A stretch of DNA of 64,000 nt from a virus, in the IMG/VR virus record IMGVR_UViG_3300032294_001228, positions 32,001-96,000 of that record; one strand, given 5' to 3'. The position numbers and the translations under genes are program-made. The notes under the pieces were generated by a model that made no database searches, was not told the DNA's origin, and saw only the letters and a list, made by a program, of their open reading frames with translations. This document shows, in pieces, positions 1 to 64,000 of the stretch. The first letter of the stretch is position 1, and the number at the start of each line of letters is the position of its first letter.

Positions 1-2
1 AG

Positions 3-1924
<1,922 letters not shown>

Positions 1925-1950
1925 TTAACTACCCAGTTAATTCTACTAAA

Positions 1951-1977
1951 ATAGGGCCTACCTGGCCCTATTATTTT
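1951..1977 (+). terminator. Intrinsic terminator after groEL
   Basis: ATAGGGCC-tacct-GGCCCTAT hairpin followed by tatttt. Confidence 0.7.
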
Positions 1978-1989
1978 GACTATGGTTGT

Positions 1990-1996
1990 ATAAATA
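1990..1996 (+). promoter_or_regulatory. T4-like late promoter (TATAAATA)
   Basis: Exact TATAAATA about 35 nt upstream of the tail-fibre-like ATG at 2031. Confidence 0.7.
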
Positions 1997-2030
1997 CTAT
2001 ATCAATGCTATTATAGGGGAATATGGAACC

Positions 2031-3464
2031 ATGGCAAACACAAATTTCGTAGTACATAACGGTCTAACGGTTGGACCTCTAACAATCGACGCAACAACCG
2101 GAAACATAGTCACAACCGGTAGTATTTCTGGTGCTTTTATCGGAATATCATCTGATCAAATTAGTAATGGTGGGAGTAATGTAAGAGTCACAGCTGATTG
2201 GGTTAATGTAAGTGTCAAAGGGTCAAATGTATTATCAGTAGGTAGTTTGTTTACATCACTGAATGCAGGTTACTTAAACATAGGCGGTAACGTATTAGCT
2301 ACTACAGGTAGCTTTGGTGCAGTTAATTCAACTGGATTCATTAACACCACAGCCAATATTTCGGGTGCAGTAATTAATGCAGGAACATTAAATGCTACTG
2401 GAACTACAACTTTAGCTGCAGTTAATTCAACTGGATTTATCAATACCACAGCCAATATTTCGGGTGCAGTAATTAATGCAGGTAGTGTTCAGTCAGCTGG
2501 CATGCTAAGAGCAAATAGTACAGCGGCTGCTAGTTCAGCTACAACTGGTGCTATTGTCACTGCCGGCGGTATAGGAGTACTTAGGGACTCGGTATTTGGT
2601 GGTAACGTAACCATCGACGGTAATTTATTTGTTAATGGCAATACATCGGTGTTTAATACCAACAACGTAAACATTAACGATAGCATAATTTTCCTAGCAG
2701 ATAATAACACTGGTGATACTTTAGACATAGGTATCGTTAGCTCATTTACTAACCCAGGTTATCAACACACTGGGTTTGTACGCGATGCTACCGATGGTAT
2801 CTGGAAATTATTTGCTAACGTAGTGGCTGAACCAACTACCACAGTAGATTTCACTAATGCTACATATAGCCCGCTACGTATTGGCGCACTAACTTCTACT
2901 CAAGTTAACACTACAGGTAATGTGTTGGCCGCTGCAGGGGTGTTTAGTGGGCTAACAGTAAATGGTAACGTCACTGTTACCTCAGCTTACGTTATGCCTT
3001 CAGCTAATGCTGCATCAAGCATCGGAACTTCAGCATCGAGATGGAATTTCATTTTCGGGGTTAACGGTAACTTCTTAAGTGTTAATGCTAACTATGCTGA
3101 CTTGGCAGAAAAATATCTAGCTGATGCGGCGTACGAGCCAGGTACTGTATTGATGTTTGGTGGTGACCAAGAAGTAACAGAATGTACACATGACATGTGC
3201 CCACGTGTAGCTGGTGTTGTTTCTACTAATCCAGCTTACTTGATGAATCAAGGACTTGAAGGAGATCACACAGTAGAACTAGCACTTACAGGTCGAGTTC
3301 CAACTAAGGTCACAGGCACCGTACAGAAAGGTGATATGATGGTATCAGCAGGTAACGGTCGAGCACGTGCAGAAGCTAATCCACATGTTGGATCTGTAAT
3401 TGGTAAAGCCTTAGAAAATTCCGAAGGTGACGCAGTTATCGAAGTAGTCGTTGGTAAACATTAA
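2031..3464 (+). CDS. Tail fibre/spike-like virion protein with C-terminal ADLAEKY chaperone-like domain
   Basis: G/N/T/V-rich beta-repeat body; C-terminal YADLAEKY...GVVSTNPAYLMN...G.VIGKALE domain; start reassigned to ATG 2031 (GGGGA RBS). Confidence 0.7.
   Translation: MANTNFVVHNGLTVGPLTIDATTGNIVTTGSISGAFIGISSDQISNGGSNVRVTADWVNVSVKGSNVLSVGSLFTSLNAGYLNIGGNVLATTGSFGAVNSTGFINTTANISGAVINAGTLNATGTTTLAAVNSTGFINTTANISGAVINAGSVQSAGMLRANSTAAASSATTGAIVTAGGIGVLRDSVFGGNVTIDGNLFVNGNTSVFNTNNVNINDSIIFLADNNTGDTLDIGIVSSFTNPGYQHTGFVRDATDGIWKLFANVVAEPTTTVDFTNATYSPLRIGALTSTQVNTTGNVLAAAGVFSGLTVNGNVTVTSAYVMPSANAASSIGTSASRWNFIFGVNGNFLSVNANYADLAEKYLADAAYEPGTVLMFGGDQEVTECTHDMCPRVAGVVSTNPAYLMNQGLEGDHTVELALTGRVPTKVTGTVQKGDMMVSAGNGRARAEANPHVGSVIGKALENSEGDAVIEVVVGKH
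2318..2482 (+). repeat. Intragenic direct repeat, 2 x about 66 nt at 99-nt period
   Basis: 2318-2383 and 2417-2482 both encode AVNSTGFINTTANISGAVINAG. Confidence 0.9.
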
Positions 3465-3482
3465 TTTTACTTAATAAAAACT

Positions 3483-3507
3483 TAGGACCTTCGGGTCCTA
3501 TTTTTTT
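3483..3507 (+). terminator. Intrinsic terminator
   Basis: TAGGACC-ttcg-GGTCCTA followed by T7. Confidence 0.9.
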
Positions 3508-3508
3508 G

Positions 3509-3515
3509 ATAAATA
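3509..3515 (+). promoter_or_regulatory. Late promoter motif ATAAATA
   Basis: Immediately after terminator, 26 nt before ATG 3542. Confidence 0.65.
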
Positions 3516-3541
3516 CACTAAACCTTTATTAAGAGATATCA

Positions 3542-6343
3542 ATGTCATCATTGACCAAAGTTAAATTAAACAACATCGACACTAGTGTTACGTTTATTTA
3601 CGATCCACTTGTATTATTAAATTACGGCTCTACATTAGCCAATACTGATATTGGCTTTGTATTCAACCGAGACGGCGGCATATCATCTAACGTGGCTTTA
3701 TATTGGAATGAAACCACAGATAGAGTTACTATTGCATATACATCAGCATCTGGATTACCTAACAGTAATGTAACTATTACTAAAATGGCCAACGTGGCCG
3801 CTGATTGGTATTTTGGCAACCTAGCAGGCGGTACTACAAATACTGTTTGGGTTTCAGCCAACGTATTGCCCACAGCCAACGCATTTTATAATTTTGGTAG
3901 TCCCACACAGCGATGGAACGTGGGATACTTTGCTGCTACAACATTAGATCTAGGTGGTAGTCAAATTTCAGTAGATCCTACCAATGGATTTAAATTCACA
4001 GTTGGCAGTACCGGTACTCCTATATATCTGGCTTCAAATGGTGCTTTATCTGGTACTACATTATCTACATCGGGCACTATCTCAGCAGACGGTGCGATTA
4101 ACACCAAAGCCAATGTCTTAGCCAGCCAAGTATCAGCAGGTTCTATAGTAACTACAGGTGTAGTAAATGCTGGTGGTAATGTACTAGCAAGTACAGGTAT
4201 ATTCAATTTATTAGATGTTAACGGTAACGTTGAAATAGGTAGTGTGGGCACACCTGGTGCTGGCCATAGTATTATTGGCAACATAGTGCAATCGGGTGCA
4301 GGTACAATATTTTTTAATACCCCCGGCAATATCTTAGCACAAACAGCCAACGTAGGTCAAATTGGTGTTGTAAATAACCTGGTAGTTGGACAATCAACCT
4401 TCGTTGGTGAATTGTTTGTTACTACACGTGCAGGTGATGAGGGCGGACAACTTAACCTTGCTCCTGCTGTGACTAATAATACCTTAGTCGGCAATGTTGT
4501 AATTGATGTATTTCAAAATCGTTTGAGAATTTTTGAAAGTGGTGGCACTAATCGAGGTGGATACTTTGATATTTCCAGTCTTGCTACCAGTGCGGGTACA
4601 AATTTTGGCGCCGGCGGTGGCGGTGGTGGCAGCAATTATGGCAATGCTAACGTAGCACAATACTTGCCTACATACACAGGTACCATTGGTGCTAGTTTAA
4701 TCAATTCAACTGGTAACATATTGGCCACTGGTGCTGTATTAAATGCACTAACAGTCAACGGTAATGAATCAGTTACCGGTTTCTTGAATGTAACTGGTAA
4801 CATTATTGCTCTTACTGCTGATGTAGGCGGCATAGAAGCGACTGGTGTAATTTACGCCAACAGTACAATACAGTCAAGTACAATTACCAATGGTGCTTTG
4901 GTAGTTGCAGGAGGGGTAGGAATATCCAGAGATGTACATATTGGTGGAAATCTAACTGTCAATGGTAATGTGTTTGTCAATGGTAACACTGTCACTATTA
5001 ATGCCAATAATTTGACCATCAATGACGGCATGATTTTTCTAGCAGAGGACAACCCTGCTGATACTATAGACCTTGGTTTTATAGGTCATTATACCAGTCC
5101 CACATTACTACACGCTGGATTCGTCCGTGATGCCACTGATGGCGTTTGGAAACTATTCACTAATGTAGCACCAAATCCAACTACTACAGTTGATTTCACT
5201 AATGCTATCTATAGTCCACTATATCTAGGATCTCTAACAGCAGTCGGTAACGTATTGTCTACAGGTCTGAGAGTATTTGGTAATACTAGTATTGGTCTAG
5301 CTGGTGCTGTTAGCGGTCAATTCCATACAGTAGTAGGTAATATCACACAAACATCAAGTGGTGGTGCGGTTTATATCAACACCACAGGTAACGTGTTAGC
5401 AACTGCTGGTGTATTTAATGGTTTAACTGTTAATGGTGGTATCACATCAACTGGATTTATCAACACAAGTGGTAACGTAAGCGGAGCCGTGGTCAATGCA
5501 GGTGTAGTTAACTCAACTGGTAATGTCCTAGCTACCACTGGTAGATTTAACAACGTCACCGTCAATACAGGCAACATCAATGCAGTTGGTGGGTTTTTCG
5601 TAGGTAATGGGTTTTTCCTAACTGGTATAGTATCAGGTGGAGGTGGTGGTGGTGGCTTTGTTTATACTGTTAGTGCTAGCCCTCCTGTAACATCAAATGC
5701 AGGTGACGTATGGTATGATTCTGGTACTGATACTCTTTTCCAACGTATCAACGACGGTACTAACACTGTTTGGGTAGACGTTGCAGGTCTTCCATTAAAT
5801 ATTAACACAGTAGTTCAAGGCACTAGCCTAAGTGTTACAGGTGCTGGTACTGTGTTAGGTAATTTAAGCACAGGAAATGTGATACCAGTAACCAGCAATG
5901 TTTTTTCGTTAGGATCAAGTAGTAATTGGTATAGCAGAATCTGGGGCCAGGCAGTTAATGCTCTTTATGCTGACTTGGCAGAAAAATATTCCGGAGATGC
6001 TGACTATGATTCAGGTACCGTGGTTATTTTTGGTGGCATCGCAGAAGTCACAAAATCAGTTAATTCTCATGATCCAGCTATAGCTGGTGTTGTTTCTACT
6101 AATCCAGCTTATCTAATGAATTCTAATCAAGAAGGGATAAGCGTGGCACTGACCGGAAGAGTGCCCTGCTGGGTCAAAGGTCCAATAAATAAAGGTGATC
6201 GTGTAGTTTCTAGTGACATTCCTGGTGTAGGTGAAAAATTAAATCTTGACAAATATCAACCAGGCTGTATTATAGGTAAAAGTTTAGAATCATTGAATAA
6301 TGATGAAATTAAAAAAATTGAAGTTGTTGTAGGAAGAATATAA
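3542..6343 (+). CDS. Long tail fibre-like protein, paralogue of 2031-3464
   Basis: Shares GFVRDATDG.WKLF module and YADLAEKY C-terminal domain; Gly linkers; AGDVWYDS motif. Confidence 0.7.
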   Translation: MSSLTKVKLNNIDTSVTFIYDPLVLLNYGSTLANTDIGFVFNRDGGISSNVALYWNETTDRVTIAYTSASGLPNSNVTITKMANVAADWYFGNLAGGTTNTVWVSANVLPTANAFYNFGSPTQRWNVGYFAATTLDLGGSQISVDPTNGFKFTVGSTGTPIYLASNGALSGTTLSTSGTISADGAINTKANVLASQVSAGSIVTTGVVNAGGNVLASTGIFNLLDVNGNVEIGSVGTPGAGHSIIGNIVQSGAGTIFFNTPGNILAQTANVGQIGVVNNLVVGQSTFVGELFVTTRAGDEGGQLNLAPAVTNNTLVGNVVIDVFQNRLRIFESGGTNRGGYFDISSLATSAGTNFGAGGGGGGSNYGNANVAQYLPTYTGTIGASLINSTGNILATGAVLNALTVNGNESVTGFLNVTGNIIALTADVGGIEATGVIYANSTIQSSTITNGALVVAGGVGISRDVHIGGNLTVNGNVFVNGNTVTINANNLTINDGMIFLAEDNPADTIDLGFIGHYTSPTLLHAGFVRDATDGVWKLFTNVAPNPTTTVDFTNAIYSPLYLGSLTAVGNVLSTGLRVFGNTSIGLAGAVSGQFHTVVGNITQTSSGGAVYINTTGNVLATAGVFNGLTVNGGITSTGFINTSGNVSGAVVNAGVVNSTGNVLATTGRFNNVTVNTGNINAVGGFFVGNGFFLTGIVSGGGGGGGFVYTVSASPPVTSNAGDVWYDSGTDTLFQRINDGTNTVWVDVAGLPLNINTVVQGTSLSVTGAGTVLGNLSTGNVIPVTSNVFSLGSSSNWYSRIWGQAVNALYADLAEKYSGDADYDSGTVVIFGGIAEVTKSVNSHDPAIAGVVSTNPAYLMNSNQEGISVALTGRVPCWVKGPINKGDRVVSSDIPGVGEKLNLDKYQPGCIIGKSLESLNNDEIKKIEVVVGRI

Positions 6344-6346
6344 TAT

Positions 6347-7078
6347 ATGGCATTTCCAAGTGGTCCTAGTAATGGGCAAGTCGCTACTGTAGGTGGTATA
6401 ACCTATATTTACAACAGTACCAAAGGTGCTTGGGTAAGAACTACTAGTAGCGGCACCAATCTTACCGCTAATAGTATTAACATTGGTTCAGGTGCTACGA
6501 GTACAACAACCACAACAGGTGCAGTGATAGTTACTGGTGGTGTAGGAGTTGGCGGTAACATAAATGCCGGTGGTACTGTCACAGCTGCTACACTAGTGGG
6601 TAATTTTACAGGCAGTATTTCATCAAGTCAGGTTACTACTGCATTAGGATATACTCCTCTTAGTGCTGTTCCAAATGCTAGTACACAAGTATCAAGTCTG
6701 GGTGTAGGTACAGCCGCAAGTGGAACCACAGGTGAGATACGTGCCACTAATAATATCACAGCCTACTTTGCATCTGATGCTAGATTTAAAGAAAACATAC
6801 AAGAAGTAGACAATGCATTAGATAAGGTATGCGCCATTGGATCTAAAACCTTTGATTGGTCTGAGGAATACATAAAGGCACACGGTGGCACTGACGGCTA
6901 CTTTGTACAAAAATCGGACTTTGGGGTCGTGGCGCAAGATGTGCAAGCAGTGTTTCCACAGGCAGTAAGAGTTAGGGTAGATGGCACTCTGGCTGTAGAT
7001 TATGAAAAATTAGCCACACTTGCTTTTGGAGCGATTAAAGAATTAGTAAAACGTATTGAACTATTGGAATCAAAATAA
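6347..7078 (+). CDS. Tail fibre protein with peptidase S74-type intramolecular chaperone
   Basis: SDARFKENI...GVVAQDVQAVFP.AV...VDYEKL...AIKEL C-terminus; MAFPSGPSNGQ N-terminus. Confidence 0.8.
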   Translation: MAFPSGPSNGQVATVGGITYIYNSTKGAWVRTTSSGTNLTANSINIGSGATSTTTTTGAVIVTGGVGVGGNINAGGTVTAATLVGNFTGSISSSQVTTALGYTPLSAVPNASTQVSSLGVGTAASGTTGEIRATNNITAYFASDARFKENIQEVDNALDKVCAIGSKTFDWSEEYIKAHGGTDGYFVQKSDFGVVAQDVQAVFPQAVRVRVDGTLAVDYEKLATLAFGAIKELVKRIELLESK

Positions 7079-8121
7079 TGGCAACAGAGACCAGTGGAGA
7101 AATTGGCATAGTCAATGCAACTGCTAGTCGAAATCTCAGTGTTCAGATTGGCATAGCTAATGGTACTCAAATTGATTTAAACAATGCTGACCTTCGAACC
7201 TTAGCTGGAATACCAACTTTGGGCGCGGTTATAAGTTTTAGTTCATTCTACAGCAAACCGGCAGTTGGACAAAATGAATATACAACTCCAGGTACATATT
7301 CCTGGGTAGCCCCTGTTGGTGTAACCGCAGTGTCTGTTGTTTGCGTTGGTGGCGGTGGTGGCCCTAACGCCAACTCTAGCGGTGCATCGGCTGGTGGCGG
7401 AGGTGGCCTTGGTTGGAGGAATAATATTGCAGTAACCCCTAAAGTGGGATATACCGTAACAGTTGGCAGTGGTGGTACAAGAGCAACATCGGGCACAGCT
7501 GGAGCAGGTGGTGATAGTTTTTTCATAAACACTTCAACAGTCAGAGGCGGTGGCGGAGGTGGTGGTACATCAGCCAGCAATACTGGCGGAGCTGGTGGAA
7601 CGTTTACTGGTGACGGTGGTGGTAATGGTGGTAATGGTGGCGGTCGAAATGGGTCGACTGCACAAGCTGGTGGCGGTGGCGGTGCAGGTGGTTACGCTGG
7701 TGCAGGTGGTAATGGTAGTGACGGTACAAATAATGGTACCGGCAGTGCGGGTTCAGGTGGCGGTGGCGGTGGTGGAGGTGGTTGCGGTACATCAGACACT
7801 GGTGGTTCAGGTGGTGGTGTTGGACTGTTAGGTCAAGGTAGTAACGGTGCAAAAGGGGCATCAACTACCGCAGATGGTCGCGGAGGATTCGGTGGGTCAG
7901 GTGGTAGCAATGCCAGCCTGGCCAGTACTTCTACCACAGCAGAGAACATATACGGCACTGGATCTCCATCAACCCCGGGAGCTTTTGGCGGCGGAGGTTC
8001 AGGATCTGATAACCCCGGTACAGCTGAACAATCCAACGGAGCCGGCGGTGCTGTGAGAATTATTTGGGGTAATGCAACCACTAGCAGATCTTTCCCTTCA
8101 ACTAATACAGGAAATTTATAA
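7078..8121 (+). CDS. Glycine-rich virion/tail-tip protein
   Basis: TPGTYSWVAPVGVTAVSVVCVGGGGG...GAGGAVRIIWG glycine-rich phage domain. Confidence 0.65.
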   Translation: MATETSGEIGIVNATASRNLSVQIGIANGTQIDLNNADLRTLAGIPTLGAVISFSSFYSKPAVGQNEYTTPGTYSWVAPVGVTAVSVVCVGGGGGPNANSSGASAGGGGGLGWRNNIAVTPKVGYTVTVGSGGTRATSGTAGAGGDSFFINTSTVRGGGGGGGTSASNTGGAGGTFTGDGGGNGGNGGGRNGSTAQAGGGGGAGGYAGAGGNGSDGTNNGTGSAGSGGGGGGGGGCGTSDTGGSGGGVGLLGQGSNGAKGASTTADGRGGFGGSGGSNASLASTSTTAENIYGTGSPSTPGAFGGGGSGSDNPGTAEQSNGAGGAVRIIWGNATTSRSFPSTNTGNL

Positions 8122-8381
8122 TGGAAAATTTATGGATTGAAATTGTTAACGGTCAACCGGTTAATCATCCCTATTTAGAGTCAAATTTACTTGCGGGATA
8201 TCCTGAGTGGAATGGTGTTATTCCTACAGATCGATTCGCTCCATTTGTTCGAATCGAACCACCAGCAGATAAAATTGTGACTCGAGTAGAATATCAATTA
8301 GTCAACGGTGTTTGGACTGATGTATTTGAGTGTATCGATATACCAACTGTAGACTCGGAATCTAATTCGGATGATGTTTAA
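8121..8381 (+). CDS. Hypothetical protein (possible fibre assembly factor)
   Basis: Translationally coupled (TAATG) to the Gly-rich gene. Confidence 0.55.
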   Translation: MENLWIEIVNGQPVNHPYLESNLLAGYPEWNGVIPTDRFAPFVRIEPPADKIVTRVEYQLVNGVWTDVFECIDIPTVDSESNSDDV

Positions 8382-8409
8382 TTTTAAACATTAATCTTGC
8401 AAATTTTGC

Positions 8410-8438
8410 TTGACAAGTTAACCAAATGGCTGTATAAT
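8410..8438 (+). promoter_or_regulatory. Sigma70-type (early) promoter
   Basis: TTGACA-17 nt-TATAAT, perfect consensus. Confidence 0.9.
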
Positions 8439-8469
8439 ACGCTTATAAACTAATAAGAAAGGCGTATTT

Positions 8470-8844
8470 TTGGAACAAGTTACAGTTAGAACACGCTTGT
8501 ATCAACCCAGTTATCACCGCGCAGATGCATACTGCGAACACGAAATTACAGGTGAAATCCTTAATACAATCAAATGGTTACAACCTGATGAAATAGCCAT
8601 CTCTAACCCCCAACACCCAAACGGATTCAGCATCTTACATAAGAAAAACATTTTATGGATCAAAGACTTACAAGGCCGTAAATCCACAGTTAAAATTGAC
8701 TCGGACTATAAGCAGTGGACTGTCCGAGGATCAAAAGGTAATGAATATCTTGTGATTCGCCAAAAAGGTCAGTATAATTGCTCGTGTCCAGGTTTCACAT
8801 ATCGTAAATCATGTCGTCATATCACAGAGGTAACCAATGAATAG
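8470..8844 (+). CDS. SWIM zinc-finger protein
   Basis: V.GSKGN.Y.V...CSCPGF....CRH. Confidence 0.75.
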   Translation: MEQVTVRTRLYQPSYHRADAYCEHEITGEILNTIKWLQPDEIAISNPQHPNGFSILHKKNILWIKDLQGRKSTVKIDSDYKQWTVRGSKGNEYLVIRQKGQYNCSCPGFTYRKSCRHITEVTNE

Positions 8845-10156
8845 TCCATGGCAGGTAATTAGTGCCTTAGAAACACACAATCTCCGCACAGACAAAGAAC
8901 AGATAATTCAAGCACAAGTTCTAGCAAAAAATTCAGAATTTTTTGAAGGATGTTGCCTTGCTTTAGATAGTATGGTTACATTTGGGGTCAAAGCTGTTTC
9001 AGAATCAACTGTAGATGGTACAGGTCTTAGCTGGATAGGATTTAAACAGCTAGCAGATGCACTTGCAAGCCGTCAACTTACAGGTAATGATGCGCAAACT
9101 GCTATCGCCCATGCACGTATGCGAGCAACTAAAGAGCAATGGAACTTGTGGTATCGCCGTATTTTAATTAAAGATCTACGCTGTGGGGTAAGCGAAAAAA
9201 CCATCAACAAAGTAGCGGAGAAAAATAATGCTAAAGATTACGCTATTCCTGTTTTTACTTGCCAACTTGCTCACGATAGTGCAAATCATGAATCCAAAGT
9301 CGCAGGCGAAAAACTTATCGAAATCAAGCTCGACGGAGTGCGTGTTATTGCTATTGTTTACCCAAATGGGGCTGTTAGTCTTTTTAGCCGTAATGGTAAA
9401 CAATTGGACAACTTTCCATTAGTTGAGCGACAATTAAGTCGACATGCTCATATGTTTGCTGAACCTGTGGTACTGGATGGCGAGATTATGTCGGCAAGTT
9501 TTCAAGATCTAATGAAACAAGTACATCGAAAAAGTAACTTGCAAAGTACAGACGCTGTACTAAACTTGTTTGATATAATCACCCTGGCAGAATTTCAATC
9601 TGGGCGAGGACAACATCGACAAATTGATCGTAGTGTCACTTTGGCAGCTTGGTACAATGAAGTTAGTGCTCATATGCCTAATGTAACCATAGTAGGACAA
9701 GAACTAATTGATCTAGGTAATGTCGCAGGACAAGCACGGTTTAAACAAATTAATCAAGAGGCCATTGATGGCGGGTACGAAGGCATCATGATTAAAGATC
9801 CTAGCGCAGTATATGAGTGTAAGCGTAGTGTGGCATGGCTTAAACTCAAACCATTTATTGAAGTCAGCCTTAAGGTAGTAGCAGTAGAAGAAGGTACAGG
9901 ACGTAATGTGGGTAAACTAGGCGCACTTATTTGTGAAGGAGTAGATGATGGAAAATTTATTAAGGTCAATGTCGGTAGTGGCTTTACTGATAGTGATCGC
10001 GACGCTTATTGGCAAAGTCGCCAAGATATCATCGGACACACGGTTGAAGTCCGAGCAGACGCGGCAACTCAAAGCCAGGATTCGGAGGGGACGTGGAGTT
10101 TAAGATTCCCAAGATTCTTACGTTTCCGTGGATTCGACGCAGGCGAGAAGCTATGA
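8837..10156 (+). CDS. ATP-dependent DNA ligase
   Basis: Motif I KLDGVR, LDGE, EGIMIK, WLKLK, SLRFPRF. Confidence 0.95.
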   Translation: MNSPWQVISALETHNLRTDKEQIIQAQVLAKNSEFFEGCCLALDSMVTFGVKAVSESTVDGTGLSWIGFKQLADALASRQLTGNDAQTAIAHARMRATKEQWNLWYRRILIKDLRCGVSEKTINKVAEKNNAKDYAIPVFTCQLAHDSANHESKVAGEKLIEIKLDGVRVIAIVYPNGAVSLFSRNGKQLDNFPLVERQLSRHAHMFAEPVVLDGEIMSASFQDLMKQVHRKSNLQSTDAVLNLFDIITLAEFQSGRGQHRQIDRSVTLAAWYNEVSAHMPNVTIVGQELIDLGNVAGQARFKQINQEAIDGGYEGIMIKDPSAVYECKRSVAWLKLKPFIEVSLKVVAVEEGTGRNVGKLGALICEGVDDGKFIKVNVGSGFTDSDRDAYWQSRQDIIGHTVEVRADAATQSQDSEGTWSLRFPRFLRFRGFDAGEKL

Positions 10157-10419
10157 TCGAAGAATTAAAACAACTGTCGACCAAAGAAGTCATGACCATG
10201 ATAGAAGGTAGCATTAAAGCCATAGTTGACAATCCTGATTATTTTTATAATAGTAATGTTGGTCCACAATATAGCAAACTAACACCCAAGGGTTGTGACA
10301 TGGTATTAAAGTCAATGACTGCCCTACTACCTTTGCTGGCACAGGCCAAGGAACGTGACTTAGATGCTCGTGCGAAATCAATAACTTGGAATTCATTAAA
10401 GGAGGAAGACATACAGTGA
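10153..10419 (+). CDS. Hypothetical protein
   Basis: ATGA overlap with ligase stop; start reassigned to 10153. Confidence 0.6.
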   Translation: MIEELKQLSTKEVMTMIEGSIKAIVDNPDYFYNSNVGPQYSKLTPKGCDMVLKSMTALLPLLAQAKERDLDARAKSITWNSLKEEDIQ

Positions 10420-10709
10420 CAGACAGGCAAACATCATGGATGTTATTTGGCTTTGCTATGATAGTTAGTTTTATATTCCTATCAGTGCTGATTAAAGTAA
10501 ATTATGATTTGGATCAAGCTCGACGTGCCAATGACAGCCTACAACATCAAATTGATCAGCTGAAAAAAGCGGACGATGAGCAACGCCAAAAGATCGCTGA
10601 GTTAACCAAATCCACCCAAACTATCGCACGTGATATCGATGTTACCCAAGACTTACAACGTAAACAAGCCCAAATCATGGTAGATTTGAAAAAGGGTCGT
10701 AAGAAATAA
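10416..10709 (+). CDS. Membrane-anchored coiled-coil protein
   Basis: N-terminal hydrophobic helix then heptad pattern; GTGA overlap with the upstream stop, GGAGG RBS. Confidence 0.6.
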   Translation: MTDRQTSWMLFGFAMIVSFIFLSVLIKVNYDLDQARRANDSLQHQIDQLKKADDEQRQKIAELTKSTQTIARDIDVTQDLQRKQAQIMVDLKKGRKK

Positions 10710-10727
10710 TTTTGGTTAAATTCCAGG

Positions 10728-10756
10728 TTGCACAATTTTTAAACAGAGTGTATTAT
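10728..10756 (+). promoter_or_regulatory. Sigma70-type promoter
   Basis: TTGCAC-17 nt-TATTAT. Confidence 0.55.
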
Positions 10757-10843
10757 TACTATAACGCTGATGGGTTGTCAGCTTTTTATGAAAGGGCAGA
10801 AATGTCTATTTTAAGTTTATTTTCAAAAACGGAGAAACTAGTA

Positions 10844-11104
10844 ATGGCAAAACGTAAATCAACAAACTTAGTTAAGGTTAAAAACCAAGTATCATTCTTA
10901 GAAAGATATCTTCGTGGTACAAACAGAACATTGTCTGTAGCACAAGCTCAAGCTAACTATGGTATCGCTAAATTAACAGCTCGTATCTCAGAAATGCGTG
11001 CGGCTGGTTTAAATGTAAAAACTATCACTAATTCAAGTGGTAACACAGCATATAAAATCTCTGCTCGTGACTTTACAGGTTCACGTGCTAAGATGTTCAA
11101 CTAA
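10844..11104 (+). CDS. Small basic winged-HTH-like DNA-binding protein
   Basis: LSVAQAQANYGIAKLTARISEMRAAGLNV pattern; GGAG RBS; strongly biased codons. Confidence 0.6.
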   Translation: MAKRKSTNLVKVKNQVSFLERYLRGTNRTLSVAQAQANYGIAKLTARISEMRAAGLNVKTITNSSGNTAYKISARDFTGSRAKMFN

Positions 11105-11125
11105 TAGCTTAGGCTGCGCCAGGCA

Positions 11126-11158
11126 CAAAAAAGCCCCTTAATTGGGGCTTTTTTATTT
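11126..11158 (+). terminator. Intrinsic (probably bidirectional) terminator
   Basis: A-run, GCCCC-ttaatt-GGGGC, T-run. Confidence 0.85.
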
Positions 11159-11162
11159 CAAG

Positions 11163-11191
11163 TTGACAATCCTGGCTATTTGTAGTATAAT
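11163..11191 (+). promoter_or_regulatory. Sigma70-type promoter
   Basis: TTGACA-17 nt-TATAAT. Confidence 0.9.
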
Positions 11192-11216
11192 ATACGGTCC
11201 TATTAGGAGTAAAAAC

Positions 11217-11801
11217 ATGATACATCGTTTTCGTTGGTACTTGATAATAAGTTTTATTACCACAGTCAGTTATTTACAATATGATAACATAAATTATAAT
11301 CGTCCGCATCAAGAATTATTAGATAATTTTAATTTGATTACGCCAACGATAGCGAAATCTAATAAGGATTTTTTAGAATTAGATAGAAAACCAATTTTAT
11401 ATAACAGCCGAGATCTTAGGTGCCTAGCACAGAACATATTTTTTGAAGCCGGAACAGAAAGTATGTTGGGCAAGATCGCAGTTGGGCAGGTCACTGTTAA
11501 TAGGGTTAAAATTGGACATTGGGGTGAAACAGTTTGTGAAGTAGTAAATTCCAAAGGTCAATTTAGTTGGACTGATAGAGATGATTTATCTATTGACAAG
11601 GACAGTAAAAATTATAAGGACAGCGTATGGGCAGCCAAAAAAGTGTTACAAGAACGCAAGCGCCTGCGTATTTTAAGATCCGCACTGTTTTATCATGCTG
11701 ATTATGTCCAACCAAAATGGGCAGATAAAACTCAAAAAATTACTAAAATCGACAAACATATATTTTATAATGGAGCCAAAGGTAGTTCACTAAGTCTATG
11801 A
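11217..11801 (+). CDS. SleB/CwlJ-like cell wall hydrolase
   Basis: CLAQNIFFEA..E...GKIAVGQVTVNRV...QFSW...FYHADYVQPKW...HIFY; start reassigned (AGGAG RBS). Confidence 0.9.
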   Translation: MIHRFRWYLIISFITTVSYLQYDNINYNRPHQELLDNFNLITPTIAKSNKDFLELDRKPILYNSRDLRCLAQNIFFEAGTESMLGKIAVGQVTVNRVKIGHWGETVCEVVNSKGQFSWTDRDDLSIDKDSKNYKDSVWAAKKVLQERKRLRILRSALFYHADYVQPKWADKTQKITKIDKHIFYNGAKGSSLSL

Positions 11802-12235
11802 AAACCAAACTATATTTTGCTTATGGTATGAACACTAACCGTGATGAAATGGCCTACCGTTGCCCAACCGCAGTTCCCATGGGTAAGGCCATATTGCCGG
11901 GATATCGTTTTGAGTTTAAGAGTTTTGCCACTATCGTTCCAGACACAGACAGCAGTGTAGAAGGAGTGCTTTGGACCATCACTGATCGTGATGAGCAGGC
12001 TCTAGACGTATTGGAAGGCTATCCAGAATTTTATGACAAACGACATGTCACAATCCAACAAGGTATTGACTATATCGCCATGACCTATATCATGAATCCA
12101 AGAGAAAAGGGATTTGGTCCAAGTGATGGCTATTATAGCATGGTATCAGAAGGATATCAACAATTTGGATTGAGCCAACAGCAGTTATTAGAAGCACGAT
12201 CACGTTCAAACAAGGAGATTTGGATCTATGAATAA
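11798..12235 (+). CDS. Gamma-glutamylcyclotransferase (AIG2-like)
   Basis: YFAYGMN...VEGVLW...LDVLEGYP. Confidence 0.85.
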   Translation: MKTKLYFAYGMNTNRDEMAYRCPTAVPMGKAILPGYRFEFKSFATIVPDTDSSVEGVLWTITDRDEQALDVLEGYPEFYDKRHVTIQQGIDYIAMTYIMNPREKGFGPSDGYYSMVSEGYQQFGLSQQQLLEARSRSNKEIWIYE

Positions 12236-12443
12236 GTTGATATTAATTTTAGCATTGATCACAGTTGGATGCGCCAATAACCAAATCGTCGAACAGTCCA
12301 GAAGAGAAGCCGCCTATCGTAGGATATTAGACGACACTCAATATACTACAGTACCAACAGCTGGTCCTGGACCATTGGAAATGCCACAAGAGTGGATGGA
12401 CCAATGGCGAGATAAACCAATTGACAAAAACCAAAATAGATAG
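12228..12443 (+). CDS. Small lipoprotein
   Basis: Signal peptide with lipobox ITVGC. Confidence 0.6.
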   Translation: MNKLILILALITVGCANNQIVEQSRREAAYRRILDDTQYTTVPTAGPGPLEMPQEWMDQWRDKPIDKNQNR

Positions 12444-12449
12444 TATAAT
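12421..12449 (+). promoter_or_regulatory. Sigma70-type promoter
   Basis: TTGACA-17 nt-TATAAT. Confidence 0.9.
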
Positions 12450-12496
12450 GTTTTTAACGTGATAAATTCATCACATAACTTGAAAGGAGTTCATTC

Positions 12497-13201
12497 GTGA
12501 ACATTAAGAAAATCAGCCTTGCAGTTGCTGGTGCGCTATTAGTAGTTGGTTGTGCTGGTAATAACGGCATTGTAAAAAACGCAGATCTTAAACCTGATAC
12601 TGACAGTATCCGTCCGAAACCAGTGAGCACTGTGTTCCACAGACCTCAAGGCACTATGACTATTACTTTTGATAGTAAAGGTGAGTTCTTGGAAATCACT
12701 TCAAAAGGCACTGCTCCTATCGCAGGTAACAATGCTTTCTCAATTGAACAAGCGGCACAGGTTGCCCAACTACGTGCTAAACGTAATATTGCTGAATTTA
12801 TTTCAACACAATTACAAACCACACGTTCAGTTAAAGTGTTATCTACAGCAGTTCAGAAGAGTTTGGAAAATACTACCAACGGTATGAGTGAAGAAGTTAA
12901 GATTGATGACAAAGACTTTGATGCCAACGGTAATCCAGTGATCATTAACGCTTACAATGATGGTAGCAAAGATACAGCACCTGCTCCAGTGGTTGAAGGT
13001 AATCCAAATACCAACAGTGAAAAGATTGCTGAGATCGTCCGTGAGAACATCACAACATCAAGTTCTGCATTAATTCGTGGTGCTGTGATCACTGATGAGA
13101 AGATCGACCAGGCTGGTAGAACTATCGTCGTAGAGATCAAGACTGGTACTAACACGGTTAAAGCCGCAAACGAACTTCGTAAACTAATGGGATCTAACTA
13201 A
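12497..13201 (+). CDS. Lipoprotein (LPP20-like)
   Basis: Lipobox VVGC; A..VAQLRAKRNIAEFI helix typical of LPP20-like proteins. Confidence 0.6.
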   Translation: MNIKKISLAVAGALLVVGCAGNNGIVKNADLKPDTDSIRPKPVSTVFHRPQGTMTITFDSKGEFLEITSKGTAPIAGNNAFSIEQAAQVAQLRAKRNIAEFISTQLQTTRSVKVLSTAVQKSLENTTNGMSEEVKIDDKDFDANGNPVIINAYNDGSKDTAPAPVVEGNPNTNSEKIAEIVRENITTSSSALIRGAVITDEKIDQAGRTIVVEIKTGTNTVKAANELRKLMGSN

Positions 13202-13202
13202 G

Positions 13203-13331
13203 ATGAAAACATTCATTGGTGGATTCATCGTAGGTGTCATTGTAGCCACAGTGGGATTTGGCGGTGTTGCCCGTATATTAGATCGCGGTGTAGAAACAGT
13301 TAAGTCACACAGCCAAGAACTAGCACAGTAA
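13203..13331 (+). CDS. Small membrane protein, 42 aa (not in ORF track)
   Basis: MKTFIGGFIVGVIVATVGFGGVARILDRGVETVKSHSQELAQ; fills the gap between adjacent genes exactly. Confidence 0.65.
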   Translation: MKTFIGGFIVGVIVATVGFGGVARILDRGVETVKSHSQELAQ

Positions 13332-13332
13332 T

Positions 13333-14403
13333 ATGCGTATATTATTACTGGGGCTAGTTCTCTGGTCCACTACAGTTCTTGCCGCTTCTCGAGTAGAAGT
13401 TGAAGGGCATGGGCGCAACTTAGAAGAAGCCAAACAAAATGGTTTTAGAACTGCTATAGAATTCGTAGTTGGGCAAGTTGTCATAGGGGACACTGAAGTA
13501 AACGGTGATCGTATTACCAAAGACTTTGTTGGGAGTTATTCGGCAGGCTACATAGAAGACTATGAAATCCGAGATACACATTATGTTGGTGGAGAAGTTG
13601 TGGTGTTTATGGCTGTTAAAGTTGCTGACAGTAAAATAGCACAGCGTATGCTGACCATTGGTGATTATAGGACTGTGATCCAAGGTCAGAAATTGCAGGA
13701 TAGGCTTAACAGTATGTTAGATCAACGCAGTCGCGGTGACCATGTATTAACTGAAGTTTTAGGCAGTTATCCCCGTAATGCTTATATTCTTACCACAAAC
13801 GAATTTAAATTAATCATCGGTATTCGCAGACAAGTTTATATCGATATTCCTTACGAAATACGTTGGAGTAGACTTTGGTTAGAATCTCTTGCAGAAACAC
13901 TAGACCTGGTGGCTTTAGAATCAAGACGTTGTAGTAATTTTCCGTCAAAGGAACTTGAAAATTTTAGTTTATCTTTGAGTATAATCAAGTTTCTTCAGGA
14001 AAAATCTTGTGGGTTTGAGTCAGATATAACCGTGATATATAAACCTGCTGATTCCTGGATGCTGAAAAAATACAATTATTATTTCCCCGATTTGGCTACA
14101 TTGGACTTAGTAAACAATGAAATGCGTAATCCTGTGGGTAGACAACACGTAGGATTAGTAGTAGACTTAAAAGATGCAGGCGGAAATTACATAACCTCTA
14201 GATGCTTTACAATTAATACTGAACCGTTAATTGAGTATACTGAATCCAAAGCTGAAGTTGATAGTATACATGGGCGTAACCCTAGACCAAGAGTACAAGG
14301 ACATATAGCAGTTGCAGGTACACTGCGTATCGAAGGCTTAACCTCAGAAGATTTAGGCAATCTTGCTAGGGGAGATACACACATTGAGAAAAGTTGTATA
14401 TGA
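13333..14403 (+). CDS. Secreted/periplasmic protein
   Basis: Sec signal peptide; VEVEGHG...EEAKQNGFRTAIE N-domain. Confidence 0.6.
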   Translation: MRILLLGLVLWSTTVLAASRVEVEGHGRNLEEAKQNGFRTAIEFVVGQVVIGDTEVNGDRITKDFVGSYSAGYIEDYEIRDTHYVGGEVVVFMAVKVADSKIAQRMLTIGDYRTVIQGQKLQDRLNSMLDQRSRGDHVLTEVLGSYPRNAYILTTNEFKLIIGIRRQVYIDIPYEIRWSRLWLESLAETLDLVALESRRCSNFPSKELENFSLSLSIIKFLQEKSCGFESDITVIYKPADSWMLKKYNYYFPDLATLDLVNNEMRNPVGRQHVGLVVDLKDAGGNYITSRCFTINTEPLIEYTESKAEVDSIHGRNPRPRVQGHIAVAGTLRIEGLTSEDLGNLARGDTHIEKSCI

Positions 14404-14439
14404 GCAGTATAATGTTAAATTTTTTGAAAGGAATCAAAC

Positions 14440-15468
14440 ATGGCAACTAAAAAACCTACTAAGAAAGAACTAGAAGCACAGAAACTAGCCGAACAAGAAA
14501 AGCTGATAGCTACACTTAAATTCACTCCACGCAGTTATAACGTCAGCATGTGGGGCTATGGTGGTGAAGTGGTCATGGGCACAATTAGCCGTGAGATCTA
14601 CAATTATTTTAAAGAGAATCGCCTAAGTGTCAGTGACTTTGCCTGGGACAGTGAATACGCTGAAAAGAAAAACATTCCGGAAGAAATGTGGCCATGTACA
14701 CCAGGGTCATGGTACGACTGTGATGATATATGTCATACCAATGGCGTCAGCAGGAGTGCTGGACATATCCAAGTAGATGACGAGAATGGTAATGAGATCT
14801 TAAATCGTGAACTTGACACTATTGATGGTACGGATATACAGCTATCAATCAATGATGAATACTGGCCAGGATCAATTGGCGACGGTGTAGTATTCGTTGG
14901 ACGCAGTAATGAAAAAGGCACGTTCTTTGAAGCTGAATTGCCTTTGACAGCACCATTTGATCAAGAGAAACTGACTCTGGTATATGATGATGTTGAAAAT
15001 GAAGATATCGTCTATACTGTCAGCTACGATGGTGAAGACCTCGACAACAATGGTGCTAACACCGACGGTAAGAGCAGTGACTTCTATTTCTATCTAGTCG
15101 AAGACGGTGAGATAGTAGAAAACTATTCAGAGCCCGAGAGCACTTATATCACTTACTGGGCAGAAGACTACGAGCAGACCAAAACATTTAAATTTAACAA
15201 AAAGAATCGCCCGCCCGTGCCAGGTGAGTATAAATGCAGTTGGAGCCCAGGTTGGGGCACTAGTTATGGCACCTTGGAGTGGACTGGTGATAAGTGGTTA
15301 GAATATGAATATGAAATAGCCAAGGAAGTCACAGGTGTCACAGAGTGGGCAGGATTAAATTGGGATACCAGCGATATGAAAAATAAACCTAAACGTAAAC
15401 CAAGAACACCTAAAACTGGAGTATATCCGTATCCAAGCCAAGCAGTATTAAAAGCCCAGGAGGCATAA
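14440..15468 (+). CDS. Hypothetical acidic protein
   Basis: 342-aa ORF, AAGGA RBS, weak sigma70 promoter at 14384-14413. Confidence 0.7.
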   Translation: MATKKPTKKELEAQKLAEQEKLIATLKFTPRSYNVSMWGYGGEVVMGTISREIYNYFKENRLSVSDFAWDSEYAEKKNIPEEMWPCTPGSWYDCDDICHTNGVSRSAGHIQVDDENGNEILNRELDTIDGTDIQLSINDEYWPGSIGDGVVFVGRSNEKGTFFEAELPLTAPFDQEKLTLVYDDVENEDIVYTVSYDGEDLDNNGANTDGKSSDFYFYLVEDGEIVENYSEPESTYITYWAEDYEQTKTFKFNKKNRPPVPGEYKCSWSPGWGTSYGTLEWTGDKWLEYEYEIAKEVTGVTEWAGLNWDTSDMKNKPKRKPRTPKTGVYPYPSQAVLKAQEA

Positions 15469-15815
15469 TGGGAGTAGCGTATCCAGGATATCGTTCAACA
15501 CCTAATACAGGTAATATCACTATCGGTGGGGCCGGTGCCAGCAGTCCTAACTATGCCAGCACATTATCTATCAATGCAGGTGCAGGCACAGGTTCTACGT
15601 GGGCTAGTACTACAGCCCAAGGTCAGCTTAAAGTTGAAGGCAAAGATGCTGACATCTTTATCAACGGACAAAGTCTCAGCGACTGGATGTCAGCTGTTGA
15701 TCGTCGCTTAACTATCCTACGACCAACTCCAGAACTCTTAGAAAAATATTCAGCATTACAAGAAGCCTACGATCACTACAAAACACTAGAAAGCCTACTA
15801 TATGAGCAAGAGTAA
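15468..15815 (+). CDS. Hypothetical protein
   Basis: TAATG coupling, GGAGG RBS. Confidence 0.65.
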   Translation: MGVAYPGYRSTPNTGNITIGGAGASSPNYASTLSINAGAGTGSTWASTTAQGQLKVEGKDADIFINGQSLSDWMSAVDRRLTILRPTPELLEKYSALQEAYDHYKTLESLLYEQE

Positions 15816-15990
15816 ACTAACCATTCGCGTCCAAGATATTGATAAGGTCACAACCATTGCGAAATGGTGTAAGGACAATTTGGACCCGCATGAATGGGAT
15901 ATGACCCCCATACACCTGTTCAAACCAGACTATCGTTTCCATTTTGAGTGTGAAAAGACCCGTATCCAGGTTATCCTACAGCACCTATAA
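15802..15990 (+). CDS. Hypothetical protein
   Basis: Short ORF overlapping previous stop. Confidence 0.5.
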   Translation: MSKSKLTIRVQDIDKVTTIAKWCKDNLDPHEWDMTPIHLFKPDYRFHFECEKTRIQVILQHL

Positions 15991-15995
15991 AACAC

Positions 15996-16024
15996 TTGAC
16001 AATTTGGTAAAAAGGTGCTATAAT
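15996..16024 (+). promoter_or_regulatory. Sigma70-type promoter
   Basis: TTGACA-17 nt-TATAAT with extended -10 TG. Confidence 0.9.
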
Positions 16025-16059
16025 TATACTATATACTAAGAATAATAGGTGCAGATTAC

Positions 16060-16374
16060 GTGCAGTTTTTAACTAATATTTTGATCGCGTATGGTGTGAT
16101 ATCTATGATATTCACTACCATATTCCTTTTTGGTTTAGTGCGTAATATCCGCAAAGAAATTCAACTGATCGAAGATGTTGACCGTTTTAAGAAAACTGTC
16201 AAACTGGTCTACGTAGAACAGGTAGATGGTATGTATCGTATGCACGACAAGTTTACGCATCACTATATCTGTCAGGCCGCTACAGAAAAAGAATTATGGG
16301 AAACTGCTGATGCTATGTTTCCTAATGTCAAAGTAATGTCAACTTCAATCAATGCGGAGGTAACTAAACTATGA
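16060..16374 (+). CDS. Membrane-anchored hypothetical protein
   Basis: N-terminal TM helix. Confidence 0.6.
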   Translation: MQFLTNILIAYGVISMIFTTIFLFGLVRNIRKEIQLIEDVDRFKKTVKLVYVEQVDGMYRMHDKFTHHYICQAATEKELWETADAMFPNVKVMSTSINAEVTKL

Positions 16375-16778
16375 GCATGCACATGGAAGGTCCGTGGCTT
16401 AGTACCACAGGCAAGAAACGTGGTAAGAAAAAATTCCGTAATGCTGACGTTGCTAACAAAGCACGTAAGAATGCGGAGTCTTGGCAGGCTTTTTTAGATA
16501 AATGGGATATTAAACCTGATGACAAAGCTAATGGAAAAACTGTACGCAAAAGCACCTGGATGGGCCCAACTGTTAATTCACGTGTTGTGGTTGATCCTCG
16601 CCGCAGTACCCGCCATATTCCTAGCTTGGATACTGGGCGTGGTGTAGCTGTTAAAAAAGAAGTGCAACAATATACAGGCACTGCTATGTTAGGCATAGGA
16701 CAACTACACAAGTCTAACAGCATTCCTGTGTTCAGTAAAGAAGATGCTGTGGATATTTCAAAGATGAGGAGAGGATAA
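16371..16778 (+). CDS. Basic hypothetical phage protein
   Basis: YTG..MLGIGQLHKSN.IPVFS...AVDISKMRR C-terminus resembles a T4-like phage family. Confidence 0.65.
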   Translation: MSMHMEGPWLSTTGKKRGKKKFRNADVANKARKNAESWQAFLDKWDIKPDDKANGKTVRKSTWMGPTVNSRVVVDPRRSTRHIPSLDTGRGVAVKKEVQQYTGTAMLGIGQLHKSNSIPVFSKEDAVDISKMRRG

Positions 16779-17219
16779 TTGACAACCATAGCATGGGACG
16801 GTAAGACACTAGCATCTGATACTAGATGCAACAGTGGCAATATTAAACTAAAAATCTCAAAAATCCGCAAGCACAAAGGACACTTAGTTGCTTGGGCAGG
16901 CCCTTGCTCACATGGTGAAGAAATGTTTGCTTGGTGGAAGGCAGGTGCTAAAGCTGCAAACTTTCCCGATAGCCAATTGAATGATGACGACCGTGTGGAT
17001 TTTGTTGTAGTAACTCCCGAGCGCAAGGTATTCTTATGGCAAGGCGCGGCTTATCCGCAGGATATGAGTTTGAATAAGCAATATGCCATTGGTAGTGGTC
17101 GTGATTTCGCACTTGCGGCCATGTATTTAGGCAAGACAGCACCCGAAGCAGTGGAACTAGCTGGTCGTTTTGACACAGGCACAGACAGCGACGGAGTGGA
17201 GTTTATATGTTTAAAATAA
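16779..17219 (+). CDS. Ntn-hydrolase, HslV/proteasome-beta-like peptidase
   Basis: N-terminal MTTIA (catalytic Thr), ASD, AIGSG..FALAAM. Confidence 0.75.
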   Translation: MTTIAWDGKTLASDTRCNSGNIKLKISKIRKHKGHLVAWAGPCSHGEEMFAWWKAGAKAANFPDSQLNDDDRVDFVVVTPERKVFLWQGAAYPQDMSLNKQYAIGSGRDFALAAMYLGKTAPEAVELAGRFDTGTDSDGVEFICLK

Positions 17220-17464
17220 TCAAACGAATAAAGAAATTATTTAAAAAGAAAGAAAAATACAAACCTAGTAAATTGCTCAAGGATAGATCCTGGAGAGCTG
17301 AACGGATGTTCCCACCGTTTAGAGTCAAACAATTCAGGCCACCCTTCCCTGGTGGAACATTTGTATATCCCGATTCATGGTATAAAGAATGGAACAATAG
17401 GTTATTAGATGAGGGCTGGACTAAAAAAGAAGTTAAACAAGGTTGGAGATGGAAGGAACTATGA
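17207..17464 (+). CDS. Hypothetical basic protein
   Basis: In-operon ORF with GGAG RBS. Confidence 0.5.
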   Translation: MFKIIKRIKKLFKKKEKYKPSKLLKDRSWRAERMFPPFRVKQFRPPFPGGTFVYPDSWYKEWNNRLLDEGWTKKEVKQGWRWKEL

Positions 17465-17814
17465 TGGAATTCAAAGACATACCATGGCGAGATAAGATAT
17501 CAGAAGATGATCAGATCGCTGTGTTTCTAGACAAGTATCCTGTAACCAAAGGGCACGTGCTGGTAGTGCCAAAATACAATAACCTTACCGCCCTAGGTGA
17601 AGCATTCAAATATGCTATGAGCATTGGTCGCCACCAGGTAGCCATAGGCGAGTGGGACGGATTTAACATTGGCATGAACAATGGAGAAGCCGCAGGACAG
17701 ACAGTCATGTGGCCGCATATACATGTCATACCTAGACGCTACGGAGATGTAGAAGATCCCGTAGGCGGCGTTCGCAATACAATCCCAGGAAAAGGAAACT
17801 ATAAATTATGGTAA
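17461..17814 (+). CDS. HIT family hydrolase
   Basis: PVTKGHVLVVPK...AGQTVMWPHIHVIPRR (first His of triad replaced by Trp). Confidence 0.9.
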   Translation: MMEFKDIPWRDKISEDDQIAVFLDKYPVTKGHVLVVPKYNNLTALGEAFKYAMSIGRHQVAIGEWDGFNIGMNNGEAAGQTVMWPHIHVIPRRYGDVEDPVGGVRNTIPGKGNYKLW

Positions 17815-18080
17815 AATATGGAATCACGACAGTAGCATTTTTAATCTTGATAGTATCAACCTTGGTGTATGCAGAGAATCCTCCCAAGGAAGAACAATAC
17901 TATCGCACTATGGCCAAACAGCACTTTGATCTAGCGGCCATACAGTTTGACAACAAAGACGTGTTTGCGGCTTGTAGTAATCTGCGCATCAGCAAGAACT
18001 ATGCTCGTCATATCAATGATAATATCATCAATGATCATCTAACTCTACTGTTAGCTAAGATGTGTAGTGGAGACAGCTAA
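17808..18080 (+). CDS. Secreted hypothetical protein
   Basis: Signal peptide ending VYA. Confidence 0.55.
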   Translation: MVKYGITTVAFLILIVSTLVYAENPPKEEQYYRTMAKQHFDLAAIQFDNKDVFAACSNLRISKNYARHINDNIINDHLTLLLAKMCSGDS

Positions 18081-18424
18081 TGGGTGACAAAATTGAGCAC
18101 GAAATTTGGTTAGATTCCTATGCCAACGATCTAGCTAACATCACTATCGATACCAGTGACATCAACACACAAGAATGGGATGATTGGATCCAACAATATA
18201 CTGGTGAACTGGACCTTAATATCGGTAATTATTATGATAGTCGCTTAGGTGCCGATGATATCAATCTCACAGCCGGTGGTGAAGAAATGCTTAGGGTAGC
18301 CCAAGATGGATTTTATGTGCGTGGAGTCAAAGTAGAAGCTGATGCTAAAGAAGCACAAGCGGTATATAATGCTTTCAAACAATGGATGACCTACGCTATT
18401 TTAAACGGTGAGATCAATAATTAA
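18080..18424 (+). CDS. Hypothetical protein
   Basis: TAATG coupling. Confidence 0.6.
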
Positions 18425-18453
18425 GTAAATACTATATTAAAGGAAAGGAAGAC

Positions 18454-18669
18454 TTGGCGAAAGAAGACGTTATTAAATTATCAGGAAAAGTAGAGGAAAT
18501 ACTAGGTAACAGTATGTTCCGTGTCAGGCTTGAGAACGATCATATGGTTACTGCTTATATAGGTGGTAAACTGCGTATGCACACTATCAAGATTATCCTA
18601 GGTGACGAAGTTGACGTTGAAATGACTCCATATGATCTTACCAAAGCTCGTATTGTTTATAGGAAATAA
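18454..18669 (+). CDS. infA: Translation initiation factor IF-1
   Basis: MAKEDVI...G.V.E.L....FRV.LEN.H...AYI.GK.R...[20 protein letters not shown]; TTG start. Confidence 0.95.
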
Positions 18670-18671
18670 CT

Positions 18672-18995
18672 ATGGTAACAATGAATCCAGGTGCAATAAA
18701 CAAAATCAAAGAACTACTTGCTGAAGAAAACAACCCAAATTTAAAACTGCGTATGTTTGTACAAGGTGGCGGATGTAGTGGTTTTCAGTATGGTTTTACC
18801 TTTGACGAAGAACAAAACGAAGATGATTTTGATTTTGAGTTTGATGGCGTACACCTGTTAGTTGACAGCATGAGCAGTCAGTATCTACAAGGTGCCGAAA
18901 TAGACTATACAGAATCATTACAAGGTAGCCAATTTAGTATTAAGAATCCCAACGCCCAAACAACCTGTGGATGCGGAAGTAGTTTCAGCGCATGA
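18672..18995 (+). CDS. erpA: Fe-S cluster insertion protein ErpA/IscA
   Basis: [11 protein letters not shown]...[14 protein letters not shown]. Confidence 0.92.
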
Positions 18996-19837
18996 GAATA
19001 GCCTTATGCTTCAGCGGACAGAACCGCACAGGTCATGCGACTGCCGATAATATCAAACGTTATGTAGGTGATCTATTACCTGATTGTGATGTGTTTGCAC
19101 ATTTCTGGGATAGCGAAACACGTGGCACTGGTTATGCTAATCGCGAAGGTGCTGTTAGCACTAATACTGAGTGGCACAGTCCTACCCTAAGCAGTCATGA
19201 TAAATTCGTAGAGTTTTATCGCCAATGGGCACCACGCACTATCATGATAGAACAGTATGATCTACAACCTAATCGCCCTAAGTGGGGTGGCCGTCGTTGG
19301 GATCCCGTAGAGCAGAAATGGCATGTTAGCATGTGGCGTAGTCTTTACGAAGCTAACAAACTTAAACAGGACTATGCACAGAAAAATCAGATAGTCTATG
19401 ACTACACTGTACGCTTACGCAGTGATCTTGTGTTTGATAGCACGAAGAGCCTAGCAGAAGATTTGAAATTGATACAACATAATCATATGATGTTATTTGG
19501 TGATCACTATGCTATTTGGCCTATACATGGTATGACTCGTATTGAAGATATTTTTTGGATTGGTCCCAGTCATTTGATGGATCAAGTTAGCACATATTAT
19601 GCCTGCTATACAAATACCGTGCCTAACATAGATGAACCTCAACAACCCGGGTATCAAGATTGGCAATGGCACAGTGCGGCATGGATAACACGGGGTTTAG
19701 GATACCAATTCTATCCACTACAAAACAATGCTATGCGCATCTACACTGAGCAAGACATAAAAACAGACATTGCCCCTTTAGATCCCGGATTTGGGCCCCC
19801 ACCACGCTACGGCGCATTTGAAAATAAAAACATCTAG
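18992..19837 (+). CDS. Hypothetical, glycosyltransferase-like
   Basis: [11 protein letters not shown]...YD..VRLRSDL pattern seen in phage sugar-modifying enzymes. Confidence 0.5.
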
Positions 19838-19858
19838 CCCGCCCAAAGCGGGTTTTTT
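19838..19858 (+). terminator. Intrinsic terminator
   Basis: CCCGC-ccaaa-GCGGG followed by T6. Confidence 0.85.
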
Positions 19859-19873
19859 ATTCTCTAAAGTTCG

Positions 19874-19880
19874 ATAAATA
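19874..19880 (+). promoter_or_regulatory. Late promoter motif ATAAATA
   Basis: Upstream of structural operon. Confidence 0.65.
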
Positions 19881-19904
19881 CTAGATATTAAAGGACTTCT
19901 AGGT

Positions 19905-20486
19905 ATGACAATTACCACTCAAAATTTTATAGCAGTAAATGTTGGATCAAGCCCTAATGATGGAACAGGTGATGATCTACGCACAGCCTTTCAAAAAGTC
20001 AATGCAAACTTTGGTTGGATCGGCAACACTGGATTTAGTGCCGCAAATATCGCTGCTGGCACAATAGAAGTATCTGGTACTGTTGAGGCATCGGTATTAA
20101 ACAGCACAGGTAATATAATTACTCCTACAGCAACCGTATTTGGTAATATAATCAGTGGCGGAGCACACGTTGAAACTGGTTATCGTCAGTTAAAACCCAC
20201 AGGAAATATTGCTGTAACAGCAAACGTCGGCACAAATCGATTACTGTTACATCCAACTGGAACTATAATAAGTTTTGGTGCAAACGTTACACTACCTAAC
20301 ACTCAAGCAGACGGCACCATCTTTAGTATATCATCTAATGTCACAATTAGCGAATTATCAGTACAACCAAATTGGAACAATGTTGTAACAGTTTCTCCGT
20401 TTGGAAACATATCTCCAGTTACTGCGGGTACTGTTGCACGATATATGTATATTGCAGCTGATTTTAGATGGTATAGAATAGCATAG
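19905..20486 (+). CDS. Baseplate/tail protein with T4 gp9/gp10-like N-terminus
   Basis: NVGSSPNDGTGDDLRTAFQKVNANF. Confidence 0.75.
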   Translation: MTITTQNFIAVNVGSSPNDGTGDDLRTAFQKVNANFGWIGNTGFSAANIAAGTIEVSGTVEASVLNSTGNIITPTATVFGNIISGGAHVETGYRQLKPTGNIAVTANVGTNRLLLHPTGTIISFGANVTLPNTQADGTIFSISSNVTISELSVQPNWNNVVTVSPFGNISPVTAGTVARYMYIAADFRWYRIA

Positions 20487-20494
20487 GAACATAA

Positions 20495-23400
20495 ATGGCA
20501 TACCCAATTTGGCTAACTCCTGCAGGTAATCTAGGCATTGTGCCTGAGGCTGAATATTATCAATTCAGTTTGGATGGATATGATACTTCTGGTGGCGCAC
20601 TTAAATATTCTAGAATAAGCGGAACTTTGCCGGTTGGCCTACAAATAACTCCCAGCGGAGTAATTAAAGGTATACCTATTAGTACAGGGGGTCCTGATCT
20701 TAATCAAGAATTTACGTTTACAATTAGATTGCAAAATTTAAGCACTCTAAGAGTAGCAGATCGTACTTTTAATATAACAATTACTAATGTAGCCCCTCCG
20801 ATAATTGTTCCTAAAACTGTAGTTAATTTTTATAATTTAATATTACAGGGTAATATCTCTGCCGCGGAAGGACAATATATTAATCAACAATTTAGCCGTG
20901 CTAATGCTACTGTGTTTAAGACAGTAACCAATAGTTCAGTTATCACTGTTACATATAATACAGAAACACCGTTTACTTTAAATAATGGTAATTTAATTGT
21001 TGTTGACGGAGCAAATTTAACCTTTACAAATGCCTATCCTACTTCCTACACTGTGGTTTCAAGTATTAGCACAAGAGACCTAGGTGAATATTTTGACGGA
21101 CAGGTTTTAAATCTTCAGTTAGAAGCAACAGAATTCATCCTGGGTGGGGACTTAACCTGGACCTTGCGTAGTGGAAGTCTTCCTCCGGGACTAATGCTAA
21201 GTCCATCTGGATTAATCTCTGGTTACATAAAACTAATACCAGCTGTAGGTCCTAGTGGTGATCCAGGTTGGGATGATACCAATTGGGACGGACGTTTTAC
21301 CTTTAACAATGCACCCAGTCAGCTGGGTTGGGATTTTCCCTTAGGTACAATCAGCAAGAATTTTGAATTTACCATTGAGGTTTCAGATGGTAGCCTAACT
21401 GATGCTGTGACCTATAGATTATTTGTTGTGCCAAAACGAGCAACTACCGCAGATAGTACACTGTTAACCGCAGATACTAGCATTATCAATGATGTTAAAT
21501 TTACCGTTGACACTGGTAGTAGACATAACCCTATCATAACCACTACGCAAGACGATATAACTTCTCAAAGGCAGGGAAGTTGGTTTACTTTACAAATCCA
21601 GGCTATTGATTTAGAAGAAGACATACTAAATTTTTCAATTCCTAATTTGAGTGCTGGATCATTTGACGAGCAAGTAGTATCAGGTCAATACCCATACGTG
21701 GGTCGTGCTGAAGTTATAAATGGTAATATTTCTGTAGCTACGAACTGGCCGGGCAATAACACCCCTTATCTTGTTTCAGGCGATCAAATTCAAGTCTTGT
21801 CACCATTTACAGACATTACCAGTGTACAGACATCTTTGGTATGGTATGACGCCACAGTCAATAATCACGGCTCAATGCGTATAGTGGGCAATACCATAAT
21901 CACAGCTAATGTAGGTAATTTTATCAGTCAGAGTATTGGTTCAGCAAACGCAACTGTTACGAATTCTAGCGTAACTACTGGAAATATTACCTTAGACGGT
22001 AGTATCCTATTAGGAACTATAGAAGTAGGCGGTAATTTAATTGTTAGTGCCAATGTTGGTGACTTCTTAACGCAACTTGGATCTACAGGCAATGCTAGAG
22101 TTACTTCTAGTGTAAGTTTCAATTCTTTAATAGACGTCCAATTTAATTCTGGATCATTTGTCATTAATGGCGGCAACTTACAAATAAACGGGGCAAATAT
22201 TTCTAGTTATCCAATTAGTCAAAGTTCATCGTTACAAACAGTGGTCCTAAATGCGAATGTTGGAGATATTATTACTCAATCTTCTACCGGGGCCAATGCC
22301 AGAGTTATCAAAGCTCAGAGTGCATTCAATGATGGCATCATACAACCATTATACTTTGAGGTACAATTTAATTCTGGTAAATTTGCCACAGGAGTAAGTG
22401 CAGGTAATATTAAATTAAATAGCAGTAATGTTGATGTATATCCAACTAGTGTTTATACTCAAGCTGATATTAATTTTATATACAATTCAGGTGAATTTAG
22501 AATTAATCAAATACCTTCTGCTGATAGTATTGTGTATATTGCAGGTCGTAATAGTTTTGCTGTTCCAAGTAAATTTTTAACTGTTGGAGTAGATGTAGAT
22601 CCAAGTCCAAATACTCAAGGTTCAGTGGGCTTTGACGAAGATAAATTTGATCAAGGTGCATTAGCACTACCGGGTACACTGAGTTTAAACTCGCAATCTG
22701 GTTGGATCACTGGGTTTTTACCTACTCAGGTCGCTTACCAACTTTCATATGATTTTGAAGTAATTGTTTATAAGCGTGATTATCCTACCTATCAAACAAG
22801 TCAGTTATTTTCTATCACAGTTTTAGGCGACCTGTATAATACAATTGAGTGGGTAACACCTAGTTTTCTTGGTGAGATACAAAATGGCTCAGTCAGTGAT
22901 CTAAGTGTTTTAGCTATTAATCCCCAAGGTAGGCAAATTTATTATTACTACACCCCTGGCTCCTATCTAAATCAGGTTCAGGGATTAAGACTAGAACCAG
23001 ACGGACTACTTAGTGGTCGAGCAAGTTTCCAGTTGTTTAAACTAGATGGGGGCACAACAATATTTGACGGTGACTTTTTTACAGGTGAACCTACTACTAC
23101 GTTCGATCATACATTTGAATTTTCAATTACCGCCCAGACATTTGATCAAACTACTAGTTCAAATAGAATTTTCAGAGTATTAGTACGTGAAAGAAATTCA
23201 AGACCATATGAAAACTTATATCTAAAAGCCATTTTAAATAAGTATCAACGATTAGAATTCAGAGATGTTATTCAAAATCAAAGTGTGTTTCCATCCGATT
23301 TAATCTACAGATCAACTGATCCTTGGTTTGGCGTGGCCAGAGATTTAAGAATGTTATTTTTACCAGGATTAAATCCTAGTACGTTAGGCGAATATGCTGC

Positions 23401-24961
23401 CGCCATTGAAACAAATCATTTTAGAAAAAGACTATTGTTTAGTGAAGTTAAAACAGCAGTAGCACGTCGTGATGGCGTATACGATGTAATAGAAACAGCG
23501 ACTGGGGATGTAATAGGTACTTATAACATTTACAACACGGTTTTCATTCCTACTGATTTTAGTAGAGGATACACAGTGGCCAACGTTATCCCTAGCGATA
23601 CATCTATAGGTGATCAAACTATTAAATATGAAGTGGTTTATGCAGAAATAAAAGACGAAAACACCAACAGTTTAGGTCAAGGTCCAGCCGATGTAATAGA
23701 TCTAAACGGAGTCATACGAAATCCATATCTGGTAGGAGGTAATTCTTATGTAATTGCAACTCCCAATGCATTTACTAATATGGACAATGCTGTGGTTAAT
23801 AACATTGGTTATCAGGATAAAGGTGTATTACCTGATTGGATGACTAGTATCCAACCAAATGGCACACAACTAGGATTTGTACGTGCAGCTGTGTTGGCTT
23901 ATGTTCAGCCTGGAGCAGGAAAGACTGTAGCTTGGAGATTTAATGAATTAGGATATAACCTAAACGAGATTAATTTTACGGTTGATCGTTATTATCTTGA
24001 CAATGTTTACACTAGTAATTTCGACATCTCTGCAAATACATTCATCAGCAGTAGAGAAACCACATTTGATAGATATCCTGCCTTACCAACTTCCTTTAAT
24101 AATATTGCCAGTGTTGACTATGCTGTTGATATTCCGTTCCAAGAAATCAATGAGCGTACTGTTGGGCAAATAGGTCTCAATGGCGGATTAGATGGTATTA
24201 CTTCCTTCCGTAACGGTGAACGGTTAATTTTCTTTAGTCAAGAATTCCAGACTGCTGTCGATATCAGTGACAACTATAATCAAGGTTGGACCTATAGTAT
24301 AGATCCTTGGGACGATCCTGGAACATGGGACTTTGATTTTGCATGGGATCCAGCAACTTATGTACCTGGCTATAGAGAATGGTTGGCTAGTAGACAATTT
24401 ATCGACAGCAACGAGTTATTTTCAGTACCTAATCAACGTATAGCTATATGGCAAATTAATATAGATGGAAATAATTATGTTAGATTGACATTGGCCAATG
24501 TGACTACTACAGTTTCTTCAATATCTGCTAATACCACTGGTTTTGGTAGTAATGTAAGATTGTCTAGCACAGAAAATTTATTTGTAGGCATGCCAGCCAG
24601 AGCCAATGGTCTAGCAAATACCACAGTTATCACCGACATAGTAGGCGCAAACGTTGTACTGTATCCGGCACCATCTGGAGGTATTAGTAGTACAATAACA
24701 TTTATACCAACACCAAATTACAATGATGTTGTATACGTAAGAAACGGAACTTCGCACGGTGGAGTTAACGTTTACTACAACCCAATTATTCCTTCAGGAA
24801 ATATTGTTCCTGGTTGGAGCGAAATTCCGCAAGAAATCAAAACAGTTGGTACTACGTTTGATGGTGACGGAACTAAATTCTACGACTATAGAGACAACTA
24901 TGTAATACCTCAACAAGGTGAAAAACAGGTTGTGTTTCCTCGTCAGAATGTTTTTATATAA
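20495..24961 (+). CDS. Large virion structural protein (putative Ig-like repeats; baseplate-associated)
   Basis: 1488 aa; SG.LP.GL....SG.I.G He_PIG-like units; TTFD motifs. Confidence 0.7.
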   Translation: MAYPIWLTPAGNLGIVPEAEYYQFSLDGYDTSGGALKYSRISGTLPVGLQITPSGVIKGIPISTGGPDLNQEFTFTIRLQNLSTLRVADRTFNITITNVAPPIIVPKTVVNFYNLILQGNISAAEGQYINQQFSRANATVFKTVTNSSVITVTYNTETPFTLNNGNLIVVDGANLTFTNAYPTSYTVVSSISTRDLGEYFDGQVLNLQLEATEFILGGDLTWTLRSGSLPPGLMLSPSGLISGYIKLIPAVGPSGDPGWDDTNWDGRFTFNNAPSQLGWDFPLGTISKNFEFTIEVSDGSLTDAVTYRLFVVPKRATTADSTLLTADTSIINDVKFTVDTGSRHNPIITTTQDDITSQRQGSWFTLQIQAIDLEEDILNFSIPNLSAGSFDEQVVSGQYPYVGRAEVINGNISVATNWPGNNTPYLVSGDQIQVLSPFTDITSVQTSLVWYDATVNNHGSMRIVGNTIITANVGNFISQSIGSANATVTNSSVTTGNITLDGSILLGTIEVGGNLIVSANVGDFLTQLGSTGNARVTSSVSFNSLIDVQFNSGSFVINGGNLQINGANISSYPISQSSSLQTVVLNANVGDIITQSSTGANARVIKAQSAFNDGIIQPLYFEVQFNSGKFATGVSAGNIKLNSSNVDVYPTSVYTQADINFIYNSGEFRINQIPSADSIVYIAGRNSFAVPSKFLTVGVDVDPSPNTQGSVGFDEDKFDQGALALPGTLSLNSQSGWITGFLPTQVAYQLSYDFEVIVYKRDYPTYQTSQLFSITVLGDLYNTIEWVTPSFLGEIQNGSVSDLSVLAINPQGRQIYYYYTPGSYLNQVQGLRLEPDGLLSGRASFQLFKLDGGTTIFDGDFFTGEPTTTFDHTFEFSITAQTFDQTTSSNRIFRVLVRERNSRPYENLYLKAILNKYQRLEFRDVIQNQSVFPSDLIYRSTDPWFGVARDLRMLFLPGLNPSTLGEYAAAIETNHFRKRLLFSEVKTAVARRDGVYDVIETATGDVIGTYNIYNTVFIPTDFSRGYTVANVIPSDTSIGDQTIKYEVVYAEIKDENTNSLGQGPADVIDLNGVIRNPYLVGGNSYVIATPNAFTNMDNAVVNNIGYQDKGVLPDWMTSIQPNGTQLGFVRAAVLAYVQPGAGKTVAWRFNELGYNLNEINFTVDRYYLDNVYTSNFDISANTFISSRETTFDRYPALPTSFNNIASVDYAVDIPFQEINERTVGQIGLNGGLDGITSFRNGERLIFFSQEFQTAVDISDNYNQGWTYSIDPWDDPGTWDFDFAWDPATYVPGYREWLASRQFIDSNELFSVPNQRIAIWQINIDGNNYVRLTLANVTTTVSSISANTTGFGSNVRLSSTENLFVGMPARANGLANTTVITDIVGANVVLYPAPSGGISSTITFIPTPNYNDVVYVRNGTSHGGVNVYYNPIIPSGNIVPGWSEIPQEIKTVGTTFDGDGTKFYDYRDNYVIPQQGEKQVVFPRQNVFI

Positions 24962-24971
24962 AATTTTAGTT

Positions 24972-24997
24972 ATAAATACACTTGTACTAGATAAATA
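24972..24997 (+). promoter_or_regulatory. Tandem late promoter motifs
   Basis: ATAAATA at 24972-24978 and 24991-24997. Confidence 0.65.
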
Positions 24998-25021
24998 ACT
25001 ACATATTTGAGAGACTTATAA

Positions 25022-25918
25022 ATGAGTAATATTAACCCACAAAACATTGATGGAAGTTTTCCTATAGCAGGCCAAGATAATAACAGCCAGGGTTTTAGAG
25101 ATAACTTTACCAACACAATTAATAATTTTACCTTTGCTGCCGCTGAGTTAACTGATCTTCAGACTTATGCGGTGTTAAAAGGACCATTAGGTTCTGTTGG
25201 GCAAACTGGTACTCCTATCAATGACATGAATTATGCTTTTATTACAGCACCACAGTTAGTAGAAGCAGTTGAAACTATTAACCAAATTGGTAATGTTTCA
25301 GTAGGCGGTAGCCAGACCATAGATTGGACAGACGGGCATTTCCAAACACTCAGCGTTACAGGATCTGCCACACTAAGTTTTGCTAGTACTTGGCCACCAA
25401 CTAATCATTGGACTAAATTAAGATTACGTATACTTTCATACGGTAGTACTGCACTTACTTTTCCAGCAACAGTTACAGAAAATATCGCAAGTATTAATGG
25501 ATTTGTCAGCGGCACAACTGTTAATTTAAGCGCAGGTATACATGAATACGAATTAACTACCTACAACAACGGTAGTATCGTGGCTATTCATGATTTGATG
25601 TCTAATCTAGGTCCGGTTTTACAACAATTAAGACCAACAGCTAACGTAGCTATTACAGCTAATATCGGAACAGATCGATTATTGATTACTCCGACACCAA
25701 GTGGTGGTATTACTAGTTTCTTCCTTGATGTAACATTACCAAATGTTCAAACAAATGGCGCAACGATTTCTATTTCATCAAACGTAGCCGTTGGAACATT
25801 TAGAGCGTTGCCAAGTTACACCAGCAGTGTTTCACCTAGTGCTAATACAACTATTGCCGCTGGATCATCAGTTAGTTACGTTTACGTATCAGCTGACAAC
25901 AGATGGTATAGAGTATAA
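25022..25918 (+). CDS. Virion structural protein
   Basis: MSNINPQNIDGSFPIAGQDNNSQGFRDNF N-terminus; C-terminal domain paralogous to 19905-20486. Confidence 0.7.
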   Translation: MSNINPQNIDGSFPIAGQDNNSQGFRDNFTNTINNFTFAAAELTDLQTYAVLKGPLGSVGQTGTPINDMNYAFITAPQLVEAVETINQIGNVSVGGSQTIDWTDGHFQTLSVTGSATLSFASTWPPTNHWTKLRLRILSYGSTALTFPATVTENIASINGFVSGTTVNLSAGIHEYELTTYNNGSIVAIHDLMSNLGPVLQQLRPTANVAITANIGTDRLLITPTPSGGITSFFLDVTLPNVQTNGATISISSNVAVGTFRALPSYTSSVSPSANTTIAAGSSVSYVYVSADNRWYRV

Positions 25919-25943
25919 TTAGGTTAATCTTTAACCAAAATCA

Positions 25944-25988
25944 TTGACTCCTTATATAAACTAGCGTATAGTTAGTTATATAAGGAGT
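25944..25988 (+). promoter_or_regulatory. Sigma70 promoter embedded in a 13-bp inverted repeat covering the next RBS
   Basis: TTGACT-17-TATAGT; arms ACTCCTTATATAA (25947-25959) and TTATATAAGGAGT (25976-25988). Confidence 0.7.
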
Positions 25989-25996
25989 TTTCTTTT

Positions 25997-26431
25997 ATGC
26001 AAATCGATTTAAACAAATATCAAGAATTTGTCAAGATAGTAACCAGCGAGCCTAGTAACGATCTAACTACATTCATGAACCGGTGTGATGAACTGGATGC
26101 CAATTATGATGGTAGTACACAAACACATGGCCCGGATATCAACGTACCATTACTATTAACAGCCTGTTTAGGCTTAGCTGCCGAATCGGGCGAATTTTGC
26201 GAAATTCCAAAGAAAATGTTTTTCCAAAGTAAACCACTTAACGAAGAAAACGTGTTTCACATGAAACGTGAGTTAGGTGATATCATGTGGTATTGGGTTA
26301 ATGCTTGTCGTGCGCTAAATCTAGATCCTAATGATGTTATCGCTGAAAATGTCAACAAACTCAAAGCCAGATATCCGGGCGGTGAATTTGATGCTTATTA
26401 TAGCGAAAATAGAAAAGCAGGAGACTTATAA
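25997..26431 (+). CDS. mazG: MazG-like NTP pyrophosphohydrolase
   Basis: GLAAESGEFCE..KK...ELGDIMWY...NVNKLKARYP. Confidence 0.88.
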   Translation: MQIDLNKYQEFVKIVTSEPSNDLTTFMNRCDELDANYDGSTQTHGPDINVPLLLTACLGLAAESGEFCEIPKKMFFQSKPLNEENVFHMKRELGDIMWYWVNACRALNLDPNDVIAENVNKLKARYPGGEFDAYYSENRKAGDL

Positions 26432-26682
26432 TGCACCCATTGGCTCCAGATCTTGTGGGATTAAGCGATGAAGAATTGCATAAAAAACGCAGTGAGCTAC
26501 AGGGTCGATTGAATTATGCTTATCGTATTGGTAGTACAGATATGGTAAATCAGTTACAATTATTGTTACAAGATTATGCCATAGAAGTAGAGAGACGAAA
26601 CCAAAAAATGCTAGATGATGCACAAAAGGCTGGTAGGATAAGTAAACCTGGTGATGATACAGCCAAGGATATTACTAGTTGA
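26431..26682 (+). CDS. Hypothetical protein
   Basis: TAATG coupling; helical. Confidence 0.65.
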   Translation: MHPLAPDLVGLSDEELHKKRSELQGRLNYAYRIGSTDMVNQLQLLLQDYAIEVERRNQKMLDDAQKAGRISKPGDDTAKDITS

Positions 26683-27191
26683 AATACGATCAATACGGAC
26701 AGGCCTATACAGATAGTAACGAATTGTGTAACTTACTGTATAAAAACCCTACGCTAGATATCAGCAGATTCCAAGTTGAAGACAGCCTAGAATATAATCG
26801 CAGTGTAGCAGAACTACATGCTGAATTGGACCTATTAGACAGTTATCACGAAATTACCCAAACAGTAGAAGAATTTGATAATACACTACAAAAAAACTGG
26901 CACATGCCCAAAGAATATAAGGATTTAGACATCGCTGCGTATGTATTAGGATTATGTCGAGAAGAACACGAATTACAACGTGTAGGTCAAGAATTATTGC
27001 TGTATCAGGAACGTGATCTATTTGATCTATTACGTTATTTGAAATATTTGGTAGATACATTACGTAAGAATAACGTAGTTTGGGGTGTGGGTCGTGGTAG
27101 TAGTGTAGCTAGTTATGTGCTGTTCTTATTGGGCGTACATAAGATCGACAGTCTATACTATAATTTAGACATCACCGAATTCTTGAAATAA
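26679..27191 (+). CDS. DNA polymerase III alpha (DnaE)-like fragment
   Basis: RV.QEL...WGVGRGSSVASYVLFLLGVHKID...EFLK matches the DnaE GRGS region; stops before the catalytic PDxD motif. Confidence 0.8.
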   Translation: MKYDQYGQAYTDSNELCNLLYKNPTLDISRFQVEDSLEYNRSVAELHAELDLLDSYHEITQTVEEFDNTLQKNWHMPKEYKDLDIAAYVLGLCREEHELQRVGQELLLYQERDLFDLLRYLKYLVDTLRKNNVVWGVGRGSSVASYVLFLLGVHKIDSLYYNLDITEFLK

Positions 27192-27194
27192 ATA
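27188..27194 (+). promoter_or_regulatory. Late promoter motif ATAAATA
   Basis: 23 nt before ATG 27218. Confidence 0.6.
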
Positions 27195-27217
27195 CGCATA
27201 TAATAGGAGAAACACAA

Positions 27218-27661
27218 ATGGCAGCACAACATAGATCAGCCCGCGGCATACCAGTAGATATGGATAGATTACGTTTAGCTAACGAAACTTCTATTGCTGT
27301 GGGAAATATGAAAGTAAACGCTCGAGGTGATCAACTAGGACCCGGTGGCAAGATTGTTAAAACACGTGCCCAAATACTAGCAGAAAAAAATAAATTGTAT
27401 GGTTCTTTAGCAGACGACACTCCTGTGCTTGAAAGCATACCGGAAGAGCAGGCACTTCCAGATTTTACTATTCCCTCTAACAATATTGTGCAACAACCTG
27501 CACAGGATACACCTGTGGCAGAAACAGCTGGGTCACCTGTAAAACCCAGAGGAAGTTTTGCTGAAAGTTTGGCCAAGGAAACGGTAGTTGAACAAGAATT
27601 GTTAAATCCAAAAGAAGTTTTAAATACTCCTGCAAATCAACCAGGTATTAAAAGAATCTAA
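27218..27661 (+). CDS. Hypothetical protein
   Basis: AVGNMKVNARGD.LGPGG N-domain; AGGAG RBS. Confidence 0.7.
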   Translation: MAAQHRSARGIPVDMDRLRLANETSIAVGNMKVNARGDQLGPGGKIVKTRAQILAEKNKLYGSLADDTPVLESIPEEQALPDFTIPSNNIVQQPAQDTPVAETAGSPVKPRGSFAESLAKETVVEQELLNPKEVLNTPANQPGIKRI

Positions 27662-27670
27662 GAGGTCACT

Positions 27671-28027
27671 ATGTCATCAGCATATGAAGCTAAACAAATT
27701 AAATCTATCAGACCATTACATGATCATGTGTTAATAACAGACATGAATTTTAAAGAGCGTGTGACATCAACTGGTATTATTATTCGAAGCACAGATGGTA
27801 AATTAGAAGGTATACATGCCCGTTGGGGCCGCGTTTATGCTGTGGGCAAGGATCAAAAAGATGTGCGTCCAGGGCAGTACATATTAGTTAAACATGGTCG
27901 CTGGACTCGCGGTACGCTAATCGAAGATCAAGAAGGTGAGAAGACTATTCGCCGTATTGATGACGCTGATATTCTTCTAGTCAGCGACGAGCCCATGCAG
28001 GACGAAACTATCGGTCAAGGTCTATAA
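27671..28027 (+). CDS. Divergent GroES-like co-chaperonin
   Basis: IRPLHDHVLI...TSTGIII...GRVYAVG....V.PG..ILV. Confidence 0.8.
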   Translation: MSSAYEAKQIKSIRPLHDHVLITDMNFKERVTSTGIIIRSTDGKLEGIHARWGRVYAVGKDQKDVRPGQYILVKHGRWTRGTLIEDQEGEKTIRRIDDADILLVSDEPMQDETIGQGL

Positions 28028-28258
28028 TTGGAAGAAGAAGTAAAATACGTTCCCCACGAAGTAGTAAGCGCAATCAGAGAACTAGCACGAAATGCCAGCA
28101 GTCCATATTCTGATGGCTTTAGTGCCTGTGCTTATAAACACGATCTCTATATATTAAAATGTTTTATAGAAGACATGTATAAAAGCTGCCCAGATTTTCC
28201 TCAACAGGAACGAGAATGGGAACAGGCAAGACTAATGGAGATATTGAAAAGAAAATGA
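28028..28258 (+). CDS. Hypothetical protein
   Basis: In-operon ORF, TTG start. Confidence 0.55.
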   Translation: MEEEVKYVPHEVVSAIRELARNASSPYSDGFSACAYKHDLYILKCFIEDMYKSCPDFPQQEREWEQARLMEILKRK

Positions 28259-28332
28259 AGATATTGGCCTTGATTGTTCTTATAATCTTTGTTATAATAG
28301 TGTTATTAAATATTGGCAAGGATAGAAAATGA
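28255..28332 (+). CDS. Tiny membrane peptide, 25 aa (not in ORF track)
   Basis: MKILALIVLIIFVIIVLLNIGKDRK; ATGA overlaps at both ends. Confidence 0.5.
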   Translation: MKILALIVLIIFVIIVLLNIGKDRK

Positions 28333-29252
28333 AACAACTTTGGGTAGAACAGTATCGTCCAAAAACCTTAGATGGGTATGTATTCCAAGATGATAGTATG
28401 CGTGAACAAGTGCAAAGCTGGATTCGTGCAGGCACTATTCCGCATTTACTATTACATGGTGGTCCTGGCACAGGTAAAACAACCTTAGCAAAGATGCTGA
28501 TTAACGAATTAGGCGTTGACGAATACGACGTACTATTTGCTAACGGAAGTAAAGAAGCACGTAAGATTGAGTGGGTTGATAAGTTAATTAGTTTCTGTCA
28601 GACAATGCCATTTGGTCAATTTAAAATTGTGCTAATTGACGAAGCAGACTATATGAATGCTGTAAGTGTTCAACCAGCACTGCGTAATCTGATGGAAGAA
28701 TACAGCGATACAGTTCGTTTTATCCTTACCTGTAACTATCCAAATAAAATCTTACCGCCAATACACAGTCGGTGTCAAAGTATTCATGTCAACAAAGCAG
28801 ATCATACAGAGTTCACAGCACGTGTAGCAACTGTGTTGGTAGCAGAAGGTGTTGAGTTTGATCTAGATACACTAGACAACTATGTACGTGCTACCTATCC
28901 AGATCTGCGCAAGTGTTTAAATCTTACGCAACAAAACTCAACAGAAGGCAAGTTACGTAGTCCTAAAGAAGGTGACAAAGCAGTGGGTGATTGGAAACTT
29001 GACTGTGTAGCACTGTTCAAATCAGGTAAGATTCGTGAAGCACGTAAACTTCTATGTGAACAAGCTGAAGCAGAAGAAATGGATGGTGTGTTTCGCTGGA
29101 TGTATGATAACTTAGATCTTTGGAGTAAAACAACAGAAGGACAAGACGAAGCTGTTGTTATTATACGCAAAGGTCTAGTTAATCACAGCATGGTTGCTGA
29201 TGCTGAAATTAATCTAAGTGCTACACTAGTGGAGTTAAGTCAAATTGGCTAA
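28329..29252 (+). CDS. Clamp loader AAA+ subunit (T4 gp44/RFC-like)
   Basis: LWVEQYRP, GGPGTGKTT, IDEAD, SRC. Confidence 0.93.
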   Translation: MKQLWVEQYRPKTLDGYVFQDDSMREQVQSWIRAGTIPHLLLHGGPGTGKTTLAKMLINELGVDEYDVLFANGSKEARKIEWVDKLISFCQTMPFGQFKIVLIDEADYMNAVSVQPALRNLMEEYSDTVRFILTCNYPNKILPPIHSRCQSIHVNKADHTEFTARVATVLVAEGVEFDLDTLDNYVRATYPDLRKCLNLTQQNSTEGKLRSPKEGDKAVGDWKLDCVALFKSGKIREARKLLCEQAEAEEMDGVFRWMYDNLDLWSKTTEGQDEAVVIIRKGLVNHSMVADAEINLSATLVELSQIG

Positions 29253-29562
29253 ATTAGACATTTACTTATTAGCTACCTATGTAGCCCGACCTAAAAATCC
29301 TCGTCAGACTAGCCGTGCTGGATACATCACCAATCCAGATAATATACAATACGATGAAAATTTAGAAATCGTCCGAGGTTGGCGTGATCGATACATGAAA
29401 TACAGTGTAGTATTAGATCTTACTAACGAAAAAGTTGTTAAGAATAGTTTTCATAATGGTAAGACTTTTGAAGAGTTATTCACACACTATCACGAAGGTT
29501 TTGGTGAATATATCGAACAAACGGTTAATGATTTAAATGCGTCGCTCCAGCTTAAAGGATAG
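29245..29562 (+). CDS. Hypothetical protein
   Basis: In-operon ORF. Confidence 0.6.
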   Translation: MAKLDIYLLATYVARPKNPRQTSRAGYITNPDNIQYDENLEIVRGWRDRYMKYSVVLDLTNEKVVKNSFHNGKTFEELFTHYHEGFGEYIEQTVNDLNASLQLKG

Positions 29563-29857
29563 TGGCTCCCGCGGGTGGTTTATAGGTGACTTTGATGGTG
29601 CCGTGCATCGCACCAAAGACTTTGAAGTAACTTATCAGAAGAATCCGCGCGGTCAAACTGCCAGTCATATCCACAAACTAGCCTATGAGATTACCTTGGT
29701 TATCAGTGGACGCCAGATCTGCAATGGTCAGATGTTTGCCGCAGGAGACATCTGCATCTTAGAACCCGGCGATATCAGCCAAATTGAATATCTTGAAGAA
29801 ACAGAAGTTGTTACTATTAAAACCCCTAGTGTTCCTTCAGATAAGCACTACCTTTAG
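29537..29857 (+). CDS. Cupin-fold protein
   Basis: GWFIGDF...HIHK...EITLVISG...GDICILEPG. Confidence 0.7.
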   Translation: MRRSSLKDSGSRGWFIGDFDGAVHRTKDFEVTYQKNPRGQTASHIHKLAYEITLVISGRQICNGQMFAAGDICILEPGDISQIEYLEETEVVTIKTPSVPSDKHYL

Positions 29858-30592
29858 TTAAATTTCACCATAGATCGATAGGATCTCCCTTACCGCTGGA
29901 TGTCTTGCGATATCTCTCTGATTAAATTCAACACCGGCTACATACTTACTCTGTTGGTATGCTTCAACAAGACCTTTGAAGTCTAGTAAGCCATTGTCCT
30001 TATCACAACGGTCTGCCTGACGTGTATCACCTGTTACAACAATCTTAGAACCTTCACCGAGTCGCGTTAGGAGCATCTTTATCTGTCCAGGAGTGGCATT
30101 TTGCATTTCATCTGCAACGACCCAAGCCTCCTTAAATGTGCGACCTCTCATATATGCTAGTGGAGCTATCTCAATCACTTGTTCATCTAGCATACGGGCT
30201 ACATCTCTAGGACTGTAATACTCTTGGATCACATCAAAGAGTGGTCTAGTCCATGGTTCCATTTTTGCTGTTATATTGCCTGGTAGGAAGCCGTGCTTCT
30301 CATCGTCCACTCCTACCGCTGGACGTGTTAGGATAATTTTACTCACTGTGCCTTCTTTGAAAGCCTTAACACCTGCTTGCATGGCCAACATGGTTTTACC
30401 AGTACCAGCTGGTCCTGTAGCAAATACAATGTGTTTAGTGGAATCTGTTAGTAATTCGATATATGTTTCTTGGTTTAGGCTTTTTGGAATTAGTGTTACT
30501 GTCTTTCTCTGTTGAACGTATTGGTTAAAACTAAGTGTGTTGTTTACTTCTACTGCTGCTAAGTGTCTACTGCTAGTTCTACGTTTTGACAT
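29858..30592 (-). CDS. phoH: PhoH-like ATPase
   Basis: GPAGTGKT, GFLPG, YMRGRTF, DEMQN, TGD..Q.D. Confidence 0.95.
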   Translation of the reverse strand: MSKRRTSSRHLAAVEVNNTLSFNQYVQQRKTVTLIPKSLNQETYIELLTDSTKHIVFATGPAGTGKTMLAMQAGVKAFKEGTVSKIILTRPAVGVDDEKHGFLPGNITAKMEPWTRPLFDVIQEYYSPRDVARMLDEQVIEIAPLAYMRGRTFKEAWVVADEMQNATPGQIKMLLTRLGEGSKIVVTGDTRQADRCDKDNGLLDFKGLVEAYQQSKYVAGVEFNQRDIARHPAVREILSIYGEI

Positions 30593-30701
30593 AATGCTCC
30601 CTGTTGATGAGTTTGTAGATTAAAGGCATCTACAAAGATATTTAAGGAGAGGAATTTTATTTTTTTCTGACTAGTTTAATTTTTAATCTCGTGACTAAAT
30701 A

Positions 30702-31220
30702 TTAAGCTGACCTGGACCATTCAGCGTAGATCCTATTATTATCCCAACAGCAGATCATTAGCTTAAATCCAAATAGTTCTGATAGTTTTACGTGTTCTTC
30801 AATAGACCACTGATAAAAATTTATATCCTTGCATTCGTCGTTGCCATGATCTGCGATTCCAGGATTACATCGCCAATAGATGCGTGCGGTAGGTTTAAGA
30901 CAATTAATCACACAGGCGATCTGATTCATGATAGTTAGCTTGTCGCCAAAATTAATACTGCCTAGGCATAGTGCAACATCAAAACGATCGACAGTATTAA
31001 ATTTTTCTATACTAACTTTATAGTCGGCAGCATCATTAGCAGGATCTATACCTACAAGATTAACTATGCGAGATTTGAATTCGTTAAACCCGCAACCAAC
31101 ATCTAAGACTAGTTCATTAGACTGTATTTTGTCTACTAATGCCCAGCCAGAATACTGATATCGATCTATGTCTGATTTCCACACTGTGGAAAAATATTTG
31201 TCAAGTTCTTCTTGTTTCAT
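30702..31220 (-). CDS. Class I SAM-dependent methyltransferase
   Basis: VLDVGCG...GID; minus-strand ATAAATA at 31245-31251. Confidence 0.75.
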   Translation of the reverse strand: MKQEELDKYFSTVWKSDIDRYQYSGWALVDKIQSNELVLDVGCGFNEFKSRIVNLVGIDPANDAADYKVSIEKFNTVDRFDVALCLGSINFGDKLTIMNQIACVINCLKPTARIYWRCNPGIADHGNDECKDINFYQWSIEEHVKLSELFGFKLMICCWDNNRIYAEWSRSA

Positions 31221-31249
31221 AAGTAATTATATACGTAGTTAACTTATTT

Positions 31250-31834
31250 ATGAATTTACCTAATCACATATTTTTTACTGGAGCACCAGGTAGTCGTTGG
31301 AGCGGCATAGCGCAGACTATCGAATCTATTCCTGGGTTTAATACCAGCGACCGTAATCCCAATCGTGAATACACACACAATAACTACAGTGGGCATCTAG
31401 GTGCTTACTTTGGCGAAGGTATGGAATGTATATTAATTACCAATGGCGATTACATAGATAGACAGTGGGCAGAGCCTGGCGGTACCAAGCTGATTAAAAG
31501 CCATGAGTGGGCCTTCCATTTAACCGGTATACGTAAGAAAAAACAGTGGCGAGATAGCTGGGTTATGATGGTATATCGACCTGACATGGCTTGCTACAGC
31601 TGGTGGCATGAAGCAGGTGGATTTAACATTAAATACCCCAACTATAGTGCATATAAAAACAGCAACAATATGCTGACTGAAATTGTCAAACAAAATGAGG
31701 CAATTTTGGCTTACGGAAAGATAAATAACTGCAAGTGGGAGTATTTTACTTCTTCTTGGATATCCGAGAATTTCGGTGTAGAAATAGATGTAGCTAAGGT
31801 CTGGCCAGATATATTAGTTACATTAATTAAATAA
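31250..31834 (+). CDS. P-loop, sulfotransferase-like protein
   Basis: IFFTGAPGSRWS...IKSH. Confidence 0.5.
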   Translation: MNLPNHIFFTGAPGSRWSGIAQTIESIPGFNTSDRNPNREYTHNNYSGHLGAYFGEGMECILITNGDYIDRQWAEPGGTKLIKSHEWAFHLTGIRKKKQWRDSWVMMVYRPDMACYSWWHEAGGFNIKYPNYSAYKNSNNMLTEIVKQNEAILAYGKINNCKWEYFTSSWISENFGVEIDVAKVWPDILVTLIK

Positions 31835-31859
31835 ATAACTTTATATAAAGGAAATTAAC

Positions 31860-32549
31860 ATGAACTCAAAACAATTTGTTGCTAAACTAGCACAAGATAA
31901 TGAAGCACTATTTCAAGCAAGTGAAATGAACGTTGAAGCATATTTTAATAGTAATCCAACAACTGAACAACTAGTTGAACACTTCACAGGCCGTATGGTT
32001 AATGAACGTATGAACATGGTTGAAATCTCAGCTAAGATTGCTAGTGCACCAGCTTCAACAACTACAGAAGAACTAGCATTACTAAGCAAACAAGCATTAG
32101 ATGAAGCTAATCACTTCCGTATGGTTAAAGAAGTTATTGAACACATCACAGGCAAAGAAGTTGACGTAGAAGCTGCTATTTCGGCAGAAGCTGCAAAACC
32201 AACTGCTAAAGGTGCTGCACTATTAGCCAAATACGAAGCAGAAAGCGATCCATTAGCTCTTGCAGCTTATCAGTTTATCGCTGAAGGTCGTGCAGAACGT
32301 GTATGGAACAAAATGGCTGAATGTATTCAAGACGAATTCATTTCAACAACATACGCTAAAATTGCTCGCGATGAAGGCTTCCACAGCAACATCGGCCGTC
32401 GTAGTTTAGAGTTATTAGCTACTGATGCTGAAACACAAGCACGTGTAGAAGAAATTGCTCGCACAATGCGCATGGACTTGTTTGCTATTAGCTGCATGAA
32501 CACAACTGCAACAGCAGAAGCTAAAAAATTAATGGGTGTTGCTTACTAA
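31860..32549 (+). CDS. Ferritin-like diiron protein
   Basis: Two DExxH motifs (DEANH, DEGFH); late promoter at 31831-31837; strongly biased codons. Confidence 0.75.
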   Translation: MNSKQFVAKLAQDNEALFQASEMNVEAYFNSNPTTEQLVEHFTGRMVNERMNMVEISAKIASAPASTTTEELALLSKQALDEANHFRMVKEVIEHITGKEVDVEAAISAEAAKPTAKGAALLAKYEAESDPLALAAYQFIAEGRAERVWNKMAECIQDEFISTTYAKIARDEGFHSNIGRRSLELLATDAETQARVEEIARTMRMDLFAISCMNTTATAEAKKLMGVAY

Positions 32550-32574
32550 GCATAATTAATTTTATAAGCACAGG

Positions 32575-32599
32575 AAAGGGAGCTTATGCTCCCTTTTTT
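32575..32599 (+). terminator. Intrinsic terminator
   Basis: AAAGGGAGC-ttat-GCTCCCTTT followed by T-run. Confidence 0.85.
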
Positions 32600-32603
32600 A
32601 TTG

Positions 32604-32837
32604 ATGACAAAAGATTACACAAGATATGTAAAATGGTTTGCCGCTACGATGATTTTATGCGCTATGCCGTTGCACATCTTAGGCATCACCCCGTACAATA
32701 GTATATTACAAATTGTAGGTGCACTTAGTTGGGTGTATGTTGGCGTCAAGTGGAATGAACGCTCACTTGTGCTTAATTTTCTTCCGCAGATTTTTATGAT
32801 TATTGCCGGACTTATTTACTTTGCATATTTTAAATGA
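32604..32837 (+). CDS. Small 3-TM membrane protein
   Basis: Three hydrophobic segments; start reassigned to ATG 32604. Confidence 0.6.
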   Translation: MTKDYTRYVKWFAATMILCAMPLHILGITPYNSILQIVGALSWVYVGVKWNERSLVLNFLPQIFMIIAGLIYFAYFK

Positions 32838-33373
32838 AAATAGCAATCAGTCAACGAGAAATAGTACACAATAATATCACATACGATTGCCTTGAACAAG
32901 GGTGGTATAGGTCATTGTCTCAGCATGAAATACGACCAATCCCCAATGTTTCAAATATTGCCTTAGATTTTGACATGTTGATATTGTCTGGTGGTAACAC
33001 TAGTCCCAATCGCACTACAACAGAAACAATGTATTATAATATAGCATTGTTGAAAGGTGTGCCGATATTAGGTGTCTGTCATGGTGCATTTTTTATAAAT
33101 GAATTTTATGGCGGTATTAATCAACCTATAGCAGGGCATCAAAACACTGCTCATAAAGTTGTACTAGATGGATACGAAGAATATGTTAATAGCTTTCACA
33201 CTAACAGCATCGGCCTAATAGGTAGAGATTTATTGCCTTTAGCAATCTGCCCACAAGATAATACTGTAGAAGCATTCAAACATGCCAGCCTGCCCATATG
33301 GGGCACTGTGTGGCATCCTGAACGTACTGGAGGATTTATACCAAAAGATTTACATAGGATATTAAATGCCTAA
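32834..33373 (+). CDS. Class I glutamine amidotransferase (peptidase C26-like)
   Basis: LILSGG, PILGVCHG, VNSFH, WHPE. Confidence 0.88.
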   Translation: MKIAISQREIVHNNITYDCLEQGWYRSLSQHEIRPIPNVSNIALDFDMLILSGGNTSPNRTTTETMYYNIALLKGVPILGVCHGAFFINEFYGGINQPIAGHQNTAHKVVLDGYEEYVNSFHTNSIGLIGRDLLPLAICPQDNTVEAFKHASLPIWGTVWHPERTGGFIPKDLHRILNA

Positions 33374-34001
33374 GATGCTGATACTTACAGGACCGCAAGG
33401 TGCTGGCAATCATCTGTGGAGTAAAATATTCAGCTTACATCCTGAAGTCTATGGGTGGAAAACTCTACTAGACAACTATTGGGAGGCACATCGTTTCTCA
33501 GAGCCATTTGCCCAACACTGGCGTGATCATGCGCTATTAGATGACTTTGATTGGTCGCAGAGTGACTATTACTTTACCAGTATCAGCTGTCCGTTAGGTA
33601 TCATAGGCAGTGAAGTGAATCCTGTATGGAATCCAAATGTGGCAAAATTTGCTGAACGTGTCGCTAGTTTAGGTATTGAGATAGAAGTAGCTGTTATAGG
33701 TCGCGATCAAACGATACTGGCTAATCAACAGACTCGTATCCGTACTCAATCCACAGTAGATATGCTATTAACACAGTTACCTGATATTATTGATCCAACG
33801 TTTTTAAGTTACGAATTATTATATCTATACAAACAAGACTATCTTAAAAGTTTAAAATTTAATATACCTGTGGCCTGGAATGACCCTAGAGTTAATAGCA
33901 TACTCGCTGATGATGCTAATGCCAAATACATTCACAGTGTGGAGTATAATCCTCTAGATGAGGGTAATAAACAAGGGATAACATTCGCAAATAAACCATG
34001 A
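33366..34001 (+). CDS. P-loop, sulfotransferase-like protein
   Basis: LILTGPQGAGNHLWSKIFS...FLSYELL. Confidence 0.5.
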   Translation: MPKMLILTGPQGAGNHLWSKIFSLHPEVYGWKTLLDNYWEAHRFSEPFAQHWRDHALLDDFDWSQSDYYFTSISCPLGIIGSEVNPVWNPNVAKFAERVASLGIEIEVAVIGRDQTILANQQTRIRTQSTVDMLLTQLPDIIDPTFLSYELLYLYKQDYLKSLKFNIPVAWNDPRVNSILADDANAKYIHSVEYNPLDEGNKQGITFANKP

Positions 34002-34651
34002 AGAAACTACTGATCATAACGGGTCCTCAGGGCAGTGGAAATCACGTGTTCAGCCGCATATTCAGCATGCACGAATGTGTGGGTGGGTGGAAAGAACTAG
34101 TAGACAAGTATTGGGTACCTAGTGATCTAGAGCCCTTTGCCGAATATTGGGTCTACCCTGAACGTCTAACTACAGATGCCTTTGAAGGATACGAATATTG
34201 GTTGGCTAATGTAAGTGTGCCCTTTGTCTACGATGGTGTGCGTCAAACTCCTAAGATCCTAGAGTTTGCCCAAAGAGCCAAATCATTAGGCATAGATGTT
34301 TCTATAGCTATAATTGTGCGTGATCAAAATATACAAGCAGCGCAACAGTTGCGAGTGCGAAAGGAAATAACCTTGCCTATAGCGCAGGAATACTACTACA
34401 ATCACCTCTTAACCAGCAATTTTCCTGTATATTTCTTGGATAATGAGGCCTTATTTTTACACCGTGAGCACTATCTTAAATACGTCAGCAGACTATTAGA
34501 TTTTCCCGTTTGTTGGTATGATCCTAGAGTATTTAAATTCATCGAAGAAGATCCCAATCGCAAGTATGTCAAACATGTAGAAGAATATTGGTTAGACCAA
34601 GAAGTATGGCACGGTATACAGCCCAAGAGTGCTCGCGGTCTAGATAAATAA
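33998..34651 (+). CDS. P-loop, sulfotransferase-like protein (paralogue of previous)
   Basis: LIITGPQGSGNHVFSRIFS; shares GWK.L.D.YW...EPFA and RDQ.I...QQ.R.R. Confidence 0.5.
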   Translation: MKKLLIITGPQGSGNHVFSRIFSMHECVGGWKELVDKYWVPSDLEPFAEYWVYPERLTTDAFEGYEYWLANVSVPFVYDGVRQTPKILEFAQRAKSLGIDVSIAIIVRDQNIQAAQQLRVRKEITLPIAQEYYYNHLLTSNFPVYFLDNEALFLHREHYLKYVSRLLDFPVCWYDPRVFKFIEEDPNRKYVKHVEEYWLDQEVWHGIQPKSARGLDK

Positions 34652-34669
34652 TGTAAAGAGTAGGAAATT

Positions 34670-35212
34670 ATGAGTAAAGTAATCACTGACGTAATTGAAA
34701 ATACCAAAGAAATCTTTATGACTGACAGCAGTCTGGCTACTCTGCTAGATTTTGAACGTGTTTTAGATGAACTTGATCTATATGTGTTTGCACATTGGAA
34801 AGATGGCGAACTTGTTGAAGGTCCAGTTTATGAAAAATATTTTGTAACTTGTACATTCATGTGGCCTTACAAACTAATGCCAGATCCACGTGGAGGTGAG
34901 CGCCTAATAGACTACGACTGCGAAGTATATTATGCTAAAGATACACTAGAATATCCTATTAAGGTCAAAACGCCAGATGATTTTGAGCCAGGCACTAAAA
35001 TGCCTAAAATGGGCAAAAAACCCGTTTGGTTAGTGACAGTAGTTATGCCTAAGAAACTCATGCAAGAAATACAACAAGGCAGTCTAGATTTAGAAAGTGC
35101 TACTCTTGACATGGAAGACATTGAAAAAGCCTACGAGGAAGGAGAAGGTAACGAAGCTAGTTTTTCTCCAGAAGATGAGATGAATCAAAACAATGCACAA
35201 TTACAATTTTAA
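34670..35212 (+). CDS. Hypothetical late protein
   Basis: ATAAATA at 34644-34650; DFERVLDELD.YVF.HW.DGELVEGP. Confidence 0.7.
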   Translation: MSKVITDVIENTKEIFMTDSSLATLLDFERVLDELDLYVFAHWKDGELVEGPVYEKYFVTCTFMWPYKLMPDPRGGERLIDYDCEVYYAKDTLEYPIKVKTPDDFEPGTKMPKMGKKPVWLVTVVMPKKLMQEIQQGSLDLESATLDMEDIEKAYEEGEGNEASFSPEDEMNQNNAQLQF

Positions 35213-35213
35213 T

Positions 35214-35768
35214 ATGCTAAAAGAAAACTTAGAGCACGGTGATCTTAAACGATTGATTCACTCTGAACTGCACATTGACGAATACAAAAGTAAAATGGGA
35301 GATGATGCAGATATTTGTGTGTTAAGTTTTAAAGTTTCAGGTAAAGAACCTAGTACTGATTTAGTTAACTTCATCGAAAAAGGTTACGATTATGTATTAG
35401 ATGCGGACGTAAGTTCAGGAGAAAAGGAGGGCGGAGATTACTTAGTCTTTGTCGAACTAGATAGAACTCCAGAACTACCTAGTCAGATATTTCAAATAAT
35501 TGAGGATATTTTAAATTTAACAAAGCAAGACCTAGCTGATTGGCGTTTCCGTTATCGCAAATCCCCAACAGATTATGATCTTACTGAGGATAATTTGGAA
35601 AAAATTGTTCCGCTTACCCCAGACACATATAATAAGAAATATGAAAAAGAGCAACGAGACCAAAAAGAACTCGATGCTCTTAAAACAGCCGCTGGTGTAG
35701 ATGTAGATGCCACTGCACCTGTGAATGATTTTACGGAGAGCCTAAGAGTAGCGGCAGGACTAAAATAA
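35214..35768 (+). CDS. Hypothetical late protein
   Basis: Start reassigned to MLKE at 35214; IDEYKSKMG.D...FIEKGY..VLDADVS.GE. Confidence 0.7.
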   Translation: MLKENLEHGDLKRLIHSELHIDEYKSKMGDDADICVLSFKVSGKEPSTDLVNFIEKGYDYVLDADVSSGEKEGGDYLVFVELDRTPELPSQIFQIIEDILNLTKQDLADWRFRYRKSPTDYDLTEDNLEKIVPLTPDTYNKKYEKEQRDQKELDALKTAAGVDVDATAPVNDFTESLRVAAGLK

Positions 35769-35787
35769 TTTTTGAAAGGAATCAACT

Positions 35788-36630
35788 ATGCAAATCACAG
35801 CAGGACATATCAAAGCACTATTTCCCAAATACAAATATCCAGAAGATCTAGCTGAAGCCCTAACAGAATCTTTTGACAAGTATGATATCAATACTGTCAA
35901 TCGTGCGGCAGGTTTCCTAGCACAATGCGGACATGAAAGTGCTGGATTTACTATTTTACAAGAAAACTTAAACTATAGTGCCGACGGTTTGAACAAGATA
36001 TTTAAGAAATACTTTCCAACAGTAGCAGATGCTACACCTTATGCTCGCAATCCACAAAAGATCGCTAACAAGGTCTACGGTGGACGTATGGGCAACGGTC
36101 CTGAGTCCAGTGGTGATGGCTACAAGTTCCGTGGTCGCGGTGCTATCCAGTTAACTGGTCGTGACAACTACACACAGTTTGCCAAAGCTGTAGGTCTTAC
36201 ATTAGATGAAGCTGTAGCAGACTTAGAAACACTTGACGGTGCTATCGAGTCAGCTTGCTGGTTCTGGAAGAAGAACGGCTTAAATGCTATCTGTGACAAA
36301 GATGATCTTGTTCTAATGACTAAGCGTATCAACGGTGGCACTATCGGTCTTGAAGATCGTAAGAAACACTACGAACATGCTAAACACGTATTAGGTGGCG
36401 ATCATGTAGCCGAATCACATAGTGCGCCGGCCGCTACAGAATATGTAACAGTACGTTTAGGAAGTAACAACGACACAGTTAAAGCAGTGCAACGAGCATT
36501 AGGATTAACAGCAGATGGTGCATTTGGTCCTGGCACAGAACGTGCAGTCAAAGCCTGGCAAACTAAAAATGGGCTAGCCGCTGACGGTATCGTTGGTCCT
36601 GCTACTATTAAAAAGATGCTAGGCGAATAA
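35788..36630 (+). CDS. Endolysin: GH19 chitinase-like domain plus peptidoglycan-binding domain
   Basis: FLAQCGHES, ENLNYSA, FRGRGAIQLTG, RINGG; C-terminal ADG.FGPGT..AVK.WQ...GL.ADGIVGP.T. Confidence 0.92.
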   Translation: MQITAGHIKALFPKYKYPEDLAEALTESFDKYDINTVNRAAGFLAQCGHESAGFTILQENLNYSADGLNKIFKKYFPTVADATPYARNPQKIANKVYGGRMGNGPESSGDGYKFRGRGAIQLTGRDNYTQFAKAVGLTLDEAVADLETLDGAIESACWFWKKNGLNAICDKDDLVLMTKRINGGTIGLEDRKKHYEHAKHVLGGDHVAESHSAPAATEYVTVRLGSNNDTVKAVQRALGLTADGAFGPGTERAVKAWQTKNGLAADGIVGPATIKKMLGE

Positions 36631-36631
36631 C

Positions 36632-37078
36632 ATGTGGTTATTACACTTCTTACCTGACAGTTTCTTACATACTATCATTAATATAGTTCTATTTGCAGGA
36701 TTAGGACTTACAGTTATAGGGTTCTTTTTGATAGGATTCATTCCTGGAGCACGTAACTACAAAACATTGGTACAAATTTTAGGTGTTGTTCTGTTAGTAG
36801 CAGGCATCTACTGGAAAGGTGGTTACGGTGTTGAGATGGAATGGCGTGCCCGTGTAGCAGAAGTTGAAAAGAAAGTAGCTATCGCAGAAGCCAAAGCTAA
36901 ACAAGCTAACACTAAGGTACAAGAAAAAATCGTAACTAAGATCGTTAAGATCAAAGAAAAAGCTGAAATAGCCAAAGAAGGCATACGTAGAAATAAAGAA
37001 AAAATCAATGCAGAATGCAAACTCAGCGACGAAGCGGTCGCCGCTTATAATCAAAGTATCATCAAGGAGAAGAAATAA
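36632..37078 (+). CDS. Putative i-spanin (Rz-like)
   Basis: N-terminal TM helices then coiled coil; follows endolysin. Confidence 0.65.
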   Translation: MWLLHFLPDSFLHTIINIVLFAGLGLTVIGFFLIGFIPGARNYKTLVQILGVVLLVAGIYWKGGYGVEMEWRARVAEVEKKVAIAEAKAKQANTKVQEKIVTKIVKIKEKAEIAKEGIRRNKEKINAECKLSDEAVAAYNQSIIKEKK

Positions 37079-37344
37079 TGCGTAACTTACTCCTAGCCGG
37101 TTTATTGTTATTAACAGGTTGTGCTACATCGGTGCCGGTAACTATGAGTTTCCCACAGGCACCAGAAGCACTAGCTAAACCCTGCGATCTATTACTACCA
37201 TTAGATCCCGCTAAACGTGAATTATCAGATCTATTAGAAAATACCACAGACAACTATGCCAAGGCCAAAGAATGTCATGCTAAGAGTAAGGCTTGGTTAG
37301 AATGGTACGAAACACAACGTAAAATATTTGAGGAAGTCAAATGA
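37078..37344 (+). CDS. Putative o-spanin (Rz1-like lipoprotein)
   Basis: Lipobox LLTGC, Pro-rich FPQAPEALAKPC. Confidence 0.7.
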   Translation: MRNLLLAGLLLLTGCATSVPVTMSFPQAPEALAKPCDLLLPLDPAKRELSDLLENTTDNYAKAKECHAKSKAWLEWYETQRKIFEEVK

Positions 37345-37760
37345 AAAAATTAGCTATTGCTTTAACACTAGTCTTACTAACAGGTTGTGCGACTATACAA
37401 CAGAGCACACTTTATCGTGCTTGGAATATGCCTAAGTTTGACAACAATGAATATAGCCAGATCAACACAATCCGTACAGTGGCTAACTTAGGTGCGGCTA
37501 AGTGTGGCACACCCGAAGTAGTGCCTGTGGTAGATAGCCTATTCTACAAGTCAGTAGAATTTAAAAATTATTCATCTAGTATTCCACACAATGAAGAAGT
37601 GATAAAGATGAGTGGTGAACTAGCAGAAATCATCAAAGGACTAAACACGAGATATCATGAGAAGGAACCTGTAAGTCCTTCATATTGTACTCTCAAATTC
37701 GGCACTATTGAGAAAAACGCAGTAACAATACAAAATGTTATAGGAGCAAAACCACGATGA
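37341..37760 (+). CDS. Second lipoprotein in lysis cassette
   Basis: Lipobox LLTGC. Confidence 0.65.
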   Translation: MKKLAIALTLVLLTGCATIQQSTLYRAWNMPKFDNNEYSQINTIRTVANLGAAKCGTPEVVPVVDSLFYKSVEFKNYSSSIPHNEEVIKMSGELAEIIKGLNTRYHEKEPVSPSYCTLKFGTIEKNAVTIQNVIGAKPR

Positions 37761-37951
37761 GTACCGTATCACAAGCACAAGAATTAGATGCACAATATAA
37801 AGCTGGTAATTTATCAGCTAGTGAATATAAAGAACTATTAGAAGATCTTAAACATACTGCTGCCGTAAATGAAGCCGCAGGTGATTTGGCAAAATTAACA
37901 CAGATACATGAAGTATTAGATGGATTAAAGTCTGCCGCTGGCTTAATTTAA
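37757..37951 (+). CDS. Hypothetical protein
   Basis: ATGA coupling. Confidence 0.55.
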   Translation: MSTVSQAQELDAQYKAGNLSASEYKELLEDLKHTAAVNEAAGDLAKLTQIHEVLDGLKSAAGLI

Positions 37952-37960
37952 CCAAATGCA

Positions 37961-37967
37961 ATAAATA
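37961..37967 (+). promoter_or_regulatory. Late promoter motif ATAAATA
   Basis: Upstream of holin. Confidence 0.65.
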
Positions 37968-37998
37968 CTATTATAATAAAGCACTAGGAGCATAGACA

Positions 37999-38289
37999 AT
38001 GACATCAGCAGCAGAACAAAAAACAGCAGATTGGATGACCACTAAGTGGCGCCCATTGATGGCTGTAACATACATGGCTACAATTTGGTTTGACTTCATC
38101 GTAGGTCCAATCATTTTTAACATATTACAATATCTTAATCCAGGTCAAGCTGTATCAAGCTGGACTCCTTTAACACTCCAAGGCGGTGGTTTATATCATT
38201 TGAGTATGGGTGCTATCTTAGGTATAGCGGCATTTACACGTGGTAAAGAAAAGATCGCGGAGATTGAAGCGGGAAAACCTCAGGGGTAG
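37999..38289 (+). CDS. Putative holin (GTA 3TM-holin-like, WRP motif), 96-aa zero-frame product
   Basis: W...WRP.MA..Y...DF...P; hydrophobic segments; GAILG...TRG.EK; at end of lysis cassette. Confidence 0.7.
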   Translation: MTSAAEQKTADWMTTKWRPLMAVTYMATIWFDFIVGPIIFNILQYLNPGQAVSSWTPLTLQGGGLYHLSMGAILGIAAFTRGKEKIAEIEAGKPQG

Positions 38290-38314
38290 GAACAGCCCCG
38301 GACGTAAGTGTTCC
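38271..38314 (+). promoter_or_regulatory. -1 programmed ribosomal frameshift signal
   Basis: In-frame G GGA AAA (38271-38277), 5-nt spacer, pseudoknot S1 GGGGT/GCCCC and S2 GGAACA/TGTTCC. Confidence 0.8.
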
Positions 38315-38510
38315 ACAACAACCTCAATGGTTAAGTCAACCTGCACCAGAGAATAATGTTCCTGAGGCAGCCCCAGAGGTAATTCAAGAGTTTGAAGCGA
38401 CTGAAATCGCAGATACTCAAGAGCTTGTGGAAATGCCTACAGAACCAGAGATTGCAGAAACTCCTGAAGCAGTAGATCCAAATCGCCCAGCGAGACGTAA
38501 GAAAAAATAA
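38277..38510 (+). CDS. -1 frame extension of holin (77 aa; full product about 170 aa)
   Basis: Open -1 frame TSGVGTAPDVSVPQQ...EATEIADTQELVEMPTEPEIAETPEAVDPNRPARRKKK*; no own start; TGA in this frame at 38265-38267. Confidence 0.75.
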   Translation, partial: TSGVGTAPDVSVPQQPQWLSQPAPENNVPEAAPEVIQEFEATEIADTQELVEMPTEPEIAETPEAVDPNRPARRKKK

Positions 38511-38523
38511 TCTAGTTTAGAAC

Positions 38524-38574
38524 TAGACATTAAATAAAAGGTAAGCTATAATAACATATAGTTTACCTTTTTTT
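38524..38574 (+). promoter_or_regulatory. Terminator-like hairpin overlapping a sigma70 promoter
   Basis: TAGACA-17-TATAAT (38524-38552); arms 38536-38550 and 38557-38571 followed by Ts. Confidence 0.65.
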
Positions 38575-38589
38575 ATCAATGGAGTTATA

Positions 38590-39303
38590 ATGGAATACGT
38601 CGAAGAGCAGGGCCCTTTATTAGAAAGTCTGGTTTATCTTAATCAAGCCAAAGTTATCGTAGAAGTTGGTGTAGCAGAAGCCAAGTCAACAGATTGGTTA
38701 TGCCGTGGTGCCAAACTACGCAATGGATTCGTCTATGGATATGATCTATGGGACACACATGGTTTGATGAATCAATTTCAACATTGGTCCAGCAAAGAAA
38801 AATGTGAAGCGTATCTACAATCAAAAGGTCACACAAATTTTGAATTAACCAAAATCAATTCAAGAACTCCAGAATTTGTAGAACTAATTAAAACTAAACA
38901 TCCTGTAATTGATTTGGCATTTATCGACGGATGCCATAGCTATGATGGTATTAAAAATGACTTTGATGCTATCTATCCACAACTAAGTGAGTGTGGTGTT
39001 ATCGTATTCCATGATACATTACGTATCGATGGTTGCAGAGAATTCATGATTGATCTACGCACCAAGTTCTGGGATGGCACGTATGATCTTATCACTTTTC
39101 CTTTTGGTAGCATGTTCTACAGCGATGGTAATGTAGTAGATCGCCGTACAGGGATCAGTGTATTGGCTAAACGTAGCTTTGCTACATTAGACTTACCAAT
39201 CGACGAACAGTGTAACTTAGATGAACACTACCAAGAAATCTACGTTAAAGAAGAAGAGTGGTACGAAGCAGAACTTAAACGTGCCGCTAAAATGAAAAAA
39301 TAA
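38590..39303 (+). CDS. Class I SAM methyltransferase (Methyltransf_24-like)
   Basis: IVEVGV...S, IDLAFIDGCHSY, GVIVFHD. Confidence 0.85.
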   Translation: MEYVEEQGPLLESLVYLNQAKVIVEVGVAEAKSTDWLCRGAKLRNGFVYGYDLWDTHGLMNQFQHWSSKEKCEAYLQSKGHTNFELTKINSRTPEFVELIKTKHPVIDLAFIDGCHSYDGIKNDFDAIYPQLSECGVIVFHDTLRIDGCREFMIDLRTKFWDGTYDLITFPFGSMFYSDGNVVDRRTGISVLAKRSFATLDLPIDEQCNLDEHYQEIYVKEEEWYEAELKRAAKMKK

Positions 39304-39343
39304 AGAATAGACAAGATAAACATTTTCTTGTAATATAAACAAT

Positions 39344-40201
39344 ATGGCTGATGCATATGAAACGTTAGGTGTGCCCAGAGGGGCATCTGAAGACGAGATC
39401 AAAAAAGCATATCGAAAACTAGCGGCAAAACATCACCCAGATCGTGGTGGTGATACTGCTAAGTTCCAAGAGATACAGACTGCTTACGATACTCTTTCAG
39501 ATCCTCACAAACGTGCCGCACACGATAATCCAAGTCCGTTTAGTCAATTTGACAACGGCAATGGCACTCATTTTGAATTTCATTTTGGACATGACAATAT
39601 CAATGACATATTCAGTCAGGTATTCCGTCAACATGGCCATCCATTTGGCGGACCAAACCCGTTCAATCAACGTCAGCCTAGACGCAACAAAGACCTAAGG
39701 GTACAATTACATATAAATCTTTCCGACACTTTAACGACACAGCGTAAAACCATAGCTGTGCAAACTACTAAAGGTGATCGCTACAGTGTAGATGTTGAAA
39801 TACCTCGAGGGATTAGTAACGGGACTACTATCAAGTATAGCGGTATGGGCGATAACATGTTTGATTCCTTGACAAGAGGAGATTTATATGTTATAATAGT
39901 TGTAAACAATGATACTTCGTTTGACATTCAAGGCGTAAATCTAATATACACAGCAACTATTGACAGTATTGATGCTATGTTAGGAACAGAAAAAATTATA
40001 CGTGGTATTGACGGTAAAGAATATTTAGTGAAAATACCGCAGGGATGTCAACCAGATACAAGGTTTGGTTTAGGCGGACAGGGGCTATTTCAAATGAATG
40101 CCACTGTGAGAGGTGATATAATAGTTGTTGTTAACATTGTAACTCCTTCACTGTCCCAAGAACAATTAAACATACTTAGAACCATTAGACCTATCAACTA
40201 A
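39344..40201 (+). CDS. DnaJ/CbpA-like co-chaperone (no Zn finger)
   Basis: J domain with HPD motif, G/F-rich region, C-terminal domain. Confidence 0.92.
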
Positions 40202-40235
40202 ATATTTTATATTGAGGTGTACTTTGTCAGAAAAA

Positions 40236-42530
40236 ATGCGATCAAATCCTGAAATTGAAAAAATTATTAGTACTGCTTGTTTGTTAGCAAAAGAATACAG
40301 GCATCAATATGTTACCTTAGAACATCTATTGATTGCATTAATTGAATTTGAAAATTTCAATACTTTACTAATTGATTTTGGGGTTGATGTAGAAAACTTA
40401 TTGCGTGATCTCTACGATTATGTAGGTAAACAAGATAATCTTGCGACTTTAGAAGATACAGATGTAACTCCACAGCGCACACATGCACTAGAGCGTGTGT
40501 TCAATCGAGCATTTACACAAGTGTTGTTTAGTGCCCGCGAAGAAATGTTGCCTATTGATCTTTTTCTAAGCATAAGTCAAGAACCTCAAAGCCATGCAGC
40601 ATACTTCTTGCTGAAATGGGGTGTAGCACGTAAACAGCTAGTTGAATTTTTCACAGAAAGAAATGCCGACAAACTAGGCAAAAACACTAAACGCGAATCA
40701 AACAAAAAAGACTTTGCTGAAAAAATTCTTGACGAGTTCTGCACAAATCTAAACAAACAGGTCACAGAAGGTAAAATTGATCCTTTAATTGGGCGCCACA
40801 GCGAAGTTGAAGAAATCACACAGGTTCTAGCCCGTCGTCATAAATCAAACGTACTGATGATTGGTGATCCAGGTGTAGGTAAAACTGCTATCGCTGAAGG
40901 TTTAGCCTACAAAATTGTTAACGCCGACGTGCCAGAATATTTGAAACCATATACTGTATACAATCTTGAGATTGGTAACCTGCTAGCAGGCAGCAAGTAT
41001 CGCGGTGAGTTTGAAGAAAAACTCAAAGATGTCCTAGCCGCATTGAATGCCAAAGGCAACACGATCTTGTTTATTGATGAAGCACACCAAATGCAAGGTG
41101 CAGGTGCAGGCGGTAGCAGTAATGTAGACTTTGCTAACATGCTTAAACCAGCATTAGCCAAAGGTGGTATTAAAGTTATCGCTTCAACGACCTACGAAGA
41201 GTACACACAGTCATTTGAAAAAGATCGTGCTTTAATGCGCAGATTTTATAAACTAAACGTAGACGAGCCTACTCCGCAGATTGCTAAAGATATCTTGTAT
41301 GGTCTGCGCAATCACTTTGAAAAATTCCACGGTGGTGCCATTGCTGACGAAGCAATTGAATCAGCAGTCGATCTAAGTGTGCGTTATCAAACAGACAAAC
41401 GCTTACCCGACAAAGCTATTGACTTGATTGACATGAGTTGTGCCAAGGCTAAGATTGTAAATCAAGACTTTATAATTAGCCGTGAGGAAATTGTAGACAC
41501 TATCAGTAAAGCTACTAAAATTCCACGTGAGAATCTGATGTCAGAAAAAGCCAAAAGCAGTCTTATTAATTTAGAAGAAACTATTAAAGATCGACTATAC
41601 GGTCAAGACACGGCTGTTGAACAAGTACTAGAAAAGATCTATGTAGCCAAGGCCGGAATGAAAGCACATAATAAACCTGTGGGTAATTTCTTGTTCTTAG
41701 GACCAACCGGTACAGGTAAAACAGAATTATGTAAACTTTTAAGTGAAGCATTGGGTATGAAACTTATTCGCTTTGACATGAGTGAATATCAAGAGAAACA
41801 CTCAATGGCTAAACTTATTGGTGCGCCACCGGGCTATGTAGGTTACGAAGATGGCAACCTAGGTGGTGGCTTGCTGATCAGCGAAATCGAACGCAACCCA
41901 CATGCTATTATCTTGCTAGATGAAATCGAAAAAGCGCACCCGGACATCAGTAACTTGTTGCTACAGATCATGGATGAAGGCACTATCACAGGATCCAATG
42001 GTAAAAAAGCAGATGCACGTCATTGTATTCTAATCTTAACTTCAAACTTAGGTGCGGCAGACGGTGAAGCTAATGCTATCGGCTTTGGACGCAGTTTAAC
42101 CAAAGAAGGCACAGATGATGAAGCCGCTAAGAAATTCTTTAAACCAGAGTTCCGCAATAGGCTTGATGCTGTAGTTAAATTTAGTAAACTTGATAAGATG
42201 GCTATGAAGAAAATCGTTGTTAAATTCTTAAATGAACTTAATACTTTGTTAGTAGAAAAAAATATCAAGATTAATGCAACCGAGGCGTTAATAGATCACC
42301 TAGCAGAAGTTGGTTTTGACCCTGCAATGGGTGCTCGTCCTCTACAACGTAAAATTAATGAACTAATTAAGGTACCGTTGAGTAAGAGAATTTTATTTGA
42401 TCACATTGAAGATGGTAGTGTGATTACAGCAGACTGGACCGATGATACTGTTAAGTTTACAGTTGCGGCACCTGTATTAGACCTACTCGAAAACAAAACT
42501 GTAGATGAAAACGGTATCATAGTAGTATAA
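40236..42530 (+). CDS. clpA: ClpA-like AAA+ chaperone
   Basis: Clp-N domain, GDPGVGKT, GPTGTGKT, RFDMSEY, GAPPGYVG, IGF ClpP-docking motif, no ClpB M-domain. Confidence 0.9.
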   Translation: MRSNPEIEKIISTACLLAKEYRHQYVTLEHLLIALIEFENFNTLLIDFGVDVENLLRDLYDYVGKQDNLATLEDTDVTPQRTHALERVFNRAFTQVLFSAREEMLPIDLFLSISQEPQSHAAYFLLKWGVARKQLVEFFTERNADKLGKNTKRESNKKDFAEKILDEFCTNLNKQVTEGKIDPLIGRHSEVEEITQVLARRHKSNVLMIGDPGVGKTAIAEGLAYKIVNADVPEYLKPYTVYNLEIGNLLAGSKYRGEFEEKLKDVLAALNAKGNTILFIDEAHQMQGAGAGGSSNVDFANMLKPALAKGGIKVIASTTYEEYTQSFEKDRALMRRFYKLNVDEPTPQIAKDILYGLRNHFEKFHGGAIADEAIESAVDLSVRYQTDKRLPDKAIDLIDMSCAKAKIVNQDFIISREEIVDTISKATKIPRENLMSEKAKSSLINLEETIKDRLYGQDTAVEQVLEKIYVAKAGMKAHNKPVGNFLFLGPTGTGKTELCKLLSEALGMKLIRFDMSEYQEKHSMAKLIGAPPGYVGYEDGNLGGGLLISEIERNPHAIILLDEIEKAHPDISNLLLQIMDEGTITGSNGKKADARHCILILTSNLGAADGEANAIGFGRSLTKEGTDDEAAKKFFKPEFRNRLDAVVKFSKLDKMAMKKIVVKFLNELNTLLVEKNIKINATEALIDHLAEVGFDPAMGARPLQRKINELIKVPLSKRILFDHIEDGSVITADWTDDTVKFTVAAPVLDLLENKTVDENGIIVV

Positions 42531-42593
42531 TAATTTTACAGCCTAATTTGTGTCCGATAAATAATATGAGTATATTATTAAGGAATCACAATC

Positions 42594-42755
42594 GTGGCAA
42601 AATTACATGAAGAAGTAATAGTAATTAAGGTAAGTAAATTACTCAAGGACAATGAACAAGCTGCACCTATCTTAGCTGGCGAAGTTGCTAGTTTAGAAGC
42701 AGTAGTACAAGAACTAGCAGGTGCTAATACCCTAGTTGAAATTCAAGTAGCATAA
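42594..42755 (+). CDS. Small hypothetical protein, 53 aa (not in ORF track)
   Basis: GTG start with AAGGA RBS after ATAAATA (42557-42563): MAKLHEEVIVIKVSKLLKD...VEIQVA. Confidence 0.7.
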   Translation: MAKLHEEVIVIKVSKLLKDNEQAAPILAGEVASLEAVVQELAGANTLVEIQVA

Positions 42756-42780
42756 TTTTACATTTAAAGGTAGATTTTCA

Positions 42781-43623
42781 ATGAGCAAACAATCAAAACG
42801 TATCAAACCTAATTCACCCAGCATGATCAAAGCTGCACCTGGTGTACCTATGCAGATGCCAGCAGGTGGGCAATCTCAAGGTCAACCATTTGACTTTACC
42901 AAAGTGCATATTCACTTTGGTATTCCTTGTTATGGTGGTCAGATTACAGAACCTTGTTTTACAAGTTTCTTACGTTTCATCTTAATGGCATCACGTAGTG
43001 GGTTACAATGGTCATTAGACACTATGGTTAATGAGAGTTTAGTAACACGTGCCCGTAACAACCTAATGGCTAAGATGATGACTAATCAGGCTGCTACACA
43101 CTTCATGTTTATTGATGCTGACATTCGTTTCCAACCAGAAGCGATCTTCATGATGTTGGCTGCAGATAAAGATGTTATCGGTGGATTATATCCTAAAAAA
43201 GCATTGCCAATTAGCTATGTAATTAATGTCAAACCTGGTACACAGATCATCAACGACATTTTCCCAGTAGATACCATGGGCACAGGCTTTATGATGTTTA
43301 AACGTCACGTATATGAGAAACTCTGCGCTGCTCATCCAGAGACCAAATACGTAGACGATGTTGGTCTAGGCAAACAATACGAGCCAACTATGTATTCAAT
43401 CTTTGATACTGAAATCGACGAAAAAGGTCACTATCTAAGTGAAGACTGGACATTCTGTCGTCGTTGGGCAAAATTAGGTGGTGAGATCTATGCTCATGCT
43501 AAGGTATTATTGAACCATAGTGGTCATTATGAGTTTGCTGGTGATTTAAGTGTATTAACAGGTGGTAAACCAAGCATGCCTGATATCACTCCAGCTCAGA
43601 TGGAAGCCAAAAAAGCACAATAA
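42781..43623 (+). CDS. GT-A fold glycosyltransferase-like protein
   Basis: IPCYGG, ESLVTRARN, FMFIDADI, GTGFMM, YLSEDW.FC. Confidence 0.75.
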   Translation: MSKQSKRIKPNSPSMIKAAPGVPMQMPAGGQSQGQPFDFTKVHIHFGIPCYGGQITEPCFTSFLRFILMASRSGLQWSLDTMVNESLVTRARNNLMAKMMTNQAATHFMFIDADIRFQPEAIFMMLAADKDVIGGLYPKKALPISYVINVKPGTQIINDIFPVDTMGTGFMMFKRHVYEKLCAAHPETKYVDDVGLGKQYEPTMYSIFDTEIDEKGHYLSEDWTFCRRWAKLGGEIYAHAKVLLNHSGHYEFAGDLSVLTGGKPSMPDITPAQMEAKKAQ

Positions 43624-43625
43624 TA

Positions 43626-44072
43626 ATGCAAGAAGAAAATCTTGAGTTTAAAATCAGCTTAACAGGAACTTTTTGGGATCGACGTCCACAGTTCTCTGTT
43701 TGGCTTGATGATCATGTGGTTATACAAAGTGAAATAGCTGGAGCCGCTGAACAGATAGTCAGTTTTGAGCGTAGGATCAGCAAAGGTGCACATGAACTTA
43801 AGATCCGTTTAGAAAACAAAACCAACGGTGATACTGTCGTAGAAAATGGCCAAGTAGTCAAAGACATGCTATTGAATATAGATGATATTACTATAGATGA
43901 TATCAGTCTAGGCAACTTACTTTGGTCCGCTGAATATGTGTTAGATCGTCCACAATTATATAAAGGCCAGGAAATAGACCATCTAGATGGCTGTGTTAAT
44001 CTTGGGTGGAATGGTACATATATGCTTAAATTTACTAGTCCATTTTATATCTGGTTACTTGAGAAACTCTAA
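43626..44072 (+). CDS. Hypothetical protein
   Basis: In-operon; C-terminal F.SPFYIWLLE. Confidence 0.65.
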   Translation: MQEENLEFKISLTGTFWDRRPQFSVWLDDHVVIQSEIAGAAEQIVSFERRISKGAHELKIRLENKTNGDTVVENGQVVKDMLLNIDDITIDDISLGNLLWSAEYVLDRPQLYKGQEIDHLDGCVNLGWNGTYMLKFTSPFYIWLLEKL

Positions 44073-44102
44073 GATAAATATAGTAACATCTACGGATTTA
44101 CT

Positions 44103-44822
44103 ATGTTTCTAATTGAAGTTCTTAAAGATAAACCTCGCAAACCAGTAGCATTCTGCTATGGTCGCGTCAATCCTCCTACTATAGGTCATGCGAGACTATT
44201 TAATACTACTGCACGTGCTAGTATGGGTGGTGACTATTGGATATTCTTAAGCCATACACAAGATCCCAAGAAAAATCCCCTAGATTACAATACCAAAGTA
44301 GATTTCGTCAAGGCCATGTTTCCACAGCATGCTGATCATGTTAGCACTGGTGGATTAAAGACTATCATGCAGATCTTAGAATTCCTATATCATCAAAATT
44401 ATACAGATATAACTTACGTATGTGGTAATGATAGATTACCAACATTTACTAAACTATTAAACGATTATAATGGACTAGAAGGTAAACCCACTTATTTTAA
44501 ATTTGACAGTATCAATGTGGTCAGTAGTGGCCCAAGAGACCCAGATGATGATGGTATCGCTGGTGTTAGTGCTAGTGCTGCCCGTAAAGCTGCTGTTGAA
44601 AAAGATTTTGAAAAATTTAAAGAAATTACTGGAGCAGGTCGTTACGCTAAACAACTATATCGCGCAGTACGCAAGGGTATGAATATATTTAATGAAGATA
44701 CCAGCGGCTATATACCCAAGAATAAGAAAGAAGCCAAGGACCCACGTTGGTCAAATGCGCTTACTGTAGATGTACATCCAGATACTCCCAACAAAAACAT
44801 GAAGGCACTTGGTTTGATATAA
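44103..44822 (+). CDS. HIGH-type cytidylyl/nucleotidyltransferase
   Basis: GRVNPPTIGH, KKNPL, G.DR, VSASAAR; late promoter at 44074-44080. Confidence 0.82.
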   Translation: MFLIEVLKDKPRKPVAFCYGRVNPPTIGHARLFNTTARASMGGDYWIFLSHTQDPKKNPLDYNTKVDFVKAMFPQHADHVSTGGLKTIMQILEFLYHQNYTDITYVCGNDRLPTFTKLLNDYNGLEGKPTYFKFDSINVVSSGPRDPDDDGIAGVSASAARKAAVEKDFEKFKEITGAGRYAKQLYRAVRKGMNIFNEDTSGYIPKNKKEAKDPRWSNALTVDVHPDTPNKNMKALGLI

Positions 44823-44831
44823 GTTTATAAA

Positions 44832-45173
44832 ATGATTGTCAAACTCTCAGTTGAAGTCCATTGCCAAAAGCTACTCGATGATGGACCTCATCTTAAATAC
44901 AAAAATCAAAAACCTAGTAGATATCGAATTTATATTGACGATGATCTTATGACCGAACGCAACTGGATATGGGATCAAAATACTTTTATATGCGAAAATC
45001 TACTAGTAGACCTCCCAACAAATTCGTCACACAATATACGAGTAGATGTTCTTAATTATAGTGATATTGTAGGATATCGAATACAGTTAGGGCTTGGTAA
45101 TCTTATCGTTGATGGTATTCAACAAGATTTTTCCAATGATCACAGAGCTCAATTATCTTTTACAATAGCATAA
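44832..45173 (+). CDS. Hypothetical protein
   Basis: YRIYIDDDLMTERNW. Confidence 0.6.
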   Translation: MIVKLSVEVHCQKLLDDGPHLKYKNQKPSRYRIYIDDDLMTERNWIWDQNTFICENLLVDLPTNSSHNIRVDVLNYSDIVGYRIQLGLGNLIVDGIQQDFSNDHRAQLSFTIA

Positions 45174-45181
45174 ATATACAT

Positions 45182-45349
45182 ATGAAAATATACGAAATAC
45201 TAGAAGATAAGAAACTTAAAGAAGATGCCAGCAGCGGGGGTACAAGTTCAGGCGCTGTGGCTACTAGCATGGGTGGTGGTGCTGGATTTGGTACTAGTAT
45301 TTTTATGCGCAGAAACCCTACACCAAAAAAGAACAAGGGTAAAAAGTAA
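45182..45349 (+). CDS. Small putative head-internal protein, 55 aa (not in ORF track)
   Basis: MKIYEILEDKKLKEDASSGGTSSGAVATSMGGGAGFGTSIFMRRNPTPKKNKGKK; ATAAATA at 45170-45176; TAATG-coupled to dps. Confidence 0.7.
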   Translation: MKIYEILEDKKLKEDASSGGTSSGAVATSMGGGAGFGTSIFMRRNPTPKKNKGKK

Positions 45350-45786
45350 TGGACAAGTTTGCTAACCAATTAAAAATCGCATTTGCTAGCCAATATGCAT
45401 TTGCTATCAAGGCACAAAACTTCCACTGGAACGTAGAAGGCAGTGATTTCTATCAACTGCACAACATGTTCGAAGATATCTATAACGAAGTATATGGAAC
45501 CATTGATGCATTTGCTGAAAACATCCGCAAGATCAAATCATATACACCGGCTAGCTTATATCGCTTTTCAGCACTGTCAGCGGTAGATGATGAAACCGCT
45601 GTACTAGACCCACAAGCCATGGTACAAGAATTATTGCGTGATGCAGAAAAAATGCAGGAGATCATGAAAGTGTTATTCCAAGAATCGGAAGCTCGCCGTG
45701 AGCACGGACTTAGCGATTTTCTAGCAGGACGTCAAGATGCATTCGCTAAACACGCTTGGTTCTTGAGATCAACAGCAAAGGTATAA
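45349..45786 (+). CDS. dps: Dps DNA-protection ferritin
   Basis: KAQNFHWNVEG.DF.QLH..FE..Y......D..AE.IR; KHAWFLRS. Confidence 0.92.
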   Translation: MDKFANQLKIAFASQYAFAIKAQNFHWNVEGSDFYQLHNMFEDIYNEVYGTIDAFAENIRKIKSYTPASLYRFSALSAVDDETAVLDPQAMVQELLRDAEKMQEIMKVLFQESEARREHGLSDFLAGRQDAFAKHAWFLRSTAKV

Positions 45787-45787
45787 C

Positions 45788-47269
45788 ATGGATATTAAAA
45801 ATTTATTAGAAAAGATTGATCAGTTCGCCGGTCAAGCAGTTGGTCAAAAGCCTGGTGATCAATGGCGTGGAAGTGATAAAGCACCTCCAGGTAAAAAACT
45901 AGTAGGCGACAGTATCCTAAAAGATTTGTCAAAAGGCAAAACACCTAAGTCCAAAGCAGAAGAACTAGCAGAAGAATACCAAGCATTCCTAGAAGCAGAA
46001 TTCAAAGACACAGTAGATAAACGTCCAGCACGTAAAAATGCTCGTCCAAGTCGTGGTCATGCACCACAACCAGGTTATAAAACTGTCAAAGCAGACGAAA
46101 GCTACATGAGCGACAAAGATATTGAATTACAAGATTATCGTTCAATGACTAATCAAGAATTCCAAACTGCATATGGTATTAGCAAGATGGAATGGATCAA
46201 TCAAAACAAAGCAATAGTCATACAAAATCCTGATCTTAAACGAGCTTTAGGATTAGAAGAAGGTTGGGAAAGCGGCCCTGAAGAATACAAAGAACCCTAT
46301 GATGATGCAGATGATGCATATGACCGTATGCGTCAAGAAAAGATTGACACAGAAGCGGAAAAGGAATGGGCTAAGTTACCTAAAGTTTCAACATATAAAC
46401 TAATTGGTCGTGGTCCTAACATGGAACCAAACTATGAGTTTGGTGATGAGTTTGACTCAATGGAACAGGCACTAGAATACCGTGCTAAGATCATGAAGGA
46501 TCCCGATACACCACATCCAGAACACATTGGCATTAGAACTATTACTAGAGTTGTAGACAAACAACAAACTAATGAAGCAGTTTATACAGCACCAAGAAAT
46601 CAAGAAGATTATGATGCTAAGATGACTGCATTACAAGATTTACAAATGGATCCGAATACAGCTAATGATCCAGAGTTACAAAAGAAAATCATCATCTATA
46701 TGGATAATCTACAAAAGATAGCGCATCAAAAAGGTTGGGCGACTCAATCTGCAGCAGAAAGCCGTGGTCATAAAATTATTGCTAATAAACTAAAAGATAT
46801 TGAACTCAGTAAAAAACCTCCAGTAGAGGTAGATCAAAAACAGCGCAAAGCCCAGGCCCGTGCAGAGTATGCAAAATATGTGGCCAAAATGCGTAAAATT
46901 AACCCTGATTATGTGCCATTATACAAAATGGACGAAGCTGGTGCTAATAACCCTCCTCAACAAAATATTTCTGATAAAACAACTGCTACGCCTCAACAGC
47001 AACAACAGATCAAAAATGTAGCACAAGGCACACAGGCACTCAAAGCCGCAGTTGGAGCCAGTGCATCAACTGATGTATTAGCCAAAGCGATTGATTCTGC
47101 TAGCAAAGGTACTGCTATAGACGCTACCAGTGCCAAGGCTTTAGAACCAATGATGGATGTGATCAAACAAGCAGCACAAGATCCTAATCTAGCTAACCAA
47201 TTTAAGTCGTTAGCTAGCCAAGCTAAAACTAGTGCTGCAAAACAGCAAACTCAACAGCAAAAATCCTAA
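45788..47269 (+). CDS. Modular low-complexity protein, putative processed head polyprotein
   Basis: MDIKNLLE leader; short unrelated segments joined at ADE-S, LEE-G, TNE-A, AAE-S, MDE-A. Confidence 0.6.
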   Translation: MDIKNLLEKIDQFAGQAVGQKPGDQWRGSDKAPPGKKLVGDSILKDLSKGKTPKSKAEELAEEYQAFLEAEFKDTVDKRPARKNARPSRGHAPQPGYKTVKADESYMSDKDIELQDYRSMTNQEFQTAYGISKMEWINQNKAIVIQNPDLKRALGLEEGWESGPEEYKEPYDDADDAYDRMRQEKIDTEAEKEWAKLPKVSTYKLIGRGPNMEPNYEFGDEFDSMEQALEYRAKIMKDPDTPHPEHIGIRTITRVVDKQQTNEAVYTAPRNQEDYDAKMTALQDLQMDPNTANDPELQKKIIIYMDNLQKIAHQKGWATQSAAESRGHKIIANKLKDIELSKKPPVEVDQKQRKAQARAEYAKYVAKMRKINPDYVPLYKMDEAGANNPPQQNISDKTTATPQQQQQIKNVAQGTQALKAAVGASASTDVLAKAIDSASKGTAIDATSAKALEPMMDVIKQAAQDPNLANQFKSLASQAKTSAAKQQTQQQKS

Positions 47270-47280
47270 TAAACTGTAGA

Positions 47281-47724
47281 TTAATCGTCGGATTCTTCAT
47301 AATTTGCTATAGTATTACCTGTGGTCTGCAGATCTTTGTCTAGACGTTTAATGTAGGTTTTGGCACTAGCTAACTTATTAAACATACGAGTTGATCTCTT
47401 GCCATCTAGATAAACACTAAATTTTTTACCATCAGTCTTGACTTCTGCATTTACAGCCTTTAGATACCCTATTTTAGCAGTATATACTGGTGGTAGGTCT
47501 ATCAATGTATCAAAACCAAGCAAAATACTACCGCCTTTTTGACCAACTTTTACTAGATTTTGTGTAAATTCTCCGCTGGTATTTGCTGTACGCATAATCA
47601 GTGCCGCAGTGCGCACATCCATAGTTTGAATGAATCCTTCCTCATCCACCCAAAAATCTACACCTTCTTCGCGACCTTGATATGGATCTGTAATTACTTC
47701 TAATAGATTCTCTAGTTGTGTCAT
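47281..47724 (-). CDS. Hypothetical protein (early gene, opposite strand)
   Basis: Own sigma70 promoter at 47762-47790. Confidence 0.7.
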   Translation of the reverse strand: MTQLENLLEVITDPYQGREEGVDFWVDEEGFIQTMDVRTAALIMRTANTSGEFTQNLVKVGQKGGSILLGFDTLIDLPPVYTAKIGYLKAVNAEVKTDGKKFSVYLDGKRSTRMFNKLASAKTYIKRLDKDLQTTGNTIANYEESDD

Positions 47725-47761
47725 GATTTAACCAATACCCTGAGTTGTTGATAATATAGGA

Positions 47762-47790
47762 ATTATAACATCTTTGTTTAACTTTGTCAA
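47762..47790 (-). promoter_or_regulatory. Sigma70-type promoter
   Basis: Reverse complement reads TTGACA-17-TATAAT with extended -10 TG. Confidence 0.9.
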
Positions 47791-47828
47791 GACTTTTATT
47801 GTTGATAAATACTCTATAGAGGAATCAT

Positions 47829-48179
47829 ATGCGAATTACTGATTTATTTGAATACAATGCATGGCATGGTACTGATGATCAATGGTACAGCCAAAGCTCA
47901 GATCCTTGGTATAACGGTAACGATCAATGGCACGGTAAAGATAGCGGTAACATGATGGAAGAAGATTTTGCAGTGGCCAACATCGTAGCCACAGAAGGCA
48001 CAGCAGAATTCAGCGATATTGTTACAGCCAGAGAGTTAATTGGGTCAGCAGCACGTGATCCGCAGAACGAAAAGCACAAATATTTTGAATTCCTCAAACA
48101 TTTAAGAACTAAACACGGTGCAGAATATAGTACTCGTGTACATCAAAAAGCCGCAGAGCTAGCAAGACAAAAGGCATAA
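47829..48179 (+). CDS. Hypothetical late protein with MRITDLFE leader
   Basis: ATAAATA at 47805-47811, GAGGA RBS; W(H/Y)-spaced repeats. Confidence 0.65.
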   Translation: MRITDLFEYNAWHGTDDQWYSQSSDPWYNGNDQWHGKDSGNMMEEDFAVANIVATEGTAEFSDIVTARELIGSAARDPQNEKHKYFEFLKHLRTKHGAEYSTRVHQKAAELARQKA

Positions 48180-48182
48180 CCA

Positions 48183-50492
48183 ATGGCAGATACTACCTAT
48201 ACCTTAATATTAGAACAATCCGGAATTAAAGCATTTACTATGCCAGATGGATTTTTCCCAGATGTTGAAATATACTGCTGGGGAGCAGGTGGCGGTACTG
48301 GATGGGGAGGTGCCTCGGGAGGTGGTGGTGGCTATGCCAAAACCACAGCTAACATAAATCCTGGAGATGAAGTTACTTTACAAATAGGTCAACCCGGAAG
48401 CAATGCTCCAGCAGCAACAGGTGTAGGTGGCGCGGGCGGACTAGATACTACGTATCGAAATTTCCGAGGTGGTAATGGAGGTGCGAGAGGTACATGGTGC
48501 GGACAAAATGGTGGTCCTTATCCTAGCGGTGGAGGTGGAGGTGCTAGTTTTGTTGCTATCGACGGATCATTTGTCTGCGTAGCCGCAGGTGGAGGCGGAG
48601 GTAGTGGATATGGTCACAATAATGTAAAATATCCAGGTTTACCGGGCGGCAGTTGGGATGGATTAGCGCCAGATTTTAGAGGTCAAGATGCTGCATATGG
48701 CGGTGGAGGTGGTGGCGGATATCCGCGAGGTGGTGCCGCAGGTACAGTTAGCGGACATACTGTAACACGTGGTAGTGGTGGTCAAAACTACGGAGATACA
48801 ACTATTGCAGGCAGCGGAAGTTTAGGTGCTGGTAAAAATATAAGTTTATATCCGGGAGATAAAATCGGAGATGCTGGCTATCCTGGTTATATTGCGTTAA
48901 GATTGCGCAAGAAATTTAATGCATTTATTAAAGATGCCGATGGTTCAGGCGATTGGGTTAACTTAGAATCTGCTTATTTTAAATTACCAACACAATCAAT
49001 TAGTGTATCACAAACATCAGAAAGTCAAACATTAACTTATAATTCAGTAGGAACTAACACATTTACAGTACCTGCAGGAGTAACATCAATCCAGGTGGCT
49101 GTTATCGGAGGTGGTGGAGGTGGTGGATTCCCATCATCTGGACAAAGCGGATTCTCTCAAGGTGGAGGTGGTGGCGGAGGTGGTTCTGGTGGATTATCCT
49201 CAGGAATAATATCGGTTACCCCTGGAGAAACATTAACCGTTACTGTTGGAGCTGGCGGTGCTGCTGGACCTGGGATAAGTGGCACTCTAGGCAATCCTGG
49301 TGGCACCGGTGGAACTTCATCAGTTAACAGATCATCTACTACATTACTCAGTGCCTCAGGTGGTGCGGGTGGAAGAGGTGGTCAAGGTAATCCTAATACT
49401 GGTGGCGCAGGTGGTGCGGGTGGAACTGGAACTACATCAAATGGTAATTCGGGATCTGCAGGCACAGCAGCCGGAGGTGGTGGATTATCGTCAGGTGGAA
49501 CCGGTGCTAGTTCAAGTTCGGGTGGTGCGGGAGGATCTGCAGGATTATTTCCAACCGCTGGAGGAACAGGGGGAACAGGTGCTGGTGGAGGTGGTGGATC
49601 AAGTTCTGGATTTAATCCTAATGATGTCGAAACATCAGCCGGCGCTGGCGGCGCTGGTAGAGTTACGATTTCTTATACTCCTGCTCCTTTTAATGTTACC
49701 ATAGTGACGGGTGGGTGGAAACAAATTCAGCAGGCATTTATCAAAGTAAACAATTTTTGGAAGCCTATCCTAACTGATACAACTATTGACTTATATAATT
49801 ACCCAGCCAAACGTATCAAAGCCAATATTGTAATTAGCTCAGATACCAGCGATTATAATCTGTTTAATAATGTACCAGTGTCTTACTTTGAAGGACTAAT
49901 GGATATTGATGTTTGGGTGTTGCCGGGTGTTGAAATAACTGGTAATGCATCAGGCACAGCCTTTACTGTTTCAGGGTTTACGGAAGGTGATCGTATTACC
50001 TTACGCAATTATGGTTATCTAGCAGGTCGTGGAGGCCAAGGTGGTAACGGTGGTTATCGTTATACTGTTAATAAAAGCACATCTACCGCCCCACCGTCAG
50101 CAGGCAGTAACGGTGGCACCGGATTATTACTTAACTACCCAATTACCTTAATAAATAATGGTAATATTGCGGGTGGCGGTGGCGGTGGTGGAGGTGGCTC
50201 AGTAACTACATTTAGTTCTGGTAAAAGTACTTCGTTTAATAACGGTGGTACAGGTGGTGGTGGCGCTGGATTTGGTGTAGGATTTAATAATGGTACACTT
50301 ACATCAGGTGGTGCAGGACAATCTGCTGCAGGCGGTGGTGATGGTGGAGCTGGTGGTGCTAGAGGTCAGAACGGTGGAAATGGTGGTGGTGGCGGTGGCG
50401 GTGCAGGTGGAAGGGCAGGTCCTGCAATACAAGGCTCATTAAATTTAGTACCAGGTTCAATTCTAGGATCGTATTTTGGGGGTCTAGGTTAA
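48183..50492 (+). CDS. Large glycine-rich virion/adhesin-like protein
   Basis: Three Gly-rich domains; TFTVPAGVTSIQVAVIGGGGGG; last domain N.G.IAGGGGGG resembles T-even gp38-type adhesins. Confidence 0.65.
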   Translation: MADTTYTLILEQSGIKAFTMPDGFFPDVEIYCWGAGGGTGWGGASGGGGGYAKTTANINPGDEVTLQIGQPGSNAPAATGVGGAGGLDTTYRNFRGGNGGARGTWCGQNGGPYPSGGGGGASFVAIDGSFVCVAAGGGGGSGYGHNNVKYPGLPGGSWDGLAPDFRGQDAAYGGGGGGGYPRGGAAGTVSGHTVTRGSGGQNYGDTTIAGSGSLGAGKNISLYPGDKIGDAGYPGYIALRLRKKFNAFIKDADGSGDWVNLESAYFKLPTQSISVSQTSESQTLTYNSVGTNTFTVPAGVTSIQVAVIGGGGGGGFPSSGQSGFSQGGGGGGGGSGGLSSGIISVTPGETLTVTVGAGGAAGPGISGTLGNPGGTGGTSSVNRSSTTLLSASGGAGGRGGQGNPNTGGAGGAGGTGTTSNGNSGSAGTAAGGGGLSSGGTGASSSSGGAGGSAGLFPTAGGTGGTGAGGGGGSSSGFNPNDVETSAGAGGAGRVTISYTPAPFNVTIVTGGWKQIQQAFIKVNNFWKPILTDTTIDLYNYPAKRIKANIVISSDTSDYNLFNNVPVSYFEGLMDIDVWVLPGVEITGNASGTAFTVSGFTEGDRITLRNYGYLAGRGGQGGNGGYRYTVNKSTSTAPPSAGSNGGTGLLLNYPITLINNGNIAGGGGGGGGGSVTTFSSGKSTSFNNGGTGGGGAGFGVGFNNGTLTSGGAGQSAAGGGDGGAGGARGQNGGNGGGGGGGAGGRAGPAIQGSLNLVPGSILGSYFGGLG

Positions 50493-50514
50493 AAATTATT
50501 AATAAGGATATTCA

Positions 50515-50865
50515 ATGAGTAAAATTTCAATTAAAATAACAGAAGTAGATCAGAGATCAAGATCGATCGTTGTAAAATTTGCCAGTGAACAGAGTTTAAA
50601 ACCATTAGATGATTATGATGGATTAGCATTTAATATTGCTAATTTTAATTCTGTAACACCTGAAGAATTTATAGCAAGTATAAAACCTCAATTAAGTAAA
50701 ATGGTAGCAGTTAGAGATCAAGCAGAAAGAATAGTAGAATCATTGGATCTGAGTGGTTGGATAAATTATACGACTACTGTTGACAGTATTGAAATATTCG
50801 AAGTTGATCCAGCAGTTTCTCAACAAATCTTGATAGGTTTGGCTAATCCGGAAGTAGTCTTATGA
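50515..50865 (+). CDS. Hypothetical protein
   Basis: AAGGA RBS, in-operon. Confidence 0.65.
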   Translation: MSKISIKITEVDQRSRSIVVKFASEQSLKPLDDYDGLAFNIANFNSVTPEEFIASIKPQLSKMVAVRDQAERIVESLDLSGWINYTTTVDSIEIFEVDPAVSQQILIGLANPEVVL

Positions 50866-51374
50866 TCTTAAATAATAGTGTGAACGCAGGCAATTTTATC
50901 TACTGTATGGCCTATTTTGGTCCACACGAAACCAACACCTATCTCAATGATGGTGATGGACATTATCATCAATTCATTTATATCGTAGAAGGTCGCGGCA
51001 GTGGTACTATAACAGCTACACCCGACGGTGAAGTTATACGATATGAAGATGGAGATAGTCAAGGTCAATTAATTGATCTAAGTCCGGCTAAAGGATACTA
51101 TCATACAACTAAAACACAAGACGTTAGCCTAACAACTATAATGTTTAATCCAATACCTGCATCTAGGATATTGGATGTAGAAATAGTCAAAGGTCCTATA
51201 ATCAAAACAGCCGCCGCTACAGATAAAAGAGTTACTGTGGTCTGCATTACTGGTCCAATTACTGCCAATGATAAAACTCTGGTAAGCCTACAACATGCCA
51301 AAATATTTCCAGGTAAAACTGCTGAACTAAACCTACCAGAAAACACAGTCTGCGCCCTAGTGTCTGATAAGTAA
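50862..51374 (+). CDS. Hypothetical protein (possible cupin-like)
   Basis: GHYHQFIYIVEG.G. Confidence 0.55.
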   Translation: MILNNSVNAGNFIYCMAYFGPHETNTYLNDGDGHYHQFIYIVEGRGSGTITATPDGEVIRYEDGDSQGQLIDLSPAKGYYHTTKTQDVSLTTIMFNPIPASRILDVEIVKGPIIKTAAATDKRVTVVCITGPITANDKTLVSLQHAKIFPGKTAELNLPENTVCALVSDK

Positions 51375-51404
51375 TTATATACATACTTTATTCAGGGCGA
51401 TCCA

Positions 51405-52643
51405 ATGGAACAATACGTAGTTACAGGTATAGGCATCTACAATAGCCTTGGCAAATCAGCTGAAGAAAGTTGGCGTAACCTACTAGCAGGTCAGTCAGCA
51501 GTTGGTCAAATCTCGTGGCCTGCGGATGATCCTACATCATATCCAGCAACATACTCTAGCGTAGCTAAAACACGTATTGCTGCCCCAGCTACAAAACTCA
51601 CAGAAGATGACCTACACCCAGAACATTTTGACTATGGTTGGCGACATTGGGATCCTAATACTCGTGCTTGCTTGATGAGTGTTGATGAAGCAGTGCGTGA
51701 CAGTGGACTAGCATCGAAACGTGCCGGTGTTATCATTACTACTTTTGGTAGTGGAACAAGCCTAAGATTAGATTTGTTTAATGCTATAGACAAGGGTCGC
51801 ACCAAATATCCTCCACGTAAAGTATTAAATATCGGGCTAGATTTTCCTGCCGCACAGGTAGCGGCTATCTATGGATTCAGTGGTACAAATACTGCTATGG
51901 ACAGTGCCTGCACTACAGGTATAACATCAATCGATTATGCTATCACCAGTCTCAAAGCAGACCCTAACCTAGATGCAATGATAGTAGGTGGTGCAGATCA
52001 TCTATGCGAACCTATTAATATATTTTGGTTCCAAAGCCTCGGCGCATTATGTCCTAGTGACAATCCCCAAGACAATCGTCCATTTGATGTTAACCGCAGT
52101 GGTTTCGTCATGGGAGAAGGTGCAGCTACTATGGTTATTGAGCCGCTAAGTAAAGCCCAAGCCCGTGGTGCTAAAATCTACGGTGCTATCCTCAGCACAA
52201 ACTTATACACATTGTTTGACAGCGACACCAGTCCAGATCCCACAGGTATTGGCGCACGTACCTGTGTGCAAGGTGCACTTGATAAAGCAGGCATCACAGC
52301 CAATGATGTAGACTTTGTTAACGCTCATGCTACCAGTACACCTGTCGGTGATGAAATAGAATTTAATGCCATGGCCAGCTTAACACCAGGTCGCACCATG
52401 GTTAGTAATAAAGGACAAATTGGACATAGTATGAGCACTGCTGGTATAGTTGAAACTATCTATACCCTACAAGGCATGCGTGATAGTCAAGTTCCAGGTA
52501 ATGCAAACCTAATAGATCCACTAGGTCACGGTATGACTCTACCCACAGAATCAGTAGAATTAGATGTTAAATACGCTATAAAGAATAGTTTTGGATTTGG
52601 AGGAAGAAATGCCAGCATGGTTCTCGCTAGAATGGATAGCTAG
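51405..52643 (+). CDS. fabF: Beta-ketoacyl-ACP synthase II-like
   Basis: VVTGIG, catalytic DSAC, RPFD..RSGFVMGEGA, NAHATST..GD, K..IGH, NSFGFGG.N. Confidence 0.9.
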   Translation: MEQYVVTGIGIYNSLGKSAEESWRNLLAGQSAVGQISWPADDPTSYPATYSSVAKTRIAAPATKLTEDDLHPEHFDYGWRHWDPNTRACLMSVDEAVRDSGLASKRAGVIITTFGSGTSLRLDLFNAIDKGRTKYPPRKVLNIGLDFPAAQVAAIYGFSGTNTAMDSACTTGITSIDYAITSLKADPNLDAMIVGGADHLCEPINIFWFQSLGALCPSDNPQDNRPFDVNRSGFVMGEGAATMVIEPLSKAQARGAKIYGAILSTNLYTLFDSDTSPDPTGIGARTCVQGALDKAGITANDVDFVNAHATSTPVGDEIEFNAMASLTPGRTMVSNKGQIGHSMSTAGIVETIYTLQGMRDSQVPGNANLIDPLGHGMTLPTESVELDVKYAIKNSFGFGGRNASMVLARMDS

Positions 52644-53415
52644 ACAACTAAGACCTAGTCGTTGGTTTGCTAGCCTGATGCAGATCACTGTATTCGTTGC
52701 TATTGCCTATGCCGTAAGTCTAGATGCCGCATGGTATTGGTGGGCAGGCACTGTATTCTTTTATCTAATCGTTTACTCGATGATTGGTAATAACATCGCC
52801 CTACACAGATATTTTACACACGGGCACTTCTCAGTCAGCCGTCCTGTTGAATGGTTATTCTTATGGACCGGCAGTATGATTGGGCTTGGTGAGCCTTTAA
52901 GTTATGCTATGACTCATGCTGTACATCACAAATACAGTGATCAACCTGGTATCGACCCTCATGGTCCTACCAACGGCAAACGTTCAATCTTTATTTGGTT
53001 CCAACGTGAAGTAGATCCTGCTAAGACTCCTATCGTTAGTAAACATATCGTGGGATTAAGTCGTAAGTGGGGGTGGTTACATCGTTTTTATGTTCCATTT
53101 GTAGTAGTTAACGCCGCTATACTTTATCTGATAGATCCTTATGTATTCTTGTTCCTATGGTTGATACCAGCTGGTATCGCCTGTTGGGGCATTGGCTGGG
53201 CAGTATGGCGTCAACATTGGCACAGAACTCCGAACAATAGTCCATTGCATCGATGGGATTGGGTCTATGAAGGCCTACACTTAAATCATCATGATTGGCC
53301 TATGGCTCCTAATACTGCTGTGCGTCCTGGGGAAATAGATTGGACTCATGAATTCAGCAAGATATTCAGACCTAAATTCAATTGGCAAGGACAACCTACA
53401 GATGTCAAAGAATAA
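52609..53415 (+). CDS. Membrane fatty-acid desaturase (delta-9-like)
   Basis: His boxes HRYFTH, HAVHH, HLNHH; DPHGP; start uncertain. Confidence 0.88.
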   Translation: MPAWFSLEWIARQLRPSRWFASLMQITVFVAIAYAVSLDAAWYWWAGTVFFYLIVYSMIGNNIALHRYFTHGHFSVSRPVEWLFLWTGSMIGLGEPLSYAMTHAVHHKYSDQPGIDPHGPTNGKRSIFIWFQREVDPAKTPIVSKHIVGLSRKWGWLHRFYVPFVVVNAAILYLIDPYVFLFLWLIPAGIACWGIGWAVWRQHWHRTPNNSPLHRWDWVYEGLHLNHHDWPMAPNTAVRPGEIDWTHEFSKIFRPKFNWQGQPTDVKE

Positions 53416-54139
53416 GTGGATCCTACAACCTAACTACGTATGGATGACACTCATGCAGGTCATGCTACCTGTGTACGTTTATCTTGCGTGGGGTGCTGAA
53501 CTGCACTGGTGGTTACTGGCTTTTGTATTCTATTTCCTATATCTCTGTATCGGCAACAATATTGGCATGCATCGCTACTATAGCCACAGATACTTTGAGA
53601 TGAGTAAACCTGTAGAATACTTTGTAGCTTGGTGTGCGTTTATGGCCTGCTTGGGTAGTCCACTGAGCTATGTAAACATACACAATGTCCATCACAAACA
53701 CAATGACACTGGATTAGATCCACATGGTCGCCAACGTGGATGGAAGTCAGTGCTGTTTTGGTATCACAAACATCTATGGCCCTGTGATATGATATTCACA
53801 CGTAATCTACTAAAACTAACAGCACGTTATAAACTGTTACATGATTACTATTGGTTATGGGTATTTGGCTGTGCTGGTTTGATGTATGTCCTAGGTGGAT
53901 GGAATGTCCTATTATTCTGTTGGTTATTGCCTGCTAGTTTAACATTATGGGCCGTGGCATTTGTTCTATTATTACAACACGACAATGCGGGTCCTAGCAA
54001 CACACGAGCATACATGTGGTTTGGCTTTGGGGAAACATGGCACAAAAATCATCATGACGATCCTAGTTTAGTCGATCATAGTCTAGGCCAAGGTGTAGAC
54101 TGGACCTACAAAATAACAAGGATCTTGGCAAAAAAATGA
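53402..54139 (+). CDS. Membrane fatty-acid desaturase (delta-9-like), second copy
   Basis: HRYYSH, HNVHH, GETWHKNHH. Confidence 0.9.
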   Translation: MSKNKWILQPNYVWMTLMQVMLPVYVYLAWGAELHWWLLAFVFYFLYLCIGNNIGMHRYYSHRYFEMSKPVEYFVAWCAFMACLGSPLSYVNIHNVHHKHNDTGLDPHGRQRGWKSVLFWYHKHLWPCDMIFTRNLLKLTARYKLLHDYYWLWVFGCAGLMYVLGGWNVLLFCWLLPASLTLWAVAFVLLLQHDNAGPSNTRAYMWFGFGETWHKNHHDDPSLVDHSLGQGVDWTYKITRILAKK

Positions 54140-54783
54140 TTATAGGTATTACCGGAGATAGTATTGGTATTGGTAAGGCATTAAAAGACAAGTTCATTGA
54201 ACAAGGACATATAGTTAAAGGATTTAGTCGTTCCAATGGATATGATGTGTCAGATGCAAAAATTCAAAACAAAATCATCGAACAAATAGTAGATTGTGAC
54301 ATTTTTATTAATAATGCTTATGCAGGACATGCACAAGCCGCAATGTTGACAAAATTAATAACTTTATGGAAAGATACAGACAAATTAATAGTCAACATGA
54401 ACAGCAAGGTTGCTCTTGCTCCACCAGTGCATCACCCAAAAATACAAAAGCAATCGAAACAGATTCAAGATTTTTTTGCTGACTATTACATAAACAAAAC
54501 AACACAGAATCAAATTATTGCCAACACATTGTTTATGGCATCACCAAAAATATTAAATGTGTTTTGTGGATTTGTTGATACTAAATCTGCGGAATTTTTT
54601 AAATCACCTAATAAATTAACAGCCATTGATGTGGCTGAACTACTTTTAGATCTCATCAAGTATAAAGATAGAATATATATTCAACAGATTACATTTGACG
54701 CGGTGGGTATTGATTATAATACTGTAGATTATGATTTTGATGCTATAATAACGTGGGGTTTACGTAACAAGTCAAATATATGA
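54136..54783 (+). CDS. Short-chain dehydrogenase/reductase
   Basis: ITGDSIGIGKA, INNA, YxxxK (YYINK). Confidence 0.8.
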   Translation: MIIGITGDSIGIGKALKDKFIEQGHIVKGFSRSNGYDVSDAKIQNKIIEQIVDCDIFINNAYAGHAQAAMLTKLITLWKDTDKLIVNMNSKVALAPPVHHPKIQKQSKQIQDFFADYYINKTTQNQIIANTLFMASPKILNVFCGFVDTKSAEFFKSPNKLTAIDVAELLLDLIKYKDRIYIQQITFDAVGIDYNTVDYDFDAIITWGLRNKSNI

Positions 54784-55400
54784 ACAGTTTTATCCAAGTC
54801 AAAGAAACCCAACTAGATTTAGAACGCCTTAAACGTGATGCTCGCAGGATCAATAACAAAGTCTGTCGGCAACTAGGCCATCTAGAAGTTCCCGGCGATA
54901 CAGCATATCAATCAACCCTCAAAGCTCAATTAGATGCAGCTCCTATGAGTAGCCGGTTACACGACTACTATAACGTGTTCTCATTTCCCTACGATGGTAT
55001 CAATGAATTATACAGGGAAGTATGTGCGTTCTTCAAAGAAATCTGTGAATATGATCAACCCTACTATATACACGCTTGGTTAAATTACCTACAAAAAGAT
55101 GATAGTGTGCCCTGGCATAACCATTGGGGTGCTCTAAGCGGACTTACACAGACCTATGTTTGTAGTGCTTATATTAACGCAGAACCCAGCAATACCATAT
55201 ATAAATTTCCAGATGGGCACGTTTACGAAATAGAGAATCGCAACAATACTATAACCTTATATGAAGACATAGGTGACACACATATGGTAGAACCCTGGAC
55301 TGGTGATGAACCCAGGATCACTATCAGCATGGATATGGTGCCTATGAAATACATACAAGGAACGCCATTTTTACTCAATACTTGGATGCCTGTAGTATAA
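54780..55400 (+). CDS. Putative 2OG-Fe(II) oxygenase
   Basis: AWLNY...WHNH...H.VEP...PRITISMD. Confidence 0.65.
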   Translation: MNSFIQVKETQLDLERLKRDARRINNKVCRQLGHLEVPGDTAYQSTLKAQLDAAPMSSRLHDYYNVFSFPYDGINELYREVCAFFKEICEYDQPYYIHAWLNYLQKDDSVPWHNHWGALSGLTQTYVCSAYINAEPSNTIYKFPDGHVYEIENRNNTITLYEDIGDTHMVEPWTGDEPRITISMDMVPMKYIQGTPFLLNTWMPVV

Positions 55401-55430
55401 ATAATACTAGTATATAATTAAGGACTTAGA

Positions 55431-56144
55431 ATGAAACGACTAGTATTAGCATTAAGCCTATTTTTAAGCGCAACGGCTTGGGCAGGCATCAATCAAACGT
55501 GTGGGCAATTCACAGCCGCAGGGGTACCACAATACTCACCCAAAACAGGTGATCAAGAGATCTGCCATAAGAATTATGCTGTTATCCATAGTTGTGCTGT
55601 AAAAGCACCTATCGCAGTATTCGAGCACTTGACACCAGCGGCCATGTCAGGAACAGCAACACGCAAAGACGACTTCCGTCCGGATCCACAGGTAACATTT
55701 GCTTGTTCAGCTAGTTTAGCGGACTATGCTTCTGTAGGTAAGACACACGATCGTGGACACATGAGTCCAGCCAAAAATAACACTATCAATCCAGAAATTA
55801 TGAGTGAAAGTTTCTTTTTGAGCAATATGGTTCCACAGGTTGCTAACAACAATCGCGGTATCTGGAAACAGTTAGAAATGCAAGAACGCCAATGGGCAAC
55901 GGCTCCGGGCACAGATTTCTACATCATCTCAGGTGGTATCTATGATGCAGGACACGCTAAAACTGGTAACGGTCTAGGTATTCCTACACGCCTATATAAG
56001 ATCATCATCGAGAAAAATAGCAAGAAAGTTATGGCATACTTAATGCCCAATCAAGCACTACCAGTGGCAGATTTGCCTAAATATCAAACTACTGTGGCAG
56101 AAGTTGAAAAAGCTACAGGATTTAAATTTCAATTACCTAAATAA
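55431..56144 (+). CDS. Secreted DNA/RNA non-specific endonuclease (NucA/EndA family)
   Basis: Signal peptide; DRGH, SF.LSNMVPQ...NRGIW..LE; TATAAATA at 55396-55403. Confidence 0.9.
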   Translation: MKRLVLALSLFLSATAWAGINQTCGQFTAAGVPQYSPKTGDQEICHKNYAVIHSCAVKAPIAVFEHLTPAAMSGTATRKDDFRPDPQVTFACSASLADYASVGKTHDRGHMSPAKNNTINPEIMSESFFLSNMVPQVANNNRGIWKQLEMQERQWATAPGTDFYIISGGIYDAGHAKTGNGLGIPTRLYKIIIEKNSKKVMAYLMPNQALPVADLPKYQTTVAEVEKATGFKFQLPK

Positions 56145-56145
56145 T

Positions 56146-56517
56146 ATGACAAATACTAACGAATTTTGGGGTTATCATCTAATACTTGACTGTCGTGCTT
56201 GCCACGTGCCTAGCATACAGAGCAGAGACAACGTATATAATTGGATTAAACATCTGGTTAAAGCGATAGACATGGAGCCAATCGGTGAACCCCGCATCGA
56301 ATATACCGCCGCAGAATTTCCTGATAAAGCAGGCTTCACAGCTATACAGGTTATCGTAACATCCAGCATCGTAGCACATTTTATAGACTCAACAGGTGAT
56401 GTTTATATCGATGTGTTTAGCTGTAAAGAGTTCGATAATGCCACTGTAATAGCCAGTATCAAAGATGCATTTATGCCTCAACGCATACGCACTAACTATT
56501 TGACCCGCCAAGCATAA
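56146..56517 (+). CDS. speD: S-adenosylmethionine decarboxylase proenzyme-like
   Basis: WGYHLILD, G.TAIQVIVTSSI.AHF, YIDVFSCKEFD. Confidence 0.8.
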   Translation: MTNTNEFWGYHLILDCRACHVPSIQSRDNVYNWIKHLVKAIDMEPIGEPRIEYTAAEFPDKAGFTAIQVIVTSSIVAHFIDSTGDVYIDVFSCKEFDNATVIASIKDAFMPQRIRTNYLTRQA

Positions 56518-56552
56518 AAAGCGTATAATAGTATTTGCGATAAATACTAGAT

Positions 56553-57086
56553 ATGCGATCAAACGAACTAATCAGAGCTACAGAGAACACTAAAATCTAC
56601 CTAGACATGGATGGTGTTCTTGCAGACTTTTTTGCAGAATATGCCAAATTAGCAGGTGTAAAAAACTACAGAGATATTCCACCAGCCAGTGCGGACCCTA
56701 CACTTAATAAGATGGTAGGCACAGATTTTTTCAGCAGATTACCAAAATTCCCCACAGCAGACAGCCTAGTAAAACTAGTATTAAAATACGTGAAATCATA
56801 TGGTATATGCTCTAGTCCTTTGCGTGGTGATTTTAAAAATAGCGAACAACATAAACGTATCTGGATTAAAAATCATCTACATCCGCAACCCGCAGAAATC
56901 ATCATTACCAGTCAAAAAGAACAACACGCTGTTAATGCAGATGGTAGCCCTAATATATTGATAGATGATCGCGGTGTAAATATCGTGGCTTGGCGTGCCC
57001 GAGGCGGTATTGGTATCAAGTATCAGGCCGATGAAGACAGTTTAGATGTAGTGGCACGAGGATTAGCACATGCTTTCGGACGTTAA
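56553..57086 (+). CDS. HAD-family 5'(3')-nucleotidase-like protein
   Basis: YLDMDGVLADF, ILIDDR..N...W...GGIGI; ATAAATA at 56540-56546. Confidence 0.82.
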   Translation: MRSNELIRATENTKIYLDMDGVLADFFAEYAKLAGVKNYRDIPPASADPTLNKMVGTDFFSRLPKFPTADSLVKLVLKYVKSYGICSSPLRGDFKNSEQHKRIWIKNHLHPQPAEIIITSQKEQHAVNADGSPNILIDDRGVNIVAWRARGGIGIKYQADEDSLDVVARGLAHAFGR

Positions 57087-57822
57087 TTTATTTGAAGGTG
57101 GTAACGTTTTCAAGGATGCTAAAGGACAACCTTTAACTTCTCGTATCTCTCGTGAAAATGTAGTTGCTACTGTGCAATGGTTAGAACAATTAACTGGACT
57201 TAACCTACAAGATAATATGCTAGGGTCAACAGGTCGTGCTGAGACCTCAGGTGATTTGGATCTAGGGGTTGACAGTACCAAAGTTTCAAAAGATGTATTA
57301 ATCAAGCAATTATTAAAACGTGGTATTAAAGCCGACGACATTAAAAAATCAGGTGATGCTGTACATGTTAAAACTCCTATCCTAGGTGATGCTAATAACG
57401 GTTTCGTACAGACAGATTTCATGTTCAGCGATAATCCCACACTACAAAGTTTTAGTCTAATGGGTGGTGCAGAAGGTAGCCAGTTTAAAGGATTACATCG
57501 TGCCATACTAATGGCTAGTATTGCCAAAGCACAGAACATGAAATGGTCACCAAAGTTTGGATTAGTTGATCGCGGCACAGATGAAGTCATCACAGCAGAT
57601 CCAAAAGAGATCGCAGTGAAATTACTAGGTCAGGGTAATACCCCAAAGGATCTAACATCAGTGGAAACTATCATCAAAGCCATCAAGGATCGACCAGACT
57701 TTGAGCAATTAGTAGCAGATGCCAAAGAAAATTTCGGCCGTGACAATCTAGTATTACCAGAAAGCAGGCCTTTGCCAGGTACGGGTGCTTGGTTCCGTGC
57801 TTGGAAGAATAGGAGCATATAA
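57070..57822 (+). CDS. Pol-beta superfamily nucleotidyltransferase-like protein
   Basis: LGSTG....SGDLDLGVD, VQTDFM; LFE-GGNVF start. Confidence 0.7.
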   Translation: MLSDVNLFEGGNVFKDAKGQPLTSRISRENVVATVQWLEQLTGLNLQDNMLGSTGRAETSGDLDLGVDSTKVSKDVLIKQLLKRGIKADDIKKSGDAVHVKTPILGDANNGFVQTDFMFSDNPTLQSFSLMGGAEGSQFKGLHRAILMASIAKAQNMKWSPKFGLVDRGTDEVITADPKEIAVKLLGQGNTPKDLTSVETIIKAIKDRPDFEQLVADAKENFGRDNLVLPESRPLPGTGAWFRAWKNRSI

Positions 57823-58367
57823 TGAGAGCTAAAGATTTCATAAACAAAATTGTAGAAGCAAATTTACCACAGGCTAGGGTACCTCAGAGTAAACAACCTA
57901 AACTTAAATTATCTCCGTTAATAAAAGGATTAGTTTATCATTGGTTTTTAATATATGATGGTGCACATAATTCTACTGAGCCAGAAATAGTTGCCGATCG
58001 TGCAGGATATCTACAAGATTTAAATAAAATAACTAAAGTATTAACACAGCAAGGATTTACTATACAATGGGTTGATAATCTACCAGATCTAGGAGATGGT
58101 GGAGGCGGTGAGGGAGTTTATCTCACACACGTTGCTAGTAAGCAAAGCATGGCCATTGATCAATATGATATAGAACAAGATTTTGAGAAATTTGCAGGTC
58201 CAGCGGCTAAAGCTATCTTTGGTACTCTAGAAGAAGCGACTAAAGACGCCTGCTACCATAAAGTTAAAAGCCGCTATAAAGTTTGGCCCAGTGCTTACGC
58301 AAGTGGTGCATTAGTAAGATGTCGAAAAGTAGGTGCTAAGAATTGGGGTAATAAGAGCAAAAAATGA
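57822..58367 (+). CDS. Two-module hypothetical protein
   Basis: MRAKDFINKIVE leader; C-terminal DACYHKVKSRYKVWPSAYASGALVRCRK module after TLEE. Confidence 0.65.
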   Translation: MRAKDFINKIVEANLPQARVPQSKQPKLKLSPLIKGLVYHWFLIYDGAHNSTEPEIVADRAGYLQDLNKITKVLTQQGFTIQWVDNLPDLGDGGGGEGVYLTHVASKQSMAIDQYDIEQDFEKFAGPAAKAIFGTLEEATKDACYHKVKSRYKVWPSAYASGALVRCRKVGAKNWGNKSKK

Positions 58368-59095
58368 AATCGATTGAATTTATCATTGAACGCTGTTGGA
58401 AAGGCTACAAGCAGGTGGGTGGCAAGAAAAAAGGTGGCCGCATGGTTCCTAACTGCGTGCCTGTAGAAGAGTCACGTCGCGACCCTACAGAATTGTTCAA
58501 ACCCGAAGACAGCGAGTTAGATGATCTGCATCACAAATACATAGCCACTTGGACTATGTTAGATCATCACATATTGGAAAAGACCTATGCGTTCGCAGAC
58601 GATGATACTGCTGAACAGTTCATTGACATGGTAAACGAATTTAGTGAAGTCATGGATCACAATGCGGTAATCACGCAGGACAATGCAGAAGTCAAACTAC
58701 AGATCACTACCAATGATGTCAAAGGCCTAACCATACTAGATTTTGAATTTGCCTTGCGTGCAGATGATGCGGCTGACACACTAGATGGTCAATCTCAAGG
58801 TCATCCAACAAACGCTGTGAACGAAAATCTACGTGACTGGTTTGGTAAAGGCAAGCAAGGTGGTGCAGGTGGTGGAGGTTGGGACAGATATAATACCAAA
58901 GGTGAACGCATAGGCAAGTGTGGAGATCGTAAGCCAGGTGAAGGTAAACCTAAATGCCTAAGCAAGAGCAAAGCCGCGGCACTCCGAGCTAAAGGTGGTA
59001 AGAAAGCTATCGCAGCTGCCGTAAGACGTAAACGTAGTAAAGATACAAATCCTGAACGCAAAGGTCCAGCCATAAACGTGAGCAATAAGATATGA
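58364..59095 (+). CDS. Three-module protein with central pterin-4a-carbinolamine dehydratase-like domain
   Basis: CWKGYKQVG.KKK.G..VPNCVP; LEKTYAF...F...V...SEVMDHNA.I...V...ITT.DVKGLT.LDF..A...D; LRDWF...KPKCL. Confidence 0.65.
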   Translation: MKSIEFIIERCWKGYKQVGGKKKGGRMVPNCVPVEESRRDPTELFKPEDSELDDLHHKYIATWTMLDHHILEKTYAFADDDTAEQFIDMVNEFSEVMDHNAVITQDNAEVKLQITTNDVKGLTILDFEFALRADDAADTLDGQSQGHPTNAVNENLRDWFGKGKQGGAGGGGWDRYNTKGERIGKCGDRKPGEGKPKCLSKSKAAALRAKGGKKAIAAAVRRKRSKDTNPERKGPAINVSNKI

Positions 59096-60507
59096 GAGCT
59101 AGAGACCTAACTAAAGGCAACATAGCCTATCACGATGAGCTGAATCCCCAAGTATGGAATGGTCGCGACTTACGAGTCGATGTCCGCTATAAACTATTAG
59201 AGATAGCCAAACGTTTCATTGAATATCTAGAAGTTCCCAACTTTAAATTAGAAGATGTGATCTTACGTGGTAGCTTAGTAAATTATAACTATACTGCCTA
59301 TAGTGACTTTGACTTACACATCGTCACAGACTTTAGTACACTAGACTGCGACATCACAGAAGCATTCTACATGGCTAAGAAACGTATATGGAACGATGAG
59401 CATGATATCACTATCAAAGGTCATGAAGTAGAATTATATGTAGAAAACAAGGATGCTAAGAATGTATCAGAAGGTACCTACAGCGTGTTAGATGCTCGAT
59501 GGTTACGGACTCCAAAATATCAACAGCCAGATATTGACGATCGTGCTGTTAACGCTAAAGCTCGCGATCTAATGACCCAGATAAATCGTGCTATTAAGTC
59601 TGGCAGTGTAGAAGATATCACACGCTTACAAGACAAGATCAAAACCCTGCGTCAAGGTGGATTAAATCGTGCTGGTGAGTTCTCAACAGAGAATCTAGCG
59701 TTTAAGATCATACGTAACAAAGGTTATCTAGATCGCTTGTACAAAAACAAAAACTCTAAATTTGATCAAGAACTAAGTTTAGATGAAGATATAAAAACAA
59801 ATACACTCATGGCGGCATTGATAGCAGCATTGAGCGGTACGCCAGCACAGGCAGACTATTACTGTAATCCAGAAACCACACAGGCACATCCTAATCAATC
59901 ACAAAATGCTATAACAATAATGAGAGGAATCAACAACGTTAAAAATCTAGAACGTGCTGGTATGCATATAGAAGCTGTTGGTGAAGCGGCCAAACTATTT
60001 AAAAATATCAGCAAGATGCCTAACAAAGATTGTGTTGCACCTATAGTAAAAGATCAACTACCACCACTACAAGATTCTGTAAATGAACGCAAGAAATCTA
60101 AAAAGAAACGATCAAAGCGTAGATATCCTGCGGGTGGATATTATGGATACTATTGGGGCGGACATAATGATAGCTCAGACAGTGCTGGTGATGCTGGAGG
60201 TGGTGGAGATGGCGGCGGCGAAAGCATGTACGAAAGCCAAGCGAGATTAGATCCTGAAGTAGAAGAATTCCTAGATGGATTAACTCCAGATGATGTCGGC
60301 TATGATCTAGTAGGTGATTACATTGTCCACTATGAAGGATTTACTGATCAATGCCAAGACTCTGAAGAATATCAAAATGATCCAGAAGCAGTATTCAATG
60401 ATGTATGGGGTGATTTTAAGCGTCGCATGGGTGACAAAGATCCCGTTAATTATGGCATAGTTGGCGAGCATGACTATCCTATTGTCTATAGTGTGTTTAG
60501 AAAATGA
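59092..60507 (+). CDS. Nucleotidyltransferase-domain protein with appended modules
   Basis: GSLVNYNYT.YSDFDLH, VELYVE, GEFS.ENLAFK..R..GYL; three further segments after LDE, VNE, MYE. Confidence 0.75.
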   Translation: MRARDLTKGNIAYHDELNPQVWNGRDLRVDVRYKLLEIAKRFIEYLEVPNFKLEDVILRGSLVNYNYTAYSDFDLHIVTDFSTLDCDITEAFYMAKKRIWNDEHDITIKGHEVELYVENKDAKNVSEGTYSVLDARWLRTPKYQQPDIDDRAVNAKARDLMTQINRAIKSGSVEDITRLQDKIKTLRQGGLNRAGEFSTENLAFKIIRNKGYLDRLYKNKNSKFDQELSLDEDIKTNTLMAALIAALSGTPAQADYYCNPETTQAHPNQSQNAITIMRGINNVKNLERAGMHIEAVGEAAKLFKNISKMPNKDCVAPIVKDQLPPLQDSVNERKKSKKKRSKRRYPAGGYYGYYWGGHNDSSDSAGDAGGGGDGGGESMYESQARLDPEVEEFLDGLTPDDVGYDLVGDYIVHYEGFTDQCQDSEEYQNDPEAVFNDVWGDFKRRMGDKDPVNYGIVGEHDYPIVYSVFRK

Positions 60508-61805
60508 GAGCACGTCAGTTTATATTAGAATACAATCAACAGGCCACAGCACAACGCTTTGGTGATAAACTCTTACAGGCTGCTGTAAAAGATCCTAGTC
60601 CAGAGATTTATAACATCTATTCTTTATTAAACGATCGCAAAGAGTTCAAAGATTTTAACTTAGATCCAAATACTAAAACCAATATCCTAATCTCAATCAT
60701 GCAGGCCATTGAAGGTGCAGATCCAACTAAGAACAAAGAATACACAGTGTTCCTGGCTAAGATGTATGCCCAGGGTGGATGGGGTGCTCGTATCGAAGAC
60801 TTAGAAAGTAAAGTCAAACCAGCATTAGAAAAATTCCACTTATTAAAACTTAAGAAGAAAATACCAGCACCACGTAACGATATCATGCGTTACAGTGACC
60901 TAGCAGACTTTGTAGCGGTAATAGATGAATATCCAGATCCAGAAGAAAAGAAACAAGTAGACAAAGGCACTGCCAAAACAGTATTTGAAAATGATGCTGT
61001 GCGCATAGTCGTTCCAGAAGATCAAAATGCCGCTTGCTATTATGGTCAAGGCACACGTTGGTGTACAGCCGCTAAGACCAGCACCAATTACTTTAATCAT
61101 TACAGCAAAGAAGGCAACTTATATATACTTCTACCTAAACAACCCAAGCACGATGGTGAGAAATATCAACTGCACTTCCCTAGTGAACAGTTCATGGATG
61201 AAAATGACTATGGTGTTGAAAATATAGTCAACTTATTAGAACACCGCTTTGGCAATTTAGTGCCATGGTTCCAAGAACACGAGCCAGCTATACGTGAGTG
61301 GGTTATGTTTGCCCGTGATGAAGATTTAAAAGAGCCCTTGATGCAGATTGGCGAAATCGTCATGGAACATGTTTGGGAAATGATCAATGATTGGGAAATA
61401 AACGATGACTACTGGTATGAGCATCTACGCAAAGAAGGCTATGTATATCCAGAAGGACATGAAGAAGAAGGCATGATTGACTGGGACAAGGCTGCAGAGG
61501 ATGACGTCGATTATCTCAACTGGAACTATGATGCCAATGATTGGTTTCTCGCAGCCAAAGAAGCTGTTGAACTAAGTCCAACTCAGGCACGTCGTGGTGC
61601 AGAAGAGGGCTACGAAGAAGAAGGTGAAATAATCACCATGGGTGAACTGGAATTAATACCGGCCTACAATGTTCGCCAGGCATTCCTCCGCAGCCGTGAT
61701 GGTGATGGTGGATTAGAAGAGTGGATACACAAACGTATCGTCATGCAGAAAGATGGTGACAAGTGGGTGGCTAAATTTTATACTCCACCTAAGAAAACGA
61801 CATAA
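60504..61805 (+). CDS. PcfJ-like domain protein
   Basis: AACYYG.GTRWCTA...F..Y...G.LYI...KYQLHF...QFMDE.D. Confidence 0.6.
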   Translation: MRARQFILEYNQQATAQRFGDKLLQAAVKDPSPEIYNIYSLLNDRKEFKDFNLDPNTKTNILISIMQAIEGADPTKNKEYTVFLAKMYAQGGWGARIEDLESKVKPALEKFHLLKLKKKIPAPRNDIMRYSDLADFVAVIDEYPDPEEKKQVDKGTAKTVFENDAVRIVVPEDQNAACYYGQGTRWCTAAKTSTNYFNHYSKEGNLYILLPKQPKHDGEKYQLHFPSEQFMDENDYGVENIVNLLEHRFGNLVPWFQEHEPAIREWVMFARDEDLKEPLMQIGEIVMEHVWEMINDWEINDDYWYEHLRKEGYVYPEGHEEEGMIDWDKAAEDDVDYLNWNYDANDWFLAAKEAVELSPTQARRGAEEGYEEEGEIITMGELELIPAYNVRQAFLRSRDGDGGLEEWIHKRIVMQKDGDKWVAKFYTPPKKTT

Positions 61806-61865
61806 CCCAGGACCGTTTGGTGTTATGAGGCGGCTGCTGCCTTGGAGGGATGCCTAGAGTGAGCA
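61801..61865. ncRNA. Candidate structured RNA element
   Basis: GC-rich intergenic island with two adjacent hairpins (61801-61827, 61828-61842) and no U-tract. Confidence 0.35.
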
Positions 61866-61875
61866 AAGAAAAATT

Positions 61876-62451
61876 ATGCTAACATTAGAACTATTTGAAG
61901 ACAGTCCAGATACCCCCGCAGGTAGCCGTACCAAAGATCTCAACCTTGGTAAGCTATGGTTGCTGACAGAATTAAAGCGTTTGGGCATGGATGAATTTGA
62001 CACTGTGTATGTCTTGGGCAGTTGGTATGGTAGCATGGGTCCTTACTTGTTAGACAAACATATACGATTCCGTACAGCATATTTGATAGACGTCGCAGCA
62101 AAAAACACTGAATGGGTCCAGCAGATGGTTAAGAAATTAGGCATCAATGATCGCATCATTCCAGTGACTCAGGACTGCAATACCACGGACTACAAAGGTC
62201 GTCGTATATTAGTGATCAATACCAGCTGTAATGATGTAGCTAATCAAGGATGGTTTGATCATATCCCAGCTGGCACAGTAGTAGCACTAGAAGGCCGTGA
62301 TAATCAGCCCGATAATCCCACTAATACTACACAGTATCTCGACAAGTTTCATGCAGAATATCCATTAGAAGAGACCTATGTGCTAGATCAGATCCAGCTC
62401 AAGGGCTATGACGACAGTTACAATAGATTCCTCAAGATAGGTACAAAATAA
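61876..62451 (+). CDS. SAM-dependent methyltransferase-like protein
   Basis: VYVLGSWYG, LID, VINTSC, RFLKIG. Confidence 0.6.
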   Translation: MLTLELFEDSPDTPAGSRTKDLNLGKLWLLTELKRLGMDEFDTVYVLGSWYGSMGPYLLDKHIRFRTAYLIDVAAKNTEWVQQMVKKLGINDRIIPVTQDCNTTDYKGRRILVINTSCNDVANQGWFDHIPAGTVVALEGRDNQPDNPTNTTQYLDKFHAEYPLEETYVLDQIQLKGYDDSYNRFLKIGTK

Positions 62452-62460
62452 ATACATAAT

Positions 62461-64000
62461 ATGCGTTATGATCAGTTCAAAATTAACCTACTAGAAGCTA
62501 TCTTAGATGAAGCGGAAATGTCGCCTAAAGCGTTCCAAGAGTTCCTAAATAGTCCTTTAGTTACGGGTATGAAGATGGGTTTTGAACTAGAAGCAGTGAT
62601 ACATAATGTGCGTGAATACGGCGATGACAGTGAAAATGACTACAGCTATGATGAACGTGTCTATGATATAGAAAATATCTTAGAGTTCTTCCGTGGTGGC
62701 GAAGATCCCAATGGTGATAACACTATCAATAAATTACGTAATGACTTATATGATGATTTCATGGAGTGGCAGGATGCTGAGTTTGATGACTACATGAGAA
62801 CTGACGAAGCACAAACTAATTTAAAAGAACTTACTCGTGAAATACTTGATGATCGAGACTACGATGAACGTCAGATAAAACTAGCATTTACTCAAGCTGA
62901 AGAAGGTAAACCTAACGATGCCTACGTAGACGCCGAAATATCAGCGATGGAAAAAATGCGTGACGAATGGCAGGACGGTGATGGTGGTAGCTTTGAGAAA
63001 TACTGCGATGTTATGGACATGAACTACATGAGTGATGTGCAGAACAAATACGAACACTATCTATATTGGCCTTATACCACCTACAGTGACGAAGAATACT
63101 TGAACACAGAATATGTAGCAGATCAATTAAAATATGAAACAGGCATTGATGCCTATGCTAGTGACAGCTATCACGGTACTAGCCGTGCTCGTGCCCAAGA
63201 AAAAGGACAGTGGATTATCGAACCTGATTCCAGCATCTCAGCAGATGGAAGTGACGAAGGTGGCTTAGAGTTCGTCAGTCCAGCATTAGATATCCCTGAA
63301 GCGATTAAACAGATGCAACAGGTCCTAGAGTTTATCCGTGAGTATGGGTATACTAATACATCAACTGGCCTACACATCAACATCTCAGTGCCAGACTACA
63401 ATGTAGACAAATTAGACTATGTTAAACTAGCGATATTCCTTGGTGATAAGCACGTGCTAGAACAGTTTGATCGCCTGAGCAATCACTATTGCGACGGTGC
63501 TTATAAGAAGATTGGTAATAAAGTACAACAGATGAAAGGTGATGAGCTCAAAGCTGTGATGAACAAGATGAAAGAAGGCCTAACATTGGCCGCAAGTAAG
63601 ATCATACACACAGGCTATACTAGCAAATATACATCAATCAACACCAAAGAAGGCTATATCGAATTCCGCGGTCCGGGTGGTGATTATCTAGATAAAGATC
63701 CACAAGAACTAGCCAATACAGCCTTGCGCATGGCTCTAGCCCTACGTATCGCTACAGATCCAGAGATGTATAAGAAAGAATATCAAAAACGCTTATACAA
63801 AGTCTTAACTGACTCTGGTGAGAAAGATGACCTAGTCAAGTTCAAAGACTACGTGGCCCGTTTCCAAACTGCTGATAAAGAAACAAGAGGCTACATCATA
63901 CAGACTATACAAGCAGAACGTGAAGCACGCAAGGCTAAGAAGAAAAAGCCAGAAGGTGAGTCACGTCCATACTGGATGGTACGCCGTCGTGGTGACACCA
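62461..64000 (+). CDS. Putative amidoligase (COOH-NH2 ligase) domain protein, runs off window end (absent from ORF track)
   Basis: MRYDQFKINLLE...GFELE...IEPDSSI...GLEFVSP...TNTSTGLHINIS...KYTSIN...YIEFR.PGG; ATAAATA at 62448-62454. Confidence 0.8.
   Translation, partial: MRYDQFKINLLEAILDEAEMSPKAFQEFLNSPLVTGMKMGFELEAVIHNVREYGDDSENDYSYDERVYDIENILEFFRGGEDPNGDNTINKLRNDLYDDFMEWQDAEFDDYMRTDEAQTNLKELTREILDDRDYDERQIKLAFTQAEEGKPNDAYVDAEISAMEKMRDEWQDGDGGSFEKYCDVMDMNYMSDVQNKYEHYLYWPYTTYSDEEYLNTEYVADQLKYETGIDAYASDSYHGTSRARAQEKGQWIIEPDSSISADGSDEGGLEFVSPALDIPEAIKQMQQVLEFIREYGYTNTSTGLHINISVPDYNVDKLDYVKLAIFLGDKHVLEQFDRLSNHYCDGAYKKIGNKVQQMKGDELKAVMNKMKEGLTLAASKIIHTGYTSKYTSINTKEGYIEFRGPGGDYLDKDPQELANTALRMALALRIATDPEMYKKEYQKRLYKVLTDSGEKDDLVKFKDYVARFQTADKETRGYIIQTIQAEREARKAKKKKPEGESRPYWMVRRRGDT

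Follow-up and report, generated by a model that had tools for sequence, protein, structure and literature searches.

A predicted -1 frameshift signal for two forms of a holin-like protein in giant freshwater phages

Holin timing decides the burst size of a phage and is a classic molecular clock. The known routes to a partner that regulates the holin are alternative starts and separate antiholin genes. In lambda S105/S107 and other dual-start holin/antiholin pairs, the two proteins differ at the N terminus, with alternative starts two codons apart (PMC3091744, partial text). The locus described here, from an uncultured giant freshwater (lake) phage, resembles these pairs in that a single lysis gene would encode two membrane isoforms at a set ratio, possibly timing lysis. 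It differs in that the isoforms would be told apart by a C-terminal tail of ~77 aa reached via recoding, and antiholin activity is not shown for either. A frameshift event tied to the production of a phage lysis protein is also found in the RNA phage MS2, where frameshifting within the coat gene leads to expression of the lysis gene (Kastelein et al., 1982, summarised in the partial text of PMC10885494). In contrast to the present locus, the MS2 shift ends coat translation, after which ribosomes can reinitiate on an overlapping but separate lysis gene; a fusion isoform is not made, and the cassette of heptamer plus pseudoknot is absent.

Programmed -1 slips with downstream RNA structure are familiar from cellular and mobile genes. 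Escherichia coli dnaX gives tau and gamma by slipping on A_AAA_AAG, aided by a stem-loop and an upstream Shine-Dalgarno element, while the OrfA/OrfAB sites of the IS3 family combine A_AAA_AAG with a pseudoknot and yield a transposase. The heptamer of lambda G-GT is GGGAAAG. Like dnaX, the phage locus would use a structure-stimulated -1 slip to make two isoforms with a common N-terminal part, but its heptamer is another one, a pseudoknot stands in place of the stem-loop and Shine-Dalgarno element, and in the window (the whole 64,000-nucleotide stretch analysed) the shift would yield the longer product. It shares with IS3 elements a heptamer, a nearby 0-frame stop, a downstream pseudoknot and a fusion protein, yet again differs in the heptamer itself and concerns a phage lysis gene instead of a transposase. 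The tail-assembly chaperones provide a further comparison, as the lambda G/GT frameshift has equivalents among tailed phages (Xu, Hendrix and Duda 2004, cited in PMC3091744). Tail-chaperone sites seldom have downstream structure, and none was found in P2-like phages, as far as the partial text of that source goes (PMC3091744). As in G/GT, one start gives a short 0-frame product and a C-terminally extended -1 fusion, the slip occurs shortly before the short ORF ends, many phages conserve the signal, and the slippery sequence is G_GGA_AAG in 10/60 loci and G_GGA_AAA in the rest. Unlike G/GT, the gene encodes a membrane lysis protein, its signal includes a covarying H-type pseudoknot and its polarity is apparently reversed in some relatives. 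A literature search, which did not extend to supplementary tables such as the frameshifts predicted by PRFect, found no description of a frameshift in a holin, and within the literature searched there is no published account of two lysis-protein forms made by frameshifting.

The holin-like gene is the last of the lysis cluster of its phage (Table 1). Its ORF ends GCG GGA AAA CCT CAG GGG TAG, so that G_GGA_AAA is in X_XXY_YYZ register. Upstream, a TGA at 38265-38267, 3 nt before the heptamer, closes the -1 frame, which is open from 38268 to the TAA at 38508-38510; slipping would leave 77 open codons and a predicted long form of 93 + 77 = 170 aa. The 0-frame stop, a UAG at 38287-38289, falls within the stem 1 region of the pseudoknot. 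Stem 1 has four G-C pairs and one U-G pair, and stem 2 (38289-38294 with 38309-38314) has six Watson-Crick pairs, its 5' arm lying in the loop of stem 1, so that the 5 + 6 pairs are joined by loops of 1, 0 and 9 nt. Downstream of the tail, the terminator-like hairpin with its U7 (about 38536-38575) folds with 15 bp (dG -16.8 kcal/mol, z -7.8; 0/200 shuffles as good), and it is absent from the output of a rule-based terminator scan. The initial annotation of this DNA, made from its letters alone, had proposed the in-register heptamer, the H-type pseudoknot 5 nt 3' of it, the 77-codon open frame and the terminator after the tail; heptamer, both stems, TGA and TAA are correct to the base, and the 15-bp hairpin followed by U7 bears out the terminator. 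The next Met of the 96-aa ORF after the start is residue 13, and no tRNA genes are found in the window. Because gene callers report nothing here but the 96-aa ORF and treat about 220 nt as 'empty', protein databases lack the predicted long isoform of dozens of giant freshwater phages.

Table 1. Features of the holin-like locus (coordinates in the window)
Feature	Coordinates	Strand	Basis and remarks
Shine-Dalgarno-like AGGAG	37986..37990	+	8 nt 5' of the ATG of the holin-like gene; sequence reading, function inferred
0-frame ORF for the 96-aa short isoform (two-helix membrane core, holin-like)	37999..38289	+	ORF list, PF11351 / phrog_3427
Slippery heptamer G_GGA_AAA, X_XXY_YYZ register	38271..38277	+	Sequence; kept at equal codon position in relatives
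Spacer between heptamer and pseudoknot, 5 nt	38278..38282	+	Sequence reading
Predicted -1 frame extension, 77 codons + TAA, for the 170-aa long isoform (acidic Pro-rich tail)	38277..38510	+	Homologous to tails of relatives
Pseudoknot stem 1	38283..38287 with 38295..38299 (span 38283..38299)	+	Sequence; closing pair varies in relatives
Pseudoknot loop 3 (38300..38308) and 3' arm of stem 2 (38309..38314)	38300..38314	+	Stem 2 covariation
Tail C-terminal motif D-P-N-R-P-A-R-R-K-K-K (consensus DP.RP.RR)	38475..38507	+	80% consensus, 51 distinct tails
Intrinsic-terminator-like hairpin, then U7	38531..38575	+	Fold; closes the unit

In the proposed mechanism, most ribosomes would stay in the 0 frame and stop at the UAG, giving the 96-aa two-helix membrane protein. 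A fraction would pause on the pseudoknot with the Gly and Lys tRNAs on GGA AAA, and these tRNAs may slip back by one base to GGG AAA and carry translation into the 77 codons of the -1 frame. The 170-aa product would consist of the same membrane core and a cytoplasmic, acidic and Pro-rich tail ending in a conserved basic motif. Both the occurrence and the rate of slipping are inferred.

Related loci preserve this arrangement. A search with the 96-aa protein found 432 homologues, and 142 sources were compared at the DNA level (141 loci and the window), 127 of them scorable. GGGAAAR stands in register and at the equal codon position in 60 of the 127, amounting to 45 distinct 87-nt stretches, with GGGAAAA in 50 loci and GGGAAAG in 10. 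A complete -1 extension of 62-93 codons follows in 55 of these 60 loci; four others run off the contig and one (L079) is interrupted, its -1 frame having a TAA within the region of the pseudoknot. The 0-frame stop comes directly after the heptamer in 36/45 distinct sequences, and relatives of the window's frameshift type have a spacer of 4-5 nt when read by eye. Among wider relatives, some encode the short form only and others an in-frame long form without a pseudoknot. Against a phage collection, neither blastn of the region nor tblastn with the tail protein gave a match, and the holin core matched only distant homologues in jumbo phages.

The pseudoknot is rare by chance and varies in a compensatory manner. 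When 38278-38327 was shuffled with dinucleotides preserved, an equal or better pseudoknot starting 4-8 nt after the heptamer appeared in 13/5000 shuffles. The + strand of the window contains 278 heptamers of the X_XXY_YYZ type in any frame, of which only that at 38271-38277 precedes such a pseudoknot, and no heptamer of this type on the - strand has a comparable one. Stem 1 is present in the nested minimum-energy fold, whose stability is unremarkable for the region (z -0.02, from a tool unable to score pseudoknots), and Rfam 15 has no match at the pseudoknot, only three weak sub-threshold matches elsewhere. Across 49 distinct sequences, 87.0% of the pseudoknot cells are paired versus 77.8% in shuffles, and the covariation score is 0.303 versus 0.136, with 0/500 shuffles as high in either case; slid controls are 29-71% paired. 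Since the shuffle control is blind to relatedness, these results are not probabilities. With the G-C core of stem 1 invariant, covariation is carried only by the closing pair of that stem (U-G, U-A or C-G among relatives) and by stem 2. The latter has changes on both sides at 5/6 pairs, 13 distinct arm pairs and 93.2% of its cells paired, and every sequence keeps at least 4/6 stem-2 pairs and 4/5 stem-1 pairs. The compensating changes swap amino acids on both sides, for instance G-T...V-P for E-D...S-S.

The reading frame entered by the slip behaves as a protein. Fifty-one distinct tails, including in-frame tails of the L002, L020 and L075 groups, align with common G..P, P.W and DP.RP.RR motifs. 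Stops are absent from the tail frame in 44 distinct tails, where the other two frames average 6.14 and 4.95, and pairwise differences by codon position are 0.341, 0.305 and 0.451, the third being the most variable. The tail evolves fast and is of low complexity (31,593 non-synonymous and 11,999 synonymous codon differences), and it matches no family in Pfam or PHROG. AlphaFold2 (AF2) finds no structure in it (mean pLDDT 58.2, a low-confidence model), and in the in-frame relative L002 confidence rises only at the C-terminal motif (pLDDT 68-73); the tail is probably disordered. In 45 distinct -1 ORFs, the frame opens merely 1-11 codons 5' of the heptamer and no ATG, GTG or TTG lies within 16 codons of it, four ORFs having none at all. 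Independent initiation of the tail is rejected on the absence of a start codon near its 5' end.

Both the lack of a nearby start and the protein-like character of the -1 frame had been claimed in the initial annotation for this one sequence, and they extend to the relatives. It had also called for related loci to be compared for a conserved heptamer, covarying stems and an open -1 frame, and all three are found. Its core claim, that one gene gives a 96-aa and a ~170-aa protein by pseudoknot-stimulated -1 frameshifting, thereby gains comparative support from 45 distinct sequences with an invariant heptamer, a covarying pseudoknot and a conserved, startless tail. Comparison shows the slip signal and the -1 coding capacity to be under selection. 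Programmed -1 frameshifting into a short and a long isoform of the holin-like protein is considered highly probable on sequence evidence; the long protein has not been detected directly.

In ten related loci (7 distinct sequences in 4 sequence groups: L002, L004/L009, L020 and L075), a homologous tail is encoded in frame. Because relatives encode the same tail in this manner, the tail is a real protein. All ten contain an in-frame N_NNT_TTT with AA or AG directly after it, and a -1 slip there would read TTT and then directly TAA or TAG. This U-run lies 5-6 nt 5' of a retained pseudoknot that covaries among these loci, and P-site re-pairing is poor in two of the four groups (A_CCU_UUU and A_UCU_UUU). 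A shift into an immediate stop, as in dnaX gamma, is available to all four groups. It is absent in the window, since slipping there leads into the long frame. The initial annotation had named homologues with the tail in frame as grounds for refutation. Such homologues exist, but they do not refute the frameshift, given that they keep the pseudoknot with a second kind of slip site. Analysis of these sites tips slightly in favour of the close in-frame-tail relatives making a short form through a dnaX-like -1 slip on N_NNU_UUU into the immediate stop, a rule of reversed polarity that rests on only 7 distinct DNA sequences.

Further searches add little to this class. The tail of L002 matched only L002 itself in a protein search, and the long form of L075 matched 371 proteins of 99-315 aa, roughly 40 of which are in-frame long forms of full length. 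By our own count, 24 of 29 proteins examined from the matches listed have F and then S or N at the junction, as judged from protein only with codons unread. Viral-contig searches with the proteins P0151 and P0149 returned no contigs beyond the known set, and those with L020 and L004 no new lineages of the in-frame/pseudoknot class. In a tree of the 225-nt core, 46/114 inner branches are unresolved and long-branch warnings apply; at this poor resolution, starred branches force at least two changes in the in-frame/pseudoknot class.

Explanations other than ribosomal slipping were also weighed. A G3A4 run marks the point where the frame changes, and the comparison is limited to assembled contigs, not raw reads, which leaves room for a homopolymer indel in the assembly of a gene that is truly a single in-frame 170-aa ORF. 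Yet the same frames occur in 59 other loci, which derive from many samples and studies and differ in spacers and stop positions; the 0-frame stop directly follows the heptamer in most distinct sequences; and an independent contig (X3 record 20, the only one to do so under a 31-letter rule) bridges the heptamer without a gap. No indels are listed between 38013 and 38515, again from assembled contigs without raw reads, and an RNA-library run (X15) has no cover at ~38116-38499, from which no inference is drawn. Assembly error is rejected on the further loci and the bridging contig, and what chance remains to it is virtually nil. RNA polymerase slippage on the run would serve equally well in principle, since an mRNA with one added base would have the tail in frame and yield an identical long protein without any ribosomal slip; products of this kind are known to arise alternatively by transcriptional slippage, which a review mentions in its title (PMC5009743). 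However, the run has merely 3 G and 3-4 A, and the loci with GGGAAAG have only 3 A. To our knowledge, productive transcriptional slippage in bacteria needs much longer homopolymers. It also gives no role to a covarying pseudoknot at a spacing appropriate to the ribosome, and is rejected as very improbable on the short run and the pseudoknot together.

Decay of an ancestral long gene must likewise be weighed. A 1-nt deletion could have split it, with only the 96-aa protein made now and the pseudoknot persisting as left-over coding sequence or as an mRNA element (for pausing during membrane insertion, or for stability with the terminator). The existence of in-frame long relatives and of short-only relatives, the -1 frame stop of L079 and the low complexity of the tail are all compatible with such a remnant. 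Against it, the 55 complete -1 ORFs stay open despite ~45% third-position differences, with 0 stops where the other frames have 5-6, the C-terminal motif is conserved in the -1 frame, and the heptamer never varies or leaves its register. Decay would not keep open frame, motif and heptamer together, and the remnant is rejected as highly unlikely. Selected ribosomal frameshifting remains the preferred reading of the locus, and the question that carries more doubt is what the protein does. One possibility is a virion-associated protein, or another membrane protein, whose gene merely lies near lysis genes and whose isoforms serve assembly or entry. The homologue in PA5oct is annotated as a virion structural protein by ESI-MS/MS and sits among structural genes, that in Atu_ph07 adjoins a tail-fibre gene, and the Pfam match of the window protein is under the cut-off. 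These distant cultured homologues, sited among structural or tail-fibre genes, share only 27-36% identity, however, whereas in the clade itself the gene is consistently the last of an endolysin/i-spanin/o-spanin block that has no other holin candidate, and PF11351 is precomputed on many close homologues. A non-holin role is unlikely on this evidence but keeps a real share of the probability.

The holin assignment itself is supported weakly, by marginal profile matches and conserved synteny. The window protein scores 24.6 bits with PF11351 (GTA_holin_3TM), below the curated cut-off of 24.8, and the match covers model positions 57-117 of 123 without the N-terminal third; PHROG 3427 'holin' matches at E 1.9e-5. 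With its score just under the cut-off, its PHROG match and the Pfam matches of its homologues, the protein lies at the edge of the family. It fails a three-TM criterion, having only two hydrophobic segments (~residues 19-46 and 63-80), and AF2 places helices at 4-46, 51-59 and 64-90 in L002. It does satisfy the criterion for the holin class, as a membrane protein of small size whose C terminus is charged and whose gene lies beside endolysin and spanins, in a synteny kept in relatives. The gene order is endolysin (GH19 and PG_binding), i-spanin, o-spanin (LysC-type), lipoprotein, orf64 and the holin-like gene, and within the limits of flank length the 59 related frameshift-type loci have matches to the i-spanin in 42, the o-spanin in 50, the lipoprotein in 56 and orf64 in 56. 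No other holin candidate is seen in the lysis block. The 96/170-aa protein is probably the holin of the phage, its permeabilising activity being inferred.

If the frameshift operates as predicted, a recoding signal conserved in a holin-like gene would constitute a third route to a regulating partner. Few -1 frameshifts lie beyond tail chaperones, capsid genes, dnaX and transposases; this one would join them, and would be a rare phage case with a covarying pseudoknot. A role in lysis timing is inferred, not shown, and the same holds for the fixed isoform ratio and the holin/antiholin timer put forward in the initial annotation. Both isoforms may co-assemble via their shared core, their ratio tuning the timing of membrane holes, but this is tentative, inferred at somewhat less than even confidence, and neither form is assigned as the brake. 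Wider relatives manage with one form only, so two isoforms are not essential to the family. A broader, speculative and rather doubtful reading is that selection maintains two holin isoforms in the clade and that frameshift polarity has switched at least twice, the pseudoknot cassette acting as an evolvable rheostat of lysis timing and as a recoding-based equivalent of dual-start holin/antiholin pairs. The isoform ratio could then couple the lysis clock to the translational physiology of the host, since slipping varies with tRNA state and with ribosome load. The apparent reversal of polarity among close relatives offers a natural experiment on how isoform ratios evolve.

The holin-like gene carries what is, on comparative evidence, a real and conserved −1 frameshift cassette, its function in lysis being inferred. 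The reading frame ends GCG GGA AAA CCT CAG GGG TAG, and the slippery heptamer G_GGA_AAA proposed in the initial annotation does stand in the X_XXY_YYZ register of the 0 frame, followed at the claimed distance by an H-type pseudoknot with both stems in place. The pseudoknot is compact (loops of 1, 0 and 9 nt) and the 0-frame stop falls within it. The −1 frame is also as described, closed by a TGA ahead of the heptamer and open thereafter up to a TAA, so that a slip gives a long product of 93 + 77 = 170 residues, and a strong hairpin followed by U7 in the predicted fold closes the unit. Dinucleotide shuffling produced an equally good pseudoknot at 4–8 nt in 13 of 5000 trials. Of the 278 heptamers on the window's + strand, only the gene's own precedes such a structure, and no − strand heptamer does. 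The word GGAG occurs 8 nt 5′ of the heptamer (38259–38262), and relatives have G-rich GGNG words at similar distances. Internal Shine-Dalgarno-like elements stimulate frameshifting in dnaX; by analogy GGAG might act likewise, or might merely reflect Gly/Ala/Glu codons.

Window coordinates of the lysis block and frameshift signal, and related loci with the tail in frame
Feature	Position	Strand	Remark
Endolysin, GH19 + PG_binding_1	35788–36630	+	Lysis block
Rz-like i-spanin	36632–37078	+	Lysis block
LysC/Rz1-like o-spanin	37078–37344	+	Lysis block
Lipoprotein, 139 aa	37341–37760	+	Between o-spanin and orf64; signal peptide ends in lipobox Cys
orf64, 64-aa soluble protein	37757–37951	+	Directly upstream of holin-like gene
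Holin-like ORF, 96 aa	37999–38289	+	Last of listed lysis block
TGA closing −1 frame	38265–38267	+
Slippery heptamer	38271–38277	+
Spacer, heptamer to pseudoknot	5 nt	+
Pseudoknot stem 1	38283–38287 with 38295–38299	+	Sequence
Pseudoknot stem 2	38289–38294 with 38309–38314	+	Sequence
TAA ending −1 frame	38508–38510	+
Hairpin and U7	~38536–38575		Fold
In-frame-tail loci, by group			L002; L004, L009; L020, L021, L023, L108; L075, L080, L083

A large protein collection holds 432 homologues of the 96-aa protein (52–168 aa), which split into a class of about 91–98 aa and a longer one. Loci were compared from viral contigs (61) and metagenome contigs (80), a few contigs being common to both collections; of 142 sources, 127 were scored; the anchor motif was missing from 8, and in 7 the contig ended too soon. 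An in-frame GGGAAAA (50) or GGGAAAG (10) is found in 60 of the 127, window included. Counted from the conserved ..SMG motif it falls at codon 20 or 23, and these 60 loci comprise 45 distinct 87-nt stretches. A complete −1 extension of 62–93 codons follows in 55; it reaches the contig end in four, and in one, L079, it is interrupted by a TAA in the region of the pseudoknot. Among the 45 distinct ORFs the 0-frame stop comes directly after the heptamer in 36; in 2 it is 3 nt further on, and in the remaining 7, the window included, 9 nt. Heptamer and pseudoknot pairing, whose lack of conservation would have undone the initial annotation, are conserved, as is the open −1 frame. In L079 (1467–1530) the stop lies inside the 5′ arm of stem 2; stem 1 is weakened and the tail frame resumes past the stop. 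Decay of this copy is one possible cause, an error in sequencing another. P0022, a database protein of 150 aa known from a single contig, continues from the holin core into a +1-frame translation of the tail region; loss of one base immediately 5′ of the heptamer would have this effect, as judged from a protein record without DNA.

The pseudoknot was aligned across 49 distinct sequences in the form originally drawn. Paired cells amount to 87.0% versus 77.8% in shuffles, and the covariation score is 0.303 versus 0.136 (0 of 500 shuffles as high for either); the shuffles disregard relatedness, and these counts are not probabilities. With partners slid by 1–3 columns, 29–71% of cells pair. Stem 2 has changes on both sides at five of its six pairs, 93.2% of cells paired and 13 distinct arm pairs. 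In the best register every sequence retains at least 4/6 stem-2 and 4/5 stem-1 pairs, and three at 4/6 improve, by eye, with a one-base bulge. The closing pair of stem 1 varies (U-G, U-A or C-G); its G-C core, being invariant, is uninformative. Because the stems sit in the tail coding sequence, compensating substitutions change the encoded amino acids in both arms (for example, G-T...V-P versus E-D...S-S), a pattern that protein constraint would hardly account for in a disordered tail.

Comparison also shows that the −1 frame is coding. The 62 tails (51 distinct) align, with G..P then P.W near the start and DP.RP.RR at the end. The 44 distinct frameshift-type tails contain no stop in the tail frame, versus averages of 6.14 and 4.95 in the other two phases; pairwise differences by codon position are 0.341, 0.305 and 0.451, and the middle evolves fast (31,593 non-synonymous versus 11,999 synonymous codon differences). 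The absence of a nearby start holds throughout: no ATG, GTG or TTG lies within 16 codons of the heptamer in any of 45 distinct −1 ORFs, four have none anywhere, and the frame opens just 1–11 codons before the slip site. An independent start therefore cannot account for the conserved beginning of the tail.

Ten loci, comprising seven distinct sequences in four groups, encode the homologous tail in frame (ORFs of 176–191 aa). Such homologues had been named as grounds for refutation; they do exist, yet do not refute, and by homology are taken instead to prove the protein nature of the tail. The pseudoknot is retained in all ten loci, with compatible changes of their own (in stem 2, for example, GGUGCU pairs with AGCAUC or AGCGCC, and UCCUUC with GGAGGC or GAAGGC). 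At 5–6 nt upstream of it, each of the ten has N_NNT_TTT in frame, with AA or AG next. A −1 slip there reads TTT then TAA or TAG and would yield a short form of about 97–100 aa, reversing the polarity. The site is the canonical G_GGU_UUU in two groups; the other two have A_CCU_UUU or A_UCU_UUU, with good re-pairing for the A-site tRNA only. Given this poor P-site re-pairing the reversed form is less certain, and production of the short form by these relatives is only marginally favoured. A tree of the 225-nt core, poorly resolved, scatters in-frame forms among frameshift-type ones, and its starred branches force at least two changes. Further relatives have an in-frame tail without pseudoknot, or no tail. 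Protein searches point to many additional in-frame forms, known as protein sequences; extra scans of viral contigs for more in-frame relatives gave no new contigs.

Two relatives with an in-frame 128–130-aa form (L022:1884–3194 and L024:1866–3260) have an ORF of >435 aa whose start overlaps the stop codon as ATGA and which extends to the locus end, in a gene neighbourhood unlike the window's. In more distant relatives (L058:1755–2291; L059/L060:1718–2272) the end of the holin-like gene is overlapped by a second ORF of ~160–180 aa, hydrophobic at its N terminus and in C-terminal segments and coiled in between, which may be another gene of the holin family.

That the 96-aa protein is the holin of this phage is probable, its lysis function being inferred. 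Its match to Pfam PF11351 (GTA_holin_3TM) scores 24.6 bits (cut-off 24.8), over model positions 57–117 of 123, and PHROG 3427 'holin' gives E 1.9e-5; both are marginal, which counts against the label, and the protein has two hydrophobic segments versus three transmembrane segments in the PF11351 model. Cultured homologues at 27–36% identity adjoin structural genes, also against the label. Within the clade the gene follows endolysin and spanins: in 59 other frameshift-type loci the lipoprotein was matched in 56, orf64 in 56, the o-spanin in 50 and the i-spanin in 42, counts limited by flanks of 1.2–1.5 kb, and in L004 the gene lies directly 3′ of the o-spanin. Those distant homologues of the core, in the jumbo phages PA5oct (212216–212542) and Atu_ph07 (219447–219830), have structural or tail-fibre surroundings, and that of PA5oct is annotated 'structural protein, ESI-MS/MS' (virion).

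The 139-aa lipoprotein has a single, weak match, in a family of Cor-like exclusion proteins, where it falls in the signal-peptide region. The orf64 product looks helical and has no match in Pfam or PHROG; gene calling has fused it to the holin in database proteins P0021 and P0023. From position only, conserved orf64 could be a separate, cytoplasmic holin regulator. The motif AATAAATA (37960–37967, ~30 nt upstream of the holin start) resembles a T4-type late promoter, a function inferred, and a sigma-70 scan predicts a TTAACC-18-TATAAT site at 37948–37977. The source IMG/VR record (118,684 nt, of which the window spans bases 32001–96000; CheckV completeness 33%) is accordingly a fragment of a giant phage, and sequencing runs sharing near-identical words with the window are mostly labelled freshwater or lake metagenome. 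A freshwater metatranscriptome contig (run X15) joins a relative's tail end (..DDPNRPLR..) to the downstream region, with a loose end before 38501; since DNA can occur in such libraries, it is no proof of transcription.

Lys and Arg flank the pair of membrane segments towards both termini, whereas the loop joining the segments carries no charge. By the positive-inside rule, both termini, and hence the tail, should be cytoplasmic. The tail has an acidic or Pro/Gln/Thr-rich middle and a basic cluster at its end. An AF2 model of the in-frame relative L002 (79-row alignment) has helices at 4–46, 51–59 and 64–90 and no secondary structure beyond, with pLDDT of 45–57 along the tail and 68–73 over the last ~17 residues; it is weak (mean pLDDT 58.2, pTM 0.28). 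Holins are known to have regulatory C termini, and a tail acting as a disordered tether in the cytoplasm, its basic end conserved, would fit, by analogy only.

A full-text literature search, partial in coverage and without supplementary tables, turned up no description of a holin frameshift. The frameshifts in the parts available of PMC3091744 and PMC4591319 concern tail chaperones, and the word 'holin' is absent from the main text of the PRFect paper (supplementary tables excluded) and from the examined part of the 2016 recoding review PMC5009743.

The comparison shows selection on the heptamer and its register, on the spacing, on the pairing of the pseudoknot, on the coding capacity of the −1 frame and on the C-terminal motif. 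The slip itself is inferred: with the pseudoknot ahead, ribosomes would move from GGA AAA to GGG AAA and so produce the 170-aa protein, at an undetermined rate. The cassette resembles lambda G/GT, which works in the same way with the same heptamer, while its reversed form matches the logic of dnaX. Its biological logic resembles that of dual-start holin/antiholin pairs: short and long isoforms, having the membrane core in common, may co-assemble through it, and their ratio may tune hole formation, a tentative inference made without functional data.
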